Assembly: GCF_000943555.1 (NCBI RefSeq)
Contig: NZ_JTDV01000002.1
Coordinates: 296,831-360,830, forward strand
Source: Neotamlana nanhaiensis
GTDB lineage: Bacteria; Bacteroidota; Bacteroidia; Flavobacteriales; Flavobacteriaceae
Length of the DNA stretch: 64,000 nucleotides
Direction: 5' to 3'
This document shows, one piece after another, positions 1 through 64,000 of the stretch; within the stretch, counting starts at the first letter, position 1; each line of letters opens with the position of its first letter. A program made the translations under genes and the position numbers. A model generated the notes under the pieces. The model saw nothing but the letters and a program-made list of their open reading frames with translations, did no database searches and was not told the DNA's origin.

Positions 1-125
1 TCTGTAGGGATATTTGATTTCTCCTGTATGCAATCCAAATATGGTATCTACCTCCTCAAAGTTTTCTTGCTGACATACAAAGTGTTCAAACTTGTCTTTA
101 TCTCTGTAAAACAACCTAATAAAAT

Positions 126-476
126 CTACCATAACCCATTAGAATTAAAGTTAATGGAAGACTGTTCTAATTGCTTTATAATTTCAGAGTCAGGAGCAAC
201 CCTACTAGTCTCAATCCAAGTATCTACTTCTACTCTTTTAAAGTAAATCTTCTTTCCACCAGGATTATAAAATGGGATTTCTTTATTACTTGTTATTTTG
301 TATACAGCAGATTTTGATAGCCCTAAATAATCAGCTATTTCATCTACTGTCATAAACTCTTTTAAAGGCTTTAATAGTTCAGCCCATTCTTGTCTAATTT
401 GTTGTATCTGCTCATTAGTAAATACATTGTTTTGTGTCATTTCCATTATCTGAATGATTAAGGAATGTGCGCACAT
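126..476 (-). CDS. Helix-turn-helix (excisionase/AlpA-like) DNA-binding protein. The true start is probably internal (MEMTQNN or MTVDEIADYLGL).
   Basis: The motif MTVDEIADYLGLSKSAVYKITSNKEIPFY..KIYFKRVEVDTWI matches HTH_17/excisionase-like proteins of integrative elements. It lies on the 3' side of tRNA-Ala. Confidence 0.5.
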   Translation of the reverse strand: MCAHSLIIQIMEMTQNNVFTNEQIQQIRQEWAELLKPLKEFMTVDEIADYLGLSKSAVYKITSNKEIPFYNPGGKKIYFKRVEVDTWIETSRVAPDSEIIKQLEQSSINFNSNGLW

Positions 477-577
477 TCAGATTATTAATAACACAAAGAA
501 ATAGTATTAAAAATCCTTGTTAACAATAATGTTAGCAAGGTATTAGGTAAAGTGATAGATAAAGTATTAGACCAGAT

Positions 578-1465
578 TTAAGAATCTAACATTCTGGTGA
601 TGTGGTAAGTTATTCTTTCCAATTTAGGAGAAGTTTTTTTTCTTAATCTTTTATTGGCATTATCCAAATCAGCCTGATTTAAGACTTTCATATTTTTATT
701 GATAAAAGATTTGCTTTTATCAATTTGAGCAACTGAAAGGTTATTAAATAAAGGTTGAATGCAATTAATGAAATGTGCTGCTAGTTCGTTGTTACATTTA
801 AAAATAATAGCTTCATCAGAAGCTGTTGGGTTACCTGTGAGTACATTGATAAAAGTTTCTTCTGAGACTATTTCATCATCTATTATTTCTAAATCAACAG
901 AACTATCATAAAGACTTTCTACTAAAACACTTTTAATAGATGGTTTAATGTCAAAAAAAGAAAATTTAGTAGGAAAATCTGAACTACGTTTTTTGTAAGA
1001 TTCTCTTAAAGAATACCTGTCTACTAAATAGGATATTATGGATTCTAGAGCACTTTCAATAAACTTCAGTTTAGGGTATACAAATTTAGATTTCTCAGCC
1101 AGTATATTTAAATGCTTCAATTGAGTTATAAGAAATTGGTTAGCATTGTTCCCATTCTTATTGATTTCAAGGACTATATCATCAATCTTTTTTTTAGCTA
1201 ACTTAGATTCTTTATCAATGATTTTTGGGAAACTTTCTTTGAAACTATATGTACCTAAATCCATCTTTTTATCATCTATTGAATTGAAGTTATCAAATTG
1301 CCAATATTCTATAATTCCTTTGTCATAATCAATAGACTTGAAATAACCACCTACATAATCTTTAAAATCATTTAAAGCTTTATCTCTTTGAGTTTTTAAA
1401 GTATCTGACTCAATTAATTTAATAAAATAGTATAATGGATTATCTTTAGTTTCAGGCATATCCAA
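578..1465 (-). CDS. Hypothetical protein, 295 aa, no recognisable domain.
   Basis: Long ORF in compact gene spacing next to a tRNA and an Xis-like gene; it may be accessory cargo. Confidence 0.4.
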   Translation of the reverse strand: MDMPETKDNPLYYFIKLIESDTLKTQRDKALNDFKDYVGGYFKSIDYDKGIIEYWQFDNFNSIDDKKMDLGTYSFKESFPKIIDKESKLAKKKIDDIVLEINKNGNNANQFLITQLKHLNILAEKSKFVYPKLKFIESALESIISYLVDRYSLRESYKKRSSDFPTKFSFFDIKPSIKSVLVESLYDSSVDLEIIDDEIVSEETFINVLTGNPTASDEAIIFKCNNELAAHFINCIQPLFNNLSVAQIDKSKSFINKNMKVLNQADLDNANKRLRKKTSPKLERITYHITRMLDS

Positions 1466-1569
1466 AAATATATAAATTTTAAATATCCAAGAAGTAAAAT
1501 GTTTGACCTATGTTTGACCCAACAAAAAATAAAAAAGCCTCACATCTCTGCAAGGCTTGTTATTGCTAG

Positions 1570-1643
1570 TGGAGAAGACGGGATTCGAACCCGTGACCTC
1601 TTGACTGCCAGTCAAGCACTCTAGCCAACTGAGCTACATCCCC
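1570..1643 (-). tRNA. tRNA-Ala (anticodon GGC).
   Basis: Reverse complement folds as a 74-nt cloverleaf with anticodon loop CTGGCAG, T-loop GGTTCGAATCC, and a G3:U70 acceptor pair. One U:U mismatch sits in the acceptor stem. Confidence 0.8.
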
Positions 1644-1723
1644 ATATTTAAGTTATTTTTCTCTTATTCAAATTGAACAACAAGAAAATTAAAATAACTT
1701 TGCCGTAAATGTAAACATTTTTA

Positions 1724-2224
1724 ATGATTAGAAAAGCAAAAGTTTCAGATATTGATAGGCTATTAGAAATTACCAAAGCCTGCGCCGCTAGCATGATTGC
1801 GCAAAATATTTTTCAGTGGAACGAGTTCTATCCCAACAAAACACCCTTTTTAAACGATTTTAATCGTGACGAACTTTATGTGTTAGAAGTTGATAATAAC
1901 GTTATGGGCTGCATTACCATTTCCACGTTTATGGATGAAGAATACATCCCTATAAAATGGCTTACTAAAAGCGAAAACAATATTTATATTCATCGTTTGG
2001 CGGTTCATCCAGAGCTTCAAGGTAAAGGCTATGCGCAACAATTAATGACATTTGCTGAGAATTACGCTAAAACCAATCAGTTTACTTCCGTGCGTTTAGA
2101 TACCTTTTCGCAAAATCCAAGAAATGTAAAATTTTATGAAACTCGCGGTTATAAGCGCTTGGGTGATATCTTTTTTCCTAAACAAAGTGAATTCCCGTTT
2201 CACTGTTACGAACTTGTATTTTGA
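1724..2224 (+). CDS. GNAT family N-acetyltransferase.
   Basis: Acetyl-CoA binding motif HRLAVHPELQGKGYAQQLM. Confidence 0.8.
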   Translation: MIRKAKVSDIDRLLEITKACAASMIAQNIFQWNEFYPNKTPFLNDFNRDELYVLEVDNNVMGCITISTFMDEEYIPIKWLTKSENNIYIHRLAVHPELQGKGYAQQLMTFAENYAKTNQFTSVRLDTFSQNPRNVKFYETRGYKRLGDIFFPKQSEFPFHCYELVF

Positions 2225-3555
2225 GCGCAGATATAAGTTTTAAACATATCAACAAATTAGCCATTCCCGCTTTAATTGCCGGTGTTTCCGAGCCCATTTT
2301 ATCACTCACCGATGCCGCTGTGGTTGGCAACATCTCACAAAATGCCACCGAATCGTTGGCAGCAGTGGGTATTGTAACCACCTTTTTATCGATGCTTATT
2401 TGGGTATTAGGGCAAACACGTAGCGCCATTTCATCCATTGTGTCGCAATATGTAGGTGCGAACAAGTTAGACGAAATCACCAACTTACCAGCACAAGCTA
2501 TTTTTATAATAACATCATTAAGCTTGCTTATTATTTTCGGCACTTATCCGTTTGCACGACCTATTTTTAAACTATATAACGCGAGTCATTTAATTTTAGA
2601 TTACTGCGTAGATTATTACCGCATTCGTGTTTTTGGTTTCCCGTTTACGTTATTCACCATAGCCGTTTTTGGCGCATTTAGAGGTTTACAAAACACCTTT
2701 TACCCCATGATAATAGCTTTAATTGGCGCTGCTTTAAATATTGTTTTAGACTTTATTTTGGTTTACGGCATCACCGACATATTACCGGCAATGAACATAA
2801 AAGGTGCCGCGTACGCCAGCGTCATTGCCCAAATTATTATGGCTTTATTGTCGGCATTTTATTTACTTAAAAAAACACCGATTCCTTTAAAGTTGAGTTT
2901 TCCGTTTAATAAAGAAATTAAAAAATTCATTTTAATGATTTTAAATCTCTTTGTGCGCACGCTGGCATTAAACGTCACCCTATATTTTGCGAGTTCGTAT
3001 GCCACCAGTTACGGTGCAAATTATATTGCGGCTTATACCATTGCTATAAACTTATGGTTTTTGGGCGCTTTTATAATTGATGGTTACGCCAGTGCAGGAA
3101 ATATTTTATCGGGAAAACTTTACGGTGCAAAACAGTACAATTTACTCATTCAATTAAGCAACAAACTGATAAAATATGGCGTGGTTTTAGGCATTTCTAC
3201 AGCCCTTATTGGCACTATTTTTTATTATCCTATCGGAAGAATTTTTACCAACGAAACCGAAGTTTTAGAAGCCTTTTATTCCATTTTCTTTGTTGTGTTA
3301 CTCATGCAACCCTTGTGTGCTCTCGCCTTTATTTTCGATGGTATGTTTAAAGGCTTAGGCAAAATGAAATACCTTAGAAACGTCCTCCTATTTTCAACCT
3401 TCGTAGTATTTGTACCGTTACTGCTAGCATTAGATTATTTTGGGTATAAACTCAATGCTATTTTTATCGCTTTAACCATTTGGATTATCGCTCGCGGCCT
3501 ACCGTTAATAGTTAAATTCAGGCAACTATTTTTACCGCTTGCTAAAAACCACTAA
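2221..3555 (+). CDS. MATE family efflux transporter.
   Basis: 12-TM hydrophobic profile and MATE-like N-terminus (INKLAIPALIAGVSEPILSLTD). Its start overlaps the stop of the upstream gene (ATGA). Confidence 0.8.
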   Translation: MSADISFKHINKLAIPALIAGVSEPILSLTDAAVVGNISQNATESLAAVGIVTTFLSMLIWVLGQTRSAISSIVSQYVGANKLDEITNLPAQAIFIITSLSLLIIFGTYPFARPIFKLYNASHLILDYCVDYYRIRVFGFPFTLFTIAVFGAFRGLQNTFYPMIIALIGAALNIVLDFILVYGITDILPAMNIKGAAYASVIAQIIMALLSAFYLLKKTPIPLKLSFPFNKEIKKFILMILNLFVRTLALNVTLYFASSYATSYGANYIAAYTIAINLWFLGAFIIDGYASAGNILSGKLYGAKQYNLLIQLSNKLIKYGVVLGISTALIGTIFYYPIGRIFTNETEVLEAFYSIFFVVLLMQPLCALAFIFDGMFKGLGKMKYLRNVLLFSTFVVFVPLLLALDYFGYKLNAIFIALTIWIIARGLPLIVKFRQLFLPLAKNH

Positions 3556-4219
3556 ATTTACGTTACCACTAAACGTTGTATTTATGGATTATCTACAAGC
3601 CTCGTATTACCTCGATTTTAATCATAAAAACATTAAAAAAATCACATCAAAATTTAATGATGGTGGTTTATCCGATAAAGAAAAAGCCATTAAACTATAC
3701 ACCTTTGTTCGCGATAATTGGTTGTACAATCCCTATGATATTACCTTGTTAAAAGATCATTACAAAGCGAGCTTTATTGCCGAAAAACCATCGGGTAATT
3801 GCATAGAAAAATCGGTACTGCTTGTGGCTTGCTTACGCGGATTACATATTCCAGCGCGTTTGCATCTTGGTAAAGTAAAAAATCATATTGCCGTAGATAA
3901 ACTCACCGAAAAATTTGGAAGTAACGAGCTCACACCGCACGGCATGGTAAATGTATATTTAAACGACAAATGGCTAAAACTATCGCCTGCTTTTAACAAA
4001 TCGCTTTGCAAAAAATTTAACGTACCGCCTTTAGATTTTGATGGTGAAAACCACTCTTTTCTGCAACAATACAACAGCAAAGGCAATTTGTTTATGGAAT
4101 ATTTAGACGATTACGGACATTTCGCTGATGTGCCCCTCGATTTTATGAAAGCAAACATAAAAGAACATTACCCACATATTTTTGACACCGATGAATCTAT
4201 AACAGAATTTAATCTGTAA
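3539..4219 (+). CDS. Transglutaminase-like cysteine protease domain protein.
   Basis: GNCIEKSVLLVACLRGLHIPARL resembles the transglutaminase-like core Cys motif. Confidence 0.5.
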   Translation: MLKTTKFTLPLNVVFMDYLQASYYLDFNHKNIKKITSKFNDGGLSDKEKAIKLYTFVRDNWLYNPYDITLLKDHYKASFIAEKPSGNCIEKSVLLVACLRGLHIPARLHLGKVKNHIAVDKLTEKFGSNELTPHGMVNVYLNDKWLKLSPAFNKSLCKKFNVPPLDFDGENHSFLQQYNSKGNLFMEYLDDYGHFADVPLDFMKANIKEHYPHIFDTDESITEFNL

Positions 4220-4367
4220 ATTAGCCGTTTAAAATCACAAATTAACACCTCAAAAAAACACCAAACCTATGGATATCATGTCTTTTTTAAGCGGTAGTGG
4301 CTTATTCTTACTTCTAGCCTTAATTTTAATTGTAGTTTACATTGTAAATCGCGTTCGTAAGCGCTAA

Positions 4368-5003
4368 CTATCGCGTTTTTAACCAACCGGTAATACTAAA
4401 ACGTTGCGTATTTACGGGCTTAACCTCGTGTTCTATAATTTGACTTTCAAAAATAACAACACGACCAGGAAACGGATAAATAACTTTTTCCTCATTTTTT
4501 AGGTAAAGCACCAATTCGCCACCATTTTCAGGCAACCAACCATCTTCGTTTAAGTAACAAACAAACGATAATTTTCTACGGTCATCATTTTGAAACGTAT
4601 CAATATGGCGTTTATAAAACGTGCCTTTCGGGTAAATAGCGTAATGGAACTCTTTAAACAATACACCTAAAAAACAAGTGCGGTTTAAATAGCCAACAAG
4701 ATCATTAATTTTAGTAAAAAACAAGCTTTCGGCAGCATTAGCTCTCAGCTCATCAATCCAAAAAATTAAATCGCCACGAATCGATTTTATAATGTTTTCG
4801 TTGGTTCGGTTTCCAATGGCAGCTTTTTTAAAATCGTCATCAGCTTTTCGTTTTAAAAGCGAATCTCTAAGTAATTCAACTTCCTTGTCCGAGAAAAAAT
4901 TCTCAACAATACTGTATTGTTGTTGCGCTAAATCATCAATAATTTTTTCATAAAGCGCGTTTTCAACAAAATCAATGGCCTCAAACAAATGGCTCATAAG
5001 CAA
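4368..5003 (-). CDS. 2OG-Fe(II) oxygenase family protein (prolyl hydroxylase/PhyH-like).
   Basis: An HxD...H arrangement: YKRHIDTF ... IIEHEVKPV. Confidence 0.6.
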   Translation of the reverse strand: MLMSHLFEAIDFVENALYEKIIDDLAQQQYSIVENFFSDKEVELLRDSLLKRKADDDFKKAAIGNRTNENIIKSIRGDLIFWIDELRANAAESLFFTKINDLVGYLNRTCFLGVLFKEFHYAIYPKGTFYKRHIDTFQNDDRRKLSFVCYLNEDGWLPENGGELVLYLKNEEKVIYPFPGRVVIFESQIIEHEVKPVNTQRFSITGWLKTR

Positions 5004-5113
5004 ATAGAAATAAAAATCTATCCACCGCGGATAAAAGTGCGCAAATGTAATCTAAAAATCAATTCGTAAAACAAAATGAATATCTTTGTAGCAAAATTTT
5101 TTCAGCAGCAATT

Positions 5114-5569
5114 ATGAGCAACCATATTCGCATTACAAAACAGTTTTCTTTCGAGACAGGACACGCCCTTTACGGCTACGACGGCAAGTGTAAAAACGTA
5201 CACGGCCACAGTTATAAACTCTCGGTAACGGTTATTGGCACGCCAATTTCCGATGTTAATAATGTAAAATATGGCATGGTAATCGATTTTGGCGACCTAA
5301 AAAAAATTGTAAAAGAAGAAATTGTTGACGTGTTCGATCATGCCACCGTTTTTAACAAAAACACCCCACACGTCGAGCTCGCCAAAGAGTTAAAAGATCG
5401 TGGACACAACGTGCTGTTGGTAGATTACCAACCCACCAGCGAAATGATGGTTATCGATTTTGCCAAAAAAATAAAAAAGCGCTTACCCAAACACATCAAC
5501 TTACACTCGCTAAAGCTACAAGAAACCGACACCTCGTATGCCGAATGGTTTGCTTACGATAATATTTAG
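5114..5569 (+). CDS. queD: 6-carboxy-5,6,7,8-tetrahydropterin synthase (QueD / PTPS family).
   Basis: FETGHALYGYDGKCKNVHGHSYKL carries the CxxxHGH zinc motif. Confidence 0.8.
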   Translation: MSNHIRITKQFSFETGHALYGYDGKCKNVHGHSYKLSVTVIGTPISDVNNVKYGMVIDFGDLKKIVKEEIVDVFDHATVFNKNTPHVELAKELKDRGHNVLLVDYQPTSEMMVIDFAKKIKKRLPKHINLHSLKLQETDTSYAEWFAYDNI

Positions 5570-5774
5570 GGCGTTACCACAAGGGTCGGGCTTTCGCTAC
5601 TCGCTTCGTGCTTTGGGCACGAGAGCTCAAACATGCCGCTCAATCCCTAACGCAAACCTATTTGGTAGTTAAGTGTTTAAAATTTAATTACCGCTTATTT
5701 GCACCTGTACAAGCAAAAACCGAATCCGTAAAAAAAGAGAAAACTGCCTTAGCAGGAATTATTATATTTACAAC

Positions 5775-6530
5775 ATGCAAATTCCAGAAGGAAAAAAAAT
5801 ATATTTCGCTTCCGATAATCACTTAGGCGCACCAACAAAAGAAGCCTCTCGCCCGCGCGAAAAAAAGTTTGTAGCTTGGTTAGACGAGATTAAGCACGAT
5901 GCAGCAGCCATTTTTCTGGTTGGCGATTTATTCGATTTTTGGTTCGAGTATAAAACAGTTGTGCCAAAAGGCTTTACCCGAACCTTAGGTAAATTAGCCG
6001 AAATATCAGATTCCGGAATTCCTATTTATTACTTTGTTGGCAACCACGATTTATGGATGAATGGGTATTTTGAGGAAGAACTCAATATTCCTGTGTACCA
6101 CAAACCACAAGAATTCACCTTCAATAACACCTCTTTTTTTATTGGTCATGGTGATGGTTTAGGTCCTGGCGACAAAGGCTATAAACGCATGAAAAAGGTA
6201 TTCACGAACAAATTTTGTAAATGGCTGTTCCGTTGGTTGCATCCCGATATTGGCGTAAAACTAGCACAATACCTTTCGGTTGAAAATAAAATGATTTCGG
6301 GCGACGAGGATGCTAAATTTTTAGGCGAAGACAACGAATGGCTGGTACACTATTGCAAGCGTAAAGAAAGCCAAAAACATCGCGATTATTACGTGTTTGG
6401 TCATCGTCATTTGCCATTAGAAATTCCTATTGAAACCAACGCAAAATACATTAACCTCGGCGATTGGATTATTTATTTCACCTATGGTGTTTTTGATGGA
6501 AATTCGTTTGAGTTAAAAACCTATGAGTAG
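5775..6530 (+). CDS. lpxH: UDP-2,3-diacylglucosamine diphosphatase-like metallophosphoesterase (LpxH family).
   Basis: Calcineurin-like motifs DNHLG, GDLFDFW, GNHD, and GHGDGLGPGD. Confidence 0.7.
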   Translation: MQIPEGKKIYFASDNHLGAPTKEASRPREKKFVAWLDEIKHDAAAIFLVGDLFDFWFEYKTVVPKGFTRTLGKLAEISDSGIPIYYFVGNHDLWMNGYFEEELNIPVYHKPQEFTFNNTSFFIGHGDGLGPGDKGYKRMKKVFTNKFCKWLFRWLHPDIGVKLAQYLSVENKMISGDEDAKFLGEDNEWLVHYCKRKESQKHRDYYVFGHRHLPLEIPIETNAKYINLGDWIIYFTYGVFDGNSFELKTYE

Positions 6531-6575
6531 TTAAGACCTATCAGGTTTTAAAAACCTAACAGGTCTGTATAAAAC

Positions 6576-7844
6576 TTAATCGTCTTTATCATGCGCCTCG
6601 TAATCTTCAGTTAAATCTAACTCACGAAGTACTTTGTTTTTATAGCCCAAACCAACAACAGTAAGCAATGTCATGGTACCACCAAAAACCACAGCTTTTG
6701 CGGGACCTAATAATTTAGCAGCCAAACCACTCTCGAAAGCGCCTAACTCGTTTGAAGAACCTACAAACATCGAGTTAACCGACGATACACGACCACGCAT
6801 TTCATCAGGCGTTTTTAATTGTAAAATAGTTTGCCTAATCACCATCGAAATACCATCGGCAGCACCACTTAAAAACAAGGCCACAACGCTTACCCAAAAT
6901 ACAGATGATAGCCCGAAGGCTATAATACACAATCCAAAAATAAAGATGGAAACTAACAGCTTTTTACCTGCATTTTTAGAAATTGGCAAATAGGTTGTTA
7001 AAAACATACTGGCAATACTTCCTAAAGAAATAGAAGCATTAAGTACCCCAAAACCTTGCGAGCCTACCTTTAAGATATCTTGTGCAAAAACCGATAATAA
7101 AGCTACGGTGCCTCCAAAAAGTACCGCAATCATATCTAAAGTTAAAGCACCTAAAATGGCTTTATTTGTAAACACAAATTTTACACCAACAGCTAAACTA
7201 TCTTTTACCGATTCACCTCGTTTAGGGTTTAAAATAGGTTTCTTTTTAATTCTAAATGTAAAAATTAAGGATAAAACCACAAGCACAAAAATGATGCACA
7301 GAGTTTTATCCACACCAATCCAATGAATAAAAAACCCACCAAAAAGCGCCCCTAAAACATTAGCAGCTTTCCATGTGCTAGTGCTCCATGTGGCTGCGTT
7401 TGGATATACCTTTTTAGGAACAATTAAGGCAATTAGTGAGAATATAGTTGGTCCAAAAAACGAACGTAAAAACCCACCAAAAAATACCAAAGTGTAAATG
7501 CCATACAAAATCGTTTTTGTAGACCAGTTGGCAACTACGGCATCCCAAGTCAGGCAAAATAAACCTAAGCTAATAAATGAAAATAAGGCAATGCAAAGTG
7601 CGAGTAAATTTCGTTTTTCGCTTTGGTCTACAATATGTCCTGCAAACAGTGCCATGGTAAAAGCAGGAATAATTTCCATTAAACCAATAATACCAAGTGC
7701 TAATGGGTCTTTGGTAAGGCTGTACACTTCCCATTCTATAACAATAAATTGCATAGACCAACCAAAAATTAAAAGAAAACGCATTAACAAGAAAATATTA
7801 AATTCCTTGTATTTTAAAGCGGCGTAAGGGTCGTTTTTTGCCAT
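6576..7844 (-). CDS. MFS transporter.
   Basis: About 12 TM segments with an MFS-like N-terminus. Confidence 0.75.
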   Translation of the reverse strand: MAKNDPYAALKYKEFNIFLLMRFLLIFGWSMQFIVIEWEVYSLTKDPLALGIIGLMEIIPAFTMALFAGHIVDQSEKRNLLALCIALFSFISLGLFCLTWDAVVANWSTKTILYGIYTLVFFGGFLRSFFGPTIFSLIALIVPKKVYPNAATWSTSTWKAANVLGALFGGFFIHWIGVDKTLCIIFVLVVLSLIFTFRIKKKPILNPKRGESVKDSLAVGVKFVFTNKAILGALTLDMIAVLFGGTVALLSVFAQDILKVGSQGFGVLNASISLGSIASMFLTTYLPISKNAGKKLLVSIFIFGLCIIAFGLSSVFWVSVVALFLSGAADGISMVIRQTILQLKTPDEMRGRVSSVNSMFVGSSNELGAFESGLAAKLLGPAKAVVFGGTMTLLTVVGLGYKNKVLRELDLTEDYEAHDKDD

Positions 7845-7898
7845 AGCTAAAAAACAACTAAAGTATAAAATAGCACCCTAATGGATATTTTAAAAAAG

Positions 7899-8258
7899 TT
7901 AATTTTTACACAAATCTTCAACGTAATCGTCGAGTTCTAGTTGAAATAAAGTGCCTTTTATTAAGTCTTCTACAGCATGTAATTCGCTTCTGTTTAATGC
8001 AACATCAATTTGTTTGCAAGGGGTTTTTAGAAGAATATTTCTGGAATCGCAATCTAAATCGCATTGATTACAAGGTAAATTCCATTTTGCAGCATTTACG
8101 CAGTTAAAAAAATCCTTCACTTCGTTATGGGTAAAATAAAACCCCATATCTCTAAAAATAATTTGAATTTTCTCTTGTACTTGGTTGGTAATTGGGTCTT
8201 TCCATTTAAAGGCAATGCCAAAACCATTGTGGTAAACTTTATAAATATCCTGCTGCAT
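7899..8258 (-). CDS. Hypothetical Cys-rich protein.
   Basis: ORF with a CNQCDLDCD cysteine cluster and no recognised family. Confidence 0.4.
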   Translation of the reverse strand: MQQDIYKVYHNGFGIAFKWKDPITNQVQEKIQIIFRDMGFYFTHNEVKDFFNCVNAAKWNLPCNQCDLDCDSRNILLKTPCKQIDVALNRSELHAVEDLIKGTLFQLELDDYVEDLCKN

Positions 8259-8315
8259 AATACTTGTTTATACAACAAATATAATAATTATTTAGAATAA
8301 ATCTAAATAGAGTGA

Positions 8316-10007
8316 TTATTTCACATCTCGAAGCTTTAATTGCAAGCTCGTTTGTCCTTGCCAGTGGTTTTCATCAATGGTGTACACCGCTTGAAATGGT
8401 GTTTTGTTGGCAACTACGTTAAGCTTATCACCTAAACCAAAACCAATACACACAAACTGATTGAGAGATTTGCGCTGTTTTACCGTGAGTCTTAAATGCG
8501 TTTTATCTTCGCCAACGCATTTTGCAAAACCTGTATCGGTTAAATTATCGCTCATAAAAACGGGTGTCATATTACTTGGTCCAAAAGGCGCAAACTGTTT
8601 TAAAATGCGGTAGAATTTGGGCGTAATATCTTCCAAATCGATTTTAAGATCGACTTTAATTTCCGGCGTTAATAATTTGGTATCTATGGTTTTTGAAACG
8701 ACATCTTCAAAGGCTTGTTTAAACGCTTCATAATTAGCTTCGTGCAACGTTAATCCTGCAGCGTATTTGTGTCCGCCAAATTGTTCGATGTGTTCGCTGC
8801 ACGCTTCCAAGGCATTGTAAACATCAAAACCAGAAACAGAGCGTGCCGATGCTGCCAGTTTATCACCGCTTTTAGTGAATACCAGTGTTGGGCGATAATA
8901 GGTTTCGGTTAATCTAGACGCCACAATACCTATAACCCCTTTGTGCCAACTTTCGTTAAAAACAACGGTTGTGAAACGTTCTTGCTCCTTTAAGGTTTCA
9001 ATTTGTTGTAAGGCTTCTTCTGTAATTTGTTTGTCGGTTTCCCGTCGATCTAAATTGAAAGTTTCAATCTCGGCTGCGTTTTTTTCCGCTTCAGCGACAT
9101 CCATTTCAGTTAATAGCGAAACAGCATAATCACCATGTTTCATTCGGCCAGCGGCATTAATTCTAGGAGCGACGATGAACACCACATCTGTAATGGTTAA
9201 TTGCTCTTTTTTAACCTGAGAAATGATGGCTTTTATACCTGGTCTTGGGTTTGTATTGATAACTTCTAAACCATGATACGCCAGCACTCTGTTTTCGCCA
9301 TCAATAGGAACAATATCGGCACCAATGGCAGTGGCCACCAAATCTAAATACGGTAATAAATCGGTAATTGTTTTGCCTTCTTTGGAGGCTAATGCTTGGA
9401 TTAATTTAAAACCAACGCCGCAACCACAAAGTTCTTTGTACGGATAATTACAATCAGCTTGTTTCGCATCTAAAACAGCTGCTGCGTCTGGAATGTCGTT
9501 TCCTGGGCGGTGATGATCGCAAATTATAAAATCGATGCCTTTTTGTTTGGCATAACTAATTTTATCGATGGCTTTGATGCCACAATCGAGCGCTACAATG
9601 AGTGTAAAATCGTTATCGTGGGCAAAATCGATGCCTTGAATGGAAACGCCATAACCTTCGGTGTAACGATCGGGAATGTAAGTCGCCACATTAGGCGTTC
9701 GCGTCTTTAAATACGACGCCATTAGTGCCACCGATGTTGTGCCATCGACATCGTAATCGCCATAAACCAAAATATTTTCGTTATTTGCTAAAGCCTGCTC
9801 TATACGATTTACGGCTTTATCCATGTCTTTCATTAAAAACGGATCGTGTAAATCGTCAAGACTTGGGCGAAAAAACCGCTTCGCTTCGTCGTAGGTAGTA
9901 ATACCACGCTGCACTAGTAATGTTGCCGTGGTTTCATCTACATGTAATGCTTTTTGTAAAGCTTCAACGGTATGTGTTTCGGGTTTGGGTTTTAGCGTCC
10001 AACGCAT
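8316..10007 (-). CDS. recJ: Single-stranded-DNA-specific exonuclease RecJ.
   Basis: DHH and DHHA1 motifs (GDYDVDGTTS, CDHHRP). Confidence 0.9.
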   Translation of the reverse strand: MRWTLKPKPETHTVEALQKALHVDETTATLLVQRGITTYDEAKRFFRPSLDDLHDPFLMKDMDKAVNRIEQALANNENILVYGDYDVDGTTSVALMASYLKTRTPNVATYIPDRYTEGYGVSIQGIDFAHDNDFTLIVALDCGIKAIDKISYAKQKGIDFIICDHHRPGNDIPDAAAVLDAKQADCNYPYKELCGCGVGFKLIQALASKEGKTITDLLPYLDLVATAIGADIVPIDGENRVLAYHGLEVINTNPRPGIKAIISQVKKEQLTITDVVFIVAPRINAAGRMKHGDYAVSLLTEMDVAEAEKNAAEIETFNLDRRETDKQITEEALQQIETLKEQERFTTVVFNESWHKGVIGIVASRLTETYYRPTLVFTKSGDKLAASARSVSGFDVYNALEACSEHIEQFGGHKYAAGLTLHEANYEAFKQAFEDVVSKTIDTKLLTPEIKVDLKIDLEDITPKFYRILKQFAPFGPSNMTPVFMSDNLTDTGFAKCVGEDKTHLRLTVKQRKSLNQFVCIGFGLGDKLNVVANKTPFQAVYTIDENHWQGQTSLQLKLRDVK

Positions 10008-10096
10008 TTTAAGGTCTGAAGTTTTTAAGTTTTACTTCTTGATACAAATTAGCTTCGTTGTTTTCTTCAAAATTACTCGAAGTGCCAACTAACAAA

Positions 10097-10546
10097 TTAA
10101 TTATTATGAAAATGCGTTTGAATATCTAATTCGGCAAACTGACGAAACATTTCCATAACACCGCAGTATTTTTCAACCGATAAATCGACTGCTTTTTTTA
10201 GTTTCTTTTCATTTAAATTAGCGCCTGTAAAATGAAAATGCATGCCAACTTTATCGTAGTATTTTGGGTGTTCTTCGGTTAGGTTTGCTTCAATTTCAAT
10301 TTTAAAATCTTCAACTTCAAGCTTCATTTTTTTAATTAAAGAAGCCACATCTAATCCCGAACAGCCTGCTAAACCAGAAAGCATTAGTGCTTTTGGACGG
10401 TAGCCTTCACTTTTACCGCCATTTTCTTCGCCAGCATCTATAAATAAATTGTGTCCTGATGGGTTGGTGCTTTCAAATTTCATATCGCCCAACCAGGTTG
10501 TTGTTATCTTGTTTGTCATGTTTTGTAGAATTTCAATAAATATCAA
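10097..10546 (-). CDS. OsmC/Ohr family peroxiredoxin-like protein.
   Basis: OsmC-like pattern (LAGCSGLDVASLIKKM) at the typical size. Confidence 0.7.
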   Translation of the reverse strand: MIFIEILQNMTNKITTTWLGDMKFESTNPSGHNLFIDAGEENGGKSEGYRPKALMLSGLAGCSGLDVASLIKKMKLEVEDFKIEIEANLTEEHPKYYDKVGMHFHFTGANLNEKKLKKAVDLSVEKYCGVMEMFRQFAELDIQTHFHNN

Positions 10547-10568
10547 AAATACTACATATAAACCGAAT

Positions 10569-11831
10569 TTAATAATTGTCGCGAAGCCATTCGAAAACGG
10601 TTTCCATGTGATGTTTTACTGCAATGGTAGATTGTCGGTAATGGTTGTTCATAAAACTAAAAATTAAGGTGTCGCCAGAATTAGTTATTAAATAACCACT
10701 TAACGAATAGTTGTTTCCAACGGTGCCCGATTTTGCATAAATGTACGGCGCATCGTTACCATGATAATAGCGTTTTAGTGTGCCTGTTTTTCCGCCAACG
10801 GGAAATAAATTGAAAAGTCGCTTTCGCGGAATTTCGCCGTATAATTTGGTTAATACTTGCACAAACGATGTTGGTGTAAATAAATTATAACGGCTTAATC
10901 CAGAACCATCTACCCAGCGTGGTTGCTGCTTTAAATCATTTAACTGATGTTTTAAAATATGCGTGCGTACACGTTGAGAACTTAATGTATCCGACAAGGT
11001 TGACGATGCCATAATAAGCATTTGTTCTGCAAGAAAGTTATCGCTTACGGCCATCATGTGTTTGTATAACGAATCTGAGGAGATGCCATAGGCAACTTGC
11101 TCAAAGGATTCGTTATTGGTGTTTTGAAAAGACACTTTATTAGGTAAAATAGCTTGCCAAAGTTGTTTAATTAAAGTCGAATCGATTACCAAAGGCACTT
11201 CAATGGTATCTTGCTGTTTTTTGTTGTAATAGAAAATATTTTGATTGTATTTGCGGCGTTTTCGTGTTAAAACTTCGGTTACATTTTGCGCTAAAGCTTC
11301 AGGAATTACTTGTAAGCTATCTGTTTTGCCAATGGTTGCAACATTGCCATACATAGGGAAACTGCTACGCTCGGGACTGAAGTAAGTGTCGTAATCTTCC
11401 CAAGCCCAACCAGGGCCAAATTTTTCATCTTCTAAATTATTGCAAATTACTTTTACATGACTGTAATTTTTACACAGATTGAGTGCTGTACTATCGTTAA
11501 AAAATGGGTGTAAAAATGTTGGGTTTCCTGTGCCTTTTATAGTAACGGTGTCTCCATCGGTTTTATATTTAAAAGCAGGAATATTGTTTGGTAACAATTC
11601 CAGTGCGCTGTATAATGTGAAAATTTTAGTGTTGCTTGCTGGTGTAAAATAACAGTTGGCGTTGTAGCTAAAAACAGTATCGTTTGTTTTAGGATTATAC
11701 ACTAAAAAACCCGTAAACTGATTGTCGTAAAAAGGCGTTTCAAGCTGCCTAGAAATATGTTTTGTAATGCGACCAGATTTGCAAGCCGAAGCACAAACAA
11801 TAAGCACTAACACAACAATCCTTTTAATCAT
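10569..11831 (-). CDS. dacB: D-alanyl-D-alanine carboxypeptidase/endopeptidase (PBP4, peptidase S13).
   Basis: SxxK active site (PASNTKI) and a signal peptide. Confidence 0.75.
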   Translation of the reverse strand: MIKRIVVLVLIVCASACKSGRITKHISRQLETPFYDNQFTGFLVYNPKTNDTVFSYNANCYFTPASNTKIFTLYSALELLPNNIPAFKYKTDGDTVTIKGTGNPTFLHPFFNDSTALNLCKNYSHVKVICNNLEDEKFGPGWAWEDYDTYFSPERSSFPMYGNVATIGKTDSLQVIPEALAQNVTEVLTRKRRKYNQNIFYYNKKQQDTIEVPLVIDSTLIKQLWQAILPNKVSFQNTNNESFEQVAYGISSDSLYKHMMAVSDNFLAEQMLIMASSTLSDTLSSQRVRTHILKHQLNDLKQQPRWVDGSGLSRYNLFTPTSFVQVLTKLYGEIPRKRLFNLFPVGGKTGTLKRYYHGNDAPYIYAKSGTVGNNYSLSGYLITNSGDTLIFSFMNNHYRQSTIAVKHHMETVFEWLRDNY

Positions 11832-11843
11832 GTTTTTAGTTTT

Positions 11844-12593
11844 TTAGATGATGGTTAAATCTAAGGCTTTAAAATCGCTAAACATACTGTGGTCCGGATT
11901 AATATCGGAAACTATAGCATCAATTTCTGTAATAGGCACAACAGAATGTCGTTTTACCGAGTTTACGCGACTACTTACACACATTACCACCACGTAATTT
12001 GAGGCGCGAATCATACTGTTTTTTATGCGTGACACTTCCCAGTTGGGTTCTGTTAAGCCGCGAGAGATATCAATACCATCGGTTCCCATAAAACAAATAT
12101 CGGCACTTATATTATAAATGGGGTTTACTACATCTATACCTACGGTAACTTGCGCTTCTTTATTTAATTTTCCGCCAATAAAAATAACTTCGATGGCTGG
12201 GTGATGCGATAACTCTACCGCAATTGGCAGACTGTACGTGTAAATAGTAGCGTTAATTTCTGACGGAATAATTTTGGCAAGTTCTAAATTTGTAGAACTA
12301 CCACTCATAATAATTACTTGTCCGCTTTTTAATAGTTTCACGGCTTTTAAAGCAATTTTCTTTTTTTCATCAATATCGGCAGTACTACGCTCGTCGTACG
12401 AACGCACTCGTATTTCTTTAAGCAAGGCACCACCGTGCACTCTATAAATTAAATCTTGTAATTCAAGTTCTTTTAAATCACGTCGAATGGTGTCTTCGGA
12501 AACTTGCAGTTCGTCACTCAAATTTTTAGACAACACTTTTTTACTTGTTTTAAGCATATCTAAAATTAATTTATGACGCTCCTGTTTTAACAT
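11844..12593 (-). CDS. DeoR/GlpR family transcriptional regulator. Start moved to the internal Met.
   Basis: N-terminal HTH (MLKQERHKLILDMLKTSKKVLSKNLSDELQVSEDTIRRDLKELE) and a DeoR C-terminal sugar-binding domain. Confidence 0.8.
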   Translation of the reverse strand: MLKQERHKLILDMLKTSKKVLSKNLSDELQVSEDTIRRDLKELELQDLIYRVHGGALLKEIRVRSYDERSTADIDEKKKIALKAVKLLKSGQVIIMSGSSTNLELAKIIPSEINATIYTYSLPIAVELSHHPAIEVIFIGGKLNKEAQVTVGIDVVNPIYNISADICFMGTDGIDISRGLTEPNWEVSRIKNSMIRASNYVVVMCVSSRVNSVKRHSVVPITEIDAIVSDINPDHSMFSDFKALDLTII

Positions 12594-12720
12594 ATTTGTT
12601 GAGAATTTTTTTATAAATATGCAATTTTCAAATTTATTTTGCAAAAAAAATGCACAAACACGCAAAAAAACGCATTACTTTTTTTATATTTGAGTGACTA
12701 TTAACTCAAAATTAATTCGT

Positions 12721-15700
12721 ATGAAGAAAAAAACTACCCTCGCTCTTCTTGTTTTTTTCACAACCACTTGTAGTTTATTGTTTGCCCAAAACATTACTGT
12801 AAGCGGTAAGGTAACCGACGCTTCTGGCGTGCCTTTACCTGGTGTGAATATTCAAATTAAAGACACAAACCAAGGAACCTCAACCGATTTTGATGGTGTA
12901 TACAGCATTTCGGCAAAAACTGGCGATGTGCTAACCTTTTCGTTTATTGGTTTTGAAACCAAAGAAGTTAGCGTTGAAGGCTCAACCTTAAATGTAAGCT
13001 TAACCGAAAGCACCGATGCACTCGATGAAGTTGTTGTTACCGCTTTTGGTATTGAAAAGAAAGAAAAATCGCTTGGTTATTCTGTAACGCAAGTAAAAGC
13101 CGAAGATTTAAATTTAACTGGTAATACCAACCCTATTTTGGCTTTGCAAGGTCAGGTTGCAGGTTTGCAAATTAGCAACCCTTCTGGTACTGCTGGTGGC
13201 GGTGTAGATATTTTGGTTAGAGGGATGTCTTCTATGGATCCCACACAAAACAACCAACCGCTTATTATTATGGACGGTGTTACTTTAAACAACGATACAT
13301 TTACTGGTAGTATTCTACCGGCAGCAGGTAGTAATGCTTCTGGTAGTAACGAGCAATTTTCGTTTGCTAGTAGAATTGGCGATTTAAATCCAGAAGATAT
13401 TGATAGCTTTAACGTACTTAAAGGTGCCGCCGCAACAGCGCTTTATGGTAGCGCAGGCGCAAATGGCGTAATTGTAATTACCACTAAAAAGGGAAAACAA
13501 GGGAAGCCAAAAATTAATTTAAGTGTTTCTACAACGCTTAGTAATGTTACAAAAGCTCCCGAATTACAAAAAGAATTTAGACAAGGTTTTTACGGCGAAA
13601 CAAACACCTTGTACTTCCCCGAAACACAGTCGGGATACCAATACATTTCTGGAACATCAAGCTCGGGACCTTATAATTGGGGAGTAAGATATTCTGATAA
13701 TTCCATTTTACAAGATGGAGAAACTTACGATTTATCGAATGATAAGTTTTACGACCCATACGACGAGCTGTTCGATACCGGCATAAATAAAAATATTAAT
13801 TTTGATATTTCTGGAGCAACCGAAAAAATAGACTATTACTTTTCGGCAGCAAACTCGAAAACCGATGGTATAATTCCTTATACCGATTTTGCTAAAACAG
13901 CCTTACGATTTAAAGCTGGTTTTCAGGCTACCGAAAGTTTTAAAATAAATACCTCGGTAATGTATACCAAATCTGATTCTAGAAAACCAACTGGTGGTGA
14001 TAAATCTATTATTAGTGCCTTAGGATATTGGTCGCCAACCTTCCCAATTAACGATTTTCTTAACGCCGACGGATCGTCTAGAAACCCATACCCAGGATGG
14101 ATAGACAACCCAAAATATAACGCCTACATTAGCGGTTTAACCGAAGATACTAACCGCTGGTTAGGAAACTTAAATTTAAACTGGACACCTAAAGAATGGG
14201 TTAATATTAATTACACCGCACAGGTTGATAATTATACAACGCTTCTTAATCGTTTTGTACCACCAGAATTAGATACTGGTTCTCAAGTAAATGGCTTTAT
14301 TATAGATCAAGTTTACGATTTTATGGGACTAGAATCTAACTTATTAGCAACCTTCACAAAAGACATTTCCGAAAAACTTTCGGCGTCTCTACTTGTTGGT
14401 AACTCGGTTAGAGATTTTAAAAGAACATCTTATAGAATGTATGGGCAAAATTTAAATATTCCTCATTTTAATCATATGAGTAATGCCCAAGAAAACTTTA
14501 CAGTTTCAAATTATGTGGCTCAAACAAGAACTATTGGTGTTTTTGGAGAATTAAAACTCGATTACGACGATAAATTATTCCTTTCGGTTACAGGAAGAAA
14601 CGACTGGTCGTCAACACTTCCAATAGAAAACAACTCCTATTTTTATCCATCGGTTAGTTTAGCATACAACATTCAAAGTTTATTTGGAACTAACGATATT
14701 TTTAGTTTTGGAAAACTTAGAGTTTCTTATGCGCAAGTGGGTAACGACACTACTTTTGGTCAAACCGGATACTTCTTCTACCCAGATGGTAATTTCCCAT
14801 GGGGTGGCACAGGCGGTTATATTGCCGACAAAACCATTGCTGACCCAAATCTTAAGGCAGAAATGACCAAAGGTTGGGAATATGGTGCTGATTTACGTTT
14901 CTTTAAAAACCGATTTAGGGTAGATTACGCTTACTTTAAAAGCAACGTTCATGATGCTATTTTTTCAACAAATACAGCACCTTCAACATCGGTTACCTCA
15001 ATAAAAAGAAATTCAGGATTGTATGAAACAAGCGGACACGAACTTTTAATAAGTGGAGATATTGTAAAATCGAAAGATTTAAATGTTTCTTTAACTTATA
15101 ATTTTGCGAAAAACCAAGGAAAGATTGTAGACTTACCCGAAGAAGTACCATACATTAACTTCTCTACCGATCTTACTGGAGCATACCTTTATTTACAACC
15201 AAGAGAAGGTGATAATATTGGTGCTATTTATGGTTATGAGTTTGATAGAACTGAAGACGGCGAACTTATTATAGATTCTAGCATTGGTTTACCAACAACA
15301 ACAGTAACCGATGATGCGCTTAAAATAGTAGGCGATGCCACTCCCGATTTCATTATGAGTTTAGGAAGTAACATTAAATGGAAAAATTTTGCCTTTAATT
15401 TTATGTTCGAATGGAAAAAAGGTGGCGATAAATACTCTTGGCAACGTTATATTTTAAACCGTATGGGACAATCACAATTTACCATGCAGTTTAGAGAAGG
15501 CGATGGCCAATACCTCTTTGATGGTGTTATGGAAGACCCAGATAACCCTGGAACCTATATACCTAATACCACCGTTGCCGATTTTTCTCCAGAATCGGTT
15601 ACTGGTTATAGAATGTTTAACTGGACGGCTTATGGACGAAGAAATGCCGAATATTTATTACAAGACGCCTCTTGGGTAAAAATAAGAAGTCTAGGTTTTA

Positions 15701-15912
15701 GTTATAGCATTAATCCTTCTATCTTAGAAAAACTACACCTTAGTCGTTTCGAGTTTAGTGCAAACCTAAACAACATTTTACTGTGGACACCTTTTGATGG
15801 GTTCGATCCGGAAGGAAGTGATTACTCTGCAGGCAGTAATAAATACGGGTTTACAGGTAGAGGTATTCCTTTAACCGAAAATTACTCATTTGGTTTAACT
15901 GTAGGATTTTAA
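12721..15912 (+). CDS. SusC/RagA family TonB-dependent outer membrane receptor.
   Basis: Signal peptide, carboxypeptidase-regulatory-like domain, TonB box DEVVVTAFG, plug GANGVIVITTKKG, and a C-terminal barrel. Start chosen at MKKKTT. Confidence 0.9.
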   Translation: MKKKTTLALLVFFTTTCSLLFAQNITVSGKVTDASGVPLPGVNIQIKDTNQGTSTDFDGVYSISAKTGDVLTFSFIGFETKEVSVEGSTLNVSLTESTDALDEVVVTAFGIEKKEKSLGYSVTQVKAEDLNLTGNTNPILALQGQVAGLQISNPSGTAGGGVDILVRGMSSMDPTQNNQPLIIMDGVTLNNDTFTGSILPAAGSNASGSNEQFSFASRIGDLNPEDIDSFNVLKGAAATALYGSAGANGVIVITTKKGKQGKPKINLSVSTTLSNVTKAPELQKEFRQGFYGETNTLYFPETQSGYQYISGTSSSGPYNWGVRYSDNSILQDGETYDLSNDKFYDPYDELFDTGINKNINFDISGATEKIDYYFSAANSKTDGIIPYTDFAKTALRFKAGFQATESFKINTSVMYTKSDSRKPTGGDKSIISALGYWSPTFPINDFLNADGSSRNPYPGWIDNPKYNAYISGLTEDTNRWLGNLNLNWTPKEWVNINYTAQVDNYTTLLNRFVPPELDTGSQVNGFIIDQVYDFMGLESNLLATFTKDISEKLSASLLVGNSVRDFKRTSYRMYGQNLNIPHFNHMSNAQENFTVSNYVAQTRTIGVFGELKLDYDDKLFLSVTGRNDWSSTLPIENNSYFYPSVSLAYNIQSLFGTNDIFSFGKLRVSYAQVGNDTTFGQTGYFFYPDGNFPWGGTGGYIADKTIADPNLKAEMTKGWEYGADLRFFKNRFRVDYAYFKSNVHDAIFSTNTAPSTSVTSIKRNSGLYETSGHELLISGDIVKSKDLNVSLTYNFAKNQGKIVDLPEEVPYINFSTDLTGAYLYLQPREGDNIGAIYGYEFDRTEDGELIIDSSIGLPTTTVTDDALKIVGDATPDFIMSLGSNIKWKNFAFNFMFEWKKGGDKYSWQRYILNRMGQSQFTMQFREGDGQYLFDGVMEDPDNPGTYIPNTTVADFSPESVTGYRMFNWTAYGRRNAEYLLQDASWVKIRSLGFSYSINPSILEKLHLSRFEFSANLNNILLWTPFDGFDPEGSDYSAGSNKYGFTGRGIPLTENYSFGLTVGF

Positions 15913-15922
15913 AAAAAGCATT

Positions 15923-17401
15923 ATGAAAAATAAAATAAAAAACATACTCCTTTTAGTTTTACTAACTACAGGAATTTATAGTTGCGAAGACTATTTAGAC
16001 GTAAACACCCCTTCGAGTGCACAAACCGAAGAAGCTTTAGATATGAAAGACATTATTGGCCCAGTAATGTTTAACACCGTATACGCCTTTTACTATGCCG
16101 AATTATCGTATGGAAATTATACGCAATATTTTGGATCGTATGGTTATGGCGCTGCCGGATTAACCAGTACCTCATCTACATGGTCCAATATTTACACTGA
16201 AGCTTTACCAAATATTGAAGTTTTAAAAACCAAAGCCGACGAGCAAGGTGCTGTCCATTATAAAGCGGTAGTAAAAATACTTGAAGCTGTAAATTTAAGC
16301 TTAGCTGTAGAATGTTGGGGCGATGTACCCTATTCTGAAGCCGGAGATGCCTTCACCTTTCCTTACCCAAAATTAGATGATGGCGAAACTGTTTATGCAC
16401 AAGCCTTAAGTATACTTAACGAAGCAATTTCAGATTTAGAAGGCGCGGACAACTCTCAAATTTTAATGGGTGCCGAAGATTTATTTTACGATGGCGATTT
16501 CGACCAATGGTTGCGAGCCGCATACACATTTAAAGCGCGTATGCAATTAAAATTAATAAATACAGGTGGCGCAACGGCTAGCGATGTTTTAGCTTCAATA
16601 AATAATGGTTTTACATCAAATAGCGACAATATTATGCTCGAGTTTCCCGAAGGAGAAATAAATCCATTTTACTCTACCAATATTTTAGCTCGAAACACCT
16701 CGAATTTCTATCGCGCTCCAAACGACCAAATTGTGAGCATGATGAATGGTACCACGTACCCTTTTGAAAGTGGTGTAGTTGAAATTGACCCAAGACTTCC
16801 GGAATTTTTCGAAAACGAAGGCGAACCTGGTGATCCTTGGAGAGGTTTTATGAATGGCGGAACTGGTGAATCGTCTGATGGTGAAGACGGAAATACATTT
16901 TATAAAGATGGTGGTTATCACACCAGCGCCACTGCTCCATTAATTTTAATGACTTATGCTGAAGCCATGTTTATTAAAGCTGAAGCCGAATTTTTAGCCA
17001 ATGGCGGTACCACTACAAGCTCTGGAATCTCAACCGCCGGTTACAATGCTTACTTAGCAGGAATTGAAGCAAGCATGGATGAAATTGGAGTTAGCGGTAC
17101 AGATTACCTCGCCGATACAGCTGTTGCAGTTGGAGAAGCAGGACTTATGCTTAACCATATTATGAAAGAAAAATACATAGCAAATTTTCATAATGTTGAA
17201 ACTTACAACGATATGCGCCGTTACGATTTTTCGTCGGATGTTTTTAAAGATTTAGCGCTTCGATTGGAAGAAGATTCTGAAAGTGAATATGTAGGGCAAT
17301 GGTTTAGACGCTCAATTTATCCTTCAACAGAAACAAATTCAAACGAAAATATTACCTACGACGAAACTACTTCAATTACCAATATTTGGCTTTTTGAATA
17401 A
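15923..17401 (+). CDS. SusD/RagB family nutrient-binding outer membrane lipoprotein.
   Basis: Lipoprotein signal (LLTTGIYSCED) and a SusD-like fold, immediately downstream of SusC. Confidence 0.85.
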   Translation: MKNKIKNILLLVLLTTGIYSCEDYLDVNTPSSAQTEEALDMKDIIGPVMFNTVYAFYYAELSYGNYTQYFGSYGYGAAGLTSTSSTWSNIYTEALPNIEVLKTKADEQGAVHYKAVVKILEAVNLSLAVECWGDVPYSEAGDAFTFPYPKLDDGETVYAQALSILNEAISDLEGADNSQILMGAEDLFYDGDFDQWLRAAYTFKARMQLKLINTGGATASDVLASINNGFTSNSDNIMLEFPEGEINPFYSTNILARNTSNFYRAPNDQIVSMMNGTTYPFESGVVEIDPRLPEFFENEGEPGDPWRGFMNGGTGESSDGEDGNTFYKDGGYHTSATAPLILMTYAEAMFIKAEAEFLANGGTTTSSGISTAGYNAYLAGIEASMDEIGVSGTDYLADTAVAVGEAGLMLNHIMKEKYIANFHNVETYNDMRRYDFSSDVFKDLALRLEEDSESEYVGQWFRRSIYPSTETNSNENITYDETTSITNIWLFE

Positions 17402-17431
17402 TAGTTGATTTTTTTGATAGCGAGTAAAAAA

Positions 17432-17459
17432 CCTTAGCAGAAATGCTGAGGTTTTTTTT
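17432..17459. terminator. Bidirectional rho-independent terminator between susD and the convergent aminotransferase gene.
   Basis: 8-bp stem CCTTAGCA/TGCTGAGG flanked by an A-run and a T8 run. Confidence 0.7.
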
Positions 17460-17463
17460 GTTA

Positions 17464-18483
17464 TCAACTCAAGGTTTTCTTCAGTTTTAATAAATCGTCT
17501 TTGGTGTGGTTTGCTGTAATAACAATACGACTCATAAAGTTTTTGTAAGTTGGGTATTTAAAATTGGTAATTACAATTTGTTCTTTGAGTAGTTTGGGGT
17601 ACAAGGTTTCGTCTTCAGAATAAATAACAGGATAATCCTTGTGAAATTTTAAGGCTTCGGAAGGTTTAAAATCATCAAACAAAAACTGTAAGTTTTCTTT
17701 AAGCTGCTCTTGTTGTGTTTTAATAATTGCTTGAGATTTTAAATAGGCATACAAATACGCCGAATTTGTGCACGACGATGATACAAATAATGCTTCGCTT
17801 TTTAAATCTTCAATAAAATCGGCATCAGAAGCAATAATACCTCCTGATAACCCTAAAGCTTTCCCTAACGACGACACCATTATTTTTCGATGTAAACAGG
17901 TGTTGGGTATACTATTAAAAACACCATTCCCATGTTTACCCATAATGCCTAAACTATGCGATTCATCAACAATTAAAGTGATTTTTTTAGCTTTTGAAAT
18001 AGTTTCAAGTAAATTAAAATCAGTCGCTTCAACCTCTAAACCTAAAATAGCATCGGCGGTTATTACAACATCCTCTGCAGTGTTATTTAATAATTTTGGG
18101 TGTAAATTTCCATCAATAAACAAGGGCAAACTGTTGTTTTGTAAAATAGCAGGATGCGTTTTGGGGTAATGATAAAAAGAACAATTCTTTTTCGAAAAAT
18201 GTTCCAATACCAATTTCCCTGCTAAAGTTCCCGATGAGGTAGTAACAACAGCTTCAGCACCAATTTGTTCTGCAAAAAGCGCTTCGGCTTCCTCAAAAAT
18301 AGATAGTTTTATGTTTGAGTTTCTTGAGCTTCCGTAAAACGAACCCCAAATTTTTAAACCTTCGGATAAATGTTCTAAAAAAGTTAGGTGTGTTGGTAAG
18401 CCCAAATAGGCGGTGCCTCCAAAATATAGATAATCTTCACCTTCAATTTGAATTATTCTGTCTGGAAATTGGTTTACAATCAT
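17464..18483 (-). CDS. PLP-dependent aminotransferase class I/II-fold enzyme, BioF/KBL (alpha-oxoamine synthase) family.
   Basis: DESHSLGIMGKHGNG and SLGKALGLSGG (the PLP lysine). Confidence 0.7.
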   Translation of the reverse strand: MIVNQFPDRIIQIEGEDYLYFGGTAYLGLPTHLTFLEHLSEGLKIWGSFYGSSRNSNIKLSIFEEAEALFAEQIGAEAVVTTSSGTLAGKLVLEHFSKKNCSFYHYPKTHPAILQNNSLPLFIDGNLHPKLLNNTAEDVVITADAILGLEVEATDFNLLETISKAKKITLIVDESHSLGIMGKHGNGVFNSIPNTCLHRKIMVSSLGKALGLSGGIIASDADFIEDLKSEALFVSSSCTNSAYLYAYLKSQAIIKTQQEQLKENLQFLFDDFKPSEALKFHKDYPVIYSEDETLYPKLLKEQIVITNFKYPTYKNFMSRIVITANHTKDDLLKLKKTLS

Positions 18484-18487
18484 TTTC

Positions 18488-19504
18488 TTAAATTAAAGTA
18501 ACGCCAACGCCATTTTTAGTACTGTAGTTTATAACGCCGTTTGTTATGGTTACGCCGTTTGCGATATCTTCGGAAAGTAAAAGCGCCCCATCCATATCTA
18601 CATAATCGAGTAGCGGTAGTAAATGTGCAATGGCCGAAATACCAACCGAGGATTCCGTCATACAACCCACCATGGTTTTCATGCCTAAGCTTTTAGCTTC
18701 ATTAAGCATGCGACGCGCCGGTGTTAATCCGCCACATTTTACCAGCTTAACGTTTACGCCATGAAAGTGGTTGTGGCATTGTTTAATATCGCCTTCTACT
18801 TGGCAGCTTTCGTCGGCAATAATTGGTAAAACCGATGTTTCAAACACTTTTTTATGGCCGTCCCAATCATCGGCTTTTAAGGGTTGTTCTAAAAATTCAA
18901 CACCCAGTTTTTTTAATTCAATAGCATTTTTAATAGTTTCATCTACAGTCCAACCGCAATTGGCATCAATTCTAAAAACGGCATCGGTATGTTTACGAAG
19001 TTCGGTTACAATTTTAATATCTTCTTTAGTGCCTAACTTAATTTTATAAATGGGCCATGGCAATTCTTTCATTTTGGCTACCATTTTTTCAACGGTATCA
19101 ATACCAATAGTATAATCGGTTAACGGATTGTTCTCGGTTTTGTAACCCCAAAGTTCGTAAAGTTTTTTGCCTTGTTTTTGGGAATATAAATCGGTAAAAG
19201 CTAAATCTAATGCGCAAAGAGCAAACATGTTATTTTTAAGTTTGGGATAAAATACGTCCCAAAAGGCTTCGGGTGTTTTGTTTTTATGTGCTTGTATCTC
19301 TGGAATTAATGCCGAAATAGCATCTCGCATTTTTTCAACCGTGATATTGTAATACGGATTAGAAGTGGCTTCACCTAAACCCAAAAAACCATCATCATTC
19401 AATTGAACAATTAATGAGGGTTGTACATCGTGCGACTCGCGCGAAATGGTAAATGTATGTTTTAGTTTTAGTTGATAAGGCTTTAAAATAACCTCCATAA
19501 ACAT
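18488..19504 (-). CDS. Dipeptide epimerase (enolase superfamily, L-Ala-D/L-Glu epimerase-like).
   Basis: KIKLG ... FRIDANCGW ... LEQPL motifs of the MR/MLE family. Confidence 0.75.
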   Translation of the reverse strand: MFMEVILKPYQLKLKHTFTISRESHDVQPSLIVQLNDDGFLGLGEATSNPYYNITVEKMRDAISALIPEIQAHKNKTPEAFWDVFYPKLKNNMFALCALDLAFTDLYSQKQGKKLYELWGYKTENNPLTDYTIGIDTVEKMVAKMKELPWPIYKIKLGTKEDIKIVTELRKHTDAVFRIDANCGWTVDETIKNAIELKKLGVEFLEQPLKADDWDGHKKVFETSVLPIIADESCQVEGDIKQCHNHFHGVNVKLVKCGGLTPARRMLNEAKSLGMKTMVGCMTESSVGISAIAHLLPLLDYVDMDGALLLSEDIANGVTITNGVINYSTKNGVGVTLI

Positions 19505-19757
19505 TGGGTTTTAGTGTGTAGTGAAGGTACTAAAATAAGAGATAAATCGCTATTGATTTTGAGGTTTTAACGCATTTTATTGCCACAAATTCACAAATGC
19601 TTTTCATTAAAAAAAATTGATTTAGTTTTGAAAAAGATTCTGAATCAAGTTCAGAATGACATATCGTTTAAAGTATATTATCAGTATAAAAACCGAAGAG
19701 TTTCATTTAAAAAACAAGATTCTTCAGTCGTTTGGCTTTTTGAATGATAATAAAATG

Positions 19758-20102
19758 CTATTTCTCCACTAAAACCTCGCCTTCAAAGGTTAAACCTTCA
19801 AAGCCCGTTTTCATAAAATTTCTTATGTTTTGGTGTCCAGTTCCATCAGGATCGTTTAAAACCTCATCGAAATAAAACTGACCAAAACAAGCTAACGTTT
19901 CTGCTTTACTAAAATTTTGCTTTTTAGCAAAGGCAAACAATTTACATGAACCCGAATTTTGCCCCGCCTCATTATGTAAATCGCCATTTGTAAATGCTGT
20001 TGGCGTAAAATTGTAGTTCGCCTCAATGGTTTCCATAGTTTCTGAAAACGCGATGGCTTTTGAGTTGTTTTTTAGTTTGGTTGTGAAGGTATCAATAGTC
20101 AT
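19758..20102 (-). CDS. HopJ type III effector-like family protein.
   Basis: About 110 aa with FTPTAFTNG..AGQNSGSCKLFAFAK..HQNIRNF, recalled as typical of PF08888. Confidence 0.45.
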   Translation of the reverse strand: MTIDTFTTKLKNNSKAIAFSETMETIEANYNFTPTAFTNGDLHNEAGQNSGSCKLFAFAKKQNFSKAETLACFGQFYFDEVLNDPDGTGHQNIRNFMKTGFEGLTFEGEVLVEK

Positions 20103-20126
20103 TTTATGTTTTATTTACGCGTTAGT

Positions 20127-20798
20127 TTATTTTTTTCCGCCTACAATAATAACAATTTCTCCTTTAGGCAGCTTGTTGGTGTAATAATCTAACACCTCTT
20201 TGGCTGTACCTCGAATGGTTTCTTCAAACATTTTAGTTAATTCACGAGAAACCGATACCTCTCTGTCTTCACCAAAATACTCGCAAAAATGCCCAAGGGT
20301 TTTTACTAATTTATGTGGGCTTTCGTAAAAAATCATGGTGCGGGTTTCTTCGGCGAGTAATGTTAATCGGGTTTGACGCCCTTTTTTTACAGGTAAAAAA
20401 CCTTCGAATATAAACTTATCGTTTGGTAAACCGCTGTTTACCAATGCAGGCACAAATGCCGTAGCACCTGGTAAACATTCAATATCAATTTCGTTTTCTA
20501 TACAAGCTCTTGAGAGTAAAAAACCTGGATCGGAAATAGCAGGTGTACCAGCATCGCTTACCAAAGCAATGGTTGTTCCTGCTTTTAATTTTTGTATGAT
20601 ACTGTTAACCGTTTTGTGCTCGTTATGCATATGGTGCGACTGCATTGGTGTTGCAATTTCGAAGTGTTTGAGGAGCTTGCCCGATGTTCGCGTGTCTTCG
20701 GCTAGTATTAAATCCGCTTCCTTTAGTACCTCAATGGCACGAAAGGTTATGTCTTTTAAATTGCCTATTGGTGTTGGTACAATGTAGAGTTTACTCAT
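20127..20798 (-). CDS. rsmI: 16S rRNA (cytidine1402-2'-O)-methyltransferase RsmI.
   Basis: N-terminus LYIVPTPIGNLKDIT. Confidence 0.9.
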   Translation of the reverse strand: MSKLYIVPTPIGNLKDITFRAIEVLKEADLILAEDTRTSGKLLKHFEIATPMQSHHMHNEHKTVNSIIQKLKAGTTIALVSDAGTPAISDPGFLLSRACIENEIDIECLPGATAFVPALVNSGLPNDKFIFEGFLPVKKGRQTRLTLLAEETRTMIFYESPHKLVKTLGHFCEYFGEDREVSVSRELTKMFEETIRGTAKEVLDYYTNKLPKGEIVIIVGGKK

Positions 20799-20812
20799 GT
20801 GTTAGTGATTGC

Positions 20813-20929
20813 AGTGGCATCCTTTTTTTATTGAACGGGCTTTAAAATAATTTAAAAAACCTATTACATGTTGAAGTGCTTTAACATTGCAAATGTATTA
20901 CAAATAATAAAAAAAGATATAACGAAAAG
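20813..20929. repeat. Bipartite dispersed element copy A (AGTGGCATCCTTTTTTT ... AAAAAAGATATAACGAAAAGC).
   Basis: Matching halves recur at 36607-36655 and, as a reverse complement, at 32598-32632. Confidence 0.5.
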
Positions 20930-20977
20930 CACGACCGCGCTTGCGATAGCTATTTTAGCGCGGTAACACCCAAAAAC

Positions 20978-21697
20978 TTAATTGAATTTAGCTTCTATAA
21001 TTTCTAAAAAGCGTTCTTCAAACTCTTCTTTTCCTAACCAATTGTTGTAATCGGGCTTAATCATGTTACCTATAAATTGTTGGGCTTCGCTAAAGGTTTC
21101 CGTGGTGTTTAATTGCGAAATAACACGGTCGTAATCTTCACTTTTACCATTAAAAAGGTTCTTTATAAATGCAATTTTATCGTTTAAGCCAATGTTTAAC
21201 TTATTGATATTGAGTTTGTCGTTAAGCGATTTTTTTTCGGTTGCTACCGGATTTACTTTAGTGACTGGTTCGAAAATTGGTGTTTCTTTAAAACCGGCAG
21301 TAATATCGTCGAAATCGGGTTTTTGCTGCGTTTTTACTGGCGTCGCTTGCTCCACTTTTTCGGGCATAAGCGTTACCATATCTTTAATTTTATGTATGGC
21401 GTGCTCCATGATTTCCTCTTCGTTGTCGTCTTCAAGTTTTATATAAACCTTGTCTTCTACCTCAATACTATCGCTAATTTTATTGTTAAAAGCACTGTCG
21501 AGCATGCCAAAAAAAGACGAGTTGCTACCAATACTTGGCATGCCTGCTTCGGCGTTTTCTTCGGCAAATTTTAAAACAGAAAGTTTCTCGAACAACAAGG
21601 CAACTTCGGCGTGCATTTTAAAAATATCTTCTTTTCCTTTAAGTTTCAGAATTCTATGTGCAATACTAATGAGTTCAGATTCTAACTTCTTCTTCAT
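20978..21697 (-). CDS. Hypothetical acidic protein.
   Basis: 239-aa ORF with good coding density and no recognised domain. Confidence 0.5.
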   Translation of the reverse strand: MKKKLESELISIAHRILKLKGKEDIFKMHAEVALLFEKLSVLKFAEENAEAGMPSIGSNSSFFGMLDSAFNNKISDSIEVEDKVYIKLEDDNEEEIMEHAIHKIKDMVTLMPEKVEQATPVKTQQKPDFDDITAGFKETPIFEPVTKVNPVATEKKSLNDKLNINKLNIGLNDKIAFIKNLFNGKSEDYDRVISQLNTTETFSEAQQFIGNMIKPDYNNWLGKEEFEERFLEIIEAKFN

Positions 21698-21801
21698 TAT
21701 TTTATTTTTTAATTGTTATTAACAGGCGTTTGTTTTTTAATAAATTTGCGCCACCTTTATACAAACGAAAATTCGATTTGTTTTAGTGTTAAATTTACAA
21801 A

Positions 21802-22455
21802 ATGTTTCTTGAAAATACAGTAAATCATAAAGAACAATTTGGTTGGATTGAAGTTATTTGTGGCTCCATGTTCTCTGGTAAAACCGAAGAGCTTATTCGC
21901 CGATTAAAACGCGCCCAATTTGCAAAGCAGAAAGTTGAAATTTTTAAACCTGCGATAGATGTGCGTTACGACGAAGAAATGGTGGTGTCGCATGATGCTA
22001 ACGAAATTCGATCGACGCCCGTGCCTGCCGCTGCCAATATTCCTATTTTGGCCGATGGTTGCGATGTTGTTGGTATTGATGAAGCCCAGTTTTTCGACGA
22101 TGAAATTGTACGCATTTGTAACGACCTAGCAAATAAAGGGATTCGTGTAATTGTGGCTGGTTTAGATATGGATTTTAAAGGCAATCCTTTTGGCCCAATG
22201 CCCAATTTAATGGCCACGGCCGAATACGTTACCAAAGTACACGCCGTTTGTACCAGAACTGGAAATTTGGCGCAATACAGTTACCGCAAAGCGCAAAACG
22301 ATAAATTGGTGCTTTTAGGTGAAACTGAAGAATACGAACCGCTTAGTAGAGCTGCATATTACAAAGCTATGATGCGCGATAAAGTGCATAACATAAAGGT
22401 AAATAACCCAGAGGAAATACCTAAACCCAACAAGCCCGATGCCGAAAGCCAATGA
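21802..22455 (+). CDS. tdk: Thymidine kinase.
   Basis: P-loop [14 protein letters not shown]. Confidence 0.9.
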
Positions 22456-23545
22456 AACGGTGCTGGAAATAAACTTAACTGCACTACAACAAAACTATAA
22501 TTACCTAAAATCGAAACTACAACCAAACACTAAATTTTTAGCGGTTGTAAAAGCTTTTGCATATGGTAACGATGCCGAAGCCATTGCCAAACACCTGGAA
22601 ACACTTGGCGCCGATTATTTTGCCGTAGCCTACACCAGCGAAGGTATTGCGCTAAGAAAGGCTGGCATAAAAACGCCTATTTTAGTGTTACATCCACAAG
22701 CGGTAAATTTTAAAACATTATTAGAATACAGGTTAGAACCTAGTTTATATAGTCTTAAAATTTTAGAGGAGTTTATAGCATTGACTTCCGCCGAAAATAT
22801 GCAAAATTATCCTATTCATCTTAAATTTAATACGGGATTAAACCGTTTGGGTTTTACAGATGAAGCTATTAATGCCATTGCTAAAATTTTAGAAAATAAT
22901 GATGCTGTTGTTGTAAAATCGGCATTTTCGCATTTGGTTGCCAGCGAAGATTTAAACGAAAAGGTATTTACTCAAAATCAAATTAAAAAATTTACAAGTA
23001 TTTCCCATAATGTAATAGATGCATTGGGTTATAAGCCAATATTTCATTTGTGTAATACATCGGGTATTTTAAATTATCCTGAAGCGCATTTCGATATGGT
23101 TCGCAGTGGTATTGGGTTGTATGGCTTTGGAAATTCTGCAAAAGAAAACCAAAATTTTACACCAATTGGTACTTTAAAAACGGTTATTTCTCAAATTCAT
23201 ACCATTAAAAAAGGCGCGTCGGTGGGTTATAATAGAGCGCATATTGCAGCTACCGATATGAAAACAGCAACTTTACCTATTGGTCATGCCGATGGTATTG
23301 GTCGACAATACGGAAAAGGCAAGGGTTTTGTTGTTATTAATAACCAAAAAGCCCCAATTGTTGGCAATGTTTGTATGGATATGATTATGGTTGATGTTAC
23401 AAATATTACTTGTAACGAAGGAGATGAAGCTATAATTTTCGATCAAACACATACTGCTGAAGCTCTTGCTGAAGGTGCTAAAACCATTTCGTACGAAATT
23501 ATTACAGCTATTTCACAACGCGTTAAACGTAGGTATTTAAAGTAA
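22439..23545 (+). CDS. alr: Alanine racemase.
   Basis: PLP-lysine motif [10 protein letters not shown]. Confidence 0.85.
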
Positions 23546-23607
23546 ACTTTAATATTTTATTGATTTTTTTATTTACCTTAGTGTTCACTAACTATAAATA
23601 TTTTATC

Positions 23608-24009
23608 ATGTTAAAAGAGTTTAAAGAATTTGCAATGAAGGGCAACCTTGTAGACATTGCAGTTGGTTTTGTAATGGGTGCTGCTTTTAAACAAGTAGTA
23701 ACATCTTTTACAGGAGGCATTGTATCTCCATTAATTGGGTTAATTTTCAAATCAGATTTTAAAGACCAAAAACTTATTCTTACCGAAGGTACGCTTAACG
23801 ACGCAGGTGAAAAAGTAGGTGAGGTAGCGTTACTTTGGGGTGAATTTTTAACCAATGTAATAGATTTTATTATTGTAGCATTCGTAATGTTTATGATTGT
23901 AAAAGGCATTAATAAAATGAAAAAGAAAGAAGAACCAGCTGAAGAAGCTCCAAAAGGACCAAGTCAAGAAGACTTACTTGCTGAAATTCGTGATTTGTTA
24001 AAAAAATAA
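23608..24009 (+). CDS. mscL: Large-conductance mechanosensitive channel MscL. Start moved to the internal Met.
   Basis: MLKEFKEFAMKGNLVDIAVGFVMGAAF. Confidence 0.85.
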   Translation: MLKEFKEFAMKGNLVDIAVGFVMGAAFKQVVTSFTGGIVSPLIGLIFKSDFKDQKLILTEGTLNDAGEKVGEVALLWGEFLTNVIDFIIVAFVMFMIVKGINKMKKKEEPAEEAPKGPSQEDLLAEIRDLLKK

Positions 24010-24048
24010 CAAAAAGTTAAATATTAAACAGCTTGTTATAAGTTGTTA

Positions 24049-24085
24049 AAAGACCTTATTTATATACAAATAAGGTCTTTTTTTA
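24049..24085 (+). terminator. Rho-independent terminator after mscL.
   Basis: AGACCTTA ... TAAGGTCT stem followed by T7. Confidence 0.7.
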
Positions 24086-24124
24086 TGTAATTTTGCCAGC
24101 ACATTTAAACTAAAATTTATAAAA

Positions 24125-25114
24125 ATGAAAGTAGCTGTTGTAGGCGCCACTGGTATGGTTGGCGAGGTGATGCTAAAAGTTCTTGCAGAACGCAATTTTC
24201 CAGTTTCAGAATTAATTCCTGTAGCTTCAGAGCGATCAGTAGGAAAAAGAATAAATTATAAAGGTGAAGATTATACGGTTGTTGGTTTAGAAACAGCTGT
24301 TTCAATGAAACCAGATATCGCTTTATTTTCTGCTGGTGGAGATACCTCTTTAGAATGGGCTCCAAAATTTGCCGAAGCAGGTACAACCGTTGTCGATAAT
24401 TCTTCCGCTTGGAGAATGGATCCTTCAAAAAAATTAGTTGTTCCAGAAATTAACGCTTCTGTTTTAACTAAAGACGATAAAATTATTGCCAACCCAAACT
24501 GTTCTACTATTCAGTTAGTAATGGCTTTAAATCCGTTACATAAGAAATATAAAATGAAACGTGTGGTGGTTTCAACCTACCAATCGGTTTCAGGAACTGG
24601 TGTAAAAGCTGTTCGCCAATTAGAAAACGAAATTGCAGGTGTAGAAGGTGAAATGGCGTATCCTTACCCAATTGGTAGAAATGCATTACCGCATTGTGAT
24701 GTGTTTTTAGAAAACGGATACACTAAAGAAGAAATGAAGTTAGCGCGCGAGCCACAAAAAATTATGGACGATAAAACGTTTTCTGTTTCGGCTACAGCAG
24801 TTAGAATTCCTACTGCGGGCGGACACAGTGAGTCTGTAAACGTTGAGTTTGAAAATGATTTCGATTTAGCTGAAGTACGCCAACTTTTAAGTGAAACACC
24901 AGGTGTTGTTGTTCAAGACGATACAGCCAATAATTCTTATCCTATGCCAATTTTTGCACATGAAAAAGATGAGGTTTTTGTAGGACGCATTCGTAGAGAC
25001 GAAACGCAACCAAACTCTTTAAATATGTGGATTGTTGCCGATAACCTTCGTAAAGGTGCTGCAACAAACACTATTCAAATAGCTGAATATTTGGTTACTA
25101 ATAATTTGGTATAA
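24125..25114 (+). CDS. asd: Aspartate-semialdehyde dehydrogenase.
   Basis: MKVAVVGATGMVGEVMLKVL N-terminus and length. Confidence 0.9.
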   Translation: MKVAVVGATGMVGEVMLKVLAERNFPVSELIPVASERSVGKRINYKGEDYTVVGLETAVSMKPDIALFSAGGDTSLEWAPKFAEAGTTVVDNSSAWRMDPSKKLVVPEINASVLTKDDKIIANPNCSTIQLVMALNPLHKKYKMKRVVVSTYQSVSGTGVKAVRQLENEIAGVEGEMAYPYPIGRNALPHCDVFLENGYTKEEMKLAREPQKIMDDKTFSVSATAVRIPTAGGHSESVNVEFENDFDLAEVRQLLSETPGVVVQDDTANNSYPMPIFAHEKDEVFVGRIRRDETQPNSLNMWIVADNLRKGAATNTIQIAEYLVTNNLV

Positions 25115-25143
25115 TACTTTTACCTACTAAACATTTAAACTAA

Positions 25144-25178
25144 AGCTCCTTCAACCTAGTTCGAAGGAGCTTTTTTAT
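25144..25178 (+). terminator. Rho-independent terminator after asd.
   Basis: AGCTCCTTC ... GAAGGAGCT stem followed by T6. Confidence 0.7.
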
Positions 25179-25251
25179 TTACCTTAGCATAAAAAATAGC
25201 ACTTCTCCCTTCTTAGTTTATTTATCTAATAAAACCCCTCAAAACAGTAAC

Positions 25252-27333
25252 GTGAAATATCCTTTTACTAAAAAATATAATGTTGTAGACACCTATTTTA
25301 ACACCAAAGTAAAAGACCCTTACAGATGGTTAGAAGACGATAGAAGCGACGAAACCAAAGCTTGGGTAAAAGCTCAAAACTTGGTTACAAATAATTACTT
25401 AAATCAAATTCCCTATAGAAATCGGTTAAAAAACCGTTTAGAAACTCTTTGGAATTACGAAAAAATAAGTGCTCCATTTAAAGAAGGCGATTACATATAT
25501 TTTAGCAAAAACAACGGGTTACAAAACCAAGATGTTATTTATAGAAAGTCAAAAGATAGTGATAAAGCTGAGGTTTTTCTAGATCCTAATACATTTTCAC
25601 AAGATGGAACCATTTCGTTAGGCGCGTTGAGTTTTTCTAAAAGCGGAAAGTTTTTAGCTTATACCATTTCAGAAGGTGGTAGCGATTGGCGTAAAGTATA
25701 CATTATGAATGTTACCACAAAAGCCATTGTTGAAGATGCTTTGGTAAACGTAAAATTTTCGCAATTATCGTGGTACAAAGACGAAGGTTTTTACTATTCA
25801 AGTTACCAAAAGCCAGATGGCAGCGAACTTTCGGCAAAAACCGATCAGCATTTGGTATTTTATCATAAATTAAACACATCGCAACAAAAAGATACTTTAA
25901 TTTACGGCGGAAAGCCAGGAGAAAAACACCGCTATATTTACGCTAATGTTACCGAAGATAATCGGTTTTTAGTTCTTACGCCAAGGGTTTCAACCTCCGG
26001 AAATAAGTTATTTATAAAAGATTTAAATGATGATAGCAGCACATTAAAACCAATTATAAATCATACCGATTCGGACACTTATTTACTAGATAATAAAGGC
26101 GATAAACTTCTTTTAGTAACCAACCTAAATGCACCAAATAAAAAAGTCGTTTCGGTTAGTTTTAATAATCCTGAGTCTGAAAATTGGGAAGATCTCATCC
26201 CAGAAACTAATCAAGTTTTAACCATTGCAAAAAGTGGCGGCTATTTGTTTGCACATTATATGGTTGATGCGATTTCGGCGGTAAAACAATACACCTGTAA
26301 TGGCGGTTTTGTGCGCGACATAAATTTACCGGGTTTGGGTACTGCCCATGGTTTTAGCAGTAAAAAAGAGGACACCACGTGCTATTTTTCGTTTTCAAAT
26401 TATTACACGCCAACCAGTACTTACAAATTAGATTTAGAAACCGGAAGTTACACACTGTATTGGCAACCAAAAATCGATTTTAACCCAAAAAATTACACAA
26501 GTAAGCAGGTGTTTTACACTTCAAAAGATGGAACTAAAATACCAATGATAATCACGCACAAAAAGGATCTGCAATTAAATGGTGAGAACCCAACCATTTT
26601 ATATGGTTACGGCGGTTTCAATATTAGTTTAACGCCAGCATTTAGCATTACCAATGCGGTTTGGTTAGAGCAAGGTGGTGTTTTGGCGGTGCCGAATTTG
26701 CGTGGTGGTGGCGAGTATGGTAAAGCATGGCACGATGCAGGAACTAAAATGCAAAAACAAAATGTGTTTGATGATTTTATCGCTGCCGCGGAATACCTTA
26801 TTATTTCAAACTATACAACGTCTCAAAATTTAGCCTTACGTGGAGGTTCAAATGGTGGTTTATTGGTTGGTGCTGTAATGACGCAGCGCCCAGACCTCGC
26901 CAAAGTAGCGCTTCCAGCTGTTGGCGTTTTAGATATGTTACGTTATCATACATTTACTGCTGGTGCAGGTTGGGCATACGATTATGGTACTGCAGAAGAC
27001 AGCAAAGATATGTTTGAGTATTTAAAAGGATATTCGCCAGTACACAATGTAAAAGAAGGTGTAAAATATCCTGCAACTATGGTAACTACTGGTGATCATG
27101 ATGATAGAGTTGTACCTGCACATAGTTTTAAATTTGCAGCAGAATTACAAGAAAAACAATCTGGAGACAATCCTGTATTAATTAGAATAGAAACCGATGC
27201 TGGTCACGGTGCTGGTACACCAGTTAGCAAAACCATAGAGCAATATGCAGATATTTATGGATTCACCTTATTCAATATGGGTTTTGATATACTACCAGAA
27301 AAAATTGAAAGTTTAAAAATTAAAACGTCTTAA
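25252..27333 (+). CDS. Prolyl oligopeptidase (S9A family).
   Basis: Beta-propeller N-terminal half and a catalytic GGSNGG serine motif. Confidence 0.85.
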   Translation: MKYPFTKKYNVVDTYFNTKVKDPYRWLEDDRSDETKAWVKAQNLVTNNYLNQIPYRNRLKNRLETLWNYEKISAPFKEGDYIYFSKNNGLQNQDVIYRKSKDSDKAEVFLDPNTFSQDGTISLGALSFSKSGKFLAYTISEGGSDWRKVYIMNVTTKAIVEDALVNVKFSQLSWYKDEGFYYSSYQKPDGSELSAKTDQHLVFYHKLNTSQQKDTLIYGGKPGEKHRYIYANVTEDNRFLVLTPRVSTSGNKLFIKDLNDDSSTLKPIINHTDSDTYLLDNKGDKLLLVTNLNAPNKKVVSVSFNNPESENWEDLIPETNQVLTIAKSGGYLFAHYMVDAISAVKQYTCNGGFVRDINLPGLGTAHGFSSKKEDTTCYFSFSNYYTPTSTYKLDLETGSYTLYWQPKIDFNPKNYTSKQVFYTSKDGTKIPMIITHKKDLQLNGENPTILYGYGGFNISLTPAFSITNAVWLEQGGVLAVPNLRGGGEYGKAWHDAGTKMQKQNVFDDFIAAAEYLIISNYTTSQNLALRGGSNGGLLVGAVMTQRPDLAKVALPAVGVLDMLRYHTFTAGAGWAYDYGTAEDSKDMFEYLKGYSPVHNVKEGVKYPATMVTTGDHDDRVVPAHSFKFAAELQEKQSGDNPVLIRIETDAGHGAGTPVSKTIEQYADIYGFTLFNMGFDILPEKIESLKIKTS

Positions 27334-27343
27334 TATAAATTTA

Positions 27344-27384
27344 GACCTCACAAGCTTTAAAAACCTGTGAGGTCTTTTTATTTT
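27344..27384 (+). terminator. Rho-independent terminator after the prolyl oligopeptidase gene.
   Basis: 10-bp stem AGACCTCACA/TGTGAGGTCT followed by a T-run. Confidence 0.7.
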
Positions 27385-27391
27385 TGCAACT

Positions 27392-28303
27392 ATGCTTAAC
27401 GTACAAAATCTAACATTTTCATATCAAAAATCACCTATTTTAAAAGACATTTCTTTTAAGGTTGATATAGGCGAAAATCTTGCTGTTATTGGTGAAAGTG
27501 GCTCAGGAAAAAGTACGTTGCTTAATCTTATTTATGGTGAATTTGATTTAAACCAAGGACAAATCTTTTGGAAAGACACCGAAATTCTCGGTCCTAAATA
27601 CAACTTGGTTATTGGTTACGATTTTATGAAATATGTACACCAAGAATTCGATTTGATGCCATACATAAGTGTTTCCGAAAACATTTCGAAATACCTCTCT
27701 CGATTTTATCCTGAAGAAAGCGAAAAACGCACCAACGAACTACTAAAAGTTGTAGAATTAGAGGCTTTTGCAAACGTGAAAGTAAAAACGCTATCTGGTG
27801 GACAAAAACAACGCGTCGCTTTAGCTAGAGCATTAGCAAAACAACCTGAAATTATCTTGTTGGATGAGCCTTTTAGCCATATTGATAATTTTAAAAAACA
27901 AAGCTTACGACGTAATGTGTTTAAGTATTTAAAAGACAAAAATATTACGTGTATTGTGGCGACTCACGATAAAGAAGATGTTTTAGGGTTTGCCGACACG
28001 ATGATTGTACTAGAAAACCAACAAATTTTAGAACAAGGCAAACCAGAAGCGTTGTACAACAATCCCAAAACACCATTAATTGCTTCGTTTTTTAGTGAAT
28101 TTAATGTGATTGATGACCAAATTGTTTACGCAAATCAGTTGAAAGTCATTGATAAATCTAATCTAAAGGCAACTGTAATTACCTGTTATTTTAAAGGCTA
28201 TCATTATTTAATTGAAGCTGATTTAAAAGAAGAAAAAGTATTTTTTGAGCATGATACTTCAATAGAAAAAGGTCAAGAGGTTTTCTTGTCAATTTCGGAA
28301 TAA
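27392..28303 (+). CDS. ABC transporter ATP-binding protein.
   Basis: Walker A GESGSGKST, signature LSGGQKQR, Walker B ILLDEP. Confidence 0.85.
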   Translation: MLNVQNLTFSYQKSPILKDISFKVDIGENLAVIGESGSGKSTLLNLIYGEFDLNQGQIFWKDTEILGPKYNLVIGYDFMKYVHQEFDLMPYISVSENISKYLSRFYPEESEKRTNELLKVVELEAFANVKVKTLSGGQKQRVALARALAKQPEIILLDEPFSHIDNFKKQSLRRNVFKYLKDKNITCIVATHDKEDVLGFADTMIVLENQQILEQGKPEALYNNPKTPLIASFFSEFNVIDDQIVYANQLKVIDKSNLKATVITCYFKGYHYLIEADLKEEKVFFEHDTSIEKGQEVFLSISE

Positions 28304-29292
28304 TTCTTAACCGATTGCTTTAGTTTCTTCAAAATGCGATCTCTTAATTTTTTTGGTTTTAAAACTTCAATACTATCACCAAAGCCTAAAATAAGTCGTT
28401 CTAACTCAAAATTATGCTGAACGAAAATATTGAAAATTGTACCGTCATCTCTAATTTCAATGGTTCGTTGCGATGAGTGAAACGGTTTTGTAATTACATA
28501 AGGTGCGTTTTTTTTATCAACCCAAAACTGTACGCGTTGCGCTCTATAATTTGCTACCGTAACGCCAATGACTTCCTTGTAGTATGTATCACCATCAATT
28601 TGTAAATCAACATAATCTACGCCGTTTTCAACATCGATGTTTAATATTCTATCTAAAGCTAAAGTCATCATTTTTTGTTTGTGAGACGCCAGCAAAAACC
28701 AACGGTTATTAAATTCTTTTAACAACTGAGGATGCACTTGCATAACGCTAGAAGTTCTTGCAGAGAACGATTGATATGATACTTTAATCACTTTTTTATT
28801 TTGTATCGCGTTATAAATAACATCAATAAACTCTAAACCTTTTAGCTGTTCGTTTTTGTCTAAATGAATAATAGCGCGATTGTCCTTTTGCGACGCATAA
28901 ACCGAATCTTCTAAACGCTGTAAAACGCCATCCATTTCTTTAAACAACGAGAAGTCTTTAAATTGCCTTAGCACTTGTATAGCTTCGTTCATTACCTTAA
29001 TATCTTTATCGGTTACTGGTATGTTTACAATGCTGTATTCAGGATCGTCATATTTATAAAATTTACGGTTATAAACCACTATTGGAGCATTATATCCAAG
29101 CTTATCACTACGCATCATTTGTATATCTAACTGCACTGTACGTTTGCTCACATCAATGTCTTTACCTTCGTACTCATAAAGCGCATCAGAACAAACGGTA
29201 ATTAAGTCGTCAAGTGTCCATTCCCGATAATTGTTTTGAAGACATTTATCAATGGTTTTATATCTAATTAATGCATTTTTATTTACAGCCAT
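28273..29292 (-). CDS. WYL domain transcriptional regulator with BrxR/CapW-like wHTH-WYL-WCX architecture. Start moved to MAVNKNAL.
   Basis: N-terminal wHTH (MAVNKNALIRYKTIDKCL), a central WYL-like segment (VIKVSYQSF...VHPQLLKEFNNRWFLLASH), and a C-terminal ELERLILGFGDSIEVLKP tail. Confidence 0.65.
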   Translation of the reverse strand: MAVNKNALIRYKTIDKCLQNNYREWTLDDLITVCSDALYEYEGKDIDVSKRTVQLDIQMMRSDKLGYNAPIVVYNRKFYKYDDPEYSIVNIPVTDKDIKVMNEAIQVLRQFKDFSLFKEMDGVLQRLEDSVYASQKDNRAIIHLDKNEQLKGLEFIDVIYNAIQNKKVIKVSYQSFSARTSSVMQVHPQLLKEFNNRWFLLASHKQKMMTLALDRILNIDVENGVDYVDLQIDGDTYYKEVIGVTVANYRAQRVQFWVDKKNAPYVITKPFHSSQRTIEIRDDGTIFNIFVQHNFELERLILGFGDSIEVLKPKKLRDRILKKLKQSVKNYSEIDKKTS

Positions 29293-29333
29293 TTTTCTCA
29301 ATTTTTTCGAATGAAATAAAGGTAAATAATTTC

Positions 29334-29352
29334 TGCGCAATTAATTTGCGTA
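29334..29352 (-). promoter_or_regulatory. Operator-like motif O1 (TACGCAAATTAATTGCGCA on the minus strand), about 40 bp upstream of the WYL regulator start.
   Basis: Same TACGCAAA-N3-ATTGCGCA pattern as at 30401 and 32707. Confidence 0.5.
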
Positions 29353-29551
29353 CTTCAATTTTTTGAGCAATTTTAGGTTTAAAACAAAAAATTCTTGCTT
29401 TTTTCAAAAAAAGTTAATACTACGTATTAAGGGTTGTAATTTCCTGAAATTCAAAAAATAAATTTTGAAAATTGAAAAATAAATCTAAATCTTTGCAGCG
29501 CAATTGGCTTACTAACAACAGCCAAAACAAGTAAAATTAAAAACAAGAACA

Positions 29552-29629
29552 ATGCGTTTATTTATAACATATCAACCAAAGCCAAAAGGAAAATGGCCTT
29601 TTGTGACGCTTCGTGATTATTGTAGATAA
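29552..29629 (+). CDS. Possible 25-aa small ORF (MRLFITYQPKPKGKWPFVTLRDYCR); speculative.
   Basis: An ATG-to-TAA frame inside a 500-bp intergenic region, followed 25 bp later by a strong terminator. Confidence 0.15.
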   Translation: MRLFITYQPKPKGKWPFVTLRDYCR

Positions 29630-29655
29630 ACTTTTGTAAACTCATACAAAATGAA

Positions 29656-29698
29656 AAATCCGAAGCAAATTTTAAACTGTTTCGGATTTTTTTTTTTC
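29656..29698 (+). terminator. Rho-independent terminator (ATCCGAA ... TTCGGAT followed by T11).
   Basis: Hairpin plus a long T-run with no annotated ORF upstream. It may terminate a small RNA or peptide transcript. Confidence 0.6.
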
Positions 29699-29841
29699 AG
29701 CTATTAGCAAGTCTGCTAAACATTTCCCGAAACTAAAGAATTTTAAAATCGCGATGTCACACTGAGCGCAGTCGAAGTGTTTCAAGAACGAAAATATTAA
29801 ATCAAATTCTGGATAAAATTCAGAATTAAAAACACAAAACA

Positions 29842-30390
29842 ATGGACACGAATTTGTTAAACAACTACGTGCTTAAAGCTATAGATGCCTATCCATACGA
29901 TTTAGAAGAAACCGTAGAAAACCTAAACTACGCCTTGTCTTACGAAAGTAACAACGCTTACGCTTTGTATTTAATGGGACGATTACAAGCAGAACAATTA
30001 GGCGATTACGAAAAAGCCAAACAATTTTATGCAGAAGCGTTGGCAAGTAAAATGGAGTTTCACAAGGTTTATGAGAAATACATTTTAGTATTAATCTGGA
30101 ACGACGATTACGAAGCAGCGCAAAACTTAATAGACTTTGCGTTAACCGTAAAAGGCATAGACAAAGGTGTTATTTGGCAATGTCAAGGATTGCTTTTTGA
30201 AAATCAGCAAGACTATAAAAAAGCCATAAAAGCATTAAAAACAGCAAAAGCATTTGGTTACAACAATGGTTTTATCAGTCATATTGATAACGAAATATCC
30301 AGAATAAAAGACAAGATAAAACCCAAAAAGAAAAAAGCCTCTAAGAAGAAAAAGAGCAAAAAAGACAAGAAAAAGAAGAATAAAAAATAA
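29842..30390 (+). CDS. TPR-like helical repeat protein with a C-terminal poly-lysine tail.
   Basis: Repeats YALYLMGRL..YEKAKQFY and a KPKKKKASKKKKSKKDKKKKNKK C-terminus. Confidence 0.6.
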   Translation: MDTNLLNNYVLKAIDAYPYDLEETVENLNYALSYESNNAYALYLMGRLQAEQLGDYEKAKQFYAEALASKMEFHKVYEKYILVLIWNDDYEAAQNLIDFALTVKGIDKGVIWQCQGLLFENQQDYKKAIKALKTAKAFGYNNGFISHIDNEISRIKDKIKPKKKKASKKKKSKKDKKKKNKK

Positions 30391-30400
30391 TTTTTCAAAC

Positions 30401-30436
30401 TACGCAAAAACATTGCGCAATAGCGTAAAATATTTG
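30401..30436 (+). promoter_or_regulatory. Promoter-like block P1: operator motif O2 (TACGCAAAAACATTGCGCAATA) followed by a -7-like TAAAATATTTG.
   Basis: Near-identical to the block at 32707-32742. Starts 10 bp after the TPR gene stop and faces the ORF-free region. Confidence 0.5.
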
Positions 30437-30867
30437 CAGAGTCATTAACAATAAGCTTTGTGGAATCAAGCTTAATGTAACAGCAGCGCTTCACCAGTCG
30501 CAGGAACTGGTGAAGCTTATTAAAAGTTCTTAAACATTTAAAAAACAACCATAGTTTGATTTGCATATAATGGATAATCAAAATTTCTTGGAATGTAATA
30601 AAGCGAATTTTGTCGTTCAGAAGGAGGTACGACTGAAGAATCTCAAACAATCGAATTTCTCTTTGTTCGTTAATTCAAAAATTAAAAGAAATCAATTGTA
30701 TCCATAAAAACAGTAATCAAACTTAGGTGTAAAATATCAAGCAAGTCTTGTTGTGTGTTTCTGTATAGCACTATTGTATAAATCCTTGCGGTTTCGCATT
30801 AGGTTTTTATGTTCAACTTGACTTGAAGGTTTTCGGTTATTTAACCAAATAAATAATCCATCTATGT

Positions 30868-30968
30868 ACACAGGTTCGAATCCTGTCTTCTCTAACGGGA
30901 AGTAGCTTAGCGGTTAAGCAATAGATTCAAATTGTAGGTTCGAATCCTACCAAGATCTAACGGTCTTG
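30868..30968 (+). ncRNA. Candidate structured ncRNA: two tandem tRNA-like modules (T-arm-like hairpin plus a TCTAACGG-loop hairpin) with a D-arm-like hairpin between them.
   Basis: ACAGG-TTCGAAT-CCTGT and GTAGG-TTCGAAT-CCTAC. CTTC-TCTAACGG-GAAG and CAAGA-TCTAACGG-TCTTG. GCTT-AGCGGTTA-AGC. The stems covary while the loops are identical. Confidence 0.4.
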
Positions 30969-31453
30969 TGGCGAAATTGGCAAACGCGCTATATTTAGGT
31001 TACAGTTTTGAAAATGGACTTTAATCCATCTTTTTTGATCAAGAAGGTCACTTGTAAAAATCGACCACCGGTGTTGCCATCACGTAAAAAATGGCTCTAA
31101 AAACAAAAGCAAAGTATAAGTTGGCAAGCTTATGTAATTTTTACAAAAAGCAGTCTAGACAACACCTTGAAATACTAGTGTATTTAAAGTCACTTTGGGT
31201 AATCTTTTAAAGATTCATTTTTAAATTAAATCATTGAAATTATTTCGGTGTAAACATTTAAAAATCATCTACTAAACATTATGTAAAGCGCTATAAAACC
31301 ATAGTATTTCCGTAGTTAGAAAGATGGTTAACTTTTATTTTGCTTTAACAAAGAATAGATCATTTTCAGCATAAGCTTGAAAACCCTATTATAAATGTAT
31401 AACCGTTCTGATATTTAAAAAATAATGCAATCAGAACATAATAATTAGAAATC

Positions 31454-32548
31454 ATGAAGAGAGTAAGAATTCATGCAGGAAACGTAGGTTTAGTATTTAA
31501 AAACGGTGATTACAAACGCGTAATTACAAGTGGTACACATTGGTTAGGCTTTAACGAAACCGTTGCAAAGTACAGCTTAACTACAGCTTTTAATGCGCCT
31601 AAAGCATTGGAAATCTTACTAGAAGACCAAGCTTTAGCCAACATGTTACACGTTGTAAATGTAGAAGACAACCAAATTGTTTTAGTGTACACATATAACA
31701 ACTTTAAGCAAGTGCTAACCGCTGGTCAATACACCTTTTGGAACACGTTGGTAGACTATAAATTTGTTACTGTAGATTTAAGTAAAATCGAAATCACAGA
31801 AAACATTAGCAAGTCGTTATACACCAATATGCAATTAAGACAGTACATACGCGCTTTCGAAGTAGCAGCTTACGAAAAAGCCATTATGATTGTAGACGAT
31901 AAGTTCGATAAAATCCTAGATCACGGTACATACCACTTCTGGAAAAACAATCAAACTATAAAAATCGCAAAAGCAGATTTACGTCAGTTACAATTAGAAG
32001 TGTCAGGTCAAGAGTTGTTAACCAAAGACAAAGCAGCAGTGCGTATTAACTTTTACGCACAGTACAACGTAATCGATATCGAAACAGCATTAATGCAAAA
32101 TAAAGATTACGAAAAACAATTGTACACAAGCTTGCAATTAGCCTTAAGAGCATACGTTGGCGCTTACACCTTAGACGAATTGTTAGAGCAAAAAGACCAA
32201 ATAGCAAAAGCAGTTCTAGAAGACGTAAAAGCGCAAGCCAGCAAGTTAGGCGTAAACGTATTACATGCCGGTATGCGCGATGTAATTTTACCAGGCGACA
32301 TGAAAGACATCATGAACCAAGTATTAATTGCACAGAAAAAAGCGCAAGCCAACGTAATTACAAGACGCGAAGAAACCGCATCGACACGTAGCTTGTTAAA
32401 TACCGCAAAATTAATGGAAGACAACAGCATGTTGTTCAAATTAAAAGAAATGGAATACGTAGAAAAAATAGCCGATAAAATTGGCGAAATCACCGTAGCC
32501 GGAAACGTCATCGAGCAATTAAAAGATATTTTTTCAGTAAACAAGTAA
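31454..32548 (+). CDS. SPFH/band-7 (stomatin/prohibitin/HflKC-like) domain protein, cytosolic, with an N-terminal repeat domain.
   Basis: C-terminal half LGVNVLHAGMRDVILPGDMKDIMNQVLIAQKKAQANVITRREE is typical of SPFH. No TM helix is evident. Confidence 0.7.
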   Translation: MKRVRIHAGNVGLVFKNGDYKRVITSGTHWLGFNETVAKYSLTTAFNAPKALEILLEDQALANMLHVVNVEDNQIVLVYTYNNFKQVLTAGQYTFWNTLVDYKFVTVDLSKIEITENISKSLYTNMQLRQYIRAFEVAAYEKAIMIVDDKFDKILDHGTYHFWKNNQTIKIAKADLRQLQLEVSGQELLTKDKAAVRINFYAQYNVIDIETALMQNKDYEKQLYTSLQLALRAYVGAYTLDELLEQKDQIAKAVLEDVKAQASKLGVNVLHAGMRDVILPGDMKDIMNQVLIAQKKAQANVITRREETASTRSLLNTAKLMEDNSMLFKLKEMEYVEKIADKIGEITVAGNVIEQLKDIFSVNK

Positions 32549-32597
32549 TTTTTTGGGCGTAACCACGCTTTTAGTGGCGTGGTCGCGCTTTACGTTA

Positions 32598-32632
32598 TAT
32601 CTTTTGCAAGCAAAAGGATGCCACTTCAATCG
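32598..32632. repeat. Bipartite dispersed element copy C (reverse orientation, compact).
   Basis: CGTTATATCTTTT-GCAAGC-AAAAGGATGCCACT is the reverse complement of the two halves seen in copies A and B. Confidence 0.45.
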
Positions 32633-32706
32633 CTTACGCGGGCAGTCCGTTAAGAACGAGACTAACCACAAGTGTTTTTGAAGTCAGCAATGACCAAAAT
32701 TTATAA

Positions 32707-32742
32707 TACGCAAAAACATTGCGCAATACACTATAATATTTG
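32707..32742 (+). promoter_or_regulatory. Promoter-like block P2: operator motif O3 (TACGCAAAAACATTGCGCAATA) followed by a -7-like TATAATATTTG, upstream of the RtcB-like gene.
   Basis: 22 of 22 nt identical to the motif at 30401, with similar downstream spacing to a TAnnTTTG-like box. Confidence 0.5.
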
Positions 32743-32745
32743 TAA

Positions 32746-34230
<1,485 letters not shown>

Positions 34231-34273
34231 AAAGGAAGAAAGTGGACTAACATATGTTGGTCTGCTTTTTTGT

Positions 34274-34732
34274 TTATATAATCTCTGTAATTTCAAAAGA
34301 CAAATTTCTAAAAGTTACTTTATCACCAACCAATTTTCCGAGAAGCAATTGACCAATTGGTGTACTTGCAGAAATGGCGTAAAAGGTTTCATTTTCAACT
34401 TTAAGTTCTCCAGCGCTAATACTAATAAAATAATTGGAAGCTGTAGTGAAAACAACACTACCTAAACCAATATTTTTAGAGGTTGATTCGGTGTTAATTT
34501 TAGACAGAATTTGTTTCGTTTTTTCAATTTCAGCTAATTGATGTCCTGCTTTTTCGCGTTCTAATTGCAACATGGCGCGACCCGTTTCGTGCTTATCGCC
34601 TGCGCTACTTTTAGTTTCGCTTTGCAGACTTTGTTTTATATCTTCAATAACCGCCAAAACACTTTGTAAACGCGTCTCTAAACTTTGGTTACAAAGCTGT
34701 AATAATTGGGTTTTAATGCTTCGGTTTTTCAT
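34274..34732 (-). CDS. greA: GreA/GreB family transcription elongation factor.
   Basis: C-terminal FKBP-like segment ISASTPIGQLLLGKLVGDKVTF and N-terminal coiled coil, at the typical size. Confidence 0.6.
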   Translation of the reverse strand: MKNRSIKTQLLQLCNQSLETRLQSVLAVIEDIKQSLQSETKSSAGDKHETGRAMLQLEREKAGHQLAEIEKTKQILSKINTESTSKNIGLGSVVFTTASNYFISISAGELKVENETFYAISASTPIGQLLLGKLVGDKVTFRNLSFEITEII

Positions 34733-35414
34733 CGTTTTTCTTAGGAAATTTTAATGGTCCGTAAAAACCCATTTGTTTGATAATCCATTGTTTTCTTGCC
34801 GAAATATAACTGGTTGCTGGTTGTGCTTTATAGCGTCTTGGATTAGGCAAAATTGCTGCAATTGCAGCTGCTTGATTTATGTTTAATCGGTTAGCCGATA
34901 TACCAAACCAATGTTGAGCTGCTGCTTCTGCGCCGTAAATACCATTACCCATTTCGATGCTGTTAAGGTACACTTCTAAAATGCGCTCTTTAGACCATAA
35001 TTTTTCGATTAAAAACGTAAAATAAGTTTCTAAACCTTTACGTAACCAACTTCTATTAGGCCATAAAAACACGTTTTTTGCGGTTTGCTGACTTATAGTA
35101 CTTGCGCCTTTAATACGTTTTGATTTTTTATTGTTTTGGTAAGCCTTTTCAATAGCTTCGATATCAAAACCATTATGGATTACAAACTTCTGGTCTTCAC
35201 TACAAATCACAGCTTTTTGTAAATGCATTGAAATTGCTTCCATGTTTACCCATTTATGTTTAAAAGTTGACGTTTTTTCGGTGTTTTCAAAAGAACGAAT
35301 AGCCATTAAAGGGGTATAATATACAGGCATGTAGCGATACAATGCTACCCATAACACTGTAATTACGACAAACCAAAAACAACATTTTAATAGAAAACGA
35401 AACAGTCTTTTCAT
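34713..35414 (-). CDS. mtgA: Monofunctional biosynthetic peptidoglycan transglycosylase (GT51).
   Basis: SEDQKFVIHNGFD, GASTISQQTAKN, and YLNSIEMGNGIYG motifs. Confidence 0.8.
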   Translation of the reverse strand: MKRLFRFLLKCCFWFVVITVLWVALYRYMPVYYTPLMAIRSFENTEKTSTFKHKWVNMEAISMHLQKAVICSEDQKFVIHNGFDIEAIEKAYQNNKKSKRIKGASTISQQTAKNVFLWPNRSWLRKGLETYFTFLIEKLWSKERILEVYLNSIEMGNGIYGAEAAAQHWFGISANRLNINQAAAIAAILPNPRRYKAQPATSYISARKQWIIKQMGFYGPLKFPKKNDEKPKH

Positions 35415-35417
35415 TAT

Positions 35418-36533
35418 TTAATTTAGAGTTATTTCTGCTAATTCCTTACCAATTAAGCTGCCAATTGCTACACCCATTCCGCCAAGTCTAACACCACAAA
35501 ATACATTGTTAGATAGTTGTTTTACAATAGCCTTTTTTTGTTTACCAACGCCCATAATACCAGACCAACGCTGTTCGATTTCAAAATCTGTTTCGGGTAA
35601 AATCGTGGTTTTTAAAAGTGCTTCTAATTTATTTTGAATGAGCTTGGTTTGGGCAAATTCGGTAGTTTCTTCGGTTTTAAAATCAAGATGTCGCCCGCCA
35701 CCAAAAAGGATGCGATTATCAATATTTCTGAAATAATAATAGCCTTGATCTAAATGAAATGTACCTTTTATATGTAAATCTTTTATCGGTTTTGTAATGA
35801 GTACTTGCGCTCGTGCTGGTTTTACATTTGGAATGTTTAATTGCGACGAAAAACCGTTTGTTGCAATCATTAATTTTGATGTTGAAAACTCGAATTGATT
35901 CGTCTTTATTTTTACCGAATTTTGGTCTTCAGTAAAACTTTCAACAGTTATATTATTTAAAATTTTTATCCCTTTAGATTGTGCTTTTTGTAGTAAAGCA
36001 GACATCATTTTTCCGGTGTCTATTTGACCTTCAAACGCATTAAAAATATATTGATTTTTTATGTTTTTAAAATTGAAACTATTGTCTTTTACGCTAAAAA
36101 CTTCAGCTTTAAAAAGTGGTTTTAATAGGTTGTTGATGTGCTGTTTTTTAGATAGGCAGTTTTCAAATAAATTGTCATTTTCGGTAAATAATTCGTAACC
36201 ACCAAAAGCTTGATAATTTATGGTTGTATCGCCTAAGGTTTGTCGTAGTAATTGCAAGCCTTCAATACGCTTTTCAACTAAGTCAAATACCTCTGCTTCG
36301 GTATGCGTATTTAAATCGTCTAAAATTTCACTTAAGCTACCAAAGCAAGCAAATCCTGCATTTTTAGTACTTGCGCCTTGTGGTAATATTCCTTTTTCAA
36401 AAATTAAAATATGGGCTTGGGGATACATTTTTTTTAATTGCAATGCACAATTTAAGCCAACAATACCACTTCCAATAATAGTGAAATCTATGTTGGTTAA
36501 CCACGATTTTATTTCCCAGTAACTAAAGTTCAA
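35418..36533 (-). CDS. FAD-dependent oxidoreductase (DAO family).
   Basis: Rossmann motif IIGSGIVGLNCALQL. Confidence 0.7.
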   Translation of the reverse strand: MNFSYWEIKSWLTNIDFTIIGSGIVGLNCALQLKKMYPQAHILIFEKGILPQGASTKNAGFACFGSLSEILDDLNTHTEAEVFDLVEKRIEGLQLLRQTLGDTTINYQAFGGYELFTENDNLFENCLSKKQHINNLLKPLFKAEVFSVKDNSFNFKNIKNQYIFNAFEGQIDTGKMMSALLQKAQSKGIKILNNITVESFTEDQNSVKIKTNQFEFSTSKLMIATNGFSSQLNIPNVKPARAQVLITKPIKDLHIKGTFHLDQGYYYFRNIDNRILFGGGRHLDFKTEETTEFAQTKLIQNKLEALLKTTILPETDFEIEQRWSGIMGVGKQKKAIVKQLSNNVFCGVRLGGMGVAIGSLIGKELAEITLN

Positions 36534-36606
36534 AAAAAAGTATTTTTTAAGTGATGTAAATGTACTTAATTTTTAATACTGTTGTTGGCTTTGTGTTAAG
36601 GATAGT

Positions 36607-36655
36607 AGTGGCATCCTTTTTTTGAAGTATGAGAAAAAAGATATAACGGATAGCC
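36607..36655. repeat. Bipartite dispersed element copy B.
   Basis: AGTGGCATCCTTTTTTT and AAAAAAGATATAACGGATAGC, separated by a 11-nt spacer. Confidence 0.5.
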
Positions 36656-36688
36656 TGACTTTTGCCCACGAAAAGGCAAAAGGAACAC

Positions 36689-36728
36689 CATAAAAAAACT
36701 CCGAAAATTACTTCCGGAGTTTCTTAGT
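36689..36728 (-). terminator. Rho-independent terminator downstream of accC.
   Basis: ACTCCGGAA ... TTCCGGAGT stem with T-run on the minus strand. Confidence 0.65.
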
Positions 36729-36731
36729 TTA

Positions 36732-38084
36732 TTATTCTTCAACCTGTTTTTTCATAACAAAGTCTTCCATAAATTTCGTGGTGTAGTTACCTGCGATATA
36801 ATCTGGATGATCCATTAATTGTCTGTGGAATGGAATGGTTGTTTTAATGCCTTCTATAACGAACTCGTCTAAGGCACGTTTCATTTTATTTATAGCCTCT
36901 TCTCTGGTTTGCGCTGTTGTGATTAACTTAGCAATCATAGAATCGTAGTTTGGCGGAATAGCGTAACCTGCGTAAACATGCGTATCTAAACGTACACCAT
37001 GGCCACCTGGCGCGTGTAAAGTTGTAATAACACCTGGTGATGGTCTGAAACCATTAAACGGATCTTCGGCATTGATACGACACTCAATAGAATGTAATTT
37101 TGGCAAGTAATTTTTACCCGAAATTGGCACACCTGCAGCGACAAGTATTTGTTCACGAATTAAATCGAAATCGATAACTTGCTCTGTAATTGGATGCTCT
37201 ACTTGAATACGGGTATTCATTTCCATGAAATAGAAATTACGGTGCTTATCTACCAAGAACTCAACCGTTCCGGCTCCTTCGTAATTAATATATTCGGCAG
37301 CACGAACAGCGGCTTTACCCATATCGTCGCGCAACTTATCGGTCATGAATGGCGAAGGTGTTTCTTCAGTTAACTTTTGGTGTCTTCTTTGAACAGAACA
37401 ATCTCTTTCTGATAAATGACAAGCTTTACCGCTAGAATCGCCAACAATTTGTATTTCGATATGGCGAGGCTCTTCAATAAGTTTCTCCATATACATATCG
37501 TCATTACCAAAAGCAGCTTTACTTTCTTGACGCGCAGAATCCCAAGCAGGTTTTAAATCTTCTTGTTTCCAAACGGCACGCATACCTTTACCACCGCCAC
37601 CAGCAGAAGCTTTAAGCATTACTGGATAACCGGTTTCTTTGGCAATTTTTTCGCATTCTTCGTACGATGTGATAACACCATCGCTACCAGGTACACATGG
37701 TACACCTGCAGCTTTCATGGTTGCTTTTGCGTTGGCTTTATCGCCCATTTTATCAATCATCTCTGGAGATGCACCAATAAATTTTATACCGTGTTCGTCA
37801 CAAATTTTAGAAAATTTCGCATTTTCTGATAAAAACCCGTAACCTGGGTGAATAGCATCGGCGTTTGTTATTTCGGCAGCAGCTATAATGTTAGACATTT
37901 TTAAGTAAGACTCGCTACTTGGTGCTGGTCCGATACATACGGCTTCATCGGCAAACTTTACGTGTAAACTTTCTTCATCGACTTTAGAATAAACCGCAAC
38001 GGTTTTAATTCCCATTTCTTTACAAGTTCTAATAACACGTAGTGCTATTTCGCCTCGGTTTGCTATTAATATTTTTTTAAACAT
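36732..38084 (-). CDS. accC: Acetyl-CoA carboxylase biotin carboxylase subunit.
   Basis: [26 protein letters not shown] and the ATP-grasp fold. Confidence 0.95.
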
Positions 38085-38159
38085 AACGTAATAATATTTA
38101 AAATCTCAAATTCCAAATACCAACAAATTGGGATTTGTTTTTTGGAATTTTAAAATTGG

Positions 38160-38645
38160 TTATGATGGATCTACTAAAAATAATGGTTGATCGAATTCTA
38201 CAGGAGAAGAATCGTCAACTAAAATTTTAACAACTTTACCAGATACTTCTGATTCGATTTCGTTAAAAAGTTTCATAGCTTCGATAATACAAAGCACATC
38301 TCCTTCGGCAATAGTTTGCCCTACTTCAACAAATAAAGGTTTATCTGGAGCTGGTTTTCTGTAGAATGTACCAATAATTGGCGATTTAATAGTAATATAT
38401 TTTGAGTCGTCTGCAGCTTTAGTTTCTGCTGGAGCCGCTGGTGTTGCTGGAGTTTCAACCACAGGTGCCGCCGCTACAGGAGCAGGCTGCGCTATTTGAG
38501 GCGCTTGCATTTGATGTACAATAGTTGTATCTGATTCTGATCCGGTTTTAATGGTGATTTTTACATCGTCCATTTCTAATTTAACCTCGCTTGCACCAGA
38601 CTTGGCAACAAACTTGATTAAGTTTTGAATCTCTTTTAAATCCAT
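38160..38645 (-). CDS. accB: Acetyl-CoA carboxylase biotin carboxyl carrier protein.
   Basis: Biotinylation motif IEAMKLFNEIE and an Ala/Pro-rich linker. Confidence 0.9.
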   Translation of the reverse strand: MDLKEIQNLIKFVAKSGASEVKLEMDDVKITIKTGSESDTTIVHQMQAPQIAQPAPVAAAPVVETPATPAAPAETKAADDSKYITIKSPIIGTFYRKPAPDKPLFVEVGQTIAEGDVLCIIEAMKLFNEIESEVSGKVVKILVDDSSPVEFDQPLFLVDPS

Positions 38646-38681
38646 AGTTTTATTGAATTAGTGGGTTTTTTGGTTTAAGTA

Positions 38682-39677
38682 TTAAGCGTTATAAGCCCAT
38701 TTTAAATATATTGAGCCCCAATTAAATCCGCCACCAAAGGCAGCAAAAATAATATTATCTCCTTTTTTAAGTTGCGACTCGTAGTCGTGTAGTAATAAAG
38801 GTAAGGTTGCCGATGTTGTATTTCCATATTTATGAATATTCATCATTACCTTTTCTGGTTCTAAATTAATGCGTTCGGCAGTAGCATCAATAATACGTTT
38901 ATTGGCTTGGTGTGCTGCCAACCAATTTACATTATCTTTAGTTAAATTGTTTCGTTCTAATATTTTTACGGTCGCATCGGCCATATTAAACACGGCATTT
39001 TTAAAAACAGTTCTACCTTCTTGAAAAGCGTACTGTTTACCTTCATCTATTGCTTCGTGTGTTATTGGGTTTAGCGAACCACCTGCAGGTGCTTGTAAAA
39101 AGTCTCTACCCGTACCATCGCTACGTAAATATTCGTTTTGGTAGCCTAAACCTTCGGTGTTTGGTTCGAATAAAACGGCACCTGCGCCATCGCCAAAAAT
39201 AATACAAGTGGCGCGGTCTTTATAATTAATTATAGAAGACATTTTATCGGCGCCAATAAGTAATACATTTTTATAACGCCCCGACTCGATATAACTTGAA
39301 GCTACCGACATGCCGTATAAAAAGCTAGAACATGCCGCGTCCATATCGAACGAAAATGCATTTGTTGCTCCTATTTCTGAGGCAGTATATGATGCTGTTG
39401 AAGCGGCTTTTAAATCGGGTGTAGCAGTAGCCACAATAACCAGTTCGATATCTTTAGGGTCGATACCCTTTTTATTAATAAGGTCTTGTGCGGCTTTTAT
39501 GGCAAGAAATGAAGTGCCTTTGTCTTCATCTTTTAGTATTCTTCGTTCTTTAATACCAGTTCTAGTGGTAATCCATTCGTCATTAGTATCAACCATAGTT
39601 TCCAAAATTTGGTTGGTTAATACATAATCTGGCACATAAGCGCCTACAGCTGTAATTGCTGCAGAAATTTTACTCAT
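38682..39677 (-). CDS. fabH: Beta-ketoacyl-ACP synthase III.
   Basis: Active-site Cys context AACSSFLYGM and KAS III length. Confidence 0.9.
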   Translation of the reverse strand: MSKISAAITAVGAYVPDYVLTNQILETMVDTNDEWITTRTGIKERRILKDEDKGTSFLAIKAAQDLINKKGIDPKDIELVIVATATPDLKAASTASYTASEIGATNAFSFDMDAACSSFLYGMSVASSYIESGRYKNVLLIGADKMSSIINYKDRATCIIFGDGAGAVLFEPNTEGLGYQNEYLRSDGTGRDFLQAPAGGSLNPITHEAIDEGKQYAFQEGRTVFKNAVFNMADATVKILERNNLTKDNVNWLAAHQANKRIIDATAERINLEPEKVMMNIHKYGNTTSATLPLLLHDYESQLKKGDNIIFAAFGGGFNWGSIYLKWAYNA

Positions 39678-39859
39678 AACTTTATAGTTAAATAGGACTA
39701 AAAATTATTACAAATCGTACAAAAACGCCCAAATTTTAGTGAAATTACAGAAATTTGGTGTAATAGAATGCAAATTACTAGTTTTTGCGATGTATAAAAA
39801 ACGTTTTCATAAAAAAAACGCCCAAAAAGAGCGTTTTTCTATATGCTTGCATAATAAAT

Positions 39860-40060
39860 TTATGCTACGTTTTCTACTTCAGAATTGTCAATTAATACTT
39901 GACCTCTGTAATAAAGTTTACCTTCATGCCAGTGCGCTCTGTGATATAAATGTGGCTCGCCTGTTGTAGGACAAGTTGCTATTTGTGGCGCAGTAGCTTT
40001 GTAATGTGTTCTTCTTTTATCTCTTCTAGTTTTCGAGATTTTACGTTTAGGATGTGCCAT
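39860..40060 (-). CDS. rpmF: 50S ribosomal protein L32.
   Basis: [17 protein letters not shown]. Confidence 0.9.
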
Positions 40061-40068
40061 TTTATATG

Positions 40069-40611
40069 TTATTTATCCGTTAATAGATTTTTTAATTTAT
40101 TCCAGCGAGGATCAATGTCCTCGTTTTGGTCTTTATGTTCTTTTTGCTCGCTAGGGCTTAGTTCTTCTAATTTTTTAAGTATTTCGGAATCTAGACTTCC
40201 GTCTTCAACTCCTGGATGCACGCGTTTTGCTGGTACCGCTAACACAATAAGTTCGTACACATACTGTTGTATGTTAATTTCGAATGTGCCATGTGGTATT
40301 ATAAGTATATCTATATAATCGTCGTTATACTCATCGCCAAACTTTACTACCAAATTAAACTCATTTTCAATGGTTTGGTTGTAAGGTTCGTTTGTTAAAT
40401 CACAATTTACGTTTACCCATCCCAAGATTTTAAAATGCAACTCTAATAAGGTTGATTTTTTTTCTAACTCAACATTTACAGTTATGTTAGCATCATTAAA
40501 ATCTTCAAACTCAAAATATTCAAAGAACGCTTTCTCAACTTCATAATCAAAATGATGCTTCCCAATTTTTAATCCCACAAAAGGAATTGTAAACTCTTTT
40601 AATGGCTTCAT
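40069..40611 (-). CDS. yceD: YceD/DUF177 family protein (large-subunit rRNA accumulation protein).
   Basis: Conserved position immediately upstream of rpmF, with typical size and acidity. Confidence 0.7.
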
Positions 40612-40747
40612 TTTAATCGTATCTATTTTGAGCCTGCAAATATATAAATTTTTATTTACGTAGCGATATTTATAAACATTTTTTTGTTTACTCGTTTAAT
40701 TTATAGCGCATTAACATTGTTAATTACTTTTATAAAGATAAAAATAA

Positions 40748-41791
40748 TTACTTTTTAGATGCTTTTTTTAACGGATTTGCTGTTAAATCTTCGTAATCCG
40801 ATCGATTTTTATAAATAGATATAGCACTAAATACGGCTTCTTTAAACGAATTTTCGTTCGCCATTCCTTTTCCTGCTATCTCATAGGCCGTTCCATGATC
40901 GGGCGAAGTACGTACTTTACTTAAACCTGCTGTAAAATTAACGCCTTGGCCAAACGATAGTGTTTTAAAAGGCACCAAACCTTGATCGTGATACGATGCA
41001 ATTACCGCATCGAAACTTTTATAGGTATTGGAACCAAAAAAGCTATCGGCAGCATAAGGACCATAAACGAGTTTACCTTTTTCTTGAATAGCCTTTAGTG
41101 TTGGGCGTAAAACCTCGTCGTCTTCAGAACCTATAACACCGTTATCGCCAGTATGTGGATTTATACCTAACACCGCTATTTTAGGTTTTTGTATTCTAAA
41201 ATCTTGTTTAAGCGATGTGTACAAGGTATTTATTTTATCTTCAATAAGTTTTGGCGTAATGTGGTTGGCAATATCTTTTACCGGAACATGATCGGTAAAC
41301 AAACCTACACGTAATGTATTTGTAATCATAAACATTAGGCTTTTGCCACCAAGTTCTTTGGCTAAATAATCGGTATGCCCTGGAAAATTAAAGTCTTTAC
41401 TTTGTATGTTATGTTTGTTTATTGGTGCCGTTACTAAAGCATCAATGGTATTGTTTTTTAAAGCTTCGGTGGCCTTTTGCAACGATCTTAATGCATATTC
41501 TCCAATTTTTTGATCTTCTTTACCAAATTCAATTTTTACATGTTCGTTCCAACAATTAAATACATTAAACTTACCAAGCGCTATTTGTTCAATATTATTT
41601 ATAGCATGAAACTTAATTTCGGAATTAAAATGCTTTTTTAAAAAAGTTATAGTTTTAGCTGATGCAAATACAACTGGTGTGCAAAACTCCATCATTCGAG
41701 CATCATCAAATGTTTTTAAAATAATTTCTCCGCCAATGCCATTTAAATCGCCTATTGATATTCCTACTATTATATTTTCAGCTTCCTTCAT
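40748..41791 (-). CDS. pdxA: 4-hydroxythreonine-4-phosphate dehydrogenase.
   Basis: GDLNGIGGEI, HTDYLAKE, and SPDHGTAYEIAGKG motifs. Confidence 0.85.
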   Translation of the reverse strand: MKEAENIIVGISIGDLNGIGGEIILKTFDDARMMEFCTPVVFASAKTITFLKKHFNSEIKFHAINNIEQIALGKFNVFNCWNEHVKIEFGKEDQKIGEYALRSLQKATEALKNNTIDALVTAPINKHNIQSKDFNFPGHTDYLAKELGGKSLMFMITNTLRVGLFTDHVPVKDIANHITPKLIEDKINTLYTSLKQDFRIQKPKIAVLGINPHTGDNGVIGSEDDEVLRPTLKAIQEKGKLVYGPYAADSFFGSNTYKSFDAVIASYHDQGLVPFKTLSFGQGVNFTAGLSKVRTSPDHGTAYEIAGKGMANENSFKEAVFSAISIYKNRSDYEDLTANPLKKASKK

Positions 41792-41857
41792 TTAAAAATG
41801 ATAACTTTTGTTTGTAATTTTGATGTTGCAAATTTAATTAAATAAACCCACAATAAA

Positions 41858-42448
41858 ATGTTTACAGGTATTATTGAAACTATTGGTACGGTTTCGGCAT
41901 TACAAACCGAAAAAGATAATCTTCATATTTCAATTAAAAGCTCAATTACAAACGAATTAAAAATAGACCAGAGTGTCGCTCATAACGGTGTTTGCTTAAC
42001 GGTTGTTAATATAAACAACGATATTTATACGGTTACAGCCATAAAAGAAACCTTAGTAAAAACTAATTTAAGTTCTTTAAAAGTAAACGATAAAGTAAAT
42101 TTAGAACGCGCTATGAAACTTGGTGACAGACTTGACGGCCATATTGTACAAGGCCATGTAGACCAAACCGCAGTTTGTGAAAGTGTTACCGAAGAAAACG
42201 GAAGTTGGATTTTTACATTTAGCTACAACCCTGCATTAAATAACATAACTATTGAAAAAGGCTCGATTACAGTAAACGGAACAAGTTTAACGGTTGTTAA
42301 TTCGAAAAAAGATAGTTTTAGCGTAGCCATTATACCATATACTTACCAGCATACCAACTTTAACACCTTTACAAAAGACACCATTGTAAATTTAGAATTT
42401 GATGTTTTAGGAAAATATGTAGCGCGACTTGTAGAACTAAAGCAGTAA
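41858..42448 (+). CDS. ribE: Riboflavin synthase (alpha subunit).
   Basis: MFTGIIETIGTV N-terminus and an internally duplicated lumazine-binding domain. Confidence 0.85.
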   Translation: MFTGIIETIGTVSALQTEKDNLHISIKSSITNELKIDQSVAHNGVCLTVVNINNDIYTVTAIKETLVKTNLSSLKVNDKVNLERAMKLGDRLDGHIVQGHVDQTAVCESVTEENGSWIFTFSYNPALNNITIEKGSITVNGTSLTVVNSKKDSFSVAIIPYTYQHTNFNTFTKDTIVNLEFDVLGKYVARLVELKQ

Positions 42449-42456
42449 AACGCTAA

Positions 42457-42687
42457 TTATTTTTTACCCAATACCAATTTTTTTACACCATAACATAAGG
42501 CAACCACTGCACCCGCAATTACACCACCATCAATAGGTAAGCCATACGGTGGTGGTGGCCCTGGTGGCGGAGGATTATTTTGTGCAACACACACCAAACT
42601 TATTAATACAAATAAGATTGAGGCAAATATTCTTTTATTTTGTATTGTCATGGGGTCACAAAAGTATGAAAAAAAGCGAGCTAGCAA
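42457..42687 (-). CDS. Small secreted/membrane peptide with a polyproline tract and a C-terminal TM plus KK.
   Basis: Signal-like IFASILFVLISLVCVAQ, then PPPPGPPPPYGLPIDGG, a hydrophobic helix, and GKK. The first in-frame Met is probably not the start. Confidence 0.3.
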   Translation of the reverse strand: MLARFFSYFCDPMTIQNKRIFASILFVLISLVCVAQNNPPPPGPPPPYGLPIDGGVIAGAVVALCYGVKKLVLGKK

Positions 42688-43303
42688 AGTAAATATACAT
42701 CTAATGATCTTTTTTTATCTTTAAACTGTATAAAAATATCGACGAAATACATTTTTATTCATTTTTTCGCTTCAATTTTGAACAAAATATTTACAATGAA
42801 CTTATGCTTTTTATTTAAGGAACAAATATATGTTTTTTCGGTTAAAACTAAAATATAAACGATTTATGTTACGTTAAATTATAATTAATTTGACATAATT
42901 TTACGGTTTTAGTCAAAAAAAACAAAAATCTCATAAACATTTTATAATAAGCCTCTTAAATCTTGATTTAGGTTATGGTTAAAAGTAATAATAAAAGGCA
43001 GATTTTACCATTTTATTAACCTGTTTTAAGAAATTTCAACTTTAATATGGTCTTGACTTTCTTTTAAAACCTCTAAATCTATTCCCATTTTCCTGTAATT
43101 GAGAACAGATTGTTATACGCTTTCTGGTAAAATCATGCTGCTTTTAGCTGAAAAATAATAGATTACAGCATGTATTATAAATTTTACCGAAACCATTTCA
43201 GGACAACATAATCTTTAATACAAACTAGAATAACTGCGTTAATATTATTAAAATGTAGAAATAAAAAAACCGCTCCAAAATATATGAAGCGATTTCTATT
43301 AAG

Positions 43304-43377
43304 TGGTCCCACCTGGGCTCGAACCAGGGACTTTCTGATTATGAGTCAGATACTCTAACCAACTGAGTTATAGGACC
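43304..43377 (-). tRNA. tRNA-Met (anticodon CAT; elongator type, possibly tRNA-Ile2/lysidine).
   Basis: The reverse complement GGTCCTATAACTCAGTTGGTTAGAGTATCTGACTCATAATCAGAAAG...GGTTCGAGCCC folds as a cloverleaf with no initiator features. Confidence 0.8.
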
Positions 43378-43452
43378 CATTAGCAAAAGCTAATACTCTT
43401 TTTAAAAAGAGAGTGCAATATTACTACTTATTTTATAACTCTACAAGAAAAA

Positions 43453-43857
43453 TTAATCCTTTATATCTTGGCATAATTCAATTAAAACACCGTTTGTTGT
43501 TTTTGGATGCAAAAAAGCCACTAATTTGTTATCGGCGCCTCGTTTAGGCTGTTCGTTTAAAACTGTAAAGCCTTCATTTTTAAGACGCTCAATTTCTGTT
43601 TCAATATTACTCACAGCAAAAGCAATATGATGTACGCCTTCGCCCTTTTTTTCAATAAACTTTGCAATGGCACTATTAGGGTTTGTCGCTTCAAGTAATT
43701 CTACTTTATTATCGCCAGCTTTAAAAAAAGCAGTGTTTACGGCCTCTAAAGCTACTTCTTCAATTTTGTAATGAGGTGCACCAAGAAGCTTTTCAAATAA
43801 AACACAAGAATCCTTTAAACTTTTTACAGCTATACCAATATGTTCAATTTTATTCAT
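43453..43857 (-). CDS. mce: Methylmalonyl-CoA epimerase (VOC/glyoxalase fold).
   Basis: IEHIGIAVKSL ... GEGVHHIAFAV paired beta-alpha-beta-beta-beta modules, 134 aa. Confidence 0.75.
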   Translation of the reverse strand: MNKIEHIGIAVKSLKDSCVLFEKLLGAPHYKIEEVALEAVNTAFFKAGDNKVELLEATNPNSAIAKFIEKKGEGVHHIAFAVSNIETEIERLKNEGFTVLNEQPKRGADNKLVAFLHPKTTNGVLIELCQDIKD

Positions 43858-43938
43858 TTTAAAGGCGTTATTTGCTGAAGATACAAATTATGGTAATAAA
43901 AATAATCTTATTTTTGCACTTTAATAGCATATAACATT

Positions 43939-44334
43939 TTGGAAGAAAGTCAAAGACAAAAAAAAATAGCATCGGTTTTACAACACGATTTGGTAGATGT
44001 TTTACAACGAGCAGCCACCGATGGCGGTATGCGTGGGGTTATAATTTCGGTAAGTAAAGTACGTGTTACGGTCGATTTAAGTATTGCCAAAGTGTATTTA
44101 AGCATCTTCCCTAACGATAAAACAAAACCACTTTTAGAAGGTATTCGCTCTAACACGCCACTTATTAGACATGAGTTGGCGCAACGCACAAAAAATCAGT
44201 TACGTCGTATGCCTAATTTAGAGTTTTTTATTGATGACTCTTTGGAGTATATCGACAATATAAACAAGTCGTTAAAAGGCGAAGACAACCCTATTAAAGA
44301 TCCTTCAATTTTAGATAAACGCAAAAAAAAGTAA
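43939..44334 (+). CDS. rbfA: Ribosome-binding factor A.
   Basis: KIASVLQHDLVDVLQ ... VRVTVDLSIAKVYLSIF, a KH-like RbfA pattern. Confidence 0.85.
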   Translation: MEESQRQKKIASVLQHDLVDVLQRAATDGGMRGVIISVSKVRVTVDLSIAKVYLSIFPNDKTKPLLEGIRSNTPLIRHELAQRTKNQLRRMPNLEFFIDDSLEYIDNINKSLKGEDNPIKDPSILDKRKKK

Positions 44335-44377
44335 GTCGCTAAACCCATCTGTGTTTTAGCTTTCTTATCTTTAAAGC

Positions 44378-45583
44378 ATGAATTTTTCGCTTTACATAGC
44401 CAAACGCTATTTACACTCTAAAAGTAGCAACAATGCTATAAATTTTATCACTTATATTGCCCTAATTGGCGTTATTTTAGGGGCAGCATCGTTGTTTATA
44501 GTATTATCGGGTTTTGCAGGTTTAAAAGATTTTACACTTAAATTTTCTAGTATTTTAGATCCCGACTTAAAAGCCGAAAGTGCTAGCGGAAAATCGTTTT
44601 TAATTACCAATAGCGAACTTACTCAGCTTGAAAACATAAAGGAAATAACGCATTTTTCTAAAGTCATTGAAGACCGTGTAGCCATTCGTACCGACGACAA
44701 AAACGCCTTAGCAACCATAAAAGGTGTTGATGCAAATTACAAATACATTGCCAGCGTTGATTCTATTTTAGATTACGGCGATTGGTTTGACCAAAAATCC
44801 AATCAAATAGTTGTAGGCTGGGGTATTTCAAATAGCCTTTCGCTTGGCGTTTTAGATTTTACAAAACCAATAAACATTTATGTACCCAAACCTGGAACAG
44901 GGCAAATAACCTCAACTAAAAATGCATTTAACTCTGTAAGAACCATAAATGTTGGCGTATTTTTTATAAATGAAAGTTTAAATGATGAATACATTTTTGC
45001 TCCAATAGATTTGGTGAAGCATTTATTAAATTACCAAGACAATCAACTGTCTTCAATAGAATTTGTTTTAAGTGAAAATGCCAACGAAGCTGAAGTTAAA
45101 AACAAAATAAAAGCCATTCTGGGCGACCGGATTACTATAAAAAACCGCGCACAATTAAACGATGCGCTCTACAAAATGCTTAATACCGAAAATTTAGCCG
45201 TGTATTTAATTTTTACTTTGGTATTAATAATTGCCTTTTTTAACATTATTGGTTCATTAATAATGATGATTCTTGACAAAAAAAATAGCTTAAAAACCTT
45301 ATTTAATATTGGTGCAACAGTAAAAGATATAAAGCGAATATTTTTTCTTCAAGGTAGTTTAATGAGTGTTATTGGGGGCATTATCGGGCTTATTTTAGCC
45401 TTAATTATTACCTTGATACAGCAACAATTTAATTTGGTAATGATTACACCAACCTTACCTTATCCTGTAACTATAAAGTTTGAAAACGTTGTAATTGTTT
45501 TGGTTACCATTTGGGTTTTAGGTATTGTGGCTAGTAAAATTGCTTCTACCCGAATTACGGAGTCTATGGTTAGGAATATTTAG
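44378..45583 (+). CDS. ABC transporter permease, FtsX/LolC/E-like.
   Basis: N-terminal TM, large periplasmic loop, and three C-terminal TMs. Start IAKRYLHSK. Confidence 0.8.
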   Translation: MNFSLYIAKRYLHSKSSNNAINFITYIALIGVILGAASLFIVLSGFAGLKDFTLKFSSILDPDLKAESASGKSFLITNSELTQLENIKEITHFSKVIEDRVAIRTDDKNALATIKGVDANYKYIASVDSILDYGDWFDQKSNQIVVGWGISNSLSLGVLDFTKPINIYVPKPGTGQITSTKNAFNSVRTINVGVFFINESLNDEYIFAPIDLVKHLLNYQDNQLSSIEFVLSENANEAEVKNKIKAILGDRITIKNRAQLNDALYKMLNTENLAVYLIFTLVLIIAFFNIIGSLIMMILDKKNSLKTLFNIGATVKDIKRIFFLQGSLMSVIGGIIGLILALIITLIQQQFNLVMITPTLPYPVTIKFENVVIVLVTIWVLGIVASKIASTRITESMVRNI

Positions 45584-45704
45584 TTTTCCAACGGTTGACA
45601 AATAACTAAAAACCGAAACGGACTTAACAAAATAGCTACCTAAACTAAAGTGAGTTCGATTTTAAATATATAAAAGAATAGTCAAAAAATCAATGTAACA
45701 GATA

Positions 45705-45783
45705 TTTGTCACCTTGAGCGCAGCCGAAAGGTCTCCTAATAATCCTATATCAATTTGGTTTCGACTACGCTCAACCTGACAAA
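45705..45783. repeat. Palindromic MITE/REP-like element: 25-bp inverted-repeat arms TTTGTCACCTTGAGCGCAGCCGAAA / TTTCGACTACGCTCAACCTGACAAA.
   Basis: The arms are reverse complements with 4 mismatches and a 29-bp spacer. Related copies lie at 63934-63999, 29756-29779, and 32747-32774. Confidence 0.6.
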
Positions 45784-46026
45784 AGATACTAGTTTACTTA
45801 TTTTCAAATAAATAAAAGTGAGATTAAATCGAACTCGTATTAAACACTATCATCTGATAACAACTTTGTACCTCAACGACTTTGCGAGCACACAAACCTT
45901 AAACGATAATTTTATAAGACTGCTTCGTACCTCGCAGTGACCTATTTAACAAACTCTTTACTTATAAAATCCTCTTTGCGCCTTAGCGACTCACCGAGAA
46001 ATATTTCCCTCAACGACACCAAAAAC

Positions 46027-46305
46027 CTACTTTTTCCTATCAATATGTCCTAAATCTCGAGTTGGAGCAATGACGTCGCGTACTTTTATTTTTAAAGTTG
46101 TAATTTCAGGAAAACCTTTCATCTCTTTTCTAGACCAAATTTTTTCGTCGTTGGCATAAACTTCAAAAATTCCACCAGTTCCTGGTACAAGTATTAATTC
46201 ATCAATCTCATCATTAAACGTTGAAAGTAATTCTTGAGCCATCCAAGTAGCGCGTAATAACCATTTACATTGGGTGCAGTATGTTATTTTAACGGTTGTT
46301 TTCAT
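46027..46305 (-). CDS. SelT/SelW/Rdx family protein (CxxC redox motif).
   Basis: ITYCTQCKWLLRATWMAQELL is a typical Rdx-fold CxxC, here with Cys in place of Sec. Confidence 0.7.
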   Translation of the reverse strand: MKTTVKITYCTQCKWLLRATWMAQELLSTFNDEIDELILVPGTGGIFEVYANDEKIWSRKEMKGFPEITTLKIKVRDVIAPTRDLGHIDRKK

Positions 46306-46423
46306 CGTTTTTATTCCTGTTAGAAATATATAAAATTGCTATACAAAAACCTTTCGTCTATCCTAAAGATGACAAAACACGCTTTATTCAATTTTAATAA
46401 TCATAAAAGAAGCTTCTCGTTAA

Positions 46424-47419
46424 TTATTCGGTAAATTGATAATTGGCAAATTTTTCTTCTACCTCATCAAAAGCTGCAAAAACATCCTTTGCATCGTCGC
46501 TAGTTACCATTTTGGTACGATATTCTTTAAAATGCGGAATGCCTTTAAAATAATTCGTGTAATGTCGTCTGGTTTCCAGAACACCTAGAATTTCGCCTTT
46601 CCAATCGATACTCATTTGTAAATGTCGGCGAGCAGCATCCACACGTTCTTGCATACTTATTGGTGCCAAATGCTCACCTGTTGTAAAAAAGTGTTTCACT
46701 TGTTTAAAAAACCATGGATTACCAATACTAGCACGACCAATCATACAACCATCTAACCCATATTCATCGCGCATTTCCACGGCTCGTTCTGGCGTATTTA
46801 CATCGCCGTTTCCAAATACTGGAATATGCATGCGTGGGTTGTTTTTTACTTGTGCAATTGGTTTCCAATCGGCATTACCTTTATACATTTGCGCACGTGT
46901 ACGCCCATGAATAGCAATGGCTTTACAGCCTACATCTTGCAAGCGTTCGGCAACTTCAACAATTTTTATAGAGTCGTGATCCCAACCCAATCGAGTTTTT
47001 ACGGTAATAGGAATACTGCTGCGCTTAACCATTTCGGCAGTGAGTTTTTCCATCAGGCAAACATCTTTTAAAATACCCGCGCCAGCGCCTTTACTTACTA
47101 CTTTTTTTACCGGACAACCAAAATTTATATCGATAATATCTGGTTTCGATTCTGATACAATATCGATGGTTTGCAACATGCTATCTAAATTAGCACCAAA
47201 TATTTGAATACCAACAGGACGCTCTTTTTCGTAAATATCGAGCTTCATAACACTTTTAGCAGCATTACGAATAAGCCCTTCGCTAGAAACAAACTCGGTG
47301 TAAACCACATCGGCGCCTTGTTCTTTACACAATTTACGAAATGGCGGATCGCTTACATCTTCCATAGGAGCTAATAGCAGCGGAAAGTCTGGAAGTTCTA
47401 TATTACCTATTTTTACCAC
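46424..47419 (-). CDS. dusB: tRNA-dihydrouridine synthase.
   Basis: LAPMEDVSDPPFR and a TIM-barrel FMN site with the catalytic Cys context INFGCP. Confidence 0.85.
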   Translation of the reverse strand: MVKIGNIELPDFPLLLAPMEDVSDPPFRKLCKEQGADVVYTEFVSSEGLIRNAAKSVMKLDIYEKERPVGIQIFGANLDSMLQTIDIVSESKPDIIDINFGCPVKKVVSKGAGAGILKDVCLMEKLTAEMVKRSSIPITVKTRLGWDHDSIKIVEVAERLQDVGCKAIAIHGRTRAQMYKGNADWKPIAQVKNNPRMHIPVFGNGDVNTPERAVEMRDEYGLDGCMIGRASIGNPWFFKQVKHFFTTGEHLAPISMQERVDAARRHLQMSIDWKGEILGVLETRRHYTNYFKGIPHFKEYRTKMVTSDDAKDVFAAFDEVEEKFANYQFTE

Positions 47420-47501
47420 GATACAATTTTTGTGGCAAAAATACAGTATTTTGGGTAAACATACCTATTGATGATAATAAGACGAATTTTAAAATAAAAT
47501 T

Positions 47502-49922
47502 CTACTGCTCAACCGTATAATAAACCGTTTTAACCACAGGAATACCAGAGCCCGTTAACCCTTGTAATTCCACTTTTACTGTGGTTTCAACTTTACTGTT
47601 ATAAAACTTTAGGGTTGTAGGTTTGTTTTCATCTGGAAATACATACGGATTCCAGTATAGGGTGTTTCTAATATCGTTTTCGGTACTAACATTTAATTTA
47701 TCGGGTGTAGGCGAAAAAAAAGTACGGGCATTGTAATAGCCATCAATTATTTGAGTAATAGAATGTAATGACGGTTTTGTTGGTATGTTAACCTCGCCAC
47801 GTTTAGTATAAATTACAATAACACCATTACCACCTTGCCCACCAAAAATAGCGGTATTTGGCCCTTTAAAAGCTTCTATTTTGGCAACGTCAACGGCTTG
47901 CATATTACGCACACTTTCTTGATCCCATTGTACACCATCTACCAATATTTGCGCGGGTTGACCGCCGTATCGACTAAAACCTAATTGATTATTCATCACA
48001 GAAACCCCAGGCACATTAAATTGAATAAACTGAAAAATATCGCTGTAAACCAGAGTTTTATCATCTACAACAAAAGTATTATCGGCAAAACCATACATGC
48101 TTTGTGGTACATCATCTTTTTTTGAGGCTGTAATTTCTACGGCCGCCAAAACATTTTCTGGCGGTACACCATACATCATATATTTTTTATAAATGGCTTC
48201 TTTTAATGAATTTTGATTTGTTGTATCTTCAACGTCCAACTTATAATCAAACATTACAGGTAATTCTGGAACCGAATCTAAAATAAACATGCCTCGGCCT
48301 TTACCTTTTTGGTTACTTGTATTTAACATCATGGTAGTTTTGCCAGTAAACACCAAATCGTTAAAATTAAAAGCGCCTAACGAATCGGTTAACGTATGAA
48401 ACAATTGTATTCCATCATCATTTAAAAGCGACAGGGTTACATTACTATCGGGTTTGTTTTTACTACCAAAAAGCTGTTTTACATGTCCGGAAATTTCAAG
48501 TCCTTTTTCTGCTTTAAAAATTAAATTATCATGTGTTTTTGCTGCATGTTTCCATAAAAAATCACGCCATCCTTGAGTTAATAATAACAAATCTAAAAAC
48601 ACCAAACGCTTGCTATTATTAGCATCAAAATAAAATCCAGGATTATTTACACGCCCTTTTATATCAGATTCCATTAAAAAATATGAACAAATATTGCTTG
48701 TATAATCATTAATTGCTTGTCGTCCGTTTTGGTCCGAAACACTAAGCGAAAAACTCGCAGGAACAGTTTGGTTTTGGCTATCTTTTGAAGTCATTTGTAT
48801 TACAACTTCTTCGTTGGGTTGGTACGATGTTTTGTTTGTGCTTAAAGACACATTTAAATCATGCGGTTTTTCAATATATACCAAACGTTCACTTTGCGGT
48901 TTTTGCGATGCATCGTAAAGCGTTAACTGGCTAATACCTTCGGGGAAATTCTCGGTAGGTAATTCAAAAGATGTATTGTTACTATTTAATGGCTGAGAAC
49001 CCTCAAAATACGCTATACCACGTGTATTACAAACTAAGGTTACAGGAGCATTACCGGTTTCTTTTAACGTTTTGTTGTTGGTTTTTATAGTAATTATATG
49101 TTTATCTTTTAACATACGTGATGCCAGCACATAACCTTGTTGTATAGGCTTTGGTAAATCTATTTTAATTTCGGTTTGGTTTGATGTTTTTATTTTTGCG
49201 TAATAGGTTTTATTAGGCAAAGGTTTAAACTGAAATTTACCCATACCATCGTGTAAACTAACAAATAAGGTTACTAAATTATCGGCTTCATCAAACAGTT
49301 CTCCTTGTACTTTTATTGGGTTTCCAAAGGCATCTTCGGCTTTAAAAGCTACAACACTCGCAACATTTTCTAACAGCGAACCACCTTCAGGAAAAAAATT
49401 AACGCTATAAGAATTTTCAATACTATTTCTTGATTTGTTTTTAGCTGATTTTTTAGACTTATCATTATCTACCATGTTGTAATTAAAAACATCTAGAATT
49501 TCAATATTCTTTTTAAAAATTAAAGATTCTTCAAAATTTCTGTTCCAATTCGTATAAGCTCTTAATTGATATTTACCTGGTTTTTGCACCCCCAAAGAAT
49601 CCGTTAAAATAAAATCGCCATTTCCTAAACCTTGCTCCAATCGGGTTTTGTTGCTTAAAACAACCTTGTTATCTTCAGAAATTAAATCAACATACAACAC
49701 GCTACTTTTATCAAACAGTAAATTATTGTATGCATAAACCACATAGGCCTTATACCAAAGCGATTCGCCTAACATATATGCATCCCGATCGGTATGCAAA
49801 TAAATTTTTTCAATATCGGGGACCTTTTTTTGATTTTGAGCGCTAAGATTAAAGGCAAAAAACAGCATTAACAACATATAAATTATATACTGTTTTTTAA
49901 TTTTTTTTGATGGATGAAGCAT
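47502..49922 (-). CDS. Large secreted protein with a TonB-dependent-receptor plug-like domain at its extreme C-terminus.
   Basis: Signal peptide. The C-terminus (FNVPGVSV...ILVDGV...IEAFKGPNTAIFGGQGGNGVIVIYTKRGE) matches plug-domain motifs. No barrel follows. Confidence 0.55.
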   Translation of the reverse strand: MLHPSKKIKKQYIIYMLLMLFFAFNLSAQNQKKVPDIEKIYLHTDRDAYMLGESLWYKAYVVYAYNNLLFDKSSVLYVDLISEDNKVVLSNKTRLEQGLGNGDFILTDSLGVQKPGKYQLRAYTNWNRNFEESLIFKKNIEILDVFNYNMVDNDKSKKSAKNKSRNSIENSYSVNFFPEGGSLLENVASVVAFKAEDAFGNPIKVQGELFDEADNLVTLFVSLHDGMGKFQFKPLPNKTYYAKIKTSNQTEIKIDLPKPIQQGYVLASRMLKDKHIITIKTNNKTLKETGNAPVTLVCNTRGIAYFEGSQPLNSNNTSFELPTENFPEGISQLTLYDASQKPQSERLVYIEKPHDLNVSLSTNKTSYQPNEEVVIQMTSKDSQNQTVPASFSLSVSDQNGRQAINDYTSNICSYFLMESDIKGRVNNPGFYFDANNSKRLVFLDLLLLTQGWRDFLWKHAAKTHDNLIFKAEKGLEISGHVKQLFGSKNKPDSNVTLSLLNDDGIQLFHTLTDSLGAFNFNDLVFTGKTTMMLNTSNQKGKGRGMFILDSVPELPVMFDYKLDVEDTTNQNSLKEAIYKKYMMYGVPPENVLAAVEITASKKDDVPQSMYGFADNTFVVDDKTLVYSDIFQFIQFNVPGVSVMNNQLGFSRYGGQPAQILVDGVQWDQESVRNMQAVDVAKIEAFKGPNTAIFGGQGGNGVIVIYTKRGEVNIPTKPSLHSITQIIDGYYNARTFFSPTPDKLNVSTENDIRNTLYWNPYVFPDENKPTTLKFYNSKVETTVKVELQGLTGSGIPVVKTVYYTVEQ

Positions 49923-50122
49923 GTGGTTTATTAGTTGATATAAGCAATAAATGTAAGACTATAACCAAGTGGAAAGGTTTAATTTTCAGTTAAATTTTTC
50001 AACATTTTAAAAAAAATGAAGCTTTTATACAAAGTCGATACAAATTTTAGCCACTTACGATGTTTTAAGCTCATGCAAAAACACATATATTTGCAAACTA
50101 AATCTATTTTTAGGTTAGCTAT

Positions 50123-51919
50123 ATGAAGAATATTAGAAACTTTTGCATTATTGCACATATTGACCATGGTAAAAGTACCCTTGCCGATCGTTTATTAGAC
50201 TACACCGGTTCGGTAACCGAACGTGAAAAACAAGACCAACTTTTAGATAACATGGATTTGGAGCGCGAACGCGGTATTACCATTAAATCGCACGCCATAC
50301 AAATGGATTATGTTTTTGAAGGCGAAAAGTATGTGCTTAACCTAATTGACACACCTGGACACGTAGATTTTAGTTACGAAGTATCACGATCAATCGCTGC
50401 CTGCGAAGGGGCGCTATTAATTGTTGATGCCGCTCAAAGCATACAGGCGCAAACCATTTCTAACCTGTATTTAGCTTTAGAAAACGATTTAGAAATCATT
50501 CCAGTTTTAAACAAAGTAGATTTACCTAGTGCCAATCCAGAAGAAGTAACCGATGATATTGTTGATTTATTAGGTTGCGACCCCGAAGAGGTAATTCATG
50601 CCAGCGGAAAAACTGGTTTTGGTGTAGATAATATTTTAAAAGCCATTATTGAGCGTATTCCTGCTCCTGTTGGTGAACCTAACGAACCGCTACAAGCCTT
50701 AATTTTCGACTCGGTTTACAACCCATTTCGTGGTGTAGAAACCTACTTTAGAGTTATAAATGGTTCTATTAAAAAAAATCAGCAAATAAAATTTATTGCC
50801 ACTGGTAAAACTTATGGTGCCGACGAAGTTGGTACCCTAAAATTAAAGCAACAGCCAAAGCAAGAAATTAAAGCGGGCGATGTTGGCTACGTTATTACAG
50901 GTATAAAAGAAGCTAAAGAGGTAAAAGTTGGTGATACTATTACCGATTCGGCCAACCCAACAAAAAATGCCATTGGTGGTTTCGAAGATGTTAAACCCAT
51001 GGTTTTTGCAGGTATTTATCCTGTTGATACCGAAGATTACGAAGAACTTCGTGCCTCTATGGAAAAACTGCAACTTAACGATGCCTCGTTAGTATTTGCT
51101 CCAGAAAGTTCTGCAGCGCTAGGTTTTGGTTTCCGTTGTGGGTTTTTAGGCATGCTTCATATGGAAATTATTCAAGAACGTTTAGAGCGTGAGTTTAATA
51201 TGACGGTTATTACAACCGTTCCCAACGTAAGCTACCACGCTTTTACAAATAAAAATCCAGACGAAGTTATTATTGTTAATAACCCGTCTGACTTACCAGA
51301 ACCTTCAACATTAAACCGTGTTGAAGAACCATACATTAAAGCAACCATAATTACCAAATCCGATTTTGTTGGTAACGTTATGAGCTTGTGTATTGAAAAA
51401 CGCGGACAAATAACAAACCAAACCTATTTAACCACCGAGCGTGTTGAGCTTAATTTTGATATGCCATTAGCGGAAATAGTTTTCGATTTTTACGATAGAT
51501 TAAAAACGGTTTCTAAAGGTTATGCGTCGTTCGATTATCATCCTATTGGTATGAAGCAGTCTAAATTGGTTCGTTTAGATGTGTTATTAAACGCCCAATC
51601 GGTTGATGCACTTTCGGCTTTAATTCACGCCGATAACGCACATAACATTGGTAAAAAAATGTGTGAGAAATTGAAGGAGTTAATACCGCGTCAGCAATTC
51701 GATATTCCTATTCAAGCAGCCATTGGAGCCAAAATTATTGCTCGTGAAACCGTAAAAGCTTTACGTAAAGATGTAACTGCAAAATGTTACGGCGGAGACA
51801 TCTCGCGTAAGCGTAAACTGCTAGAAAAACAGAAAAAGGGTAAGAAGCGTATGAGACAAGTAGGAAATGTCGAAATACCTCAGCAAGCATTTATGGCTGT
51901 TTTAAAACTTAACGATTAG
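50123..51919 (+). CDS. lepA: Translation elongation factor 4 (LepA).
   Basis: [22 protein letters not shown] GTPase and a LepA-specific C-terminal domain. Confidence 0.95.
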
Positions 51920-52068
51920 AAAATCATTAATTTTAAAGCTTAAAAATATCTTATTGTTATTAATTCATTTTTAAATTATTAATAATGCATTAATTTCTTT
52001 AAAAACAAAAAATGTTTTTAATTTTTGTCGTTTATTTTTGTAAGTTTATACAGAACCAAAAATAAATA

Positions 52069-53475
52069 ATGAAAATTATACACATTAGTGCAGAATGCTA
52101 TCCCGTTGCTAAAGTTGGAGGGCTTGCAGATGTAGTTGGTGCTTTACCTAAATACCTTAATAATTCTGGAGTTTACTCACAGGTTTTTATGCCTTTTTAC
52201 GATAATAAATTTACCAAAACTAACCACTTTGATACTATTTATTCTTCCGAAGTTTTTTTAGGTGAAACCACTTATAAATTTAATATTTTAGTACTTCAAG
52301 ATTCAACATTAGATTTTGATGTGTTTTTTGTTGATATTCCGGATTTACTTTTTAAAGATTACGTGTATTCTTATGAAGATACCGAACGCTTTTTAGCCTT
52401 TCAAATAGCAACTTTAGATTGGTTATTAACATGGCACGATTATCCAGATGTAATTCATTGTCACGATCATCATACTGGGTTAATTCCGTTTATGCTTCAA
52501 GAGAGTTTTAAATATGAAGATTTTAGGCATATACCAAGTATTTTAACCATACATAATGCGCAATATCAAGGTTGGTTTCCACACGATAAGGTGCACCTAA
52601 TTCCAGCATTTAATTTCGACAATGTTGGCCTTTTAGATTGGGGCGGAACCATAAACCCATTAGCTGCAGCTATAAAATGCGCATGGCGTGTTAGCACCGT
52701 TTCGCCAACCTACATGGAAGAATTGAAAAAAAATGCCAATGGTTTAGAAAGTTTATTAAGCGCCGAAGGCGCAAAATGCTCTGGGATTTTAAATGGCATC
52801 GATACCGATGTTTGGAATCCAGAAACCGATGAGTTTCTTATTGAAAATTATACCATAAATACGGTTAATAAAGGAGCTAAAGCAAATAAAAAACACCTTT
52901 GTGATGCTTTTAATTTAGACGAAAACAAACCGCTTTTCGCTTTTATTGGTCGATTAGTACATCAAAAAGGCACCGATTTGTTTCCAGAAATTTTTAAAAA
53001 TGCCCTTAAAAATAACGATCTTAACATTCTACTTTTAGGCTCTGGCGATCCTTATTTAGAAGATAGCCTTAACGCTTTAAAAACAGAATTTGAAGGTAAT
53101 TATAACACCTACATCGGCTACGACGAAAAACTATCGCATATTATTTATGCTGGCGCCGATTTTCTTTTAATGCCTTCGCGAGTAGAACCTTGCGGACTAA
53201 ACCAAATGTACTCTCTGCGGTATGGTACCATACCCATTGTTACTAAAATTGGCGGTCTAAAAGATACGGTTATCGATATTGAAGAAACCAATGGTTTTGG
53301 TTTTTGTCACGATACCACCAATGTTGCAGAAATTAATGAAACTATTAATCGTGCAGTTAAACTTTATTCAACACCATCAAAATACAAAAAATTAAGAACA
53401 CAAATTATGACAATTGACCATTCATGGCACGCCTCTGCACAACAATACATCAACCTATATAATTCTATAAACTAA
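52069..53475 (+). CDS. glgA: Glycogen synthase (Bacteroidetes-type GlgA).
   Basis: MKIIHISAECYPVAKVGGLADVVGALPK N-terminus. Confidence 0.85.
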   Translation: MKIIHISAECYPVAKVGGLADVVGALPKYLNNSGVYSQVFMPFYDNKFTKTNHFDTIYSSEVFLGETTYKFNILVLQDSTLDFDVFFVDIPDLLFKDYVYSYEDTERFLAFQIATLDWLLTWHDYPDVIHCHDHHTGLIPFMLQESFKYEDFRHIPSILTIHNAQYQGWFPHDKVHLIPAFNFDNVGLLDWGGTINPLAAAIKCAWRVSTVSPTYMEELKKNANGLESLLSAEGAKCSGILNGIDTDVWNPETDEFLIENYTINTVNKGAKANKKHLCDAFNLDENKPLFAFIGRLVHQKGTDLFPEIFKNALKNNDLNILLLGSGDPYLEDSLNALKTEFEGNYNTYIGYDEKLSHIIYAGADFLLMPSRVEPCGLNQMYSLRYGTIPIVTKIGGLKDTVIDIEETNGFGFCHDTTNVAEINETINRAVKLYSTPSKYKKLRTQIMTIDHSWHASAQQYINLYNSIN

Positions 53476-53481
53476 GTAAAA

Positions 53482-54747
53482 ATGATTAATAATAAAGTGC
53501 TATCCATTATTCTTGGCGGTGGTCAAGGCTCTCGATTACATCCTTTAACCGAAGAACGCTCTAAACCAGCAGTTCCTATTGCTGGGAAATACCGTTTGGT
53601 AGATATTCCTATATCAAACTGTATAAATTCCGATATTAAACGCATTTTTGTGTTAACACAATTTAACTCAGCCTCATTAAATAGGCATATAAAAAACACC
53701 TATCATTTTAGCTTTTTTAGTAGCGCTTTTGTTGATGTTTTAGCTGCAGAACAAACCCCTAAAAACAAAGGATGGTTTCAAGGTACAGCTGATGCAGTTC
53801 GCCAAAGTATGCACCATTTTGTGCGTCATGATTTTGAATATGCACTAATTCTTTCGGGCGATCAATTATATCAAATGGATTACGATAAAATGATCGCTGC
53901 ACACGAAGCTGCTAATGCCGAAATTTCTATTGCCACCATTCCGGTAAACGCTAAAGATGCCACCTCATTTGGTATTATGAAAGCCAACGATGAAAATGTA
54001 GTTACCTCGTTTATAGAAAAACCAGACGCTAGTTTATTACCAGATTGGACTTCGGAAGTTAGTGAAGAAATGAAAAACGAAGGCAGAAATTATCTTGCCT
54101 CAATGGGTATTTATATTTTTAATAGAGACCTGTTAATTAAATTAATGGAAGATGAAACAACCATTGATTTTGGAAAAGAAATTATTCCACAAACCATAAC
54201 AGAACACATAACGTTAAGTTACCAGTATGAAGGCTATTGGACCGATATTGGTAATATCGATTCCTTTTTTGAAGCAAACATTGGTTTAACCGACGATATT
54301 CCAAAATTTAATCTTTACGATAAGAAAAAGCGCATTTACACCAGAGCCAGAATGCTACCAACAACAAAAATTGCCGGTACTCAGTTGGACAAAGCGGTGA
54401 TATCTGAAGGTTGTATTATTTCAGCTTCAAAAATAGAGCGCTCAGTAATTGGTATTCGTTCTAGAATTGGTAAGGAGTCTGTGGTTAGCAATACCTACAT
54501 GATGGGTACAGACGCTTATGAAACGCTATTAGAAATTGAAGAAAAACAAATTAAAATTTTAAAAGGTATTGGCGAACGTTGTTTTATAAAAAATGCCATT
54601 CTCGATAAAAATTGCCGTATTGGTGATGACGTAACTATTGAAGGAGGTCCTCATTTAGAAAATACAGAAACCGATACGTACGCCATAAAAGAAGGCATAG
54701 TAGTAATAAAAAAAGGAGCCACAATTCCGTCAGGCTTCAAGTTATAA
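53482..54747 (+). CDS. glgC: Glucose-1-phosphate adenylyltransferase.
   Basis: ILGGGQGSRLHPLTEERSKPAVPIAGKYRLVDIPISNCINS. Confidence 0.9.
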   Translation: MINNKVLSIILGGGQGSRLHPLTEERSKPAVPIAGKYRLVDIPISNCINSDIKRIFVLTQFNSASLNRHIKNTYHFSFFSSAFVDVLAAEQTPKNKGWFQGTADAVRQSMHHFVRHDFEYALILSGDQLYQMDYDKMIAAHEAANAEISIATIPVNAKDATSFGIMKANDENVVTSFIEKPDASLLPDWTSEVSEEMKNEGRNYLASMGIYIFNRDLLIKLMEDETTIDFGKEIIPQTITEHITLSYQYEGYWTDIGNIDSFFEANIGLTDDIPKFNLYDKKKRIYTRARMLPTTKIAGTQLDKAVISEGCIISASKIERSVIGIRSRIGKESVVSNTYMMGTDAYETLLEIEEKQIKILKGIGERCFIKNAILDKNCRIGDDVTIEGGPHLENTETDTYAIKEGIVVIKKGATIPSGFKL

Positions 54748-54750
54748 TAT

Positions 54751-56658
54751 ATGGCACACGTTAAAGCACACAGTTTATTTACAGAATTTGATATAAATCT
54801 TTTTAAAGCCGGAAAACACTTTAGGCTATACGAAAAATTTGGATCGCACATTATTACTCTCGATGGTATAGAGGGCACCTACTTTGCAGTTTGGGCGCCT
54901 AGTGCTAAAGAAGTTTCGGTGGTGGGTGATTTTAATTATTGGACTGGTGACGAACACCAACTTAATGTACGTTGGGACTCTAGCGGTATTTGGGAGGGTT
55001 TTATACCTTTTGTTGGTAAAGGCAATTTGTACAAATACAAAATTGTAAGCCATCACCATGGTGTAGTTACCGAAAAATCCGATCCGTATGCACGCCGGTG
55101 TGAGCATCCGCCAAGTACAGCATCAATTGTTTGGGAAGACAATTACGGTTGGAAGGATACCGATTGGATGAAAAAACGTAAAAAACACAATGCTTTAAAC
55201 GCACCATATTCAGTTTACGAAGTTCACTTAGGTTCCTGGAAAAAAAAGGTTGAAGAAAACCGTTTTATGTCGTATTTCGAGCTTGCCGACGAGTTAGTAA
55301 CATACGTAAAAGACATGAATTTTACCCATGTTGAGCTTATGCCAATTATGGAATATCCTTTCGACCCCTCGTGGGGCTATCAATTAACAGGATATTTTGC
55401 ACCAACATCGCGCTATGGTTATCCCGAAGAATTTAAATATTTAGTCGATAAGTTACACCAAAACGATATTGGTATTATTCTAGATTGGGTGCCTTCGCAT
55501 TTCCCCGAAGATGCCCACGGTTTAGGCTTTTTTGATGGATCGCATTTATACGAACACCCCGATAAACGTAAAGGCTATCACCAAGACTGGAAAAGCCTAA
55601 TTTTTAATTACGAACGCAACGAAGTACGTTCATTTTTAATAAGTAACGCCATTTTTTGGCTAGACCAATACCATGCCGATGGCTTACGCGTAGACGCTGT
55701 TGCATCCATGCTATTTTTAGACTATTCGAGAGAAGATGGCGAGTGGGAACCAAACATATACGGTGGTCGCGAAAACCTTGCTGTAATTAGCTTTTTAAAA
55801 GAATTGAATAAAGAAGTTTACGCTTCGTTCCCCGATGTGCAAACTATTGCCGAAGAGTCTACAGCTTTCCCAATGGTATCGAAACCAACCGATATTGGCG
55901 GCTTAGGTTTTGGCATGAAATGGATGATGGGCTGGATGCATGATACTTTAGAATACTTTCAAAAAGATCCTGTTTACAGAAAATACCATCATAATGAAAT
56001 AACATTTAGTTTAGCTTACGCTTTTACCGAAAATTTTATGCTTCCGCTATCACATGATGAAGTCGTTTACGGTAAAAACTCCATTTTAGGCCGTATGCCT
56101 GGTGATGAGTGGCAACGTTTTGCGAACTTACGTTTGTTATATGGCTACATGTTCACGCATCCAGGAACCAAATTATTGTTTATGGGTAGTGAATTTGGGC
56201 AGTACAACGAATGGGATTTTCAAGAAAGCTTAGACTGGAATTTACTCGATTTTATTCCGCATCAAAACTTAAAAAAATACTATAAAGCTTTAAATACTTT
56301 TTATAGAAACACACCAGCTTTATATGAAAAACCCTTTGAAGGTGAAGGTTTTGAATGGATAAGTTACGACGACCATGAAAATAGTGTCATCTCATATATC
56401 CGTAAAGGCGATAATGCCGAACAAAACGTAGTTGTAATTTGTAATTTAACCCCAAGTTTAAGAGAAGATTATAGAATTGGATTGCCAGTATATGGTAAAA
56501 TAAACGAAGTTTTTAACAGCGATTCAACCGAGTTTGGAGGTAGTGGTGTTTCAAACAAAAAACCAATAAAAGCCGTAAAAAAACCTTGGAATGGTAAGTC
56601 CTTTTCTGCTAAAGTAACTTTACCACCATTATCGGTTATAATTTTTGAATTTTTATAA
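54751..56658 (+). CDS. glgB: 1,4-alpha-glucan branching enzyme (GH13).
   Basis: GH13 catalytic regions (GLRVDAV, EES, FLDYSRED) and an N-terminal CBM48-like region. Confidence 0.9.
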   Translation: MAHVKAHSLFTEFDINLFKAGKHFRLYEKFGSHIITLDGIEGTYFAVWAPSAKEVSVVGDFNYWTGDEHQLNVRWDSSGIWEGFIPFVGKGNLYKYKIVSHHHGVVTEKSDPYARRCEHPPSTASIVWEDNYGWKDTDWMKKRKKHNALNAPYSVYEVHLGSWKKKVEENRFMSYFELADELVTYVKDMNFTHVELMPIMEYPFDPSWGYQLTGYFAPTSRYGYPEEFKYLVDKLHQNDIGIILDWVPSHFPEDAHGLGFFDGSHLYEHPDKRKGYHQDWKSLIFNYERNEVRSFLISNAIFWLDQYHADGLRVDAVASMLFLDYSREDGEWEPNIYGGRENLAVISFLKELNKEVYASFPDVQTIAEESTAFPMVSKPTDIGGLGFGMKWMMGWMHDTLEYFQKDPVYRKYHHNEITFSLAYAFTENFMLPLSHDEVVYGKNSILGRMPGDEWQRFANLRLLYGYMFTHPGTKLLFMGSEFGQYNEWDFQESLDWNLLDFIPHQNLKKYYKALNTFYRNTPALYEKPFEGEGFEWISYDDHENSVISYIRKGDNAEQNVVVICNLTPSLREDYRIGLPVYGKINEVFNSDSTEFGGSGVSNKKPIKAVKKPWNGKSFSAKVTLPPLSVIIFEFL

Positions 56659-56735
56659 AAGAAATTGCAAATAAACTTTTATAAAAAGTATAAAAACGCT
56701 TATATTTTCAACTTCTTGCGTTATTGCAAAATTAA

Positions 56736-56780
56736 ACACCTAAATTTTTAATCTTTATTAATTTATTAGGTGTTTTTTTA
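56736..56780 (+). terminator. Rho-independent terminator after glgB.
   Basis: ACACCTAA ... TTAGGTGT stem followed by T6. Confidence 0.6.
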
Positions 56781-56848
56781 GCGAAAAGAAACGCAAGAGG
56801 TTTTTTTATTTTATTAAATTAGATACTTAACCTTATAAAGTATAAGCT

Positions 56849-59248
56849 ATGATACTTAATACAGAATTAGAATATAAAGGAAACTTGTTTCCTTCCAAGA
56901 TAATAAACTACGAAAAAAACATTAATGTACTTTCTTTTACAGCCGATAATGGGGTTGTTATGCAAATTACAGTTCGTAGAGACAGTATACTTCGCTTTAG
57001 ATATACAACTACTGGTATTTTTGAAAACGACTTTTCGTATGCCATAACCAAATATGCAAGTAGAGGTTATAATCATTTAGAAGTTGAAGAAGAAACCGAT
57101 GCTTACATAATTACCACCTCCAAATTAATTTGTAAAGTAGCAAAAGTAGATATGCGTATTTCGCTTTACGATGCTATTGATAATACATTAATTTGCGAAG
57201 ACGAACTTGGTTTCCATTGGGAAGAAAATTATGCCAATGGTGGTAATGTAGTAAAAATGTCTAAAACCGCGCAAGCTGGCGAATGTTACTATGGTTTGGG
57301 CGATAAACCAGTTGATAATAACCTAAAAGGCAAACGTTTTGAAAACTGGGTAACCGATTCGTATGCTTATGGCCGTGATACCGATCCTATCTACAAATCG
57401 ATACCATTTTATACGGCACTGCACAATAAAAAATCGTACGGTATATTTTTCGATAATTCGTTTCGTTCATATTTCGATTTTTGTCACGAACGTCGTAACA
57501 TAACTAGTTTTTGGGCTCATGGTGGCGAAATGAATTATTACTTTATTTACGGTCCAGAAATGTCGGAAGTTGTTACAAACTACACCGATTTAACAGGAAA
57601 ACCACACGAAATGCCAGCGCTTTGGGCATTAGGTTATCACCAATGCAAATGGAGTTACTATCCAGAATCGAAAGTAAAAGAAATCACCTCAAAATTTAGA
57701 GCACTCGAAATACCTTGTGATGCTATTTATTTAGATATCGATTATATGGAAGGTTTCCGATGCTTTACTTGGAGTAAAGAGTACTTTCCAGACCCAAAAC
57801 GCATGGTTAAAGAACTCGCCGACGATGGCTTTAAAACCATTGTAATTATTGACCCTGGAATTAAAATAGACATGGATTATTCGGTGTTTAAAGAAGGATT
57901 AGACAATGATTATTTTTGTAAACGTGCCGATGGCCCATACATGAAAGGTAAAGTTTGGCCAGGAGAATGTTATTTCCCAGATTTTACCAACCCAGAAGTA
58001 CGCGATTGGTGGTCCGATTTATTTCAAGAACTTATTGAAGATATTGGTGTAAAAGGCGTTTGGAACGATATGAACGAACCTGCCGTAATGGATGTTCCTG
58101 GAAAATCGTTTCCCGACGATGTAAGACACAATTACGATGGCAACTACTGTAGCCACCGTAAAGCGCATAACGTTTACGGTATGCAAATGGCACGTGCCAC
58201 CTACCAAGGTTTAAAAAAATTCTCATATCCTAAACGTCCGTTTGTAATTACCAGAGCCGCTTATTCGGGCACACAACGTTATACTTCGAGTTGGACGGGC
58301 GATAATATAGCCACTTGGGATCATTTAAATATTGCCAACCTACAAGCACAGCGCATGGCCATGTCTGGATTTTCGTTTGTAGGATCGGATATTGGTGGTT
58401 TTGCCGAACAACCAAACGGCGAACTTTATGCCAGATGGATACAATTAGGTATTTTTCATCCGTTTTGCCGCACGCACTCTTCGGGCGATCATGGCGACCA
58501 AGAACCTTGGGCTTTTGGCGATACTATAACCAACGTGGTTAAAAAATTTATTGAGCTACGCTATCAATTATTACCTTACTTATACACCGCGTTTTGGCGC
58601 CATGTAAGCGATGGTATTCCTATTTTAAAGTCGTTGGTATTGTACGATCAAGAAGATACCCAAACCCATTATAGAAACGACGAATTTATTTTTGGTGAAA
58701 AAATACTAGTTTGCCCTGTAAACGCTCCTAACCAAAAAGGACGACGCATGTATTTTCCTTATGGAAGATGGTATAATTTATGGACCGACGAAATTGTTAC
58801 TGGTGGCCAAGAAATGTGGGTTGATGCCGATTTAGATAGTATGCCTATTTTTGTTAGCGAAGGCGCCATTATACCAAAGTACCCAATACAACAATACGTT
58901 GGCGAAAAAACAATTGAAGAACTTACGTTAGATGTTTACTATAAATTAGGTAAAGAAGCTTCGCAAGTTTTCGAAGATGCTGGCGATGGCTACGATTATA
59001 TAAAAGGCCGTTACAGCCTAAGAGACTTTAAACTTACTGGTAAAGAAGACGAGCTTATTATACAACAATTTAAAACAGGTAAATACATTACTACCTATAA
59101 AACATTTAAACTTAATTTACATGGGTTACCATTTAAAATTAAAAAAATTGAAGTAGATAATGTTGAAATACCTATTAAAAACTTAATTTCAACAAGCAAT
59201 ACTTTAGTTTTAGATAAAGAATTTACAGAGCTTCATATTATGGCTTAA
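56849..59248 (+). CDS. Alpha-glucosidase, glycoside hydrolase family 31.
   Basis: Catalytic nucleophile region GVWNDMNEP and the acid/base region. Confidence 0.85.
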   Translation: MILNTELEYKGNLFPSKIINYEKNINVLSFTADNGVVMQITVRRDSILRFRYTTTGIFENDFSYAITKYASRGYNHLEVEEETDAYIITTSKLICKVAKVDMRISLYDAIDNTLICEDELGFHWEENYANGGNVVKMSKTAQAGECYYGLGDKPVDNNLKGKRFENWVTDSYAYGRDTDPIYKSIPFYTALHNKKSYGIFFDNSFRSYFDFCHERRNITSFWAHGGEMNYYFIYGPEMSEVVTNYTDLTGKPHEMPALWALGYHQCKWSYYPESKVKEITSKFRALEIPCDAIYLDIDYMEGFRCFTWSKEYFPDPKRMVKELADDGFKTIVIIDPGIKIDMDYSVFKEGLDNDYFCKRADGPYMKGKVWPGECYFPDFTNPEVRDWWSDLFQELIEDIGVKGVWNDMNEPAVMDVPGKSFPDDVRHNYDGNYCSHRKAHNVYGMQMARATYQGLKKFSYPKRPFVITRAAYSGTQRYTSSWTGDNIATWDHLNIANLQAQRMAMSGFSFVGSDIGGFAEQPNGELYARWIQLGIFHPFCRTHSSGDHGDQEPWAFGDTITNVVKKFIELRYQLLPYLYTAFWRHVSDGIPILKSLVLYDQEDTQTHYRNDEFIFGEKILVCPVNAPNQKGRRMYFPYGRWYNLWTDEIVTGGQEMWVDADLDSMPIFVSEGAIIPKYPIQQYVGEKTIEELTLDVYYKLGKEASQVFEDAGDGYDYIKGRYSLRDFKLTGKEDELIIQQFKTGKYITTYKTFKLNLHGLPFKIKKIEVDNVEIPIKNLISTSNTLVLDKEFTELHIMA

Positions 59249-59282
59249 ATTTTAAATAAAATATTAAAACCAAAAAGGTTAA

Positions 59283-59317
59283 AAGCTTCAAACCAAAAAT
59301 TTGAAGCTTTTTTTTAT
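59283..59317 (+). terminator. Rho-independent terminator after the GH31 gene.
   Basis: AAGCTTCAAA ... TTTGAAGCTT stem followed by T7. Confidence 0.65.
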
Positions 59318-59414
59318 TTCTATCTATCTTAATTACTTTAAAAAATGCTGTTCATCGGAAAAACATTTTAAAAATCAAGGCTTTAAATTTTATTTGTACC
59401 AGAACTATTTCCTG

Positions 59415-61301
59415 ATGAAAAAAATCTTACTCATATTAATTATTCTAGCACCACTAGGTTTACTAGTTGTAAATACTTCATCAGAATCATTAGTTACAAA
59501 CGTTGAAAATGATTCACTTTATAACCAAAACACAAACTTAAATTGGGAATACATAAAAGATAATGTTTTTGGAAACCAGTTAATCACTCGAAAAACGGTG
59601 GCTAGAAAAATTAATGGTCCTATTCTATTTACTCTTAACAACGCGAGCAAAAACGATAGTTTAGCCTTAACCGAAATACTATTAGAATTAAAAGAAGTAA
59701 TACCAAATAAAACGATTGACTATTTTAAAAGCTACACCAAAACTTCTTTTTCCGAGTTTATCGCAAACCCAACAAAAACAGAATTAAATGGTTATTCAAG
59801 GCATAATATTATCTCGTCTACTTTAAAATTAAATTTTTACACAGACGATTACATTAACAAAAAAGGTTCCAGCTACGAAACACTAGACTTATACTTTAGT
59901 TTTAAGAACACCACATCAACAAAAGAACGAACAAAATATTTACAATCTGAAATTCTAAAAACAATCTGTTTTTTACACAAAAAACCAGATGAAAACTTAT
60001 TTCTAAATCTAAAATATCCTACCGACGCCCTATTTAACGAACCAACTTACAACGTTTTAAATAAGGAATTTACAGCAATTGATAAATTTTTAGTTAATAA
60101 ATTGTATTCAAATAACTTTCAAGATGAATTTTCCAATTACATCTACAGTACTTATCCTTGGAGATATGCTAACATTTACCTTAATCCCAGAAAAACACAA
60201 CTACTAACTTTTACATGCATAGGTTTGTTTTGTATTGTACTTTTTACATTAGCATTTAATTTCTTTGGTAAAAACGACACGTCATTTTTGGGATACTTCT
60301 TTGCACTAACTATCATTTTTTTAGGATTAATAATAATTAACGGTTACTACAACTACTTCGTAGATATAGAAAAACCAGGTATTTCAACTCAAAATATAGT
60401 ATTACTCATTGTTTATATCTTAGGATTTTCATTTGTAAATGCTTCAATTTTATTTGTTATTGAAAGAAAACTAAAAATAATTTCTTTAAGTTTTTCATAC
60501 CAATTTCTTTTAAAGCTATTATTTACTTTTACTATAATTCAATTACCTATAATTATTGGTTTTTTTATTAATAACCTTCAATTAGATGTATTTATTTCCA
60601 ATTATACTCCTCTATTTTTTATATCTATTGTTTTAACGCTTGGCCGCGGTTTATTGATGTATCTAAACCATTTTTCGAAGACTTTAATACAACAAAAAGA
60701 CTTAGAATTAAGTCAGCTAAAAGCTTTAAATGCCAAAAATGAGCTAAAATCGCTTCATGCGCATATAGACCCACATTTTTTATACAATGCCTTAAATTCC
60801 ATTGCTAGTTTAATGCATGAAAGCGTGAATAAAGCCGAAGATATGATTATATCGTTATCTGATCTATTTCGCTATTCTATAAACAGAAAAGGTAAAAAAA
60901 TGAGCACCATTGAAGACGAAGTTTTAATGGTAGAAAACTATTTAAGGATTGAAAAAATTAGGTTTGGAGATCGTTTAAAATTCACTTTCAATGTCGATGA
61001 AAACCTGCTAGAAAAGCAAATACCCATGTACATTTTGCAACCATTAATTGAAAATGCAGTAAAACATGGTATTAATAAATTAGAAACGCCAGGAGAAATA
61101 AACTTAACAATACAACAACGTAGCAACAATTTAGTCATTACAATTAATGATAACGGTGCCGATTTTCCAACAGATTTATATGGCGGCTATGGCTTACAGT
61201 CTGTTTACGATTTATTACGATTAAGTTATGGTAATAAAGCTTCAATAAACTGGACCAACGCGCCTAAACAAATTACAATTATAATGCCTACAACCATATA
61301 A
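59415..61301 (+). CDS. Sensor histidine kinase, LytS/YehU-type (His_kinase domain) with a large N-terminal extracytoplasmic domain. Start moved past the terminator to MKKILLIL.
   Basis: LHAHIDPHFLYNALNSIASLM core, HATPase_c motifs, a signal/TM start, and a TM block at roughly residues 300-440. Confidence 0.8.
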   Translation: MKKILLILIILAPLGLLVVNTSSESLVTNVENDSLYNQNTNLNWEYIKDNVFGNQLITRKTVARKINGPILFTLNNASKNDSLALTEILLELKEVIPNKTIDYFKSYTKTSFSEFIANPTKTELNGYSRHNIISSTLKLNFYTDDYINKKGSSYETLDLYFSFKNTTSTKERTKYLQSEILKTICFLHKKPDENLFLNLKYPTDALFNEPTYNVLNKEFTAIDKFLVNKLYSNNFQDEFSNYIYSTYPWRYANIYLNPRKTQLLTFTCIGLFCIVLFTLAFNFFGKNDTSFLGYFFALTIIFLGLIIINGYYNYFVDIEKPGISTQNIVLLIVYILGFSFVNASILFVIERKLKIISLSFSYQFLLKLLFTFTIIQLPIIIGFFINNLQLDVFISNYTPLFFISIVLTLGRGLLMYLNHFSKTLIQQKDLELSQLKALNAKNELKSLHAHIDPHFLYNALNSIASLMHESVNKAEDMIISLSDLFRYSINRKGKKMSTIEDEVLMVENYLRIEKIRFGDRLKFTFNVDENLLEKQIPMYILQPLIENAVKHGINKLETPGEINLTIQQRSNNLVITINDNGADFPTDLYGGYGLQSVYDLLRLSYGNKASINWTNAPKQITIIMPTTI

Positions 61302-61303
61302 AA

Positions 61304-62065
61304 ATGAATAAACCATACACCGTTTTAATAATTGACGACGAGCACTTAGCAAGGTTACGCCTTAAAAAACTTGTTGAAAAATTTACTGAAGCATTTACTC
61401 TTGTTGGTGAAGCTAAAAACGGTATTGAGGCTTTAAAATTAATTGACGATATAAAACCAGACCTTATTTTTTTAGATATAGAAATGCCAGGTTTAACAGG
61501 TTTCGAGCTATTAAAAAAACTAAACCATATACCATTAATTATTTTCTGTACAGCTTTTGAAGATTACTCACTAAAAGCTTTTGAAAGCAATAGTATAGAC
61601 TATTTAATAAAACCTGTAAAAGAAAAACGTTTAGAACAAACCGTTTTAAAATTACAACAGTTAAAAGATAACTTCTCGAAAGAAAACGTATTAACAGCAC
61701 TAAGCAATATTGCTTTAAAAAAGAAAGACAATACCATAGCTTCAATAGCAGTAAAAAAGGGCGATAAAATTGTATTTGTAAAACTAGAAGACATCAGCCA
61801 CTTTAAGGCCACAGAAAAGTATGTTACGCTATTTACAAATAGTGGTTGCGAACTTATAGAACAATCGTTAACCCAATTAGAAAACAAATTACCATCACAT
61901 TTTTTACGCGTTCACCGCAGTTATTTAATTAACACACATTACGTTAAAGACTTTCAAAAGTATTTTAACAACCGATATATTATAAACTTAAATAATAGTA
62001 AAAAAACTATAATTACTTCAGGAAGAAGTTATAAAAACAATATTAAATCATTCATTAATCCGTAA
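61304..62065 (+). CDS. LytTR family two-component response regulator.
   Basis: Receiver domain (LIIDDE...DLIFLDIEMPGLTGFELL) plus a C-terminal LytTR DNA-binding domain. Confidence 0.85.
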   Translation: MNKPYTVLIIDDEHLARLRLKKLVEKFTEAFTLVGEAKNGIEALKLIDDIKPDLIFLDIEMPGLTGFELLKKLNHIPLIIFCTAFEDYSLKAFESNSIDYLIKPVKEKRLEQTVLKLQQLKDNFSKENVLTALSNIALKKKDNTIASIAVKKGDKIVFVKLEDISHFKATEKYVTLFTNSGCELIEQSLTQLENKLPSHFLRVHRSYLINTHYVKDFQKYFNNRYIINLNNSKKTIITSGRSYKNNIKSFINP

Positions 62066-62076
62066 AAAACTAAATC

Positions 62077-63894
62077 ATGAAAAACCTTGTAATTATGTTA
62101 TTTATAGCTGTTATCACCTTTACAGGGAATGCTAACAACTTAAATATAACAACAAAAGTTAATGATAGCGAGATACCTAAAGAGGTACAAAAGTGGTTAG
62201 ACAAAGAACTAGCAAATACCACCACAAAAGTACTTGAAGACTTCGAGAGTCCTGAATTTTACACCAGCAAAACAGCCAAAGTAATTGGTTATATAAAAGG
62301 TTACGACAAAACCGTTGGTGCAAAAACAGGTATATTCTACTACGATAATCAATTAACACGAGAAAACAACCCGCGTGTTATAGAAATTCATTCCGATGGT
62401 CGCTTTGAGTTAGAACTACCATTAGCATACCCAACACAAGATTGTTTTGTAATAAACAAACAGGTTATTAGTTTTTACTTAGAACCAGGACAAAATCTAT
62501 CAGTAATACTAAACTGGGAAGATATTAAACAATCAAATCGCATTTCTTATCCTTTAAAAAATGTGGTTTACCAAGGTGCTTTATCGAATATAAATAGAGA
62601 TTTACTGTATTATAAACCAGACTATTCGCATGGCGATTTCCAAAAAAAAGAAGCAACCATGCAGCCCGCACCTTTTAAAAAAGATGTATTAGAATTTAAA
62701 GACCTTCATTTAAATAAAATAAATGCTTACTTACAAAGTGGCGATATAGACAAAAAAACAGGCGAATTATTAAAAAACGAAATTATACTTGCCGCCTATT
62801 ACTTTCTTTTTGATTATTACTCTTTTGGATATTACGGTTCAGGACAACGCAAAGAAAATAAGATTAATGATACTGTTCCTAATGATTATTATGACTTTAT
62901 AAAAGATTTACCACTGCACAAACAATCTTTATTAGTGAGCAGTCAATTTTCTAGTTTTATAAATCGATTAGAATATGCTGACCCCTTAAAATACAAAGAA
63001 AAAACAATTCGTACTTATGGATTTTCACAAGAAAATTTTATAAAATTTTTGGAAAGAAAAAACATAAAAGTGAGTAAAGCAGAAAAAGAAACTGCTGAAA
63101 TATTTTTAAAAAATAAAGAAAAGACCTCTCCAGATATTCTAAAAAAGATAGGTGAATTTAACACAAAACACCAATCATATTTTAAGGAATATTTAAATCT
63201 TGAAAAAGAAAAATCTCAAGATCAAGCTAAACAAAGTTTTAAAAAAACATGGCATATTAGAGATTCTCTAGCTAGTAATTTAGGGGTTAAAAACAATTTA
63301 ATTTATGAGATTATAAAATCTAGAACATTAAAATTTATTATGGAATCTAGTATTTATACCGATAAAGCTTGGTATTGGTCGCAACTTAAAAACGATATTA
63401 AAAGTCCGCATTTAAAAACCCTTGGAGACGATTTGTATAAAAGAGAATTAAACAAACCCGAACATTATAAATTACCAGAAAACGATAAAGGAGCGCAAAT
63501 TTTTAAAAAGCTTATGGCACCATACAAGGGCAAAATAGTTATTGTTCAGTTTTGGAATCCATACTCCTATTACAAACGAGAAAACCTAAAAAGAATAAAA
63601 GAACGACGTAACTATTATAAAAACAATAACGACATCGTATTTTTAAATATTGCTAATAGAAACAGGACTTCAAAGAAAAAACATGACGAGAGTGTAAAAG
63701 AAAACGGATTTACAAATGCTATTGGCATATCTCAAGACGATTATAATTATTTAAGACAACTTTTTAAGTTTAACACTTCGGTTCATGATGTATTAGTAGA
63801 TAAAGATGGTGAAACCGTTTACAACGACAGTTTTGAAGCTCATAATATTGAGTCCTTTTTAATATCGAAATTTAATATTACTGCAGAAAAATAG
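62077..63894 (+). CDS. Secreted protein with a C-terminal TlpA-like thioredoxin fold lacking the CxxC motif.
   Basis: Signal peptide. The C-terminal GKIVIVQFWNPYSYYKRENL...IVFLNIA...LVDKDGETVYN follows the TlpA pattern with CxxC replaced by PYSY. Confidence 0.5.
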   Translation: MKNLVIMLFIAVITFTGNANNLNITTKVNDSEIPKEVQKWLDKELANTTTKVLEDFESPEFYTSKTAKVIGYIKGYDKTVGAKTGIFYYDNQLTRENNPRVIEIHSDGRFELELPLAYPTQDCFVINKQVISFYLEPGQNLSVILNWEDIKQSNRISYPLKNVVYQGALSNINRDLLYYKPDYSHGDFQKKEATMQPAPFKKDVLEFKDLHLNKINAYLQSGDIDKKTGELLKNEIILAAYYFLFDYYSFGYYGSGQRKENKINDTVPNDYYDFIKDLPLHKQSLLVSSQFSSFINRLEYADPLKYKEKTIRTYGFSQENFIKFLERKNIKVSKAEKETAEIFLKNKEKTSPDILKKIGEFNTKHQSYFKEYLNLEKEKSQDQAKQSFKKTWHIRDSLASNLGVKNNLIYEIIKSRTLKFIMESSIYTDKAWYWSQLKNDIKSPHLKTLGDDLYKRELNKPEHYKLPENDKGAQIFKKLMAPYKGKIVIVQFWNPYSYYKRENLKRIKERRNYYKNNNDIVFLNIANRNRTSKKKHDESVKENGFTNAIGISQDDYNYLRQLFKFNTSVHDVLVDKDGETVYNDSFEAHNIESFLISKFNITAEK

Positions 63895-63933
63895 TGTGCT
63901 AAATGTGCTTTTGTTGTTAAATAAAGAAACGTC

Positions 63934-63999
63934 TATTGTCATCTTTAGCCCAGTCGAAAGATCTAAACTTAAGTTTCGATTGGGCTAAAGATGACAATA
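63934..63999. repeat. Palindromic MITE/REP-like element: 26-bp inverted-repeat arms TATTGTCATCTTTAGCCCAGTCGAAA / TTTCGATTGGGCTAAAGATGACAATA.
   Basis: The arms are reverse complements with 1 mismatch and a 13-bp spacer. Same family as 45705-45783. Confidence 0.6.
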
Positions 64000-64000
64000 C

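Follow-up and report, generated by a model that had tools for sequence, protein, structure and literature searches.

To our knowledge, every WYL regulator characterised so far answers either DNA damage or phage attack. The one whose fold comes closest to the regulator considered here is DriD from Caulobacter crescentus, a homodimeric wHTH-WYL-WCX protein that binds a palindrome of ~20 bp in the promoters of didA, bapE, driD and recA. The DriD site overlaps the -35 element, its spacing to the -10 element does not vary, and the protein also acts at its own promoter. The response it governs is one to DNA damage, set off by single-stranded DNA (ssDNA). The mycobacterial WYL activator SiwR recognises a 19-bp imperfect palindrome placed between the -35 and -10 elements of the adjacent target operon, and the promoters activated by PafBC lack a functional -35. 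BrxR and CapW are built on a similar wHTH-WYL-dimerisation architecture, with palindromic operators in the case of BrxR, but repress BREX or CBASS defence genes.

The control of bacterial RNA repair is, as far as we know, largely obscure outside the RtcR/sigma-54 system of Proteobacteria. The account of that system (PMC7790460) describes it as controlling the rsr-yrlBA-rtcBA RNA-repair operon. As cited in later literature, Burroughs and Aravind (2016) predicted a neighbourhood in which a Band-7 protein and a b7a-tRNA stand beside RtcB, and linked WYL domains to 2',3'-cyclic RNA ends. The gene neighbourhood itself (Band-7, tRNA-like RNA, RtcB, Ro60, and RlaP) and its genomic link to WYL proteins had been noted earlier. 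A literature search turned up no account either of the operator-promoter module presented below or of a WYL-controlled RNA-repair regulon in Bacteroidota, and a search for RtcB expression in Flavobacteriia returned nothing useful.

The locus studied here lies in a 64-kb stretch of the Neotamlana nanhaiensis genome, referred to as the window. It begins with a gene on the minus strand (28273-29292) for a WYL-WCX transcription regulator of 339 aa (Pfam WYL 1.3e-11, WCX 4.6e-13), followed on the plus strand by a gene for a small TPR protein (29842-30390, assigned by Pfam), an SPFH/Band-7 gene (31454-32548, Pfam Band_7 4.5e-30) and a gene for an RtcB-family RNA ligase (32830-34230, Pfam RtcB 1.5e-37), with a terminator-like hairpin found by the terminator scan 3' of rtcB (34236-34271, plus strand). 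Two short blocks of DNA, P1 and P2, precede the SPFH unit and rtcB, respectively. It is highly probable, from the comparison of sequences, that P1 and P2 each combine a sigma-A promoter with the operator of the WYL regulator and that, together with an autoregulatory third site (P3), they co-regulate an RNA-repair regulon. The full statement, in which the WYL regulator also activates these promoters, is put forward as somewhat better supported than its negation.

The preliminary description had placed P1 and P2 at 30401-30436 and 32707-32742, and these coordinates are correct. It had counted 31 identical positions out of 36, where an exact comparison gives 32/36. The two blocks are identical over their first 22 nt, and this common 22-mer, allowing up to 3 mismatches, occurs at two places only in the window (0.01 expected from shuffled sequence). 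The likeness between them reaches further than the blocks themselves, spanning 53 nt at 81% identity (30394-30446 versus 32700-32752) and taking in a GTCATT on the 3' side of the -7 box, and ends beyond ~53 nt.

Each block is bipartite. A 19-bp imperfect palindrome of the form TACGCAA-N5-TTGCGCA, which with the spacer found in P1 and P2 reads TACGCAA-AAACA-TTGCGCA, is followed by a -7 box, AATATTTG, whose TTTG lies 13 nt after the palindromic core. In P1, the operator core TACGCAAAAACATTGCGCA occupies 30401-30419 of the plus strand, matches the pattern TACGCAA-N5-TTGCGYA exactly and would extend from -40 to -22; the -7 box occupies 30429-30436. The predicted start, placed from the -7 box, is G30441, 5 nt after the G of TTTG. 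P2 repeats the arrangement on the same strand and in the same register, with an exactly matching core TACGCAAAAACATTGCGCA at 32707-32725, the -7 box AATATTTG (within CTATAATATTTG) at 32735-32742 and a start predicted in the same way at G32747, which would leave an 83-nt leader before the rtcB ATG at 32830. The first reading of the blocks as promoters can be refined, as sequence comparison supports the 5' 19 nt being a palindromic operator and not a core promoter element. When a weight matrix built solely from other genomes was run on the 64-kb window, the whole module scored 61.8 bits at P1, 49.7 bits at P2 and 9.6 bits at P3, and no other site in the window exceeded 8 bits (shuffle maximum, 5.6).

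Transcription start maps from flavobacteria place the TAnnTTTG element at -12 to -5, with transcription starting 4-5 nt after it. Setting the G of TTTG at -5 gives the operator core its position from -40 to -22, with a centre near -31. The proposal that both blocks end in a TAnnTTTG-like -7 element holds for five of the six specified bases: AATATTTG has A-11 and the complete TTTG, and what fails is T-12, which is missing. This absence is general. Among 108 distinct sites from related genomes, TTTG is present in 100% (by selection), A-11 in 78% and T-12 in only 20/108 (18%), so the -7 box of the module is sub-consensus. The near-invariance of T-12 claimed in the literature may, for its part, be partly circular. 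A purine stands at the predicted +1 in 108/108 sites, compared with 61% in control -7 boxes, which supports the view that the blocks are promoters pointing rightward.

The half-sites of the palindrome are 93-100% invariant across the 108 sites and show no covariation. Read along the sense strand of the target promoter, its 5-nt spacer is rich in A (A-33, A-32 and A-29 each in at least 94% of sites), so that it is orientation-specific. A TTG at -33 (spacer 17-21) occurs in 0/108 sites, although this is undiagnostic, since control TAHHTTTG sites upstream of ORFs carry it in 10% of cases and random sequence in 10.8%; the argument that a missing -33 TTG implies dependence on an activator was dropped on the same grounds. 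The -33 element is also weak in F. johnsoniae. The supplements of the F. psychrophilum transcriptome (TSS) atlas mention neither an RtcB nor a WYL gene. With up to 2 mismatches allowed, the sigma-54 promoter pattern TGGCAC-N5-TTGCW matched 24 times in the window, where 25.5 matches were expected, and never at P1 or P2. The best reading of these sequence features is that P1 and P2 are Bacteroidota-type sigma-A promoters from which transcription is predicted to begin at G30441 and G32747.

The wider distribution of the module was followed in 80 loci orthologous to this one, drawn from Flavobacteriaceae and Weeksellaceae and collected via the WYL protein (60-92% protein identity); as the sample was chosen through the WYL gene, some association between motif and WYL gene is built into it. 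The nearest relatives of the window's locus are those of Tamlana sedimentorum and Mesoflavibacter. With up to 1 mismatch, the core gave 234 oriented matches in the 80 loci, palindromic sites being counted on both strands. A TTTG lies at exactly +13 from the core in 109/234 of them, against a background of 0.009 per position, and at all other offsets TTTG stays at background level. The linker between core and TTTG is constant in length and clade-dependent in sequence, as illustrated by ATAGCGTAAAATA and CTTGTATAATTAC.

The genes behind these 109 sites include RtcB (48 sites), the non-coding RNA with SPFH (12), Ro60/TROVE (14), the RlaP nucleotidyltransferase (11), a T4-type RNA ligase (4), a PNKP phosphatase (2) and a Barstar-like protein (1), the rest belonging to several families without a Pfam domain. 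The module can thus be taken to mark an RNA-repair regulon, because of the nature of the genes downstream (RtcB, Ro60, RlaP, RNA ligase, PNKP and others). Sampling of the regulon covered distances of up to ~8 kb from WYL genes, plus metagenome fragments. That P1 and P2 serve as promoters of the ncRNA/SPFH unit and of rtcB, as first proposed, agrees with the recurrence of core plus TTTG at +13 before these same two kinds of gene, and the suggestion of co-regulation gains from finding one module before RtcB, before ncRNA and SPFH and before other RNA-repair genes in relatives.

In Tamlana, Mesoflavibacter and Winogradskyella, P1-type and P2-type promoters fall into two separate lines of orthologues, with the P2-type upstream of rtcB. 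Since each type is conserved separately across genera, the duplication appears to be old and maintained. This weighs against the idea that the blocks have no part in regulation and are copies of a REP- or MITE-like element, dispersed or mobile, or the outcome of a neutral, recent duplication. The window does hold dispersed elements, among them three Flavo-1 copies and REP-like sequences; the palindrome, however, occurs just three times in the 64 kb, never more than 3.4 kb from the WYL gene, and the likeness between P1 and P2 ends after ~53 nt. A scan of 2.9 million viral contigs returned a single match, which lies inside a coding sequence, lacks the TTTG and is attributed to chance. The preliminary description had named a longer repeat spread through the genome as the observation that would speak against its proposal; what the window contains is three copies confined to this locus, and a repeat without function is a scarcely credible explanation.

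Downstream of P1 lies an ORF-free region with strong conservation across genera and stems showing compensatory changes. The conservation points to a non-coding transcript of ~1 kb (~30441-31440, plus strand), predicted to be driven by P1 and to lie immediately 5' of the SPFH gene. Its conserved 5' two-hairpin domain (30441-30526) is backed by compensatory changes, and the structured, conserved RNA starts exactly at the predicted P1 start. Further on, modules resembling tRNA and YrlA extend over 30842-30951: the YrlA (RF02553) match at 30842-30944 reaches 36.2 bits where the gathering score is 69, and so misses the threshold, and the tRNA match, at 26.6 bits, is also under its gathering score. 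Orthologous ncRNA regions in other genomes give tRNA matches above the gathering score. Judged from sequence, the P1 RNA module is tRNA-like or YrlA-like, short of confirmed YrlA membership. The P1 unit, with a tRNA-like ncRNA and Band-7/SPFH gene near RtcB, fits the neighbourhood predicted by Burroughs and Aravind, as others cite it.

An alternative is that the palindrome itself might act as RNA, as a hairpin or terminator that would, for example, end the TPR gene. P1 follows the TPR stop codon directly, at 10 nt, and P3 was flagged by the terminator scan as a 7-pair stem-loop. A functional RNA stem would be expected to vary in a compensatory way, as does the stem 90 nt downstream of the palindrome, where 10/10 pairs covary, unlike the invariant half-sites of the palindrome, which show no compensatory variation at all. 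Neither P1 nor P2 is followed by a U-run, P2 and many orthologous sites have no nearby same-strand gene upstream, and the palindrome stands at a constant distance from the -7 box and from a purine at +1. A role as RNA is consequently very improbable, and the palindrome is treated below as a DNA operator.

A third copy of the palindrome, absent from the preliminary description, was found with zero mismatches to TACGCAA-N5-TTGCGCA upstream of the WYL gene. A distance of 41 nt separates this site, P3 (TACGCAAATTAATTGCGCA, 29334-29352, minus strand), from the WYL ATG (29292), which is downstream of it. A -7-like sequence, TACCTTTA, is found near it at 29324-29317, an assignment that is weak (9.6 bits for the module in the matrix scan). 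Of the 80 orthologous loci, 34 have a site whose distance to the WYL ATG downstream is 35-41 nt (mode, 38), and P3 matches that position. The -7 box of the WYL gene itself varies in register: in the window's clade TACCTTTA stands in the same register as in P1 and P2, and in other clades a -7-like TAtTTTTC is found ~6 nt further downstream. Many genomes show what seems to be an ancestral type of layout, with one palindrome within a short divergent intergenic region between the WYL gene and rtcB. On these sequence grounds, P3 is likely an autoregulatory site of the WYL regulator.

To offset the sampling through the WYL gene, metagenome contigs were scanned by DNA pattern alone (core, N13, TTTG). 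A WYL homologue, at 38-83% identity, is present in 72 among the 120 metagenome matches listed (60%), and either a WYL or an RNA-repair gene in 93 among those 120. When only stretches of at least 7 kb among the matches listed are considered, the figures are 35/49 for WYL and 41/49 for WYL or an RNA-repair gene. By chance, a single-copy gene would be expected that near to a random position in well under 1% of cases. The involvement of the WYL gene, raised as a possibility when a comparison with and without it was suggested, thus finds support both in P3, upstream of the gene, and in a scan that started from the motif and arrived at WYL genes.

These data also bear on whether the palindrome could be the site of some other transcription factor, encoded elsewhere, the WYL gene being close merely through shared context. 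The 48 among the 120 metagenome matches listed that have no WYL gene in the stretch would be compatible with such a factor, but many of these WYL-less stretches are short, and the longer ones listed mostly hold a WYL gene. Shared context would not account for the constant spacing between site and WYL start codon in 34/80 loci, nor for homologues with as little as 38% identity still accompanying the motif. Moreover, the wHTH is the most conserved region of the protein across 81 orthologues (0.83, compared with 0.68-0.75 elsewhere), which fits an operator that is invariant over two families, so that both the domain and the operator are unusually constant. An unrelated factor is therefore a very improbable candidate, and the adjacent WYL protein is kept as the regulator.

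NCBIfam holds no model for this regulator, and PADLOC recognised it through generic WYL models only, with no defence system at the locus. A sequence search of solved structures gave weak matches only, to PafBC (the top one, E 0.05) and DriD. An AlphaFold model built from a shallow alignment (72-93% identity) is of low confidence (pLDDT 61.5, pTM 0.35); its N-terminus adopts an H-H-H-beta-beta winged-helix topology. Used full-length as a Foldseek query, this low-confidence model matched DriD at 7.7e-14, PafBC at 1e-13, and CapW and BrxR at ~1e-7. The model is therefore suggestive of a fold nearer to the activators DriD and PafBC, with E values about a million-fold better, than to the repressors CapW and BrxR.

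Comparison with the described systems places the locus among them. As in the class of WYL operators generally, a ~19-bp palindrome stands in a target promoter adjoining the gene of a regulator of wHTH-WYL-WCX type, and, as for DriD and PafBC, the site is held at an invariant distance from the -7 box, over the -33 position. DriD shares with this module the palindrome over -35/-33 at fixed spacing, the site at its own gene and the best fold match; it differs in phylum, sigma factor and promoter grammar (here a -7 box), shares only ~15-17% identity with the regulator and serves a DNA-damage response triggered by ssDNA, whereas the genes here are those of RNA repair. SiwR has in common with it the 19-bp imperfect palindrome in a promoter adjoining the regulator gene, and PafBC the top, if weak (E 0.05), sequence match to a solved structure and the second fold match. 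Both, however, come from Actinobacteria and control DNA-damage or genotoxic-stress regulons with no link to RNA repair, and PafBC is a heterodimer-like fusion that binds an asymmetric site. BrxR and CapW, similar in architecture, differ in repressing defence genes, in their length of ~280-290 aa and in their fold E values (~1e-7 versus 1e-13). The RtcR system has a cargo of equivalent function, RtcB, Ro60/Rsr and tRNA-like Y RNAs under a dedicated regulator that senses, or here would sense, nucleic acids. That system nevertheless uses a sigma-54 promoter, a CARF-AAA+ enhancer-binding protein and one operon, in place of a WYL protein and several promoters.

In the mechanism proposed here, the adjacent wHTH-WYL-WCX regulator would bind the 19-bp palindrome as a dimer, and its own operator at 29334-29352 would provide autoregulation. 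The three sites would put the ncRNA and SPFH unit, the RtcB ligase and the regulator itself under one signal, and in other Flavobacteriia the same module would also govern Ro60, RlaP, the T4-type RNA ligase and the PNKP phosphatase. The WYL domain may bind a signal of nucleic-acid damage, plausibly broken RNA ends, and the ligand-bound regulator would then activate the sub-consensus promoters from its fixed place over -33, in the manner of DriD, PafBC and SiwR. By analogy, damaged RNA would be the obvious candidate for the ligand, given the sensing of ssDNA by DriD and PafBC and the link between WYL domains and 2',3'-cyclic RNA ends.

An operator covering -40 to -22 is also in the classic position for a repressor, and this counts against activation. 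The same operator and regulator could work in the opposite direction, the WYL protein blocking the polymerase at -40 to -22 and leaving the DNA upon a damage signal. The operator overlaps a region that the polymerase must contact; BrxR binds palindromic operators of similar architecture, and the BrxR and CapW fold matches, at ~1e-7, are themselves significant; a site upstream of the regulator's own gene would suit negative autoregulation; and the missing -33 element is no argument against repression. What tilts the balance towards activation is, first, the spacing between operator and box. It is invariant to the base, at 13 nt, across many unrelated target genes (at least 7 gene families in two bacterial families), which is more typical of an activator that contacts the polymerase. 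The -7 box falls short of the consensus, while promoters under repression tend to be strong. The orientation of the spacer tracks the target promoter. Finally, the fold, as far as the model allows, and the length of the protein are nearer to DriD and PafBC. Repression is accordingly held to be a less probable, if serious, alternative, and activation by the WYL regulator the favoured reading.

A broader and more tentative proposal, less likely than not, is that Flavobacteriia, and probably the wider Bacteroidota, possess an SOS-like response to RNA damage. Here, a WYL regulator would sense broken RNA, rather than ssDNA, and activate from the -33 operator a dispersed regulon made up of RtcB, Ro60, tRNA-like RNAs, RlaP, RNA ligase and PNKP, with the shared structured 5' leader taking part in sensing or feedback. 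The candidate signals would be, for example, 2',3'-cyclic-phosphate ends or cleaved tRNA-like decoys.

If one WYL regulator did serve RNA repair alone, the known range of the WYL domain would broaden, and the question would arise of whether this domain senses RNA. For Flavobacteriia, the module offers a testable handle: the 19-bp operator is defined, the start is predicted, and there are both a candidate sensor-regulator and a list of regulon members. The motif could likewise be used to annotate members of the regulon, including the families without recognised domains, across thousands of Bacteroidota genomes.

Apart from the module, the window carries dispersed intergenic elements of other kinds. 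Flavo-1 is present in three copies, one of which lies at 32577-32647 on the minus strand, and REP-like elements of the form GAGCG...GAAGAATCTC were recognised by eye.

The roughly 1-kb region between the promoter-operator module P1 and the SPFH gene (window 30441-31440, + strand) holds no ORF; in Tamlana, Mesoflavibacter and Winogradskyella it is very highly conserved, with compensatory changes in its stems. Two GGTTCGAATCC T-arm-like modules are found inside it, together with sub-threshold Rfam matches to YrlA (30842-30944) and to tRNA (30902-30951). In orthologues of this region the tRNA matches rise above the Rfam gathering score, and ARAGORN calls no tRNA in window 30441-31440. The region probably consists of b7a-tRNA/Y-RNA-like RNAs arranged in an array.

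A tRNA-like gene is also found behind the module in Elizabethkingia meningoseptica, where the promoter-operator stands immediately 5' of this gene (GGGACTGTAGCTCAGAGGTTAGA...), itself followed by a TROVE/Ro60 gene (minus strand; around 4821-4997 in locus L065 and around 4983 in locus L071). The Rfam tRNA match covers 130 nt of this gene against a model of 71 positions, and the gene thus holds a large insertion. Ro60 would here have a regulated tRNA-like RNA as its partner.

The long-leader transcripts predicted from these promoters have in common a domain of some 75 nt at their 5' ends. In some 20 genomes it occurs in an RtcB leader about 87 nt long, for example in the orthologous loci L044 and L038 (minus strand, from about 40 nt after the start of the operator core), and the P1 ncRNA carries it at its 5' end (window 30441-30526, + strand). 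The domain consists of a variable first hairpin (window 30453-30458 / 30468-30473, +), the motif AGTAGY, a 10-bp stem (window 30488-30497 / 30507-30516, +) closing a purine-rich loop that contains AGGA(G/A), and the motif TTAAnAAAAG 3' of this stem. RNAalifold analysis of 25 sequences found compensatory double changes in all ten pairs of the 10-bp stem, with a single broken cell. Rfam has no match in window 30441-30526; the domain may be a cis-regulatory or sensor RNA that has yet to be described.

The P2 leader of the window, upstream of rtcB, does not carry this domain. By eye, a REP-like element of the form GTCAyTCAGAGCGnAAGCGAAGAATCTC can be seen in this leader (32747-32774), and at two further places, upstream of the TPR gene (29744-29775) and within the P1 ncRNA (30607-30643). 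The rtcB leaders of the close relatives L001, L005, L007 and L010 are free of the insertion, with rtcB starting 21-25 nt after the -7 box; the REP-like insertions look lineage-specific.

Another repeated element, the Flavo-1 RNA motif (RF01705), is present in three copies above the gathering score in the window: at 20789-20940 (+), at 32577-32647 (-), in the gap that separates the SPFH gene from P2, and at 36591-36664 (+). L001 also holds a Flavo-1 motif at the place orthologous to the SPFH-P2 copy. Flavo-1 behaves as a dispersed element of intergenic DNA would; the SPFH-P2 copy may act as an insulator between the P1 unit and P2.

On the other side of P1, a gene for a small TPR protein is located directly 5' of P1-type promoters in many genomes (window 29842-30390, +; 2282-2734 in the orthologous locus L025), and this holds even where the unit stands apart from the WYL gene. 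The TPR gene, promoter, ncRNA and SPFH gene look as if they form a conserved cassette. In the window, the operator search gave no site 5' of the TPR gene.

Between the WYL and TPR genes, inspection by eye revealed a canonical-looking Bacteroidota promoter at 29463-29495 (+), made up of TTTTG, a 20-nt spacer and AATCTTTG; a hairpin followed by a T-run lies about 150-200 nt after it (arms 29648-29667 / 29678-29697). The interval 29463-29700 (+) may encode a small RNA. Rfam matches to MicC and mir-31 within it are weak and look like chance.

Among the metagenome matches listed, the operator and -7 module also occurs beside WYL homologues of only 38-50% identity (for example in loci L090, L096, L108, L120, L140 and L165), together with a divergent type of RtcB that has 24-28% identity to that of the window. 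L108 comes from a human-gut metagenome, and the regulon probably reaches beyond Flavobacteriia. In other genomes, several gene families without a Pfam domain (about 200, 236, 147, 612 and 212 aa) are found directly 3' of the promoter-operator, in L002 (rc index 9050), L004, L007, L008, L022, L041, L042, L048 and other loci, and are candidates for new components of RNA repair or RNA conflict.

Follow-up and report, generated by a model that had tools for sequence, protein, structure and literature searches.

The plus strand of positions 30736–31453 is a conserved, heavily structured non-coding element that is far larger than the first-pass annotation assumed and extends to the start of a slipin gene in the window (the whole 64,000-nucleotide stretch of Neotamlana nanhaiensis DNA that was analysed). 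It carries two permuted tRNA-like modules. The reading that we favour, with a probability of about 0.6, is that this tRNA-mimic RNA is the Flavobacteriaceae version of the Band-7-associated tRNA-like RNA (b7a-tRNA) predicted in RtcB repair operons, and a cofactor of a slipin/RtcB system. The RNA would be transcribed from a promoter near 30736–30800, and the product may be either an RNA of its own ending near 31346 or a processed 5' part of the slipin-rtcB transcript. Gene linkage suggests that the tRNA mimic binds the slipin oligomer and/or tRNA-recognising enzymes. It might then recruit broken tRNAs for RtcB-mediated repair, or compete with them, by analogy with the Y RNAs that tether Ro60 to an effector. 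In Salmonella, tRNA 5' halves signal to the Rtc operon, those of tRNA-Leu(UAG) being the best.

Gene neighbourhood and 5' elements

The gene order in the window is WYL, TPR, RNA, Band_7, RtcB.

28273–29340, minus strand: WYL-WCX regulator gene, divergently oriented (Pfam WYL and WCX)
29842–30390, plus strand: small TPR protein gene (Pfam TPR hits) with a lysine-rich C-terminal tail, read from the sequence
30488–30516, plus strand: 11-bp hairpin GCTTCACCAGT...ACTGGTGAAGC, 3' of the TPR gene, conserved in loci L001–L006
31454–32548, plus strand: slipin (SPFH/Band-7) gene (Pfam Band_7, E 4.5e-30; homologues named 'slipin family protein')
32815–34230, plus strand: divergent RtcB-family RNA ligase gene (Pfam RtcB, E 1.6e-37, residues 194–448 only)

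An rtcB neighbourhood had been anticipated for the RNA, and Pfam bears this out: the genes that adjoin it encode the slipin and an RtcB-family ligase, the latter with 79 bits against an NCBIfam cut-off of 407. The WYL-WCX protein is presumed to be the transcription regulator of the slipin/RNA locus. Between 25.2 and 38.1 kb these genes are accompanied by those for a peptidase, an ABC ATPase, a GreA-like protein, a transglycosylase, a DAO oxidoreductase and a biotin carboxylase. ARAGORN finds only a tRNA-Ala and a tRNA-Met in the window, both away from the RNA locus. A phage origin of the slipin gained no support from searches of phage records, where tblastn gave one weak partial hit, or from a viral contig scan, which gave none.

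The gap had been described as free of open reading frames of 60 aa or more. This does not hold for its 5' part, where a minus-strand frame of 123 aa spans 30279–30650; it is probably spurious because it overlaps the TPR gene and the non-conserved part of the gap. From 30651 to 31453 the longest frame is 48 aa. The 11-bp hairpin reported earlier is present, and compensated variants (GCTCCACCAG/CTGGTGGAGC) occur in loci L025 and L026. It is probably the terminator of the TPR gene, even though the terminator scan did not flag it, and we do not claim it as part of the tRNA-like RNA.

The comparison set consists of 80 Flavobacteriaceae loci kept from at least 508 relatives. All 80 of these loci, which span many genera, have module 1 on the 5' side of the slipin gene. 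The module is also found 5' of a Band_7 gene in Chitinophagaceae (Chitinophaga, Niastella), and a similar fold is present at one locus in Lachnospiraceae, with a gap of ~500 nt before Band_7. The other neighbours are less constant. A TPR gene stands 5' of the RNA, or of a tRNA array, in 45/80 loci. RtcB accompanies only 27/80 (26 downstream and one upstream of the slipin gene) and just 16/80 have WYL in the flank, so that part of the case for a link to RNA repair comes from other phyla and from published work. WYL/WCX, Band_7 and a Pfam RtcB gene occur together at Lachnospiraceae loci; among Chitinophagaceae, WYL/WCX is found with Band_7 in Chitinophaga and RtcB in the Niastella locus.

The 5' part of the element comprises the following features.

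30736–30785, plus strand: nearly invariant block ATCAAGCAAGTCTTGTTG...GTATAGCACTATTGTATAAATCC, with the direct repeat TGTATA..TGTATA
30777–30811, plus strand: hairpin P0, outer arms TATAAATCC and GGTTTTTAT, inner stem TGCG-GTTT-CGCA (covariation by eye)
30812–30833, plus strand: conserved, apparently single-stranded segment TTCAACTTGACTTGAAGGTTTT, nearly invariant across genera
30835–30858, plus strand: hairpin P1, 8-bp stem GGTTATTT/AAATAATC, conserved loop AACCAAAT with a CCAAA motif (RNAalifold)

The block at 30736–30785 occurs once per locus, always 65–80 nt 5' of module 1; it is found in 65/80 loci at no more than 5 mismatches and is visible in 39/39 loci inspected. Judged by its sequence, it is a candidate promoter/operator or RNA 5' end. 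Since departures from it are uncompensated, a protein-binding or sequence-specific site is likelier than a helix. Neither a Bacteroidetes-type nor a sigma-70 promoter could be assigned to it by scan or by eye. The sigma-70 scan of the region was at background level, and no promoter or terminator was assigned in the window. Inspection by eye of 30736–30810 and 31350–31450 revealed neither the Bacteroidetes promoter TTG-N19-TAnnTTTG nor a sigma-54 TGGCAC-N5-TTGC with correct spacing.

P0 varies in a compensated manner when inspected by eye, both in its inner stem (TGCG/CGCA, TACC/GGTA, TACT/AGTA) and in its outer stem (ATAAATCC/GGTTTTTAT, ATGAAGT/ACTTCAT). For TTCAACTTGACTTGAAGGTTTT, no covarying partner was found. 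Of the modelled P1 pairs in alignment A3, 6/7 have changes in both partners, and pairing holds in 97.8% of cells. A kissing interaction of the P1 CCAAA loop with a UUUGG loop of module 2 was considered and rejected, the two being complementary in few genera only.

Two permuted tRNA-like modules

30860–30926, plus strand: tRNA-like module 1, circularly permuted, of YrlA type (Rfam YrlA match, covariance model, covariation)
30860–30865 with 30921–30926, plus strand: closing stem of module 1, 6 bp
Between closing stem and T-arm, plus strand: variable loop GTAC
30870–30886, plus strand: T-arm ACAGG-TTCGAAT-CCTGT
30887–30902, plus strand: loop-closed acceptor stem CTTCTC-TAAC-GGGAAG
30903–30904, plus strand: U8-A9
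30905–30919, plus strand: D-arm GCTT-AGCGGTT-AAGC, followed by A26

All the motifs listed in the first-pass annotation are present to within 1–2 nt (the D-arm, given there as 30906–30920, is at 30905–30919), and the likeness of module 1 to the 3' end of the tRNA-Ala at 1570–1643 was seen again. Where a tRNA has its anticodon arm, module 1 has the short closing stem. Its minimum free energy fold is the structure described here (z = -2.17). The covariance model of module 1, R1, gives 72.6 bits (E 1e-12) as its sole real match in the window, and finds one match per locus throughout the comparison set of 80.

The hairpins of module 1 are kept in 80/80 orthologous loci. Compensatory changes are found in 21/26 of its pairs; 98.3% of cells pair, as against 79.3% in shuffles and 40–50% with slid partners, and 0/500 shuffles reach the observed values. 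Run independently on a MAFFT alignment, RNAalifold arrives at P1, the closing stem and all three arms of the module (T-arm, closed acceptor stem, D-arm), and 18/26 pairs of that structure show compensatory changes. Among 39 sequences there is no variation at the equivalents of U8, A14, a D-loop G and T54-Psi55-C56-A58.

These figures bear directly on the idea that the region is non-functional debris, either a decayed tRNA array or a pair of duplicated att-site scars, left by integrative elements, that vary freely. Many related Flavobacteriaceae loci do carry a same-strand array of up to 19 tRNA genes directly 5' of the RNA, the closest relatives have a tRNA-Pro where the window has the stretch 30538–30735, and the resemblance to tRNA-Ala would suit such an origin. 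Debris is effectively refuted by the covariation, since compensatory changes hold the pairing of '3' half' with '5' half', and the element keeps a fixed position relative to slipin in every one of the 80 loci (of at least 508 relatives) and in many genera. The Pfam scan of neighbouring genes found no integrase near the locus, and the phage searches, apart from the single weak partial tblastn hit, turned up no relative of the slipin.

Module 2 follows on the same strand and resembles tRNA-Leu.

30934–31029, plus strand: tRNA-like module 2, permuted class-II (tRNA-Leu-like) domain (alignment A4)
30934–30950, plus strand: T-arm GTAGG-TTCGAAT-CCTAC
30951–30968, plus strand: loop-closed 7-bp acceptor stem CAAGATC-TAAC-GGTCTTG, then UG
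30971–30987, plus strand: D-arm GCG-AAATTGGCAAA-CGC
30989–31005, plus strand: anticodon arm CTATA-TTTAGGT-TACAG, with one A.C mismatch in this genome
31014–31029, plus strand: variable-arm-like hairpin ATGGA-CTTTAA-TCCAT

It had been stated that no anticodon arm can be drawn. This is right for module 1; module 2 has one, just outside the motifs considered at the time. In A4, the alignment of module 2 from 21 loci, compensatory changes are found in 7/7 acceptor-stem and 3/5 anticodon-stem pairs, the D stem being invariant. For the whole A4 structure, 93.8% of cells pair, against 83.5% in shuffles and 31–49% with slid partners. U33 is present in 21/21 sequences and a purine is kept at position 37. 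The 'anticodon' itself comprises seven different triplets among the 21 loci, UCA and UUA included. Module 2 is a tRNA-Leu in rearranged order that retains its whole anticodon arm; since the 'anticodon' drifts freely between species, it is not a decoding tRNA. RNAalifold proposes another D-arm: its 5' side, GUGGCG, would pair with a CGUCAC loop further 3', and the GG of the D-loop with the CC in ACCA. This alternative shows no compensatory changes and its partner is absent in genera where the last module is Met/Lys-like; for these reasons the 3-bp D stem of tRNA-Leu type is preferred.

Both modules run from T-arm to loop-closed acceptor stem and then to U8-N9 and D-arm. An L-shaped tRNA-like fold is expected for both, as the nucleotides of the tRNA elbow and core are kept in the sequence. 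Twice on the plus strand (30873–30898 and 30937–30963), the T-loop GGTTCGAATCC leads into a closed hairpin whose loop is TCTAACGG. GGTTCGAATCC has three copies in the window, two in the gap and one in the tRNA-Ala gene, against 0.01 expected, and the composite GGTTCGAATCC-N7-8-TCTAACGG has two against 0.00 expected. Identical loops on compensated stems had been taken as the signature of selection. The cross-species covariation is real; the TAAC loops are lineage-specific, relatives having other acceptor loops, and comparing modules 1 and 2, which are paralogues in a single genome, does not amount to covariation. The plus strand has frequent G-U pairs and also carries all covariance-model matches. 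The thermodynamic signal is weak: folded alone, the 221 nt of 30820–31040 give a non-significant z = -1.29.

ARAGORN calls no tRNA in the RNA region, and the acceptor stems there are local hairpins, whereas those of a canonical cloverleaf are formed by the 5' and 3' ends. The Rfam tRNA model (RF00005) gives a partial match of 26.6 bits, below its gathering score of 29. This match joins the module 1 D-arm to the module 2 T-arm, and the anticodon arm is deleted from it. Other genera have a third permuted tRNA-like module, and in some the last module is Met/Lys-like. The acceptor loop of the last module in many genera contains N-CCA and a short spacer, e.g. TCGAGACC-ACCA-TTTTA-GGTTTCG.

Such an acceptor loop invites the proposal that module 2 and the third module of other genera are permuted pre-tRNA genes: the transcript would be circularised by RtcB, after which opening of the acceptor loop by RNase P and 3' processing would yield a working tRNA, as in the red alga Cyanidioschyzon merolae. 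The order of 3' half, linker and 5' half, the presence of all arms and the adjoining RNA ligase gene fit this proposal. We regard it as very improbable, given an unconserved anticodon (UCA and UUA are among its triplets), the A.C mismatch in the anticodon stem of the window, and UAAC acceptor loops without CCA. A functional permuted tRNA gene would be expected to have a conserved anticodon and identity elements and a processable acceptor loop, with discriminator and CCA or sites at which they could be added; N-CCA is limited to the last module of other genera. Moreover, Rfam shows no ribozyme or known processing motif, module 1 has no anticodon arm, and RtcB is absent from most RNA-bearing loci.

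The 3' domain and the approach to the slipin gene

Downstream of the modules, the structure continues almost to the slipin gene.

31040–31066, plus strand: probable H-type pseudoknot, its topology inferred
31040–31043 and 31051–31054, plus strand: pseudoknot stem A, CAAG/CTTG
31046–31049 and 31063–31066, plus strand: pseudoknot stem B, GGTC/GACC
Between the stems, plus strand: A-rich loop 3 TAAAAATC; ACCG is next (ACCA in most relatives)
31069–31084, plus strand: hairpin H, stem GTG/CAC, loop TTGCCAT
31106–31346, plus strand: 3' structured domain of ~240 nt (RNAalifold on 16 loci)
31106–31116 and 31336–31346, plus strand: long-range helix closing the 3' domain, AAAGCAAAGTA/TATTTTGCTTT
31121–31126 and 31326–31331, plus strand: second helix of the 3' domain
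31161–31176 and 31303–31317, plus strand: nearly invariant segments AACACCTTGAAATAC and GTATTTCCGTAGTT
31203–31213, 31217–31265 and 31235–31247, plus strand: inner hairpins of the 3' domain
31354–31390, plus strand: hairpin AATAG-...TTTTCA...TGAAAA...-CTATT, inner helix 4/6 compensated, outer helix invariant
31405–31437, plus strand: hairpin GTTCT...AGAAC, just 5' of an A-rich leader and the slipin ATG, conserved, with no two-sided changes

Stem B has compensatory changes in 4/4 pairs in A4; in other genera it is 6 bp long and covaries (TGGTTA/TAACCA, AGATCA/TGATCT, TTATCA/TGATAG, GACCA/TGGTC). Stem A alternates between AAG/CTT and GAG/CTC by eye, and its pairing in only 72.6% of A4 cells is due to its misalignment by MAFFT. 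Hairpin H is seen across genera, with stems such as AGTG/CACT or CAGC/GCTG or similar and a conserved GUCA(C) in the loop, and 3/4 of its pairs show compensatory changes. For the 3' domain together with the two hairpins at 31354–31437, RNAalifold on 16 loci gives 73 pairs, of which 28 are compensated. In this 3' structure 94.1% of cells pair, against 86.3% in shuffles and 34–47% with slid partners, figures that are optimistic because the structure was derived from the very alignment used to test it. Conservation that extends up to the slipin start codon is equally compatible with a free RNA and with a leader that acts in cis.

The main rival to a b7a-tRNA cofactor takes the element as a cis-acting sensor, a 5' leader of ~700 nt on the slipin(-rtcB) mRNA with its tRNA-like modules as bait. 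Cleavage in the anticodon-like loops by nucleases that target tRNA, or the binding of a tRNA-recognising factor, would alter downstream read-through, stability or translation, and a cleavage product resembling a tRNA-Leu(UAG) 5' half could be the WYL ligand. The non-coding conservation is unbroken to the ATG, with no recognisable promoter between the RNA and the slipin gene, and the anticodon loop keeps U33 and purine 37 around a variable triplet. A weak hairpin with a U-tract (CCGTAGTTAGAAAGATGG followed by a T-rich stretch, ~31311–31345) shares sequence with the 3' strands of the long-range helices, an arrangement that resembles a terminator/antiterminator alternative; the equivalent site of locus L013 was flagged as terminator-like, and some genera have an inserted canonical terminator ~100 nt 5' of the slipin gene. 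Against this, the alternative pairings have no covariation of their own, and the relatives known so far (YrlA, the Y RNAs) act in trans as stable RNAs (PMC4201824; bioRxiv 10.1101/312249). A leader of this kind is a tentative alternative to which we give a minor share of belief; it is compatible with a role in trans, and the two are not mutually exclusive.

A more speculative elaboration, argued from analogy and in our view unlikely, is that the ~600-nt RNA of 30736–31346 is a damage sensor whose anticodon-like loops bait tRNA-cleaving toxins. Their triplets would accordingly diversify between species. Cleavage of the tRNA-Leu(UAG)-like module might release a 5'-half-like product with a cyclic phosphate, to which the WYL regulator would respond as its ligand, in parallel with the activation of RtcR by tRNA halves via the CARF domain. 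The slipin assembly and RtcB would then reseal bait and cellular tRNAs alike, and the long tRNA arrays of related genomes may belong to the same stress module.

Relation to known tRNA mimics

Bacterial RtcB is accompanied by tRNA-shaped RNAs, and of these the Y RNAs have been explained solely in their capacity as Ro60 partners; the family described here has no Ro60 partner nearby. The locus represents a sharply defined family of tRNA mimics, backed by covariation and tied to slipin in every genome examined, which is widespread in culturable marine Flavobacteriaceae, present in Chitinophagaceae and matched by a similar fold in the Lachnospiraceae locus. Its occurrence in culturable organisms makes the prediction directly testable. 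It also shows that a mimic can be assembled from modules, namely two or three permuted tRNA domains, that one of these can be a tRNA-Leu, complete but rearranged, with an anticodon that drifts freely, and that the mimic can be embedded in a much larger structured RNA, often behind long tRNA arrays.

The tRNA-like structures of plant viruses (TLS) and tmRNA use mimicry of the T-arm and acceptor. The RNA here shares this mimicry, along with a probable pseudoknot followed by NCCA at 31040–31070, and differs in that it has no demonstrated 3'-terminal CCA and no tag reading frame. The Rfam tmRNA and permuted tmRNA models score at chance level (6–12 bits). Circularly permuted tRNA genes were reportedly found in C. 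merolae by Soma et al. in 2007. These genes yield functional tRNAs with conserved anticodons by way of a circular intermediate. Common to both are a 3' half that precedes the 5' half and a short linker that closes the acceptor stem; in the RNA here, however, the anticodon drifts and nothing points to circularisation.

The L-arrays of cyanobacteria are tRNA arrays that adjoin rtcB and are co-induced with it (PMC8421152). The arrays upstream of the RNA in relatives recall them, although the window has none and the element consists of permuted mimics, not decoding tRNAs. The direct repeat TGTATAGCA-CTAT-TGTATAAAT of the 5' block bears only a loose resemblance to the Anabaena L-array operator TGTWNWWNW (PMC8421152).

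The covariance-model search proposed in the first-pass annotation gives YrlA (RF02553) as the best Rfam match in the region, at 36.2 bits (E 6e-6) against a gathering score of 69. The match runs through the T-arm, the closed acceptor stem and the D-arm with high posterior probability, and these elements of the YrlA tRNA-like domain, with its loop-closed acceptor-like stem, are backed by covariation. The flanking model positions show gaps, low posterior probability and non-canonical pairs. The suggestion of a YrlA-like or new tRNA-like non-coding RNA therefore stands as regards a selected structure of YrlA architecture, and fails as regards a strict Y RNA. Chitinophagaceae sequences score 34–43 bits at positions 23–87 only, which is the tRNA-like part, and 0/15 related loci tested reach the gathering score. 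No convincing Ro-binding terminal helix can be drawn; there is only a closing stem of 5–6 bp. Two candidate pairings for it (UUGAAGG with CCUUGAA, and UUGAC with the GUCAC loop of hairpin H) are invariant and mismatched; since they lack covariation, no Ro-binding helix is claimed.

YrlA lies within ~4 kb of an rsr (Ro60, TROVE) gene by the criterion of Chen et al. 2014 (PMC4201824). No TROVE/Ro (rsr) gene was found within 4 kb of the RNA or in ten further window ORFs of 400–640 aa. A true YrlA orthologue whose Ro60/Rsr is encoded elsewhere would explain the best Rfam match and an RtcB neighbourhood typical of rsr-yrl-rtcBA operons (bioRxiv 10.1101/312249), but is disfavoured as improbable by the low score and poorly aligned Ro-helix ends and by a conserved partner that is slipin in 80/80 loci (of at least 508 relatives). 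YrlA does occasionally adjoin Band-7 (bioRxiv 10.1101/312249). The likeness to YrlA thus lies in the order of arms on a connecting stem, the elbow nucleotides, the RtcB neighbourhood and the tandem T-arm-containing RNAs per locus; unlike YrlA (Chen et al. 2014; Wang et al. 2018), the RNA here has slipin and not Ro60 as its partner, carries a full anticodon arm in a second module and includes a large 3' domain.

The b7a-tRNA is a prediction of Burroughs & Aravind 2016 (NAR 44:8525), beside Band-7 and RtcB, which the 2018 summary in bioRxiv 10.1101/312249 presents as experimentally unvalidated and as 'strongly resembling an authentic tRNA'. Rfam has no family for the b7a-tRNA or for the RNA described here, and a curated model would therefore improve genome annotation. 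The RNA here differs from that summary description in having no ARAGORN call, a score below the Rfam tRNA threshold, and two permuted tRNA-like domains with ~400 nt of further structure. It shares with the b7a-tRNA its adjacency to Band-7/SPFH, the element reaching the slipin ATG, and, in the window, Lachnospiraceae and Niastella if only in the minority of Flavobacteriaceae loci noted above, the RtcB neighbourhood. On the summary description, b7a-tRNA is a better label than YrlA for this RNA.

Architecture of the two tRNA-like modules

The motifs that the first-pass annotation had listed for the non-coding region are all present in the window sequence, at most 1-2 nt from where it had placed them. 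They belong to two domains, modules 1 and 2, each of which is a circularly permuted tRNA with the order T-arm, 3' acceptor strand, loop, 5' acceptor strand, U8-N9, D-arm.

Elements of the two modules (positions in the window, strand, description)
30860-65 / 30921-26, +, module 1 closing stem, 6 bp, in the position of the anticodon stem
30870-30886, +, module 1 T-arm, ACAGG-TTCGAAT-CCTGT
30887-30902, +, module 1 closed hairpin, CTTCTC-TAAC-GGGAAG
30905-30919, +, module 1 D-arm, GCTT-AGCGGTT-AAGC
30934-30950, +, module 2 T-arm, GTAGG-TTCGAAT-CCTAC
30951-30968, +, module 2 closed hairpin, CAAGATC-TAAC-GGTCTTG
+, module 2 class-II D-arm, GCG-AAATTGGCAAA-CGC
30989-31005, +, module 2 anticodon arm, loop UU-UAG-GU
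31014-31029, +, module 2 variable-arm-like hairpin

The variable loop of module 1 has 4 nt, its final C being the Levitt partner of G15, and folding 30855-30930 to minimum free energy returns precisely the module 1 structure (z = -2.17). The D-arm of module 2 is nearly the same as that of E. coli tRNA-Leu. GGTTCGAATCC occurs three times in the 64-kb window where 0.01 copies are expected, and its composite with TCTAACGG twice where none is expected. ARAGORN, run on the window, called neither module as a tRNA.

Some details of the earlier description need revision. It held that no anticodon arm could be drawn, but module 2 has one. It also took the region to lack any ORF of 60 aa or more; a 123-aa minus-strand ORF, probably spurious, overlaps 30437-30650. 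The identical hairpin loops it had noticed are real here, both being TAAC, but the sharing of this loop is lineage-specific. In module 1 the T-arm and 3' acceptor strand (30870-30893, ACAGGTTCGAATCCTGT-CTTCTCT) are closely similar to the 3' end of the tRNA-Ala(GGC) elsewhere in the window (1570-1600, minus strand, ACGGGTTCGAATCCCGT-CTTCTCC). Acceptor stems in other genera are unrelated, so the likeness is a relic of this lineage or else coincidental.

Covariation and extent of the element

The gene downstream of the RNA encodes a slipin (SPFH/Band-7) protein. A genome scan with the slipin alignment gave 80 Flavobacteriaceae loci out of at least 508 relatives, the closest relatives of the window slipin being those of Mesoflavibacter and Winogradskyella. 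A simple pattern search finds the T-loop pair upstream of slipin in 78 of these 80 loci, at 410-850 nt (mostly 450-650). Given 39 module 1 sequences aligned with MAFFT, RNAalifold independently recovers a hairpin termed P1, the closing stem, the T-arm, the closed acceptor stem and the D-arm, with compensatory changes in 18 of 26 pairs. A covariance model built from this alignment has a single real match in the window (30827-30927, 72.6 bits, E 1e-12) and at least one in all 80 loci (48-112 bits). Pairing holds in 98.3% of cells, against 79.3% after shuffling and 40-50% with slid partners, and 21 of 26 pairs change on both sides; none of 500 shuffles attains any observed measure. These figures come from an alignment fitted to the model, hence biased toward structure, and the MAFFT result is concordant. 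The proposal of a selected RNA structure is thus borne out across loci. G-U pairs are frequent and all matches lie on the + strand, which fixes the strand of the RNA. The equivalents of U8, A14, one D-loop G and T54-Psi55-C56-A58 are invariant in the 39 sequences, so that a tRNA elbow is to be expected.

Module 2, compared in 21 loci, shows compensatory changes in all seven acceptor-stem pairs and in three of five anticodon-stem pairs. Its anticodon loop keeps U33 in 21/21 and G37 in 20/21 sequences, while the 'anticodon' itself takes seven triplets (UAG in 9, UCG in 5, UUG in 3, and UCA, UUU, UUA and ACG in one each); the triplet in the loop of the following hairpin is also variable. Such drift is not the way in which a decoding tRNA would evolve, and a functional permuted pre-tRNA is unlikely despite the permuted order of the arms. 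In other genera the last module differs, or a third is present, and resembles tRNA-Met or tRNA-Lys (CTACA-CTCATAA/CTTTTAA-TGTAG). The acceptor loop of that module frequently consists of N-CCA and a short spacer, as in TCGAGACC-ACCA-TTTTA-GGTTTCG, which points to an origin from tandem tRNA duplicates. Decayed tRNA debris is an unlikely description of an element shown to be conserved, covarying and tRNA-shaped.

The conserved element is larger than had been reported: by blastn and MAFFT, 30736-31453 is about as conserved as the flanking coding DNA.

Conserved features outside the modules
30736-30785, upstream, nearly invariant block
Upstream, hairpin P0
Upstream, conserved single-stranded stretch
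Upstream, hairpin P1 with a CCAAA loop
31040-31066, downstream, probable H-type pseudoknot whose stem B covaries widely
Downstream, hairpin H
31106-16 / 31336-46, downstream, 11-bp long-range helix closing a domain of about 240 nt
Between that domain and the slipin ATG, two further hairpins

Folded jointly, the 240-nt domain and the two last hairpins are predicted to form 73 pairs, of which 28 show compensatory changes. Pairing reaches 94.1%, against 86.3% shuffled and 34-47% with slid partners; since the test used the alignment that had yielded the structure, these figures flatter it. At 30763-30785 stands an invariant GTATAGCACTATTGTAT(A/G), containing the direct repeat TGTATA-N7-TGTATA, and its 3' half doubles as the 5' arm of P0. 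The repeat loosely recalls the TGTWNWWNW repeats controlling the Anabaena tRNA array and rtcB promoter (PMC8421152). The preceding 200 nt or so (30538-30735) are lineage-specific or unique to this genome by the same comparisons. They sit in place of the tRNA-Pro(UGG) of the nearest relatives (loci L001 and L002) or the tRNA-Tyr of others, may represent a replacement or insertion, and may carry this genome's promoter.

Conservation up to the slipin ATG would also suit a cis-acting leader or sensor, the main rival to a tRNA-mimic RNA. An internal promoter is not recognisable in the element, a weak hairpin with a U-tract competes with the long-range helices, and in some genera what looks like a canonical terminator is inserted some 100 nt ahead of slipin. 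We consider a leader or sensor the less likely of the two readings. The insertion (about 66 nt, some 100-170 nt before the ATG in L009, L013, L015, L019 and L033) carries a GC-rich hairpin, ATCCCGC-TGAAAA-GCGGGAT, then a T-run. A terminator scan flagged it in L013 (3886-3905) and left it unflagged in L019. Its resemblance to a terminator, in L013 at least, suggests that the RNA can end ahead of the slipin gene.

Gene neighbourhood

The window order is a WYL-WCX regulator (minus strand), a TPR protein, the RNA, slipin and a divergent RtcB-family ligase. The RNA lies upstream of slipin in 80/80 Flavobacteriaceae loci. A TPR gene precedes the RNA or a tRNA array in 45/80, RtcB adjoins slipin in 27/80 (26 downstream, 1 upstream) and WYL is within the flank in 16/80; in many distant loci slipin is followed by convergent genes. 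Slipin is therefore the tightest partner of the RNA, and the adjacency to rtcB, evident in the window, is kept in only a minority of relatives. Genetic linkage to slipin is shown, as is, in this lineage, linkage to RtcB and the WYL regulator.

The RtcB-like protein (32815-34230, +) matches Pfam RtcB over residues 194-448 only, with no Pfam match in its first 190 residues or so, and scores 79 bits against an NCBIfam cut-off of 407. The small TPR protein (29842-30390, +) has a very lysine-rich C-terminal tail, KKKKASKKKKSKKDKKKKNKK, and might contribute RNA binding to the system. Some slipin homologues have 383-385 aa rather than 366; about 100 nt inserted after the ATG aligning with the window start codon in L006, L010 and L021 would imply that translation begins elsewhere or that the N-terminus is extended. 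Neither phage records nor a viral contig scan gave a phage relative of the slipin protein. Flavo-1 RNA motifs occur in the window at 32577-32647 (-), 20789-20940 (+) and 36591-36664 (+). The first, between the slipin and RtcB genes, has a counterpart in the same place in 3 of 15 Rfam-scanned relatives (L002, L007 and L022, near 5130-5207, minus strand).

Long same-strand arrays with as many as 19 tRNA genes lie directly upstream of the RNA and slipin in many Flavobacteriaceae loci (L044:400-2058, L069:666-2183, L012:93-1852, L072:1872-3102 and others); the window has no such array. Among the array genes are tRNA-Leu(UAG) and tRNA-Leu(UAA) genes of 74-77 nt, without the long variable arm that a bacterial tRNA-Leu should have.

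Farther afield, the order in Lachnospiraceae loci is WYL and WCX, a gap of roughly 500 nt, then Band_7 and RtcB. In a Chitinophaga locus WYL/WCX is followed by a gap and Band_7, and in a Niastella locus a tRNA array is followed by a gap, Band_7, DinB and RtcB. The module 1 model matches the gap in each of the two Chitinophagaceae loci (53 and 56 bits), where Rfam YrlA matches only in its tRNA-like part, positions 23-87. In Chitinophaga, two tandem YrlA-like tRNA-mimic modules (L083:3469-3598) precede a longer Band-7 protein (501 aa), with no RtcB gene called within 4 kb downstream. Closing stem, T-arm, closed stem and D-like arm are arranged in the same way in the fold of the Lachnospiraceae gap (z = -2.7).

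Relation to known tRNA-mimic RNAs

The finding is real and well supported. Overall, we read the element as the tRNA-mimic RNA of a slipin/RtcB repair module, with a probability of roughly 0.6. Such an RNA might serve as cofactor, tether or competitor, and would join the slipin assembly with tRNA-recognising enzymes or broken tRNAs.

The best Rfam match is YrlA (36.2 bits, E 6e-6; the gathering score is 69), its alignment running through the T-arm, closed acceptor stem and D-arm; a partial tRNA match (26.6 bits) reaches from one module into the other. Three features define YrlA: a terminal helix that binds Ro, a tRNA-like domain and an rsr gene close by (Chen et al. 2014, PMC4201824). Only the tRNA-like domain is found here, and neither the locus neighbours nor ten further window ORFs contain a TROVE/Ro60 domain. 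The RNA would therefore work like YrlA while lying outside that family, and a true Ro-binding Y RNA is unlikely. Rfam has no family for the slipin-associated element, and our literature search found no experimental study of it.

YrlA is occasionally found beside Band-7, and in some bacteria RtcB adjoins both a Band-7 protein and a 'b7a-tRNA' that is predicted but unvalidated (Wang et al. 2018, bioRxiv 10.1101/312249, on Burroughs and Aravind 2016). The gene context (Band-7, RtcB) is the same as here, the b7a-tRNA being compared through its summary description. In cyanobacteria, long tRNA arrays are found next to rtcB, and translational stress induces the two together (PMC8421152). In Salmonella, 5' tRNA halves with a cyclic phosphate end, those of tRNA-Leu(UAG) most effectively, activate the Rtc operon via a CARF domain. 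A tRNA-mimic class at RtcB repair loci had been predicted before this locus (Burroughs and Aravind 2016), and the first-pass interpretation was essentially right. Lacking a nearby Ro gene or Ro-binding helix, and marked by its multiple modules and its association with slipin, the element fits best into the known class of tRNA mimics at RtcB repair loci, with YrlA and b7a-tRNA, as a variant with a structure of its own.
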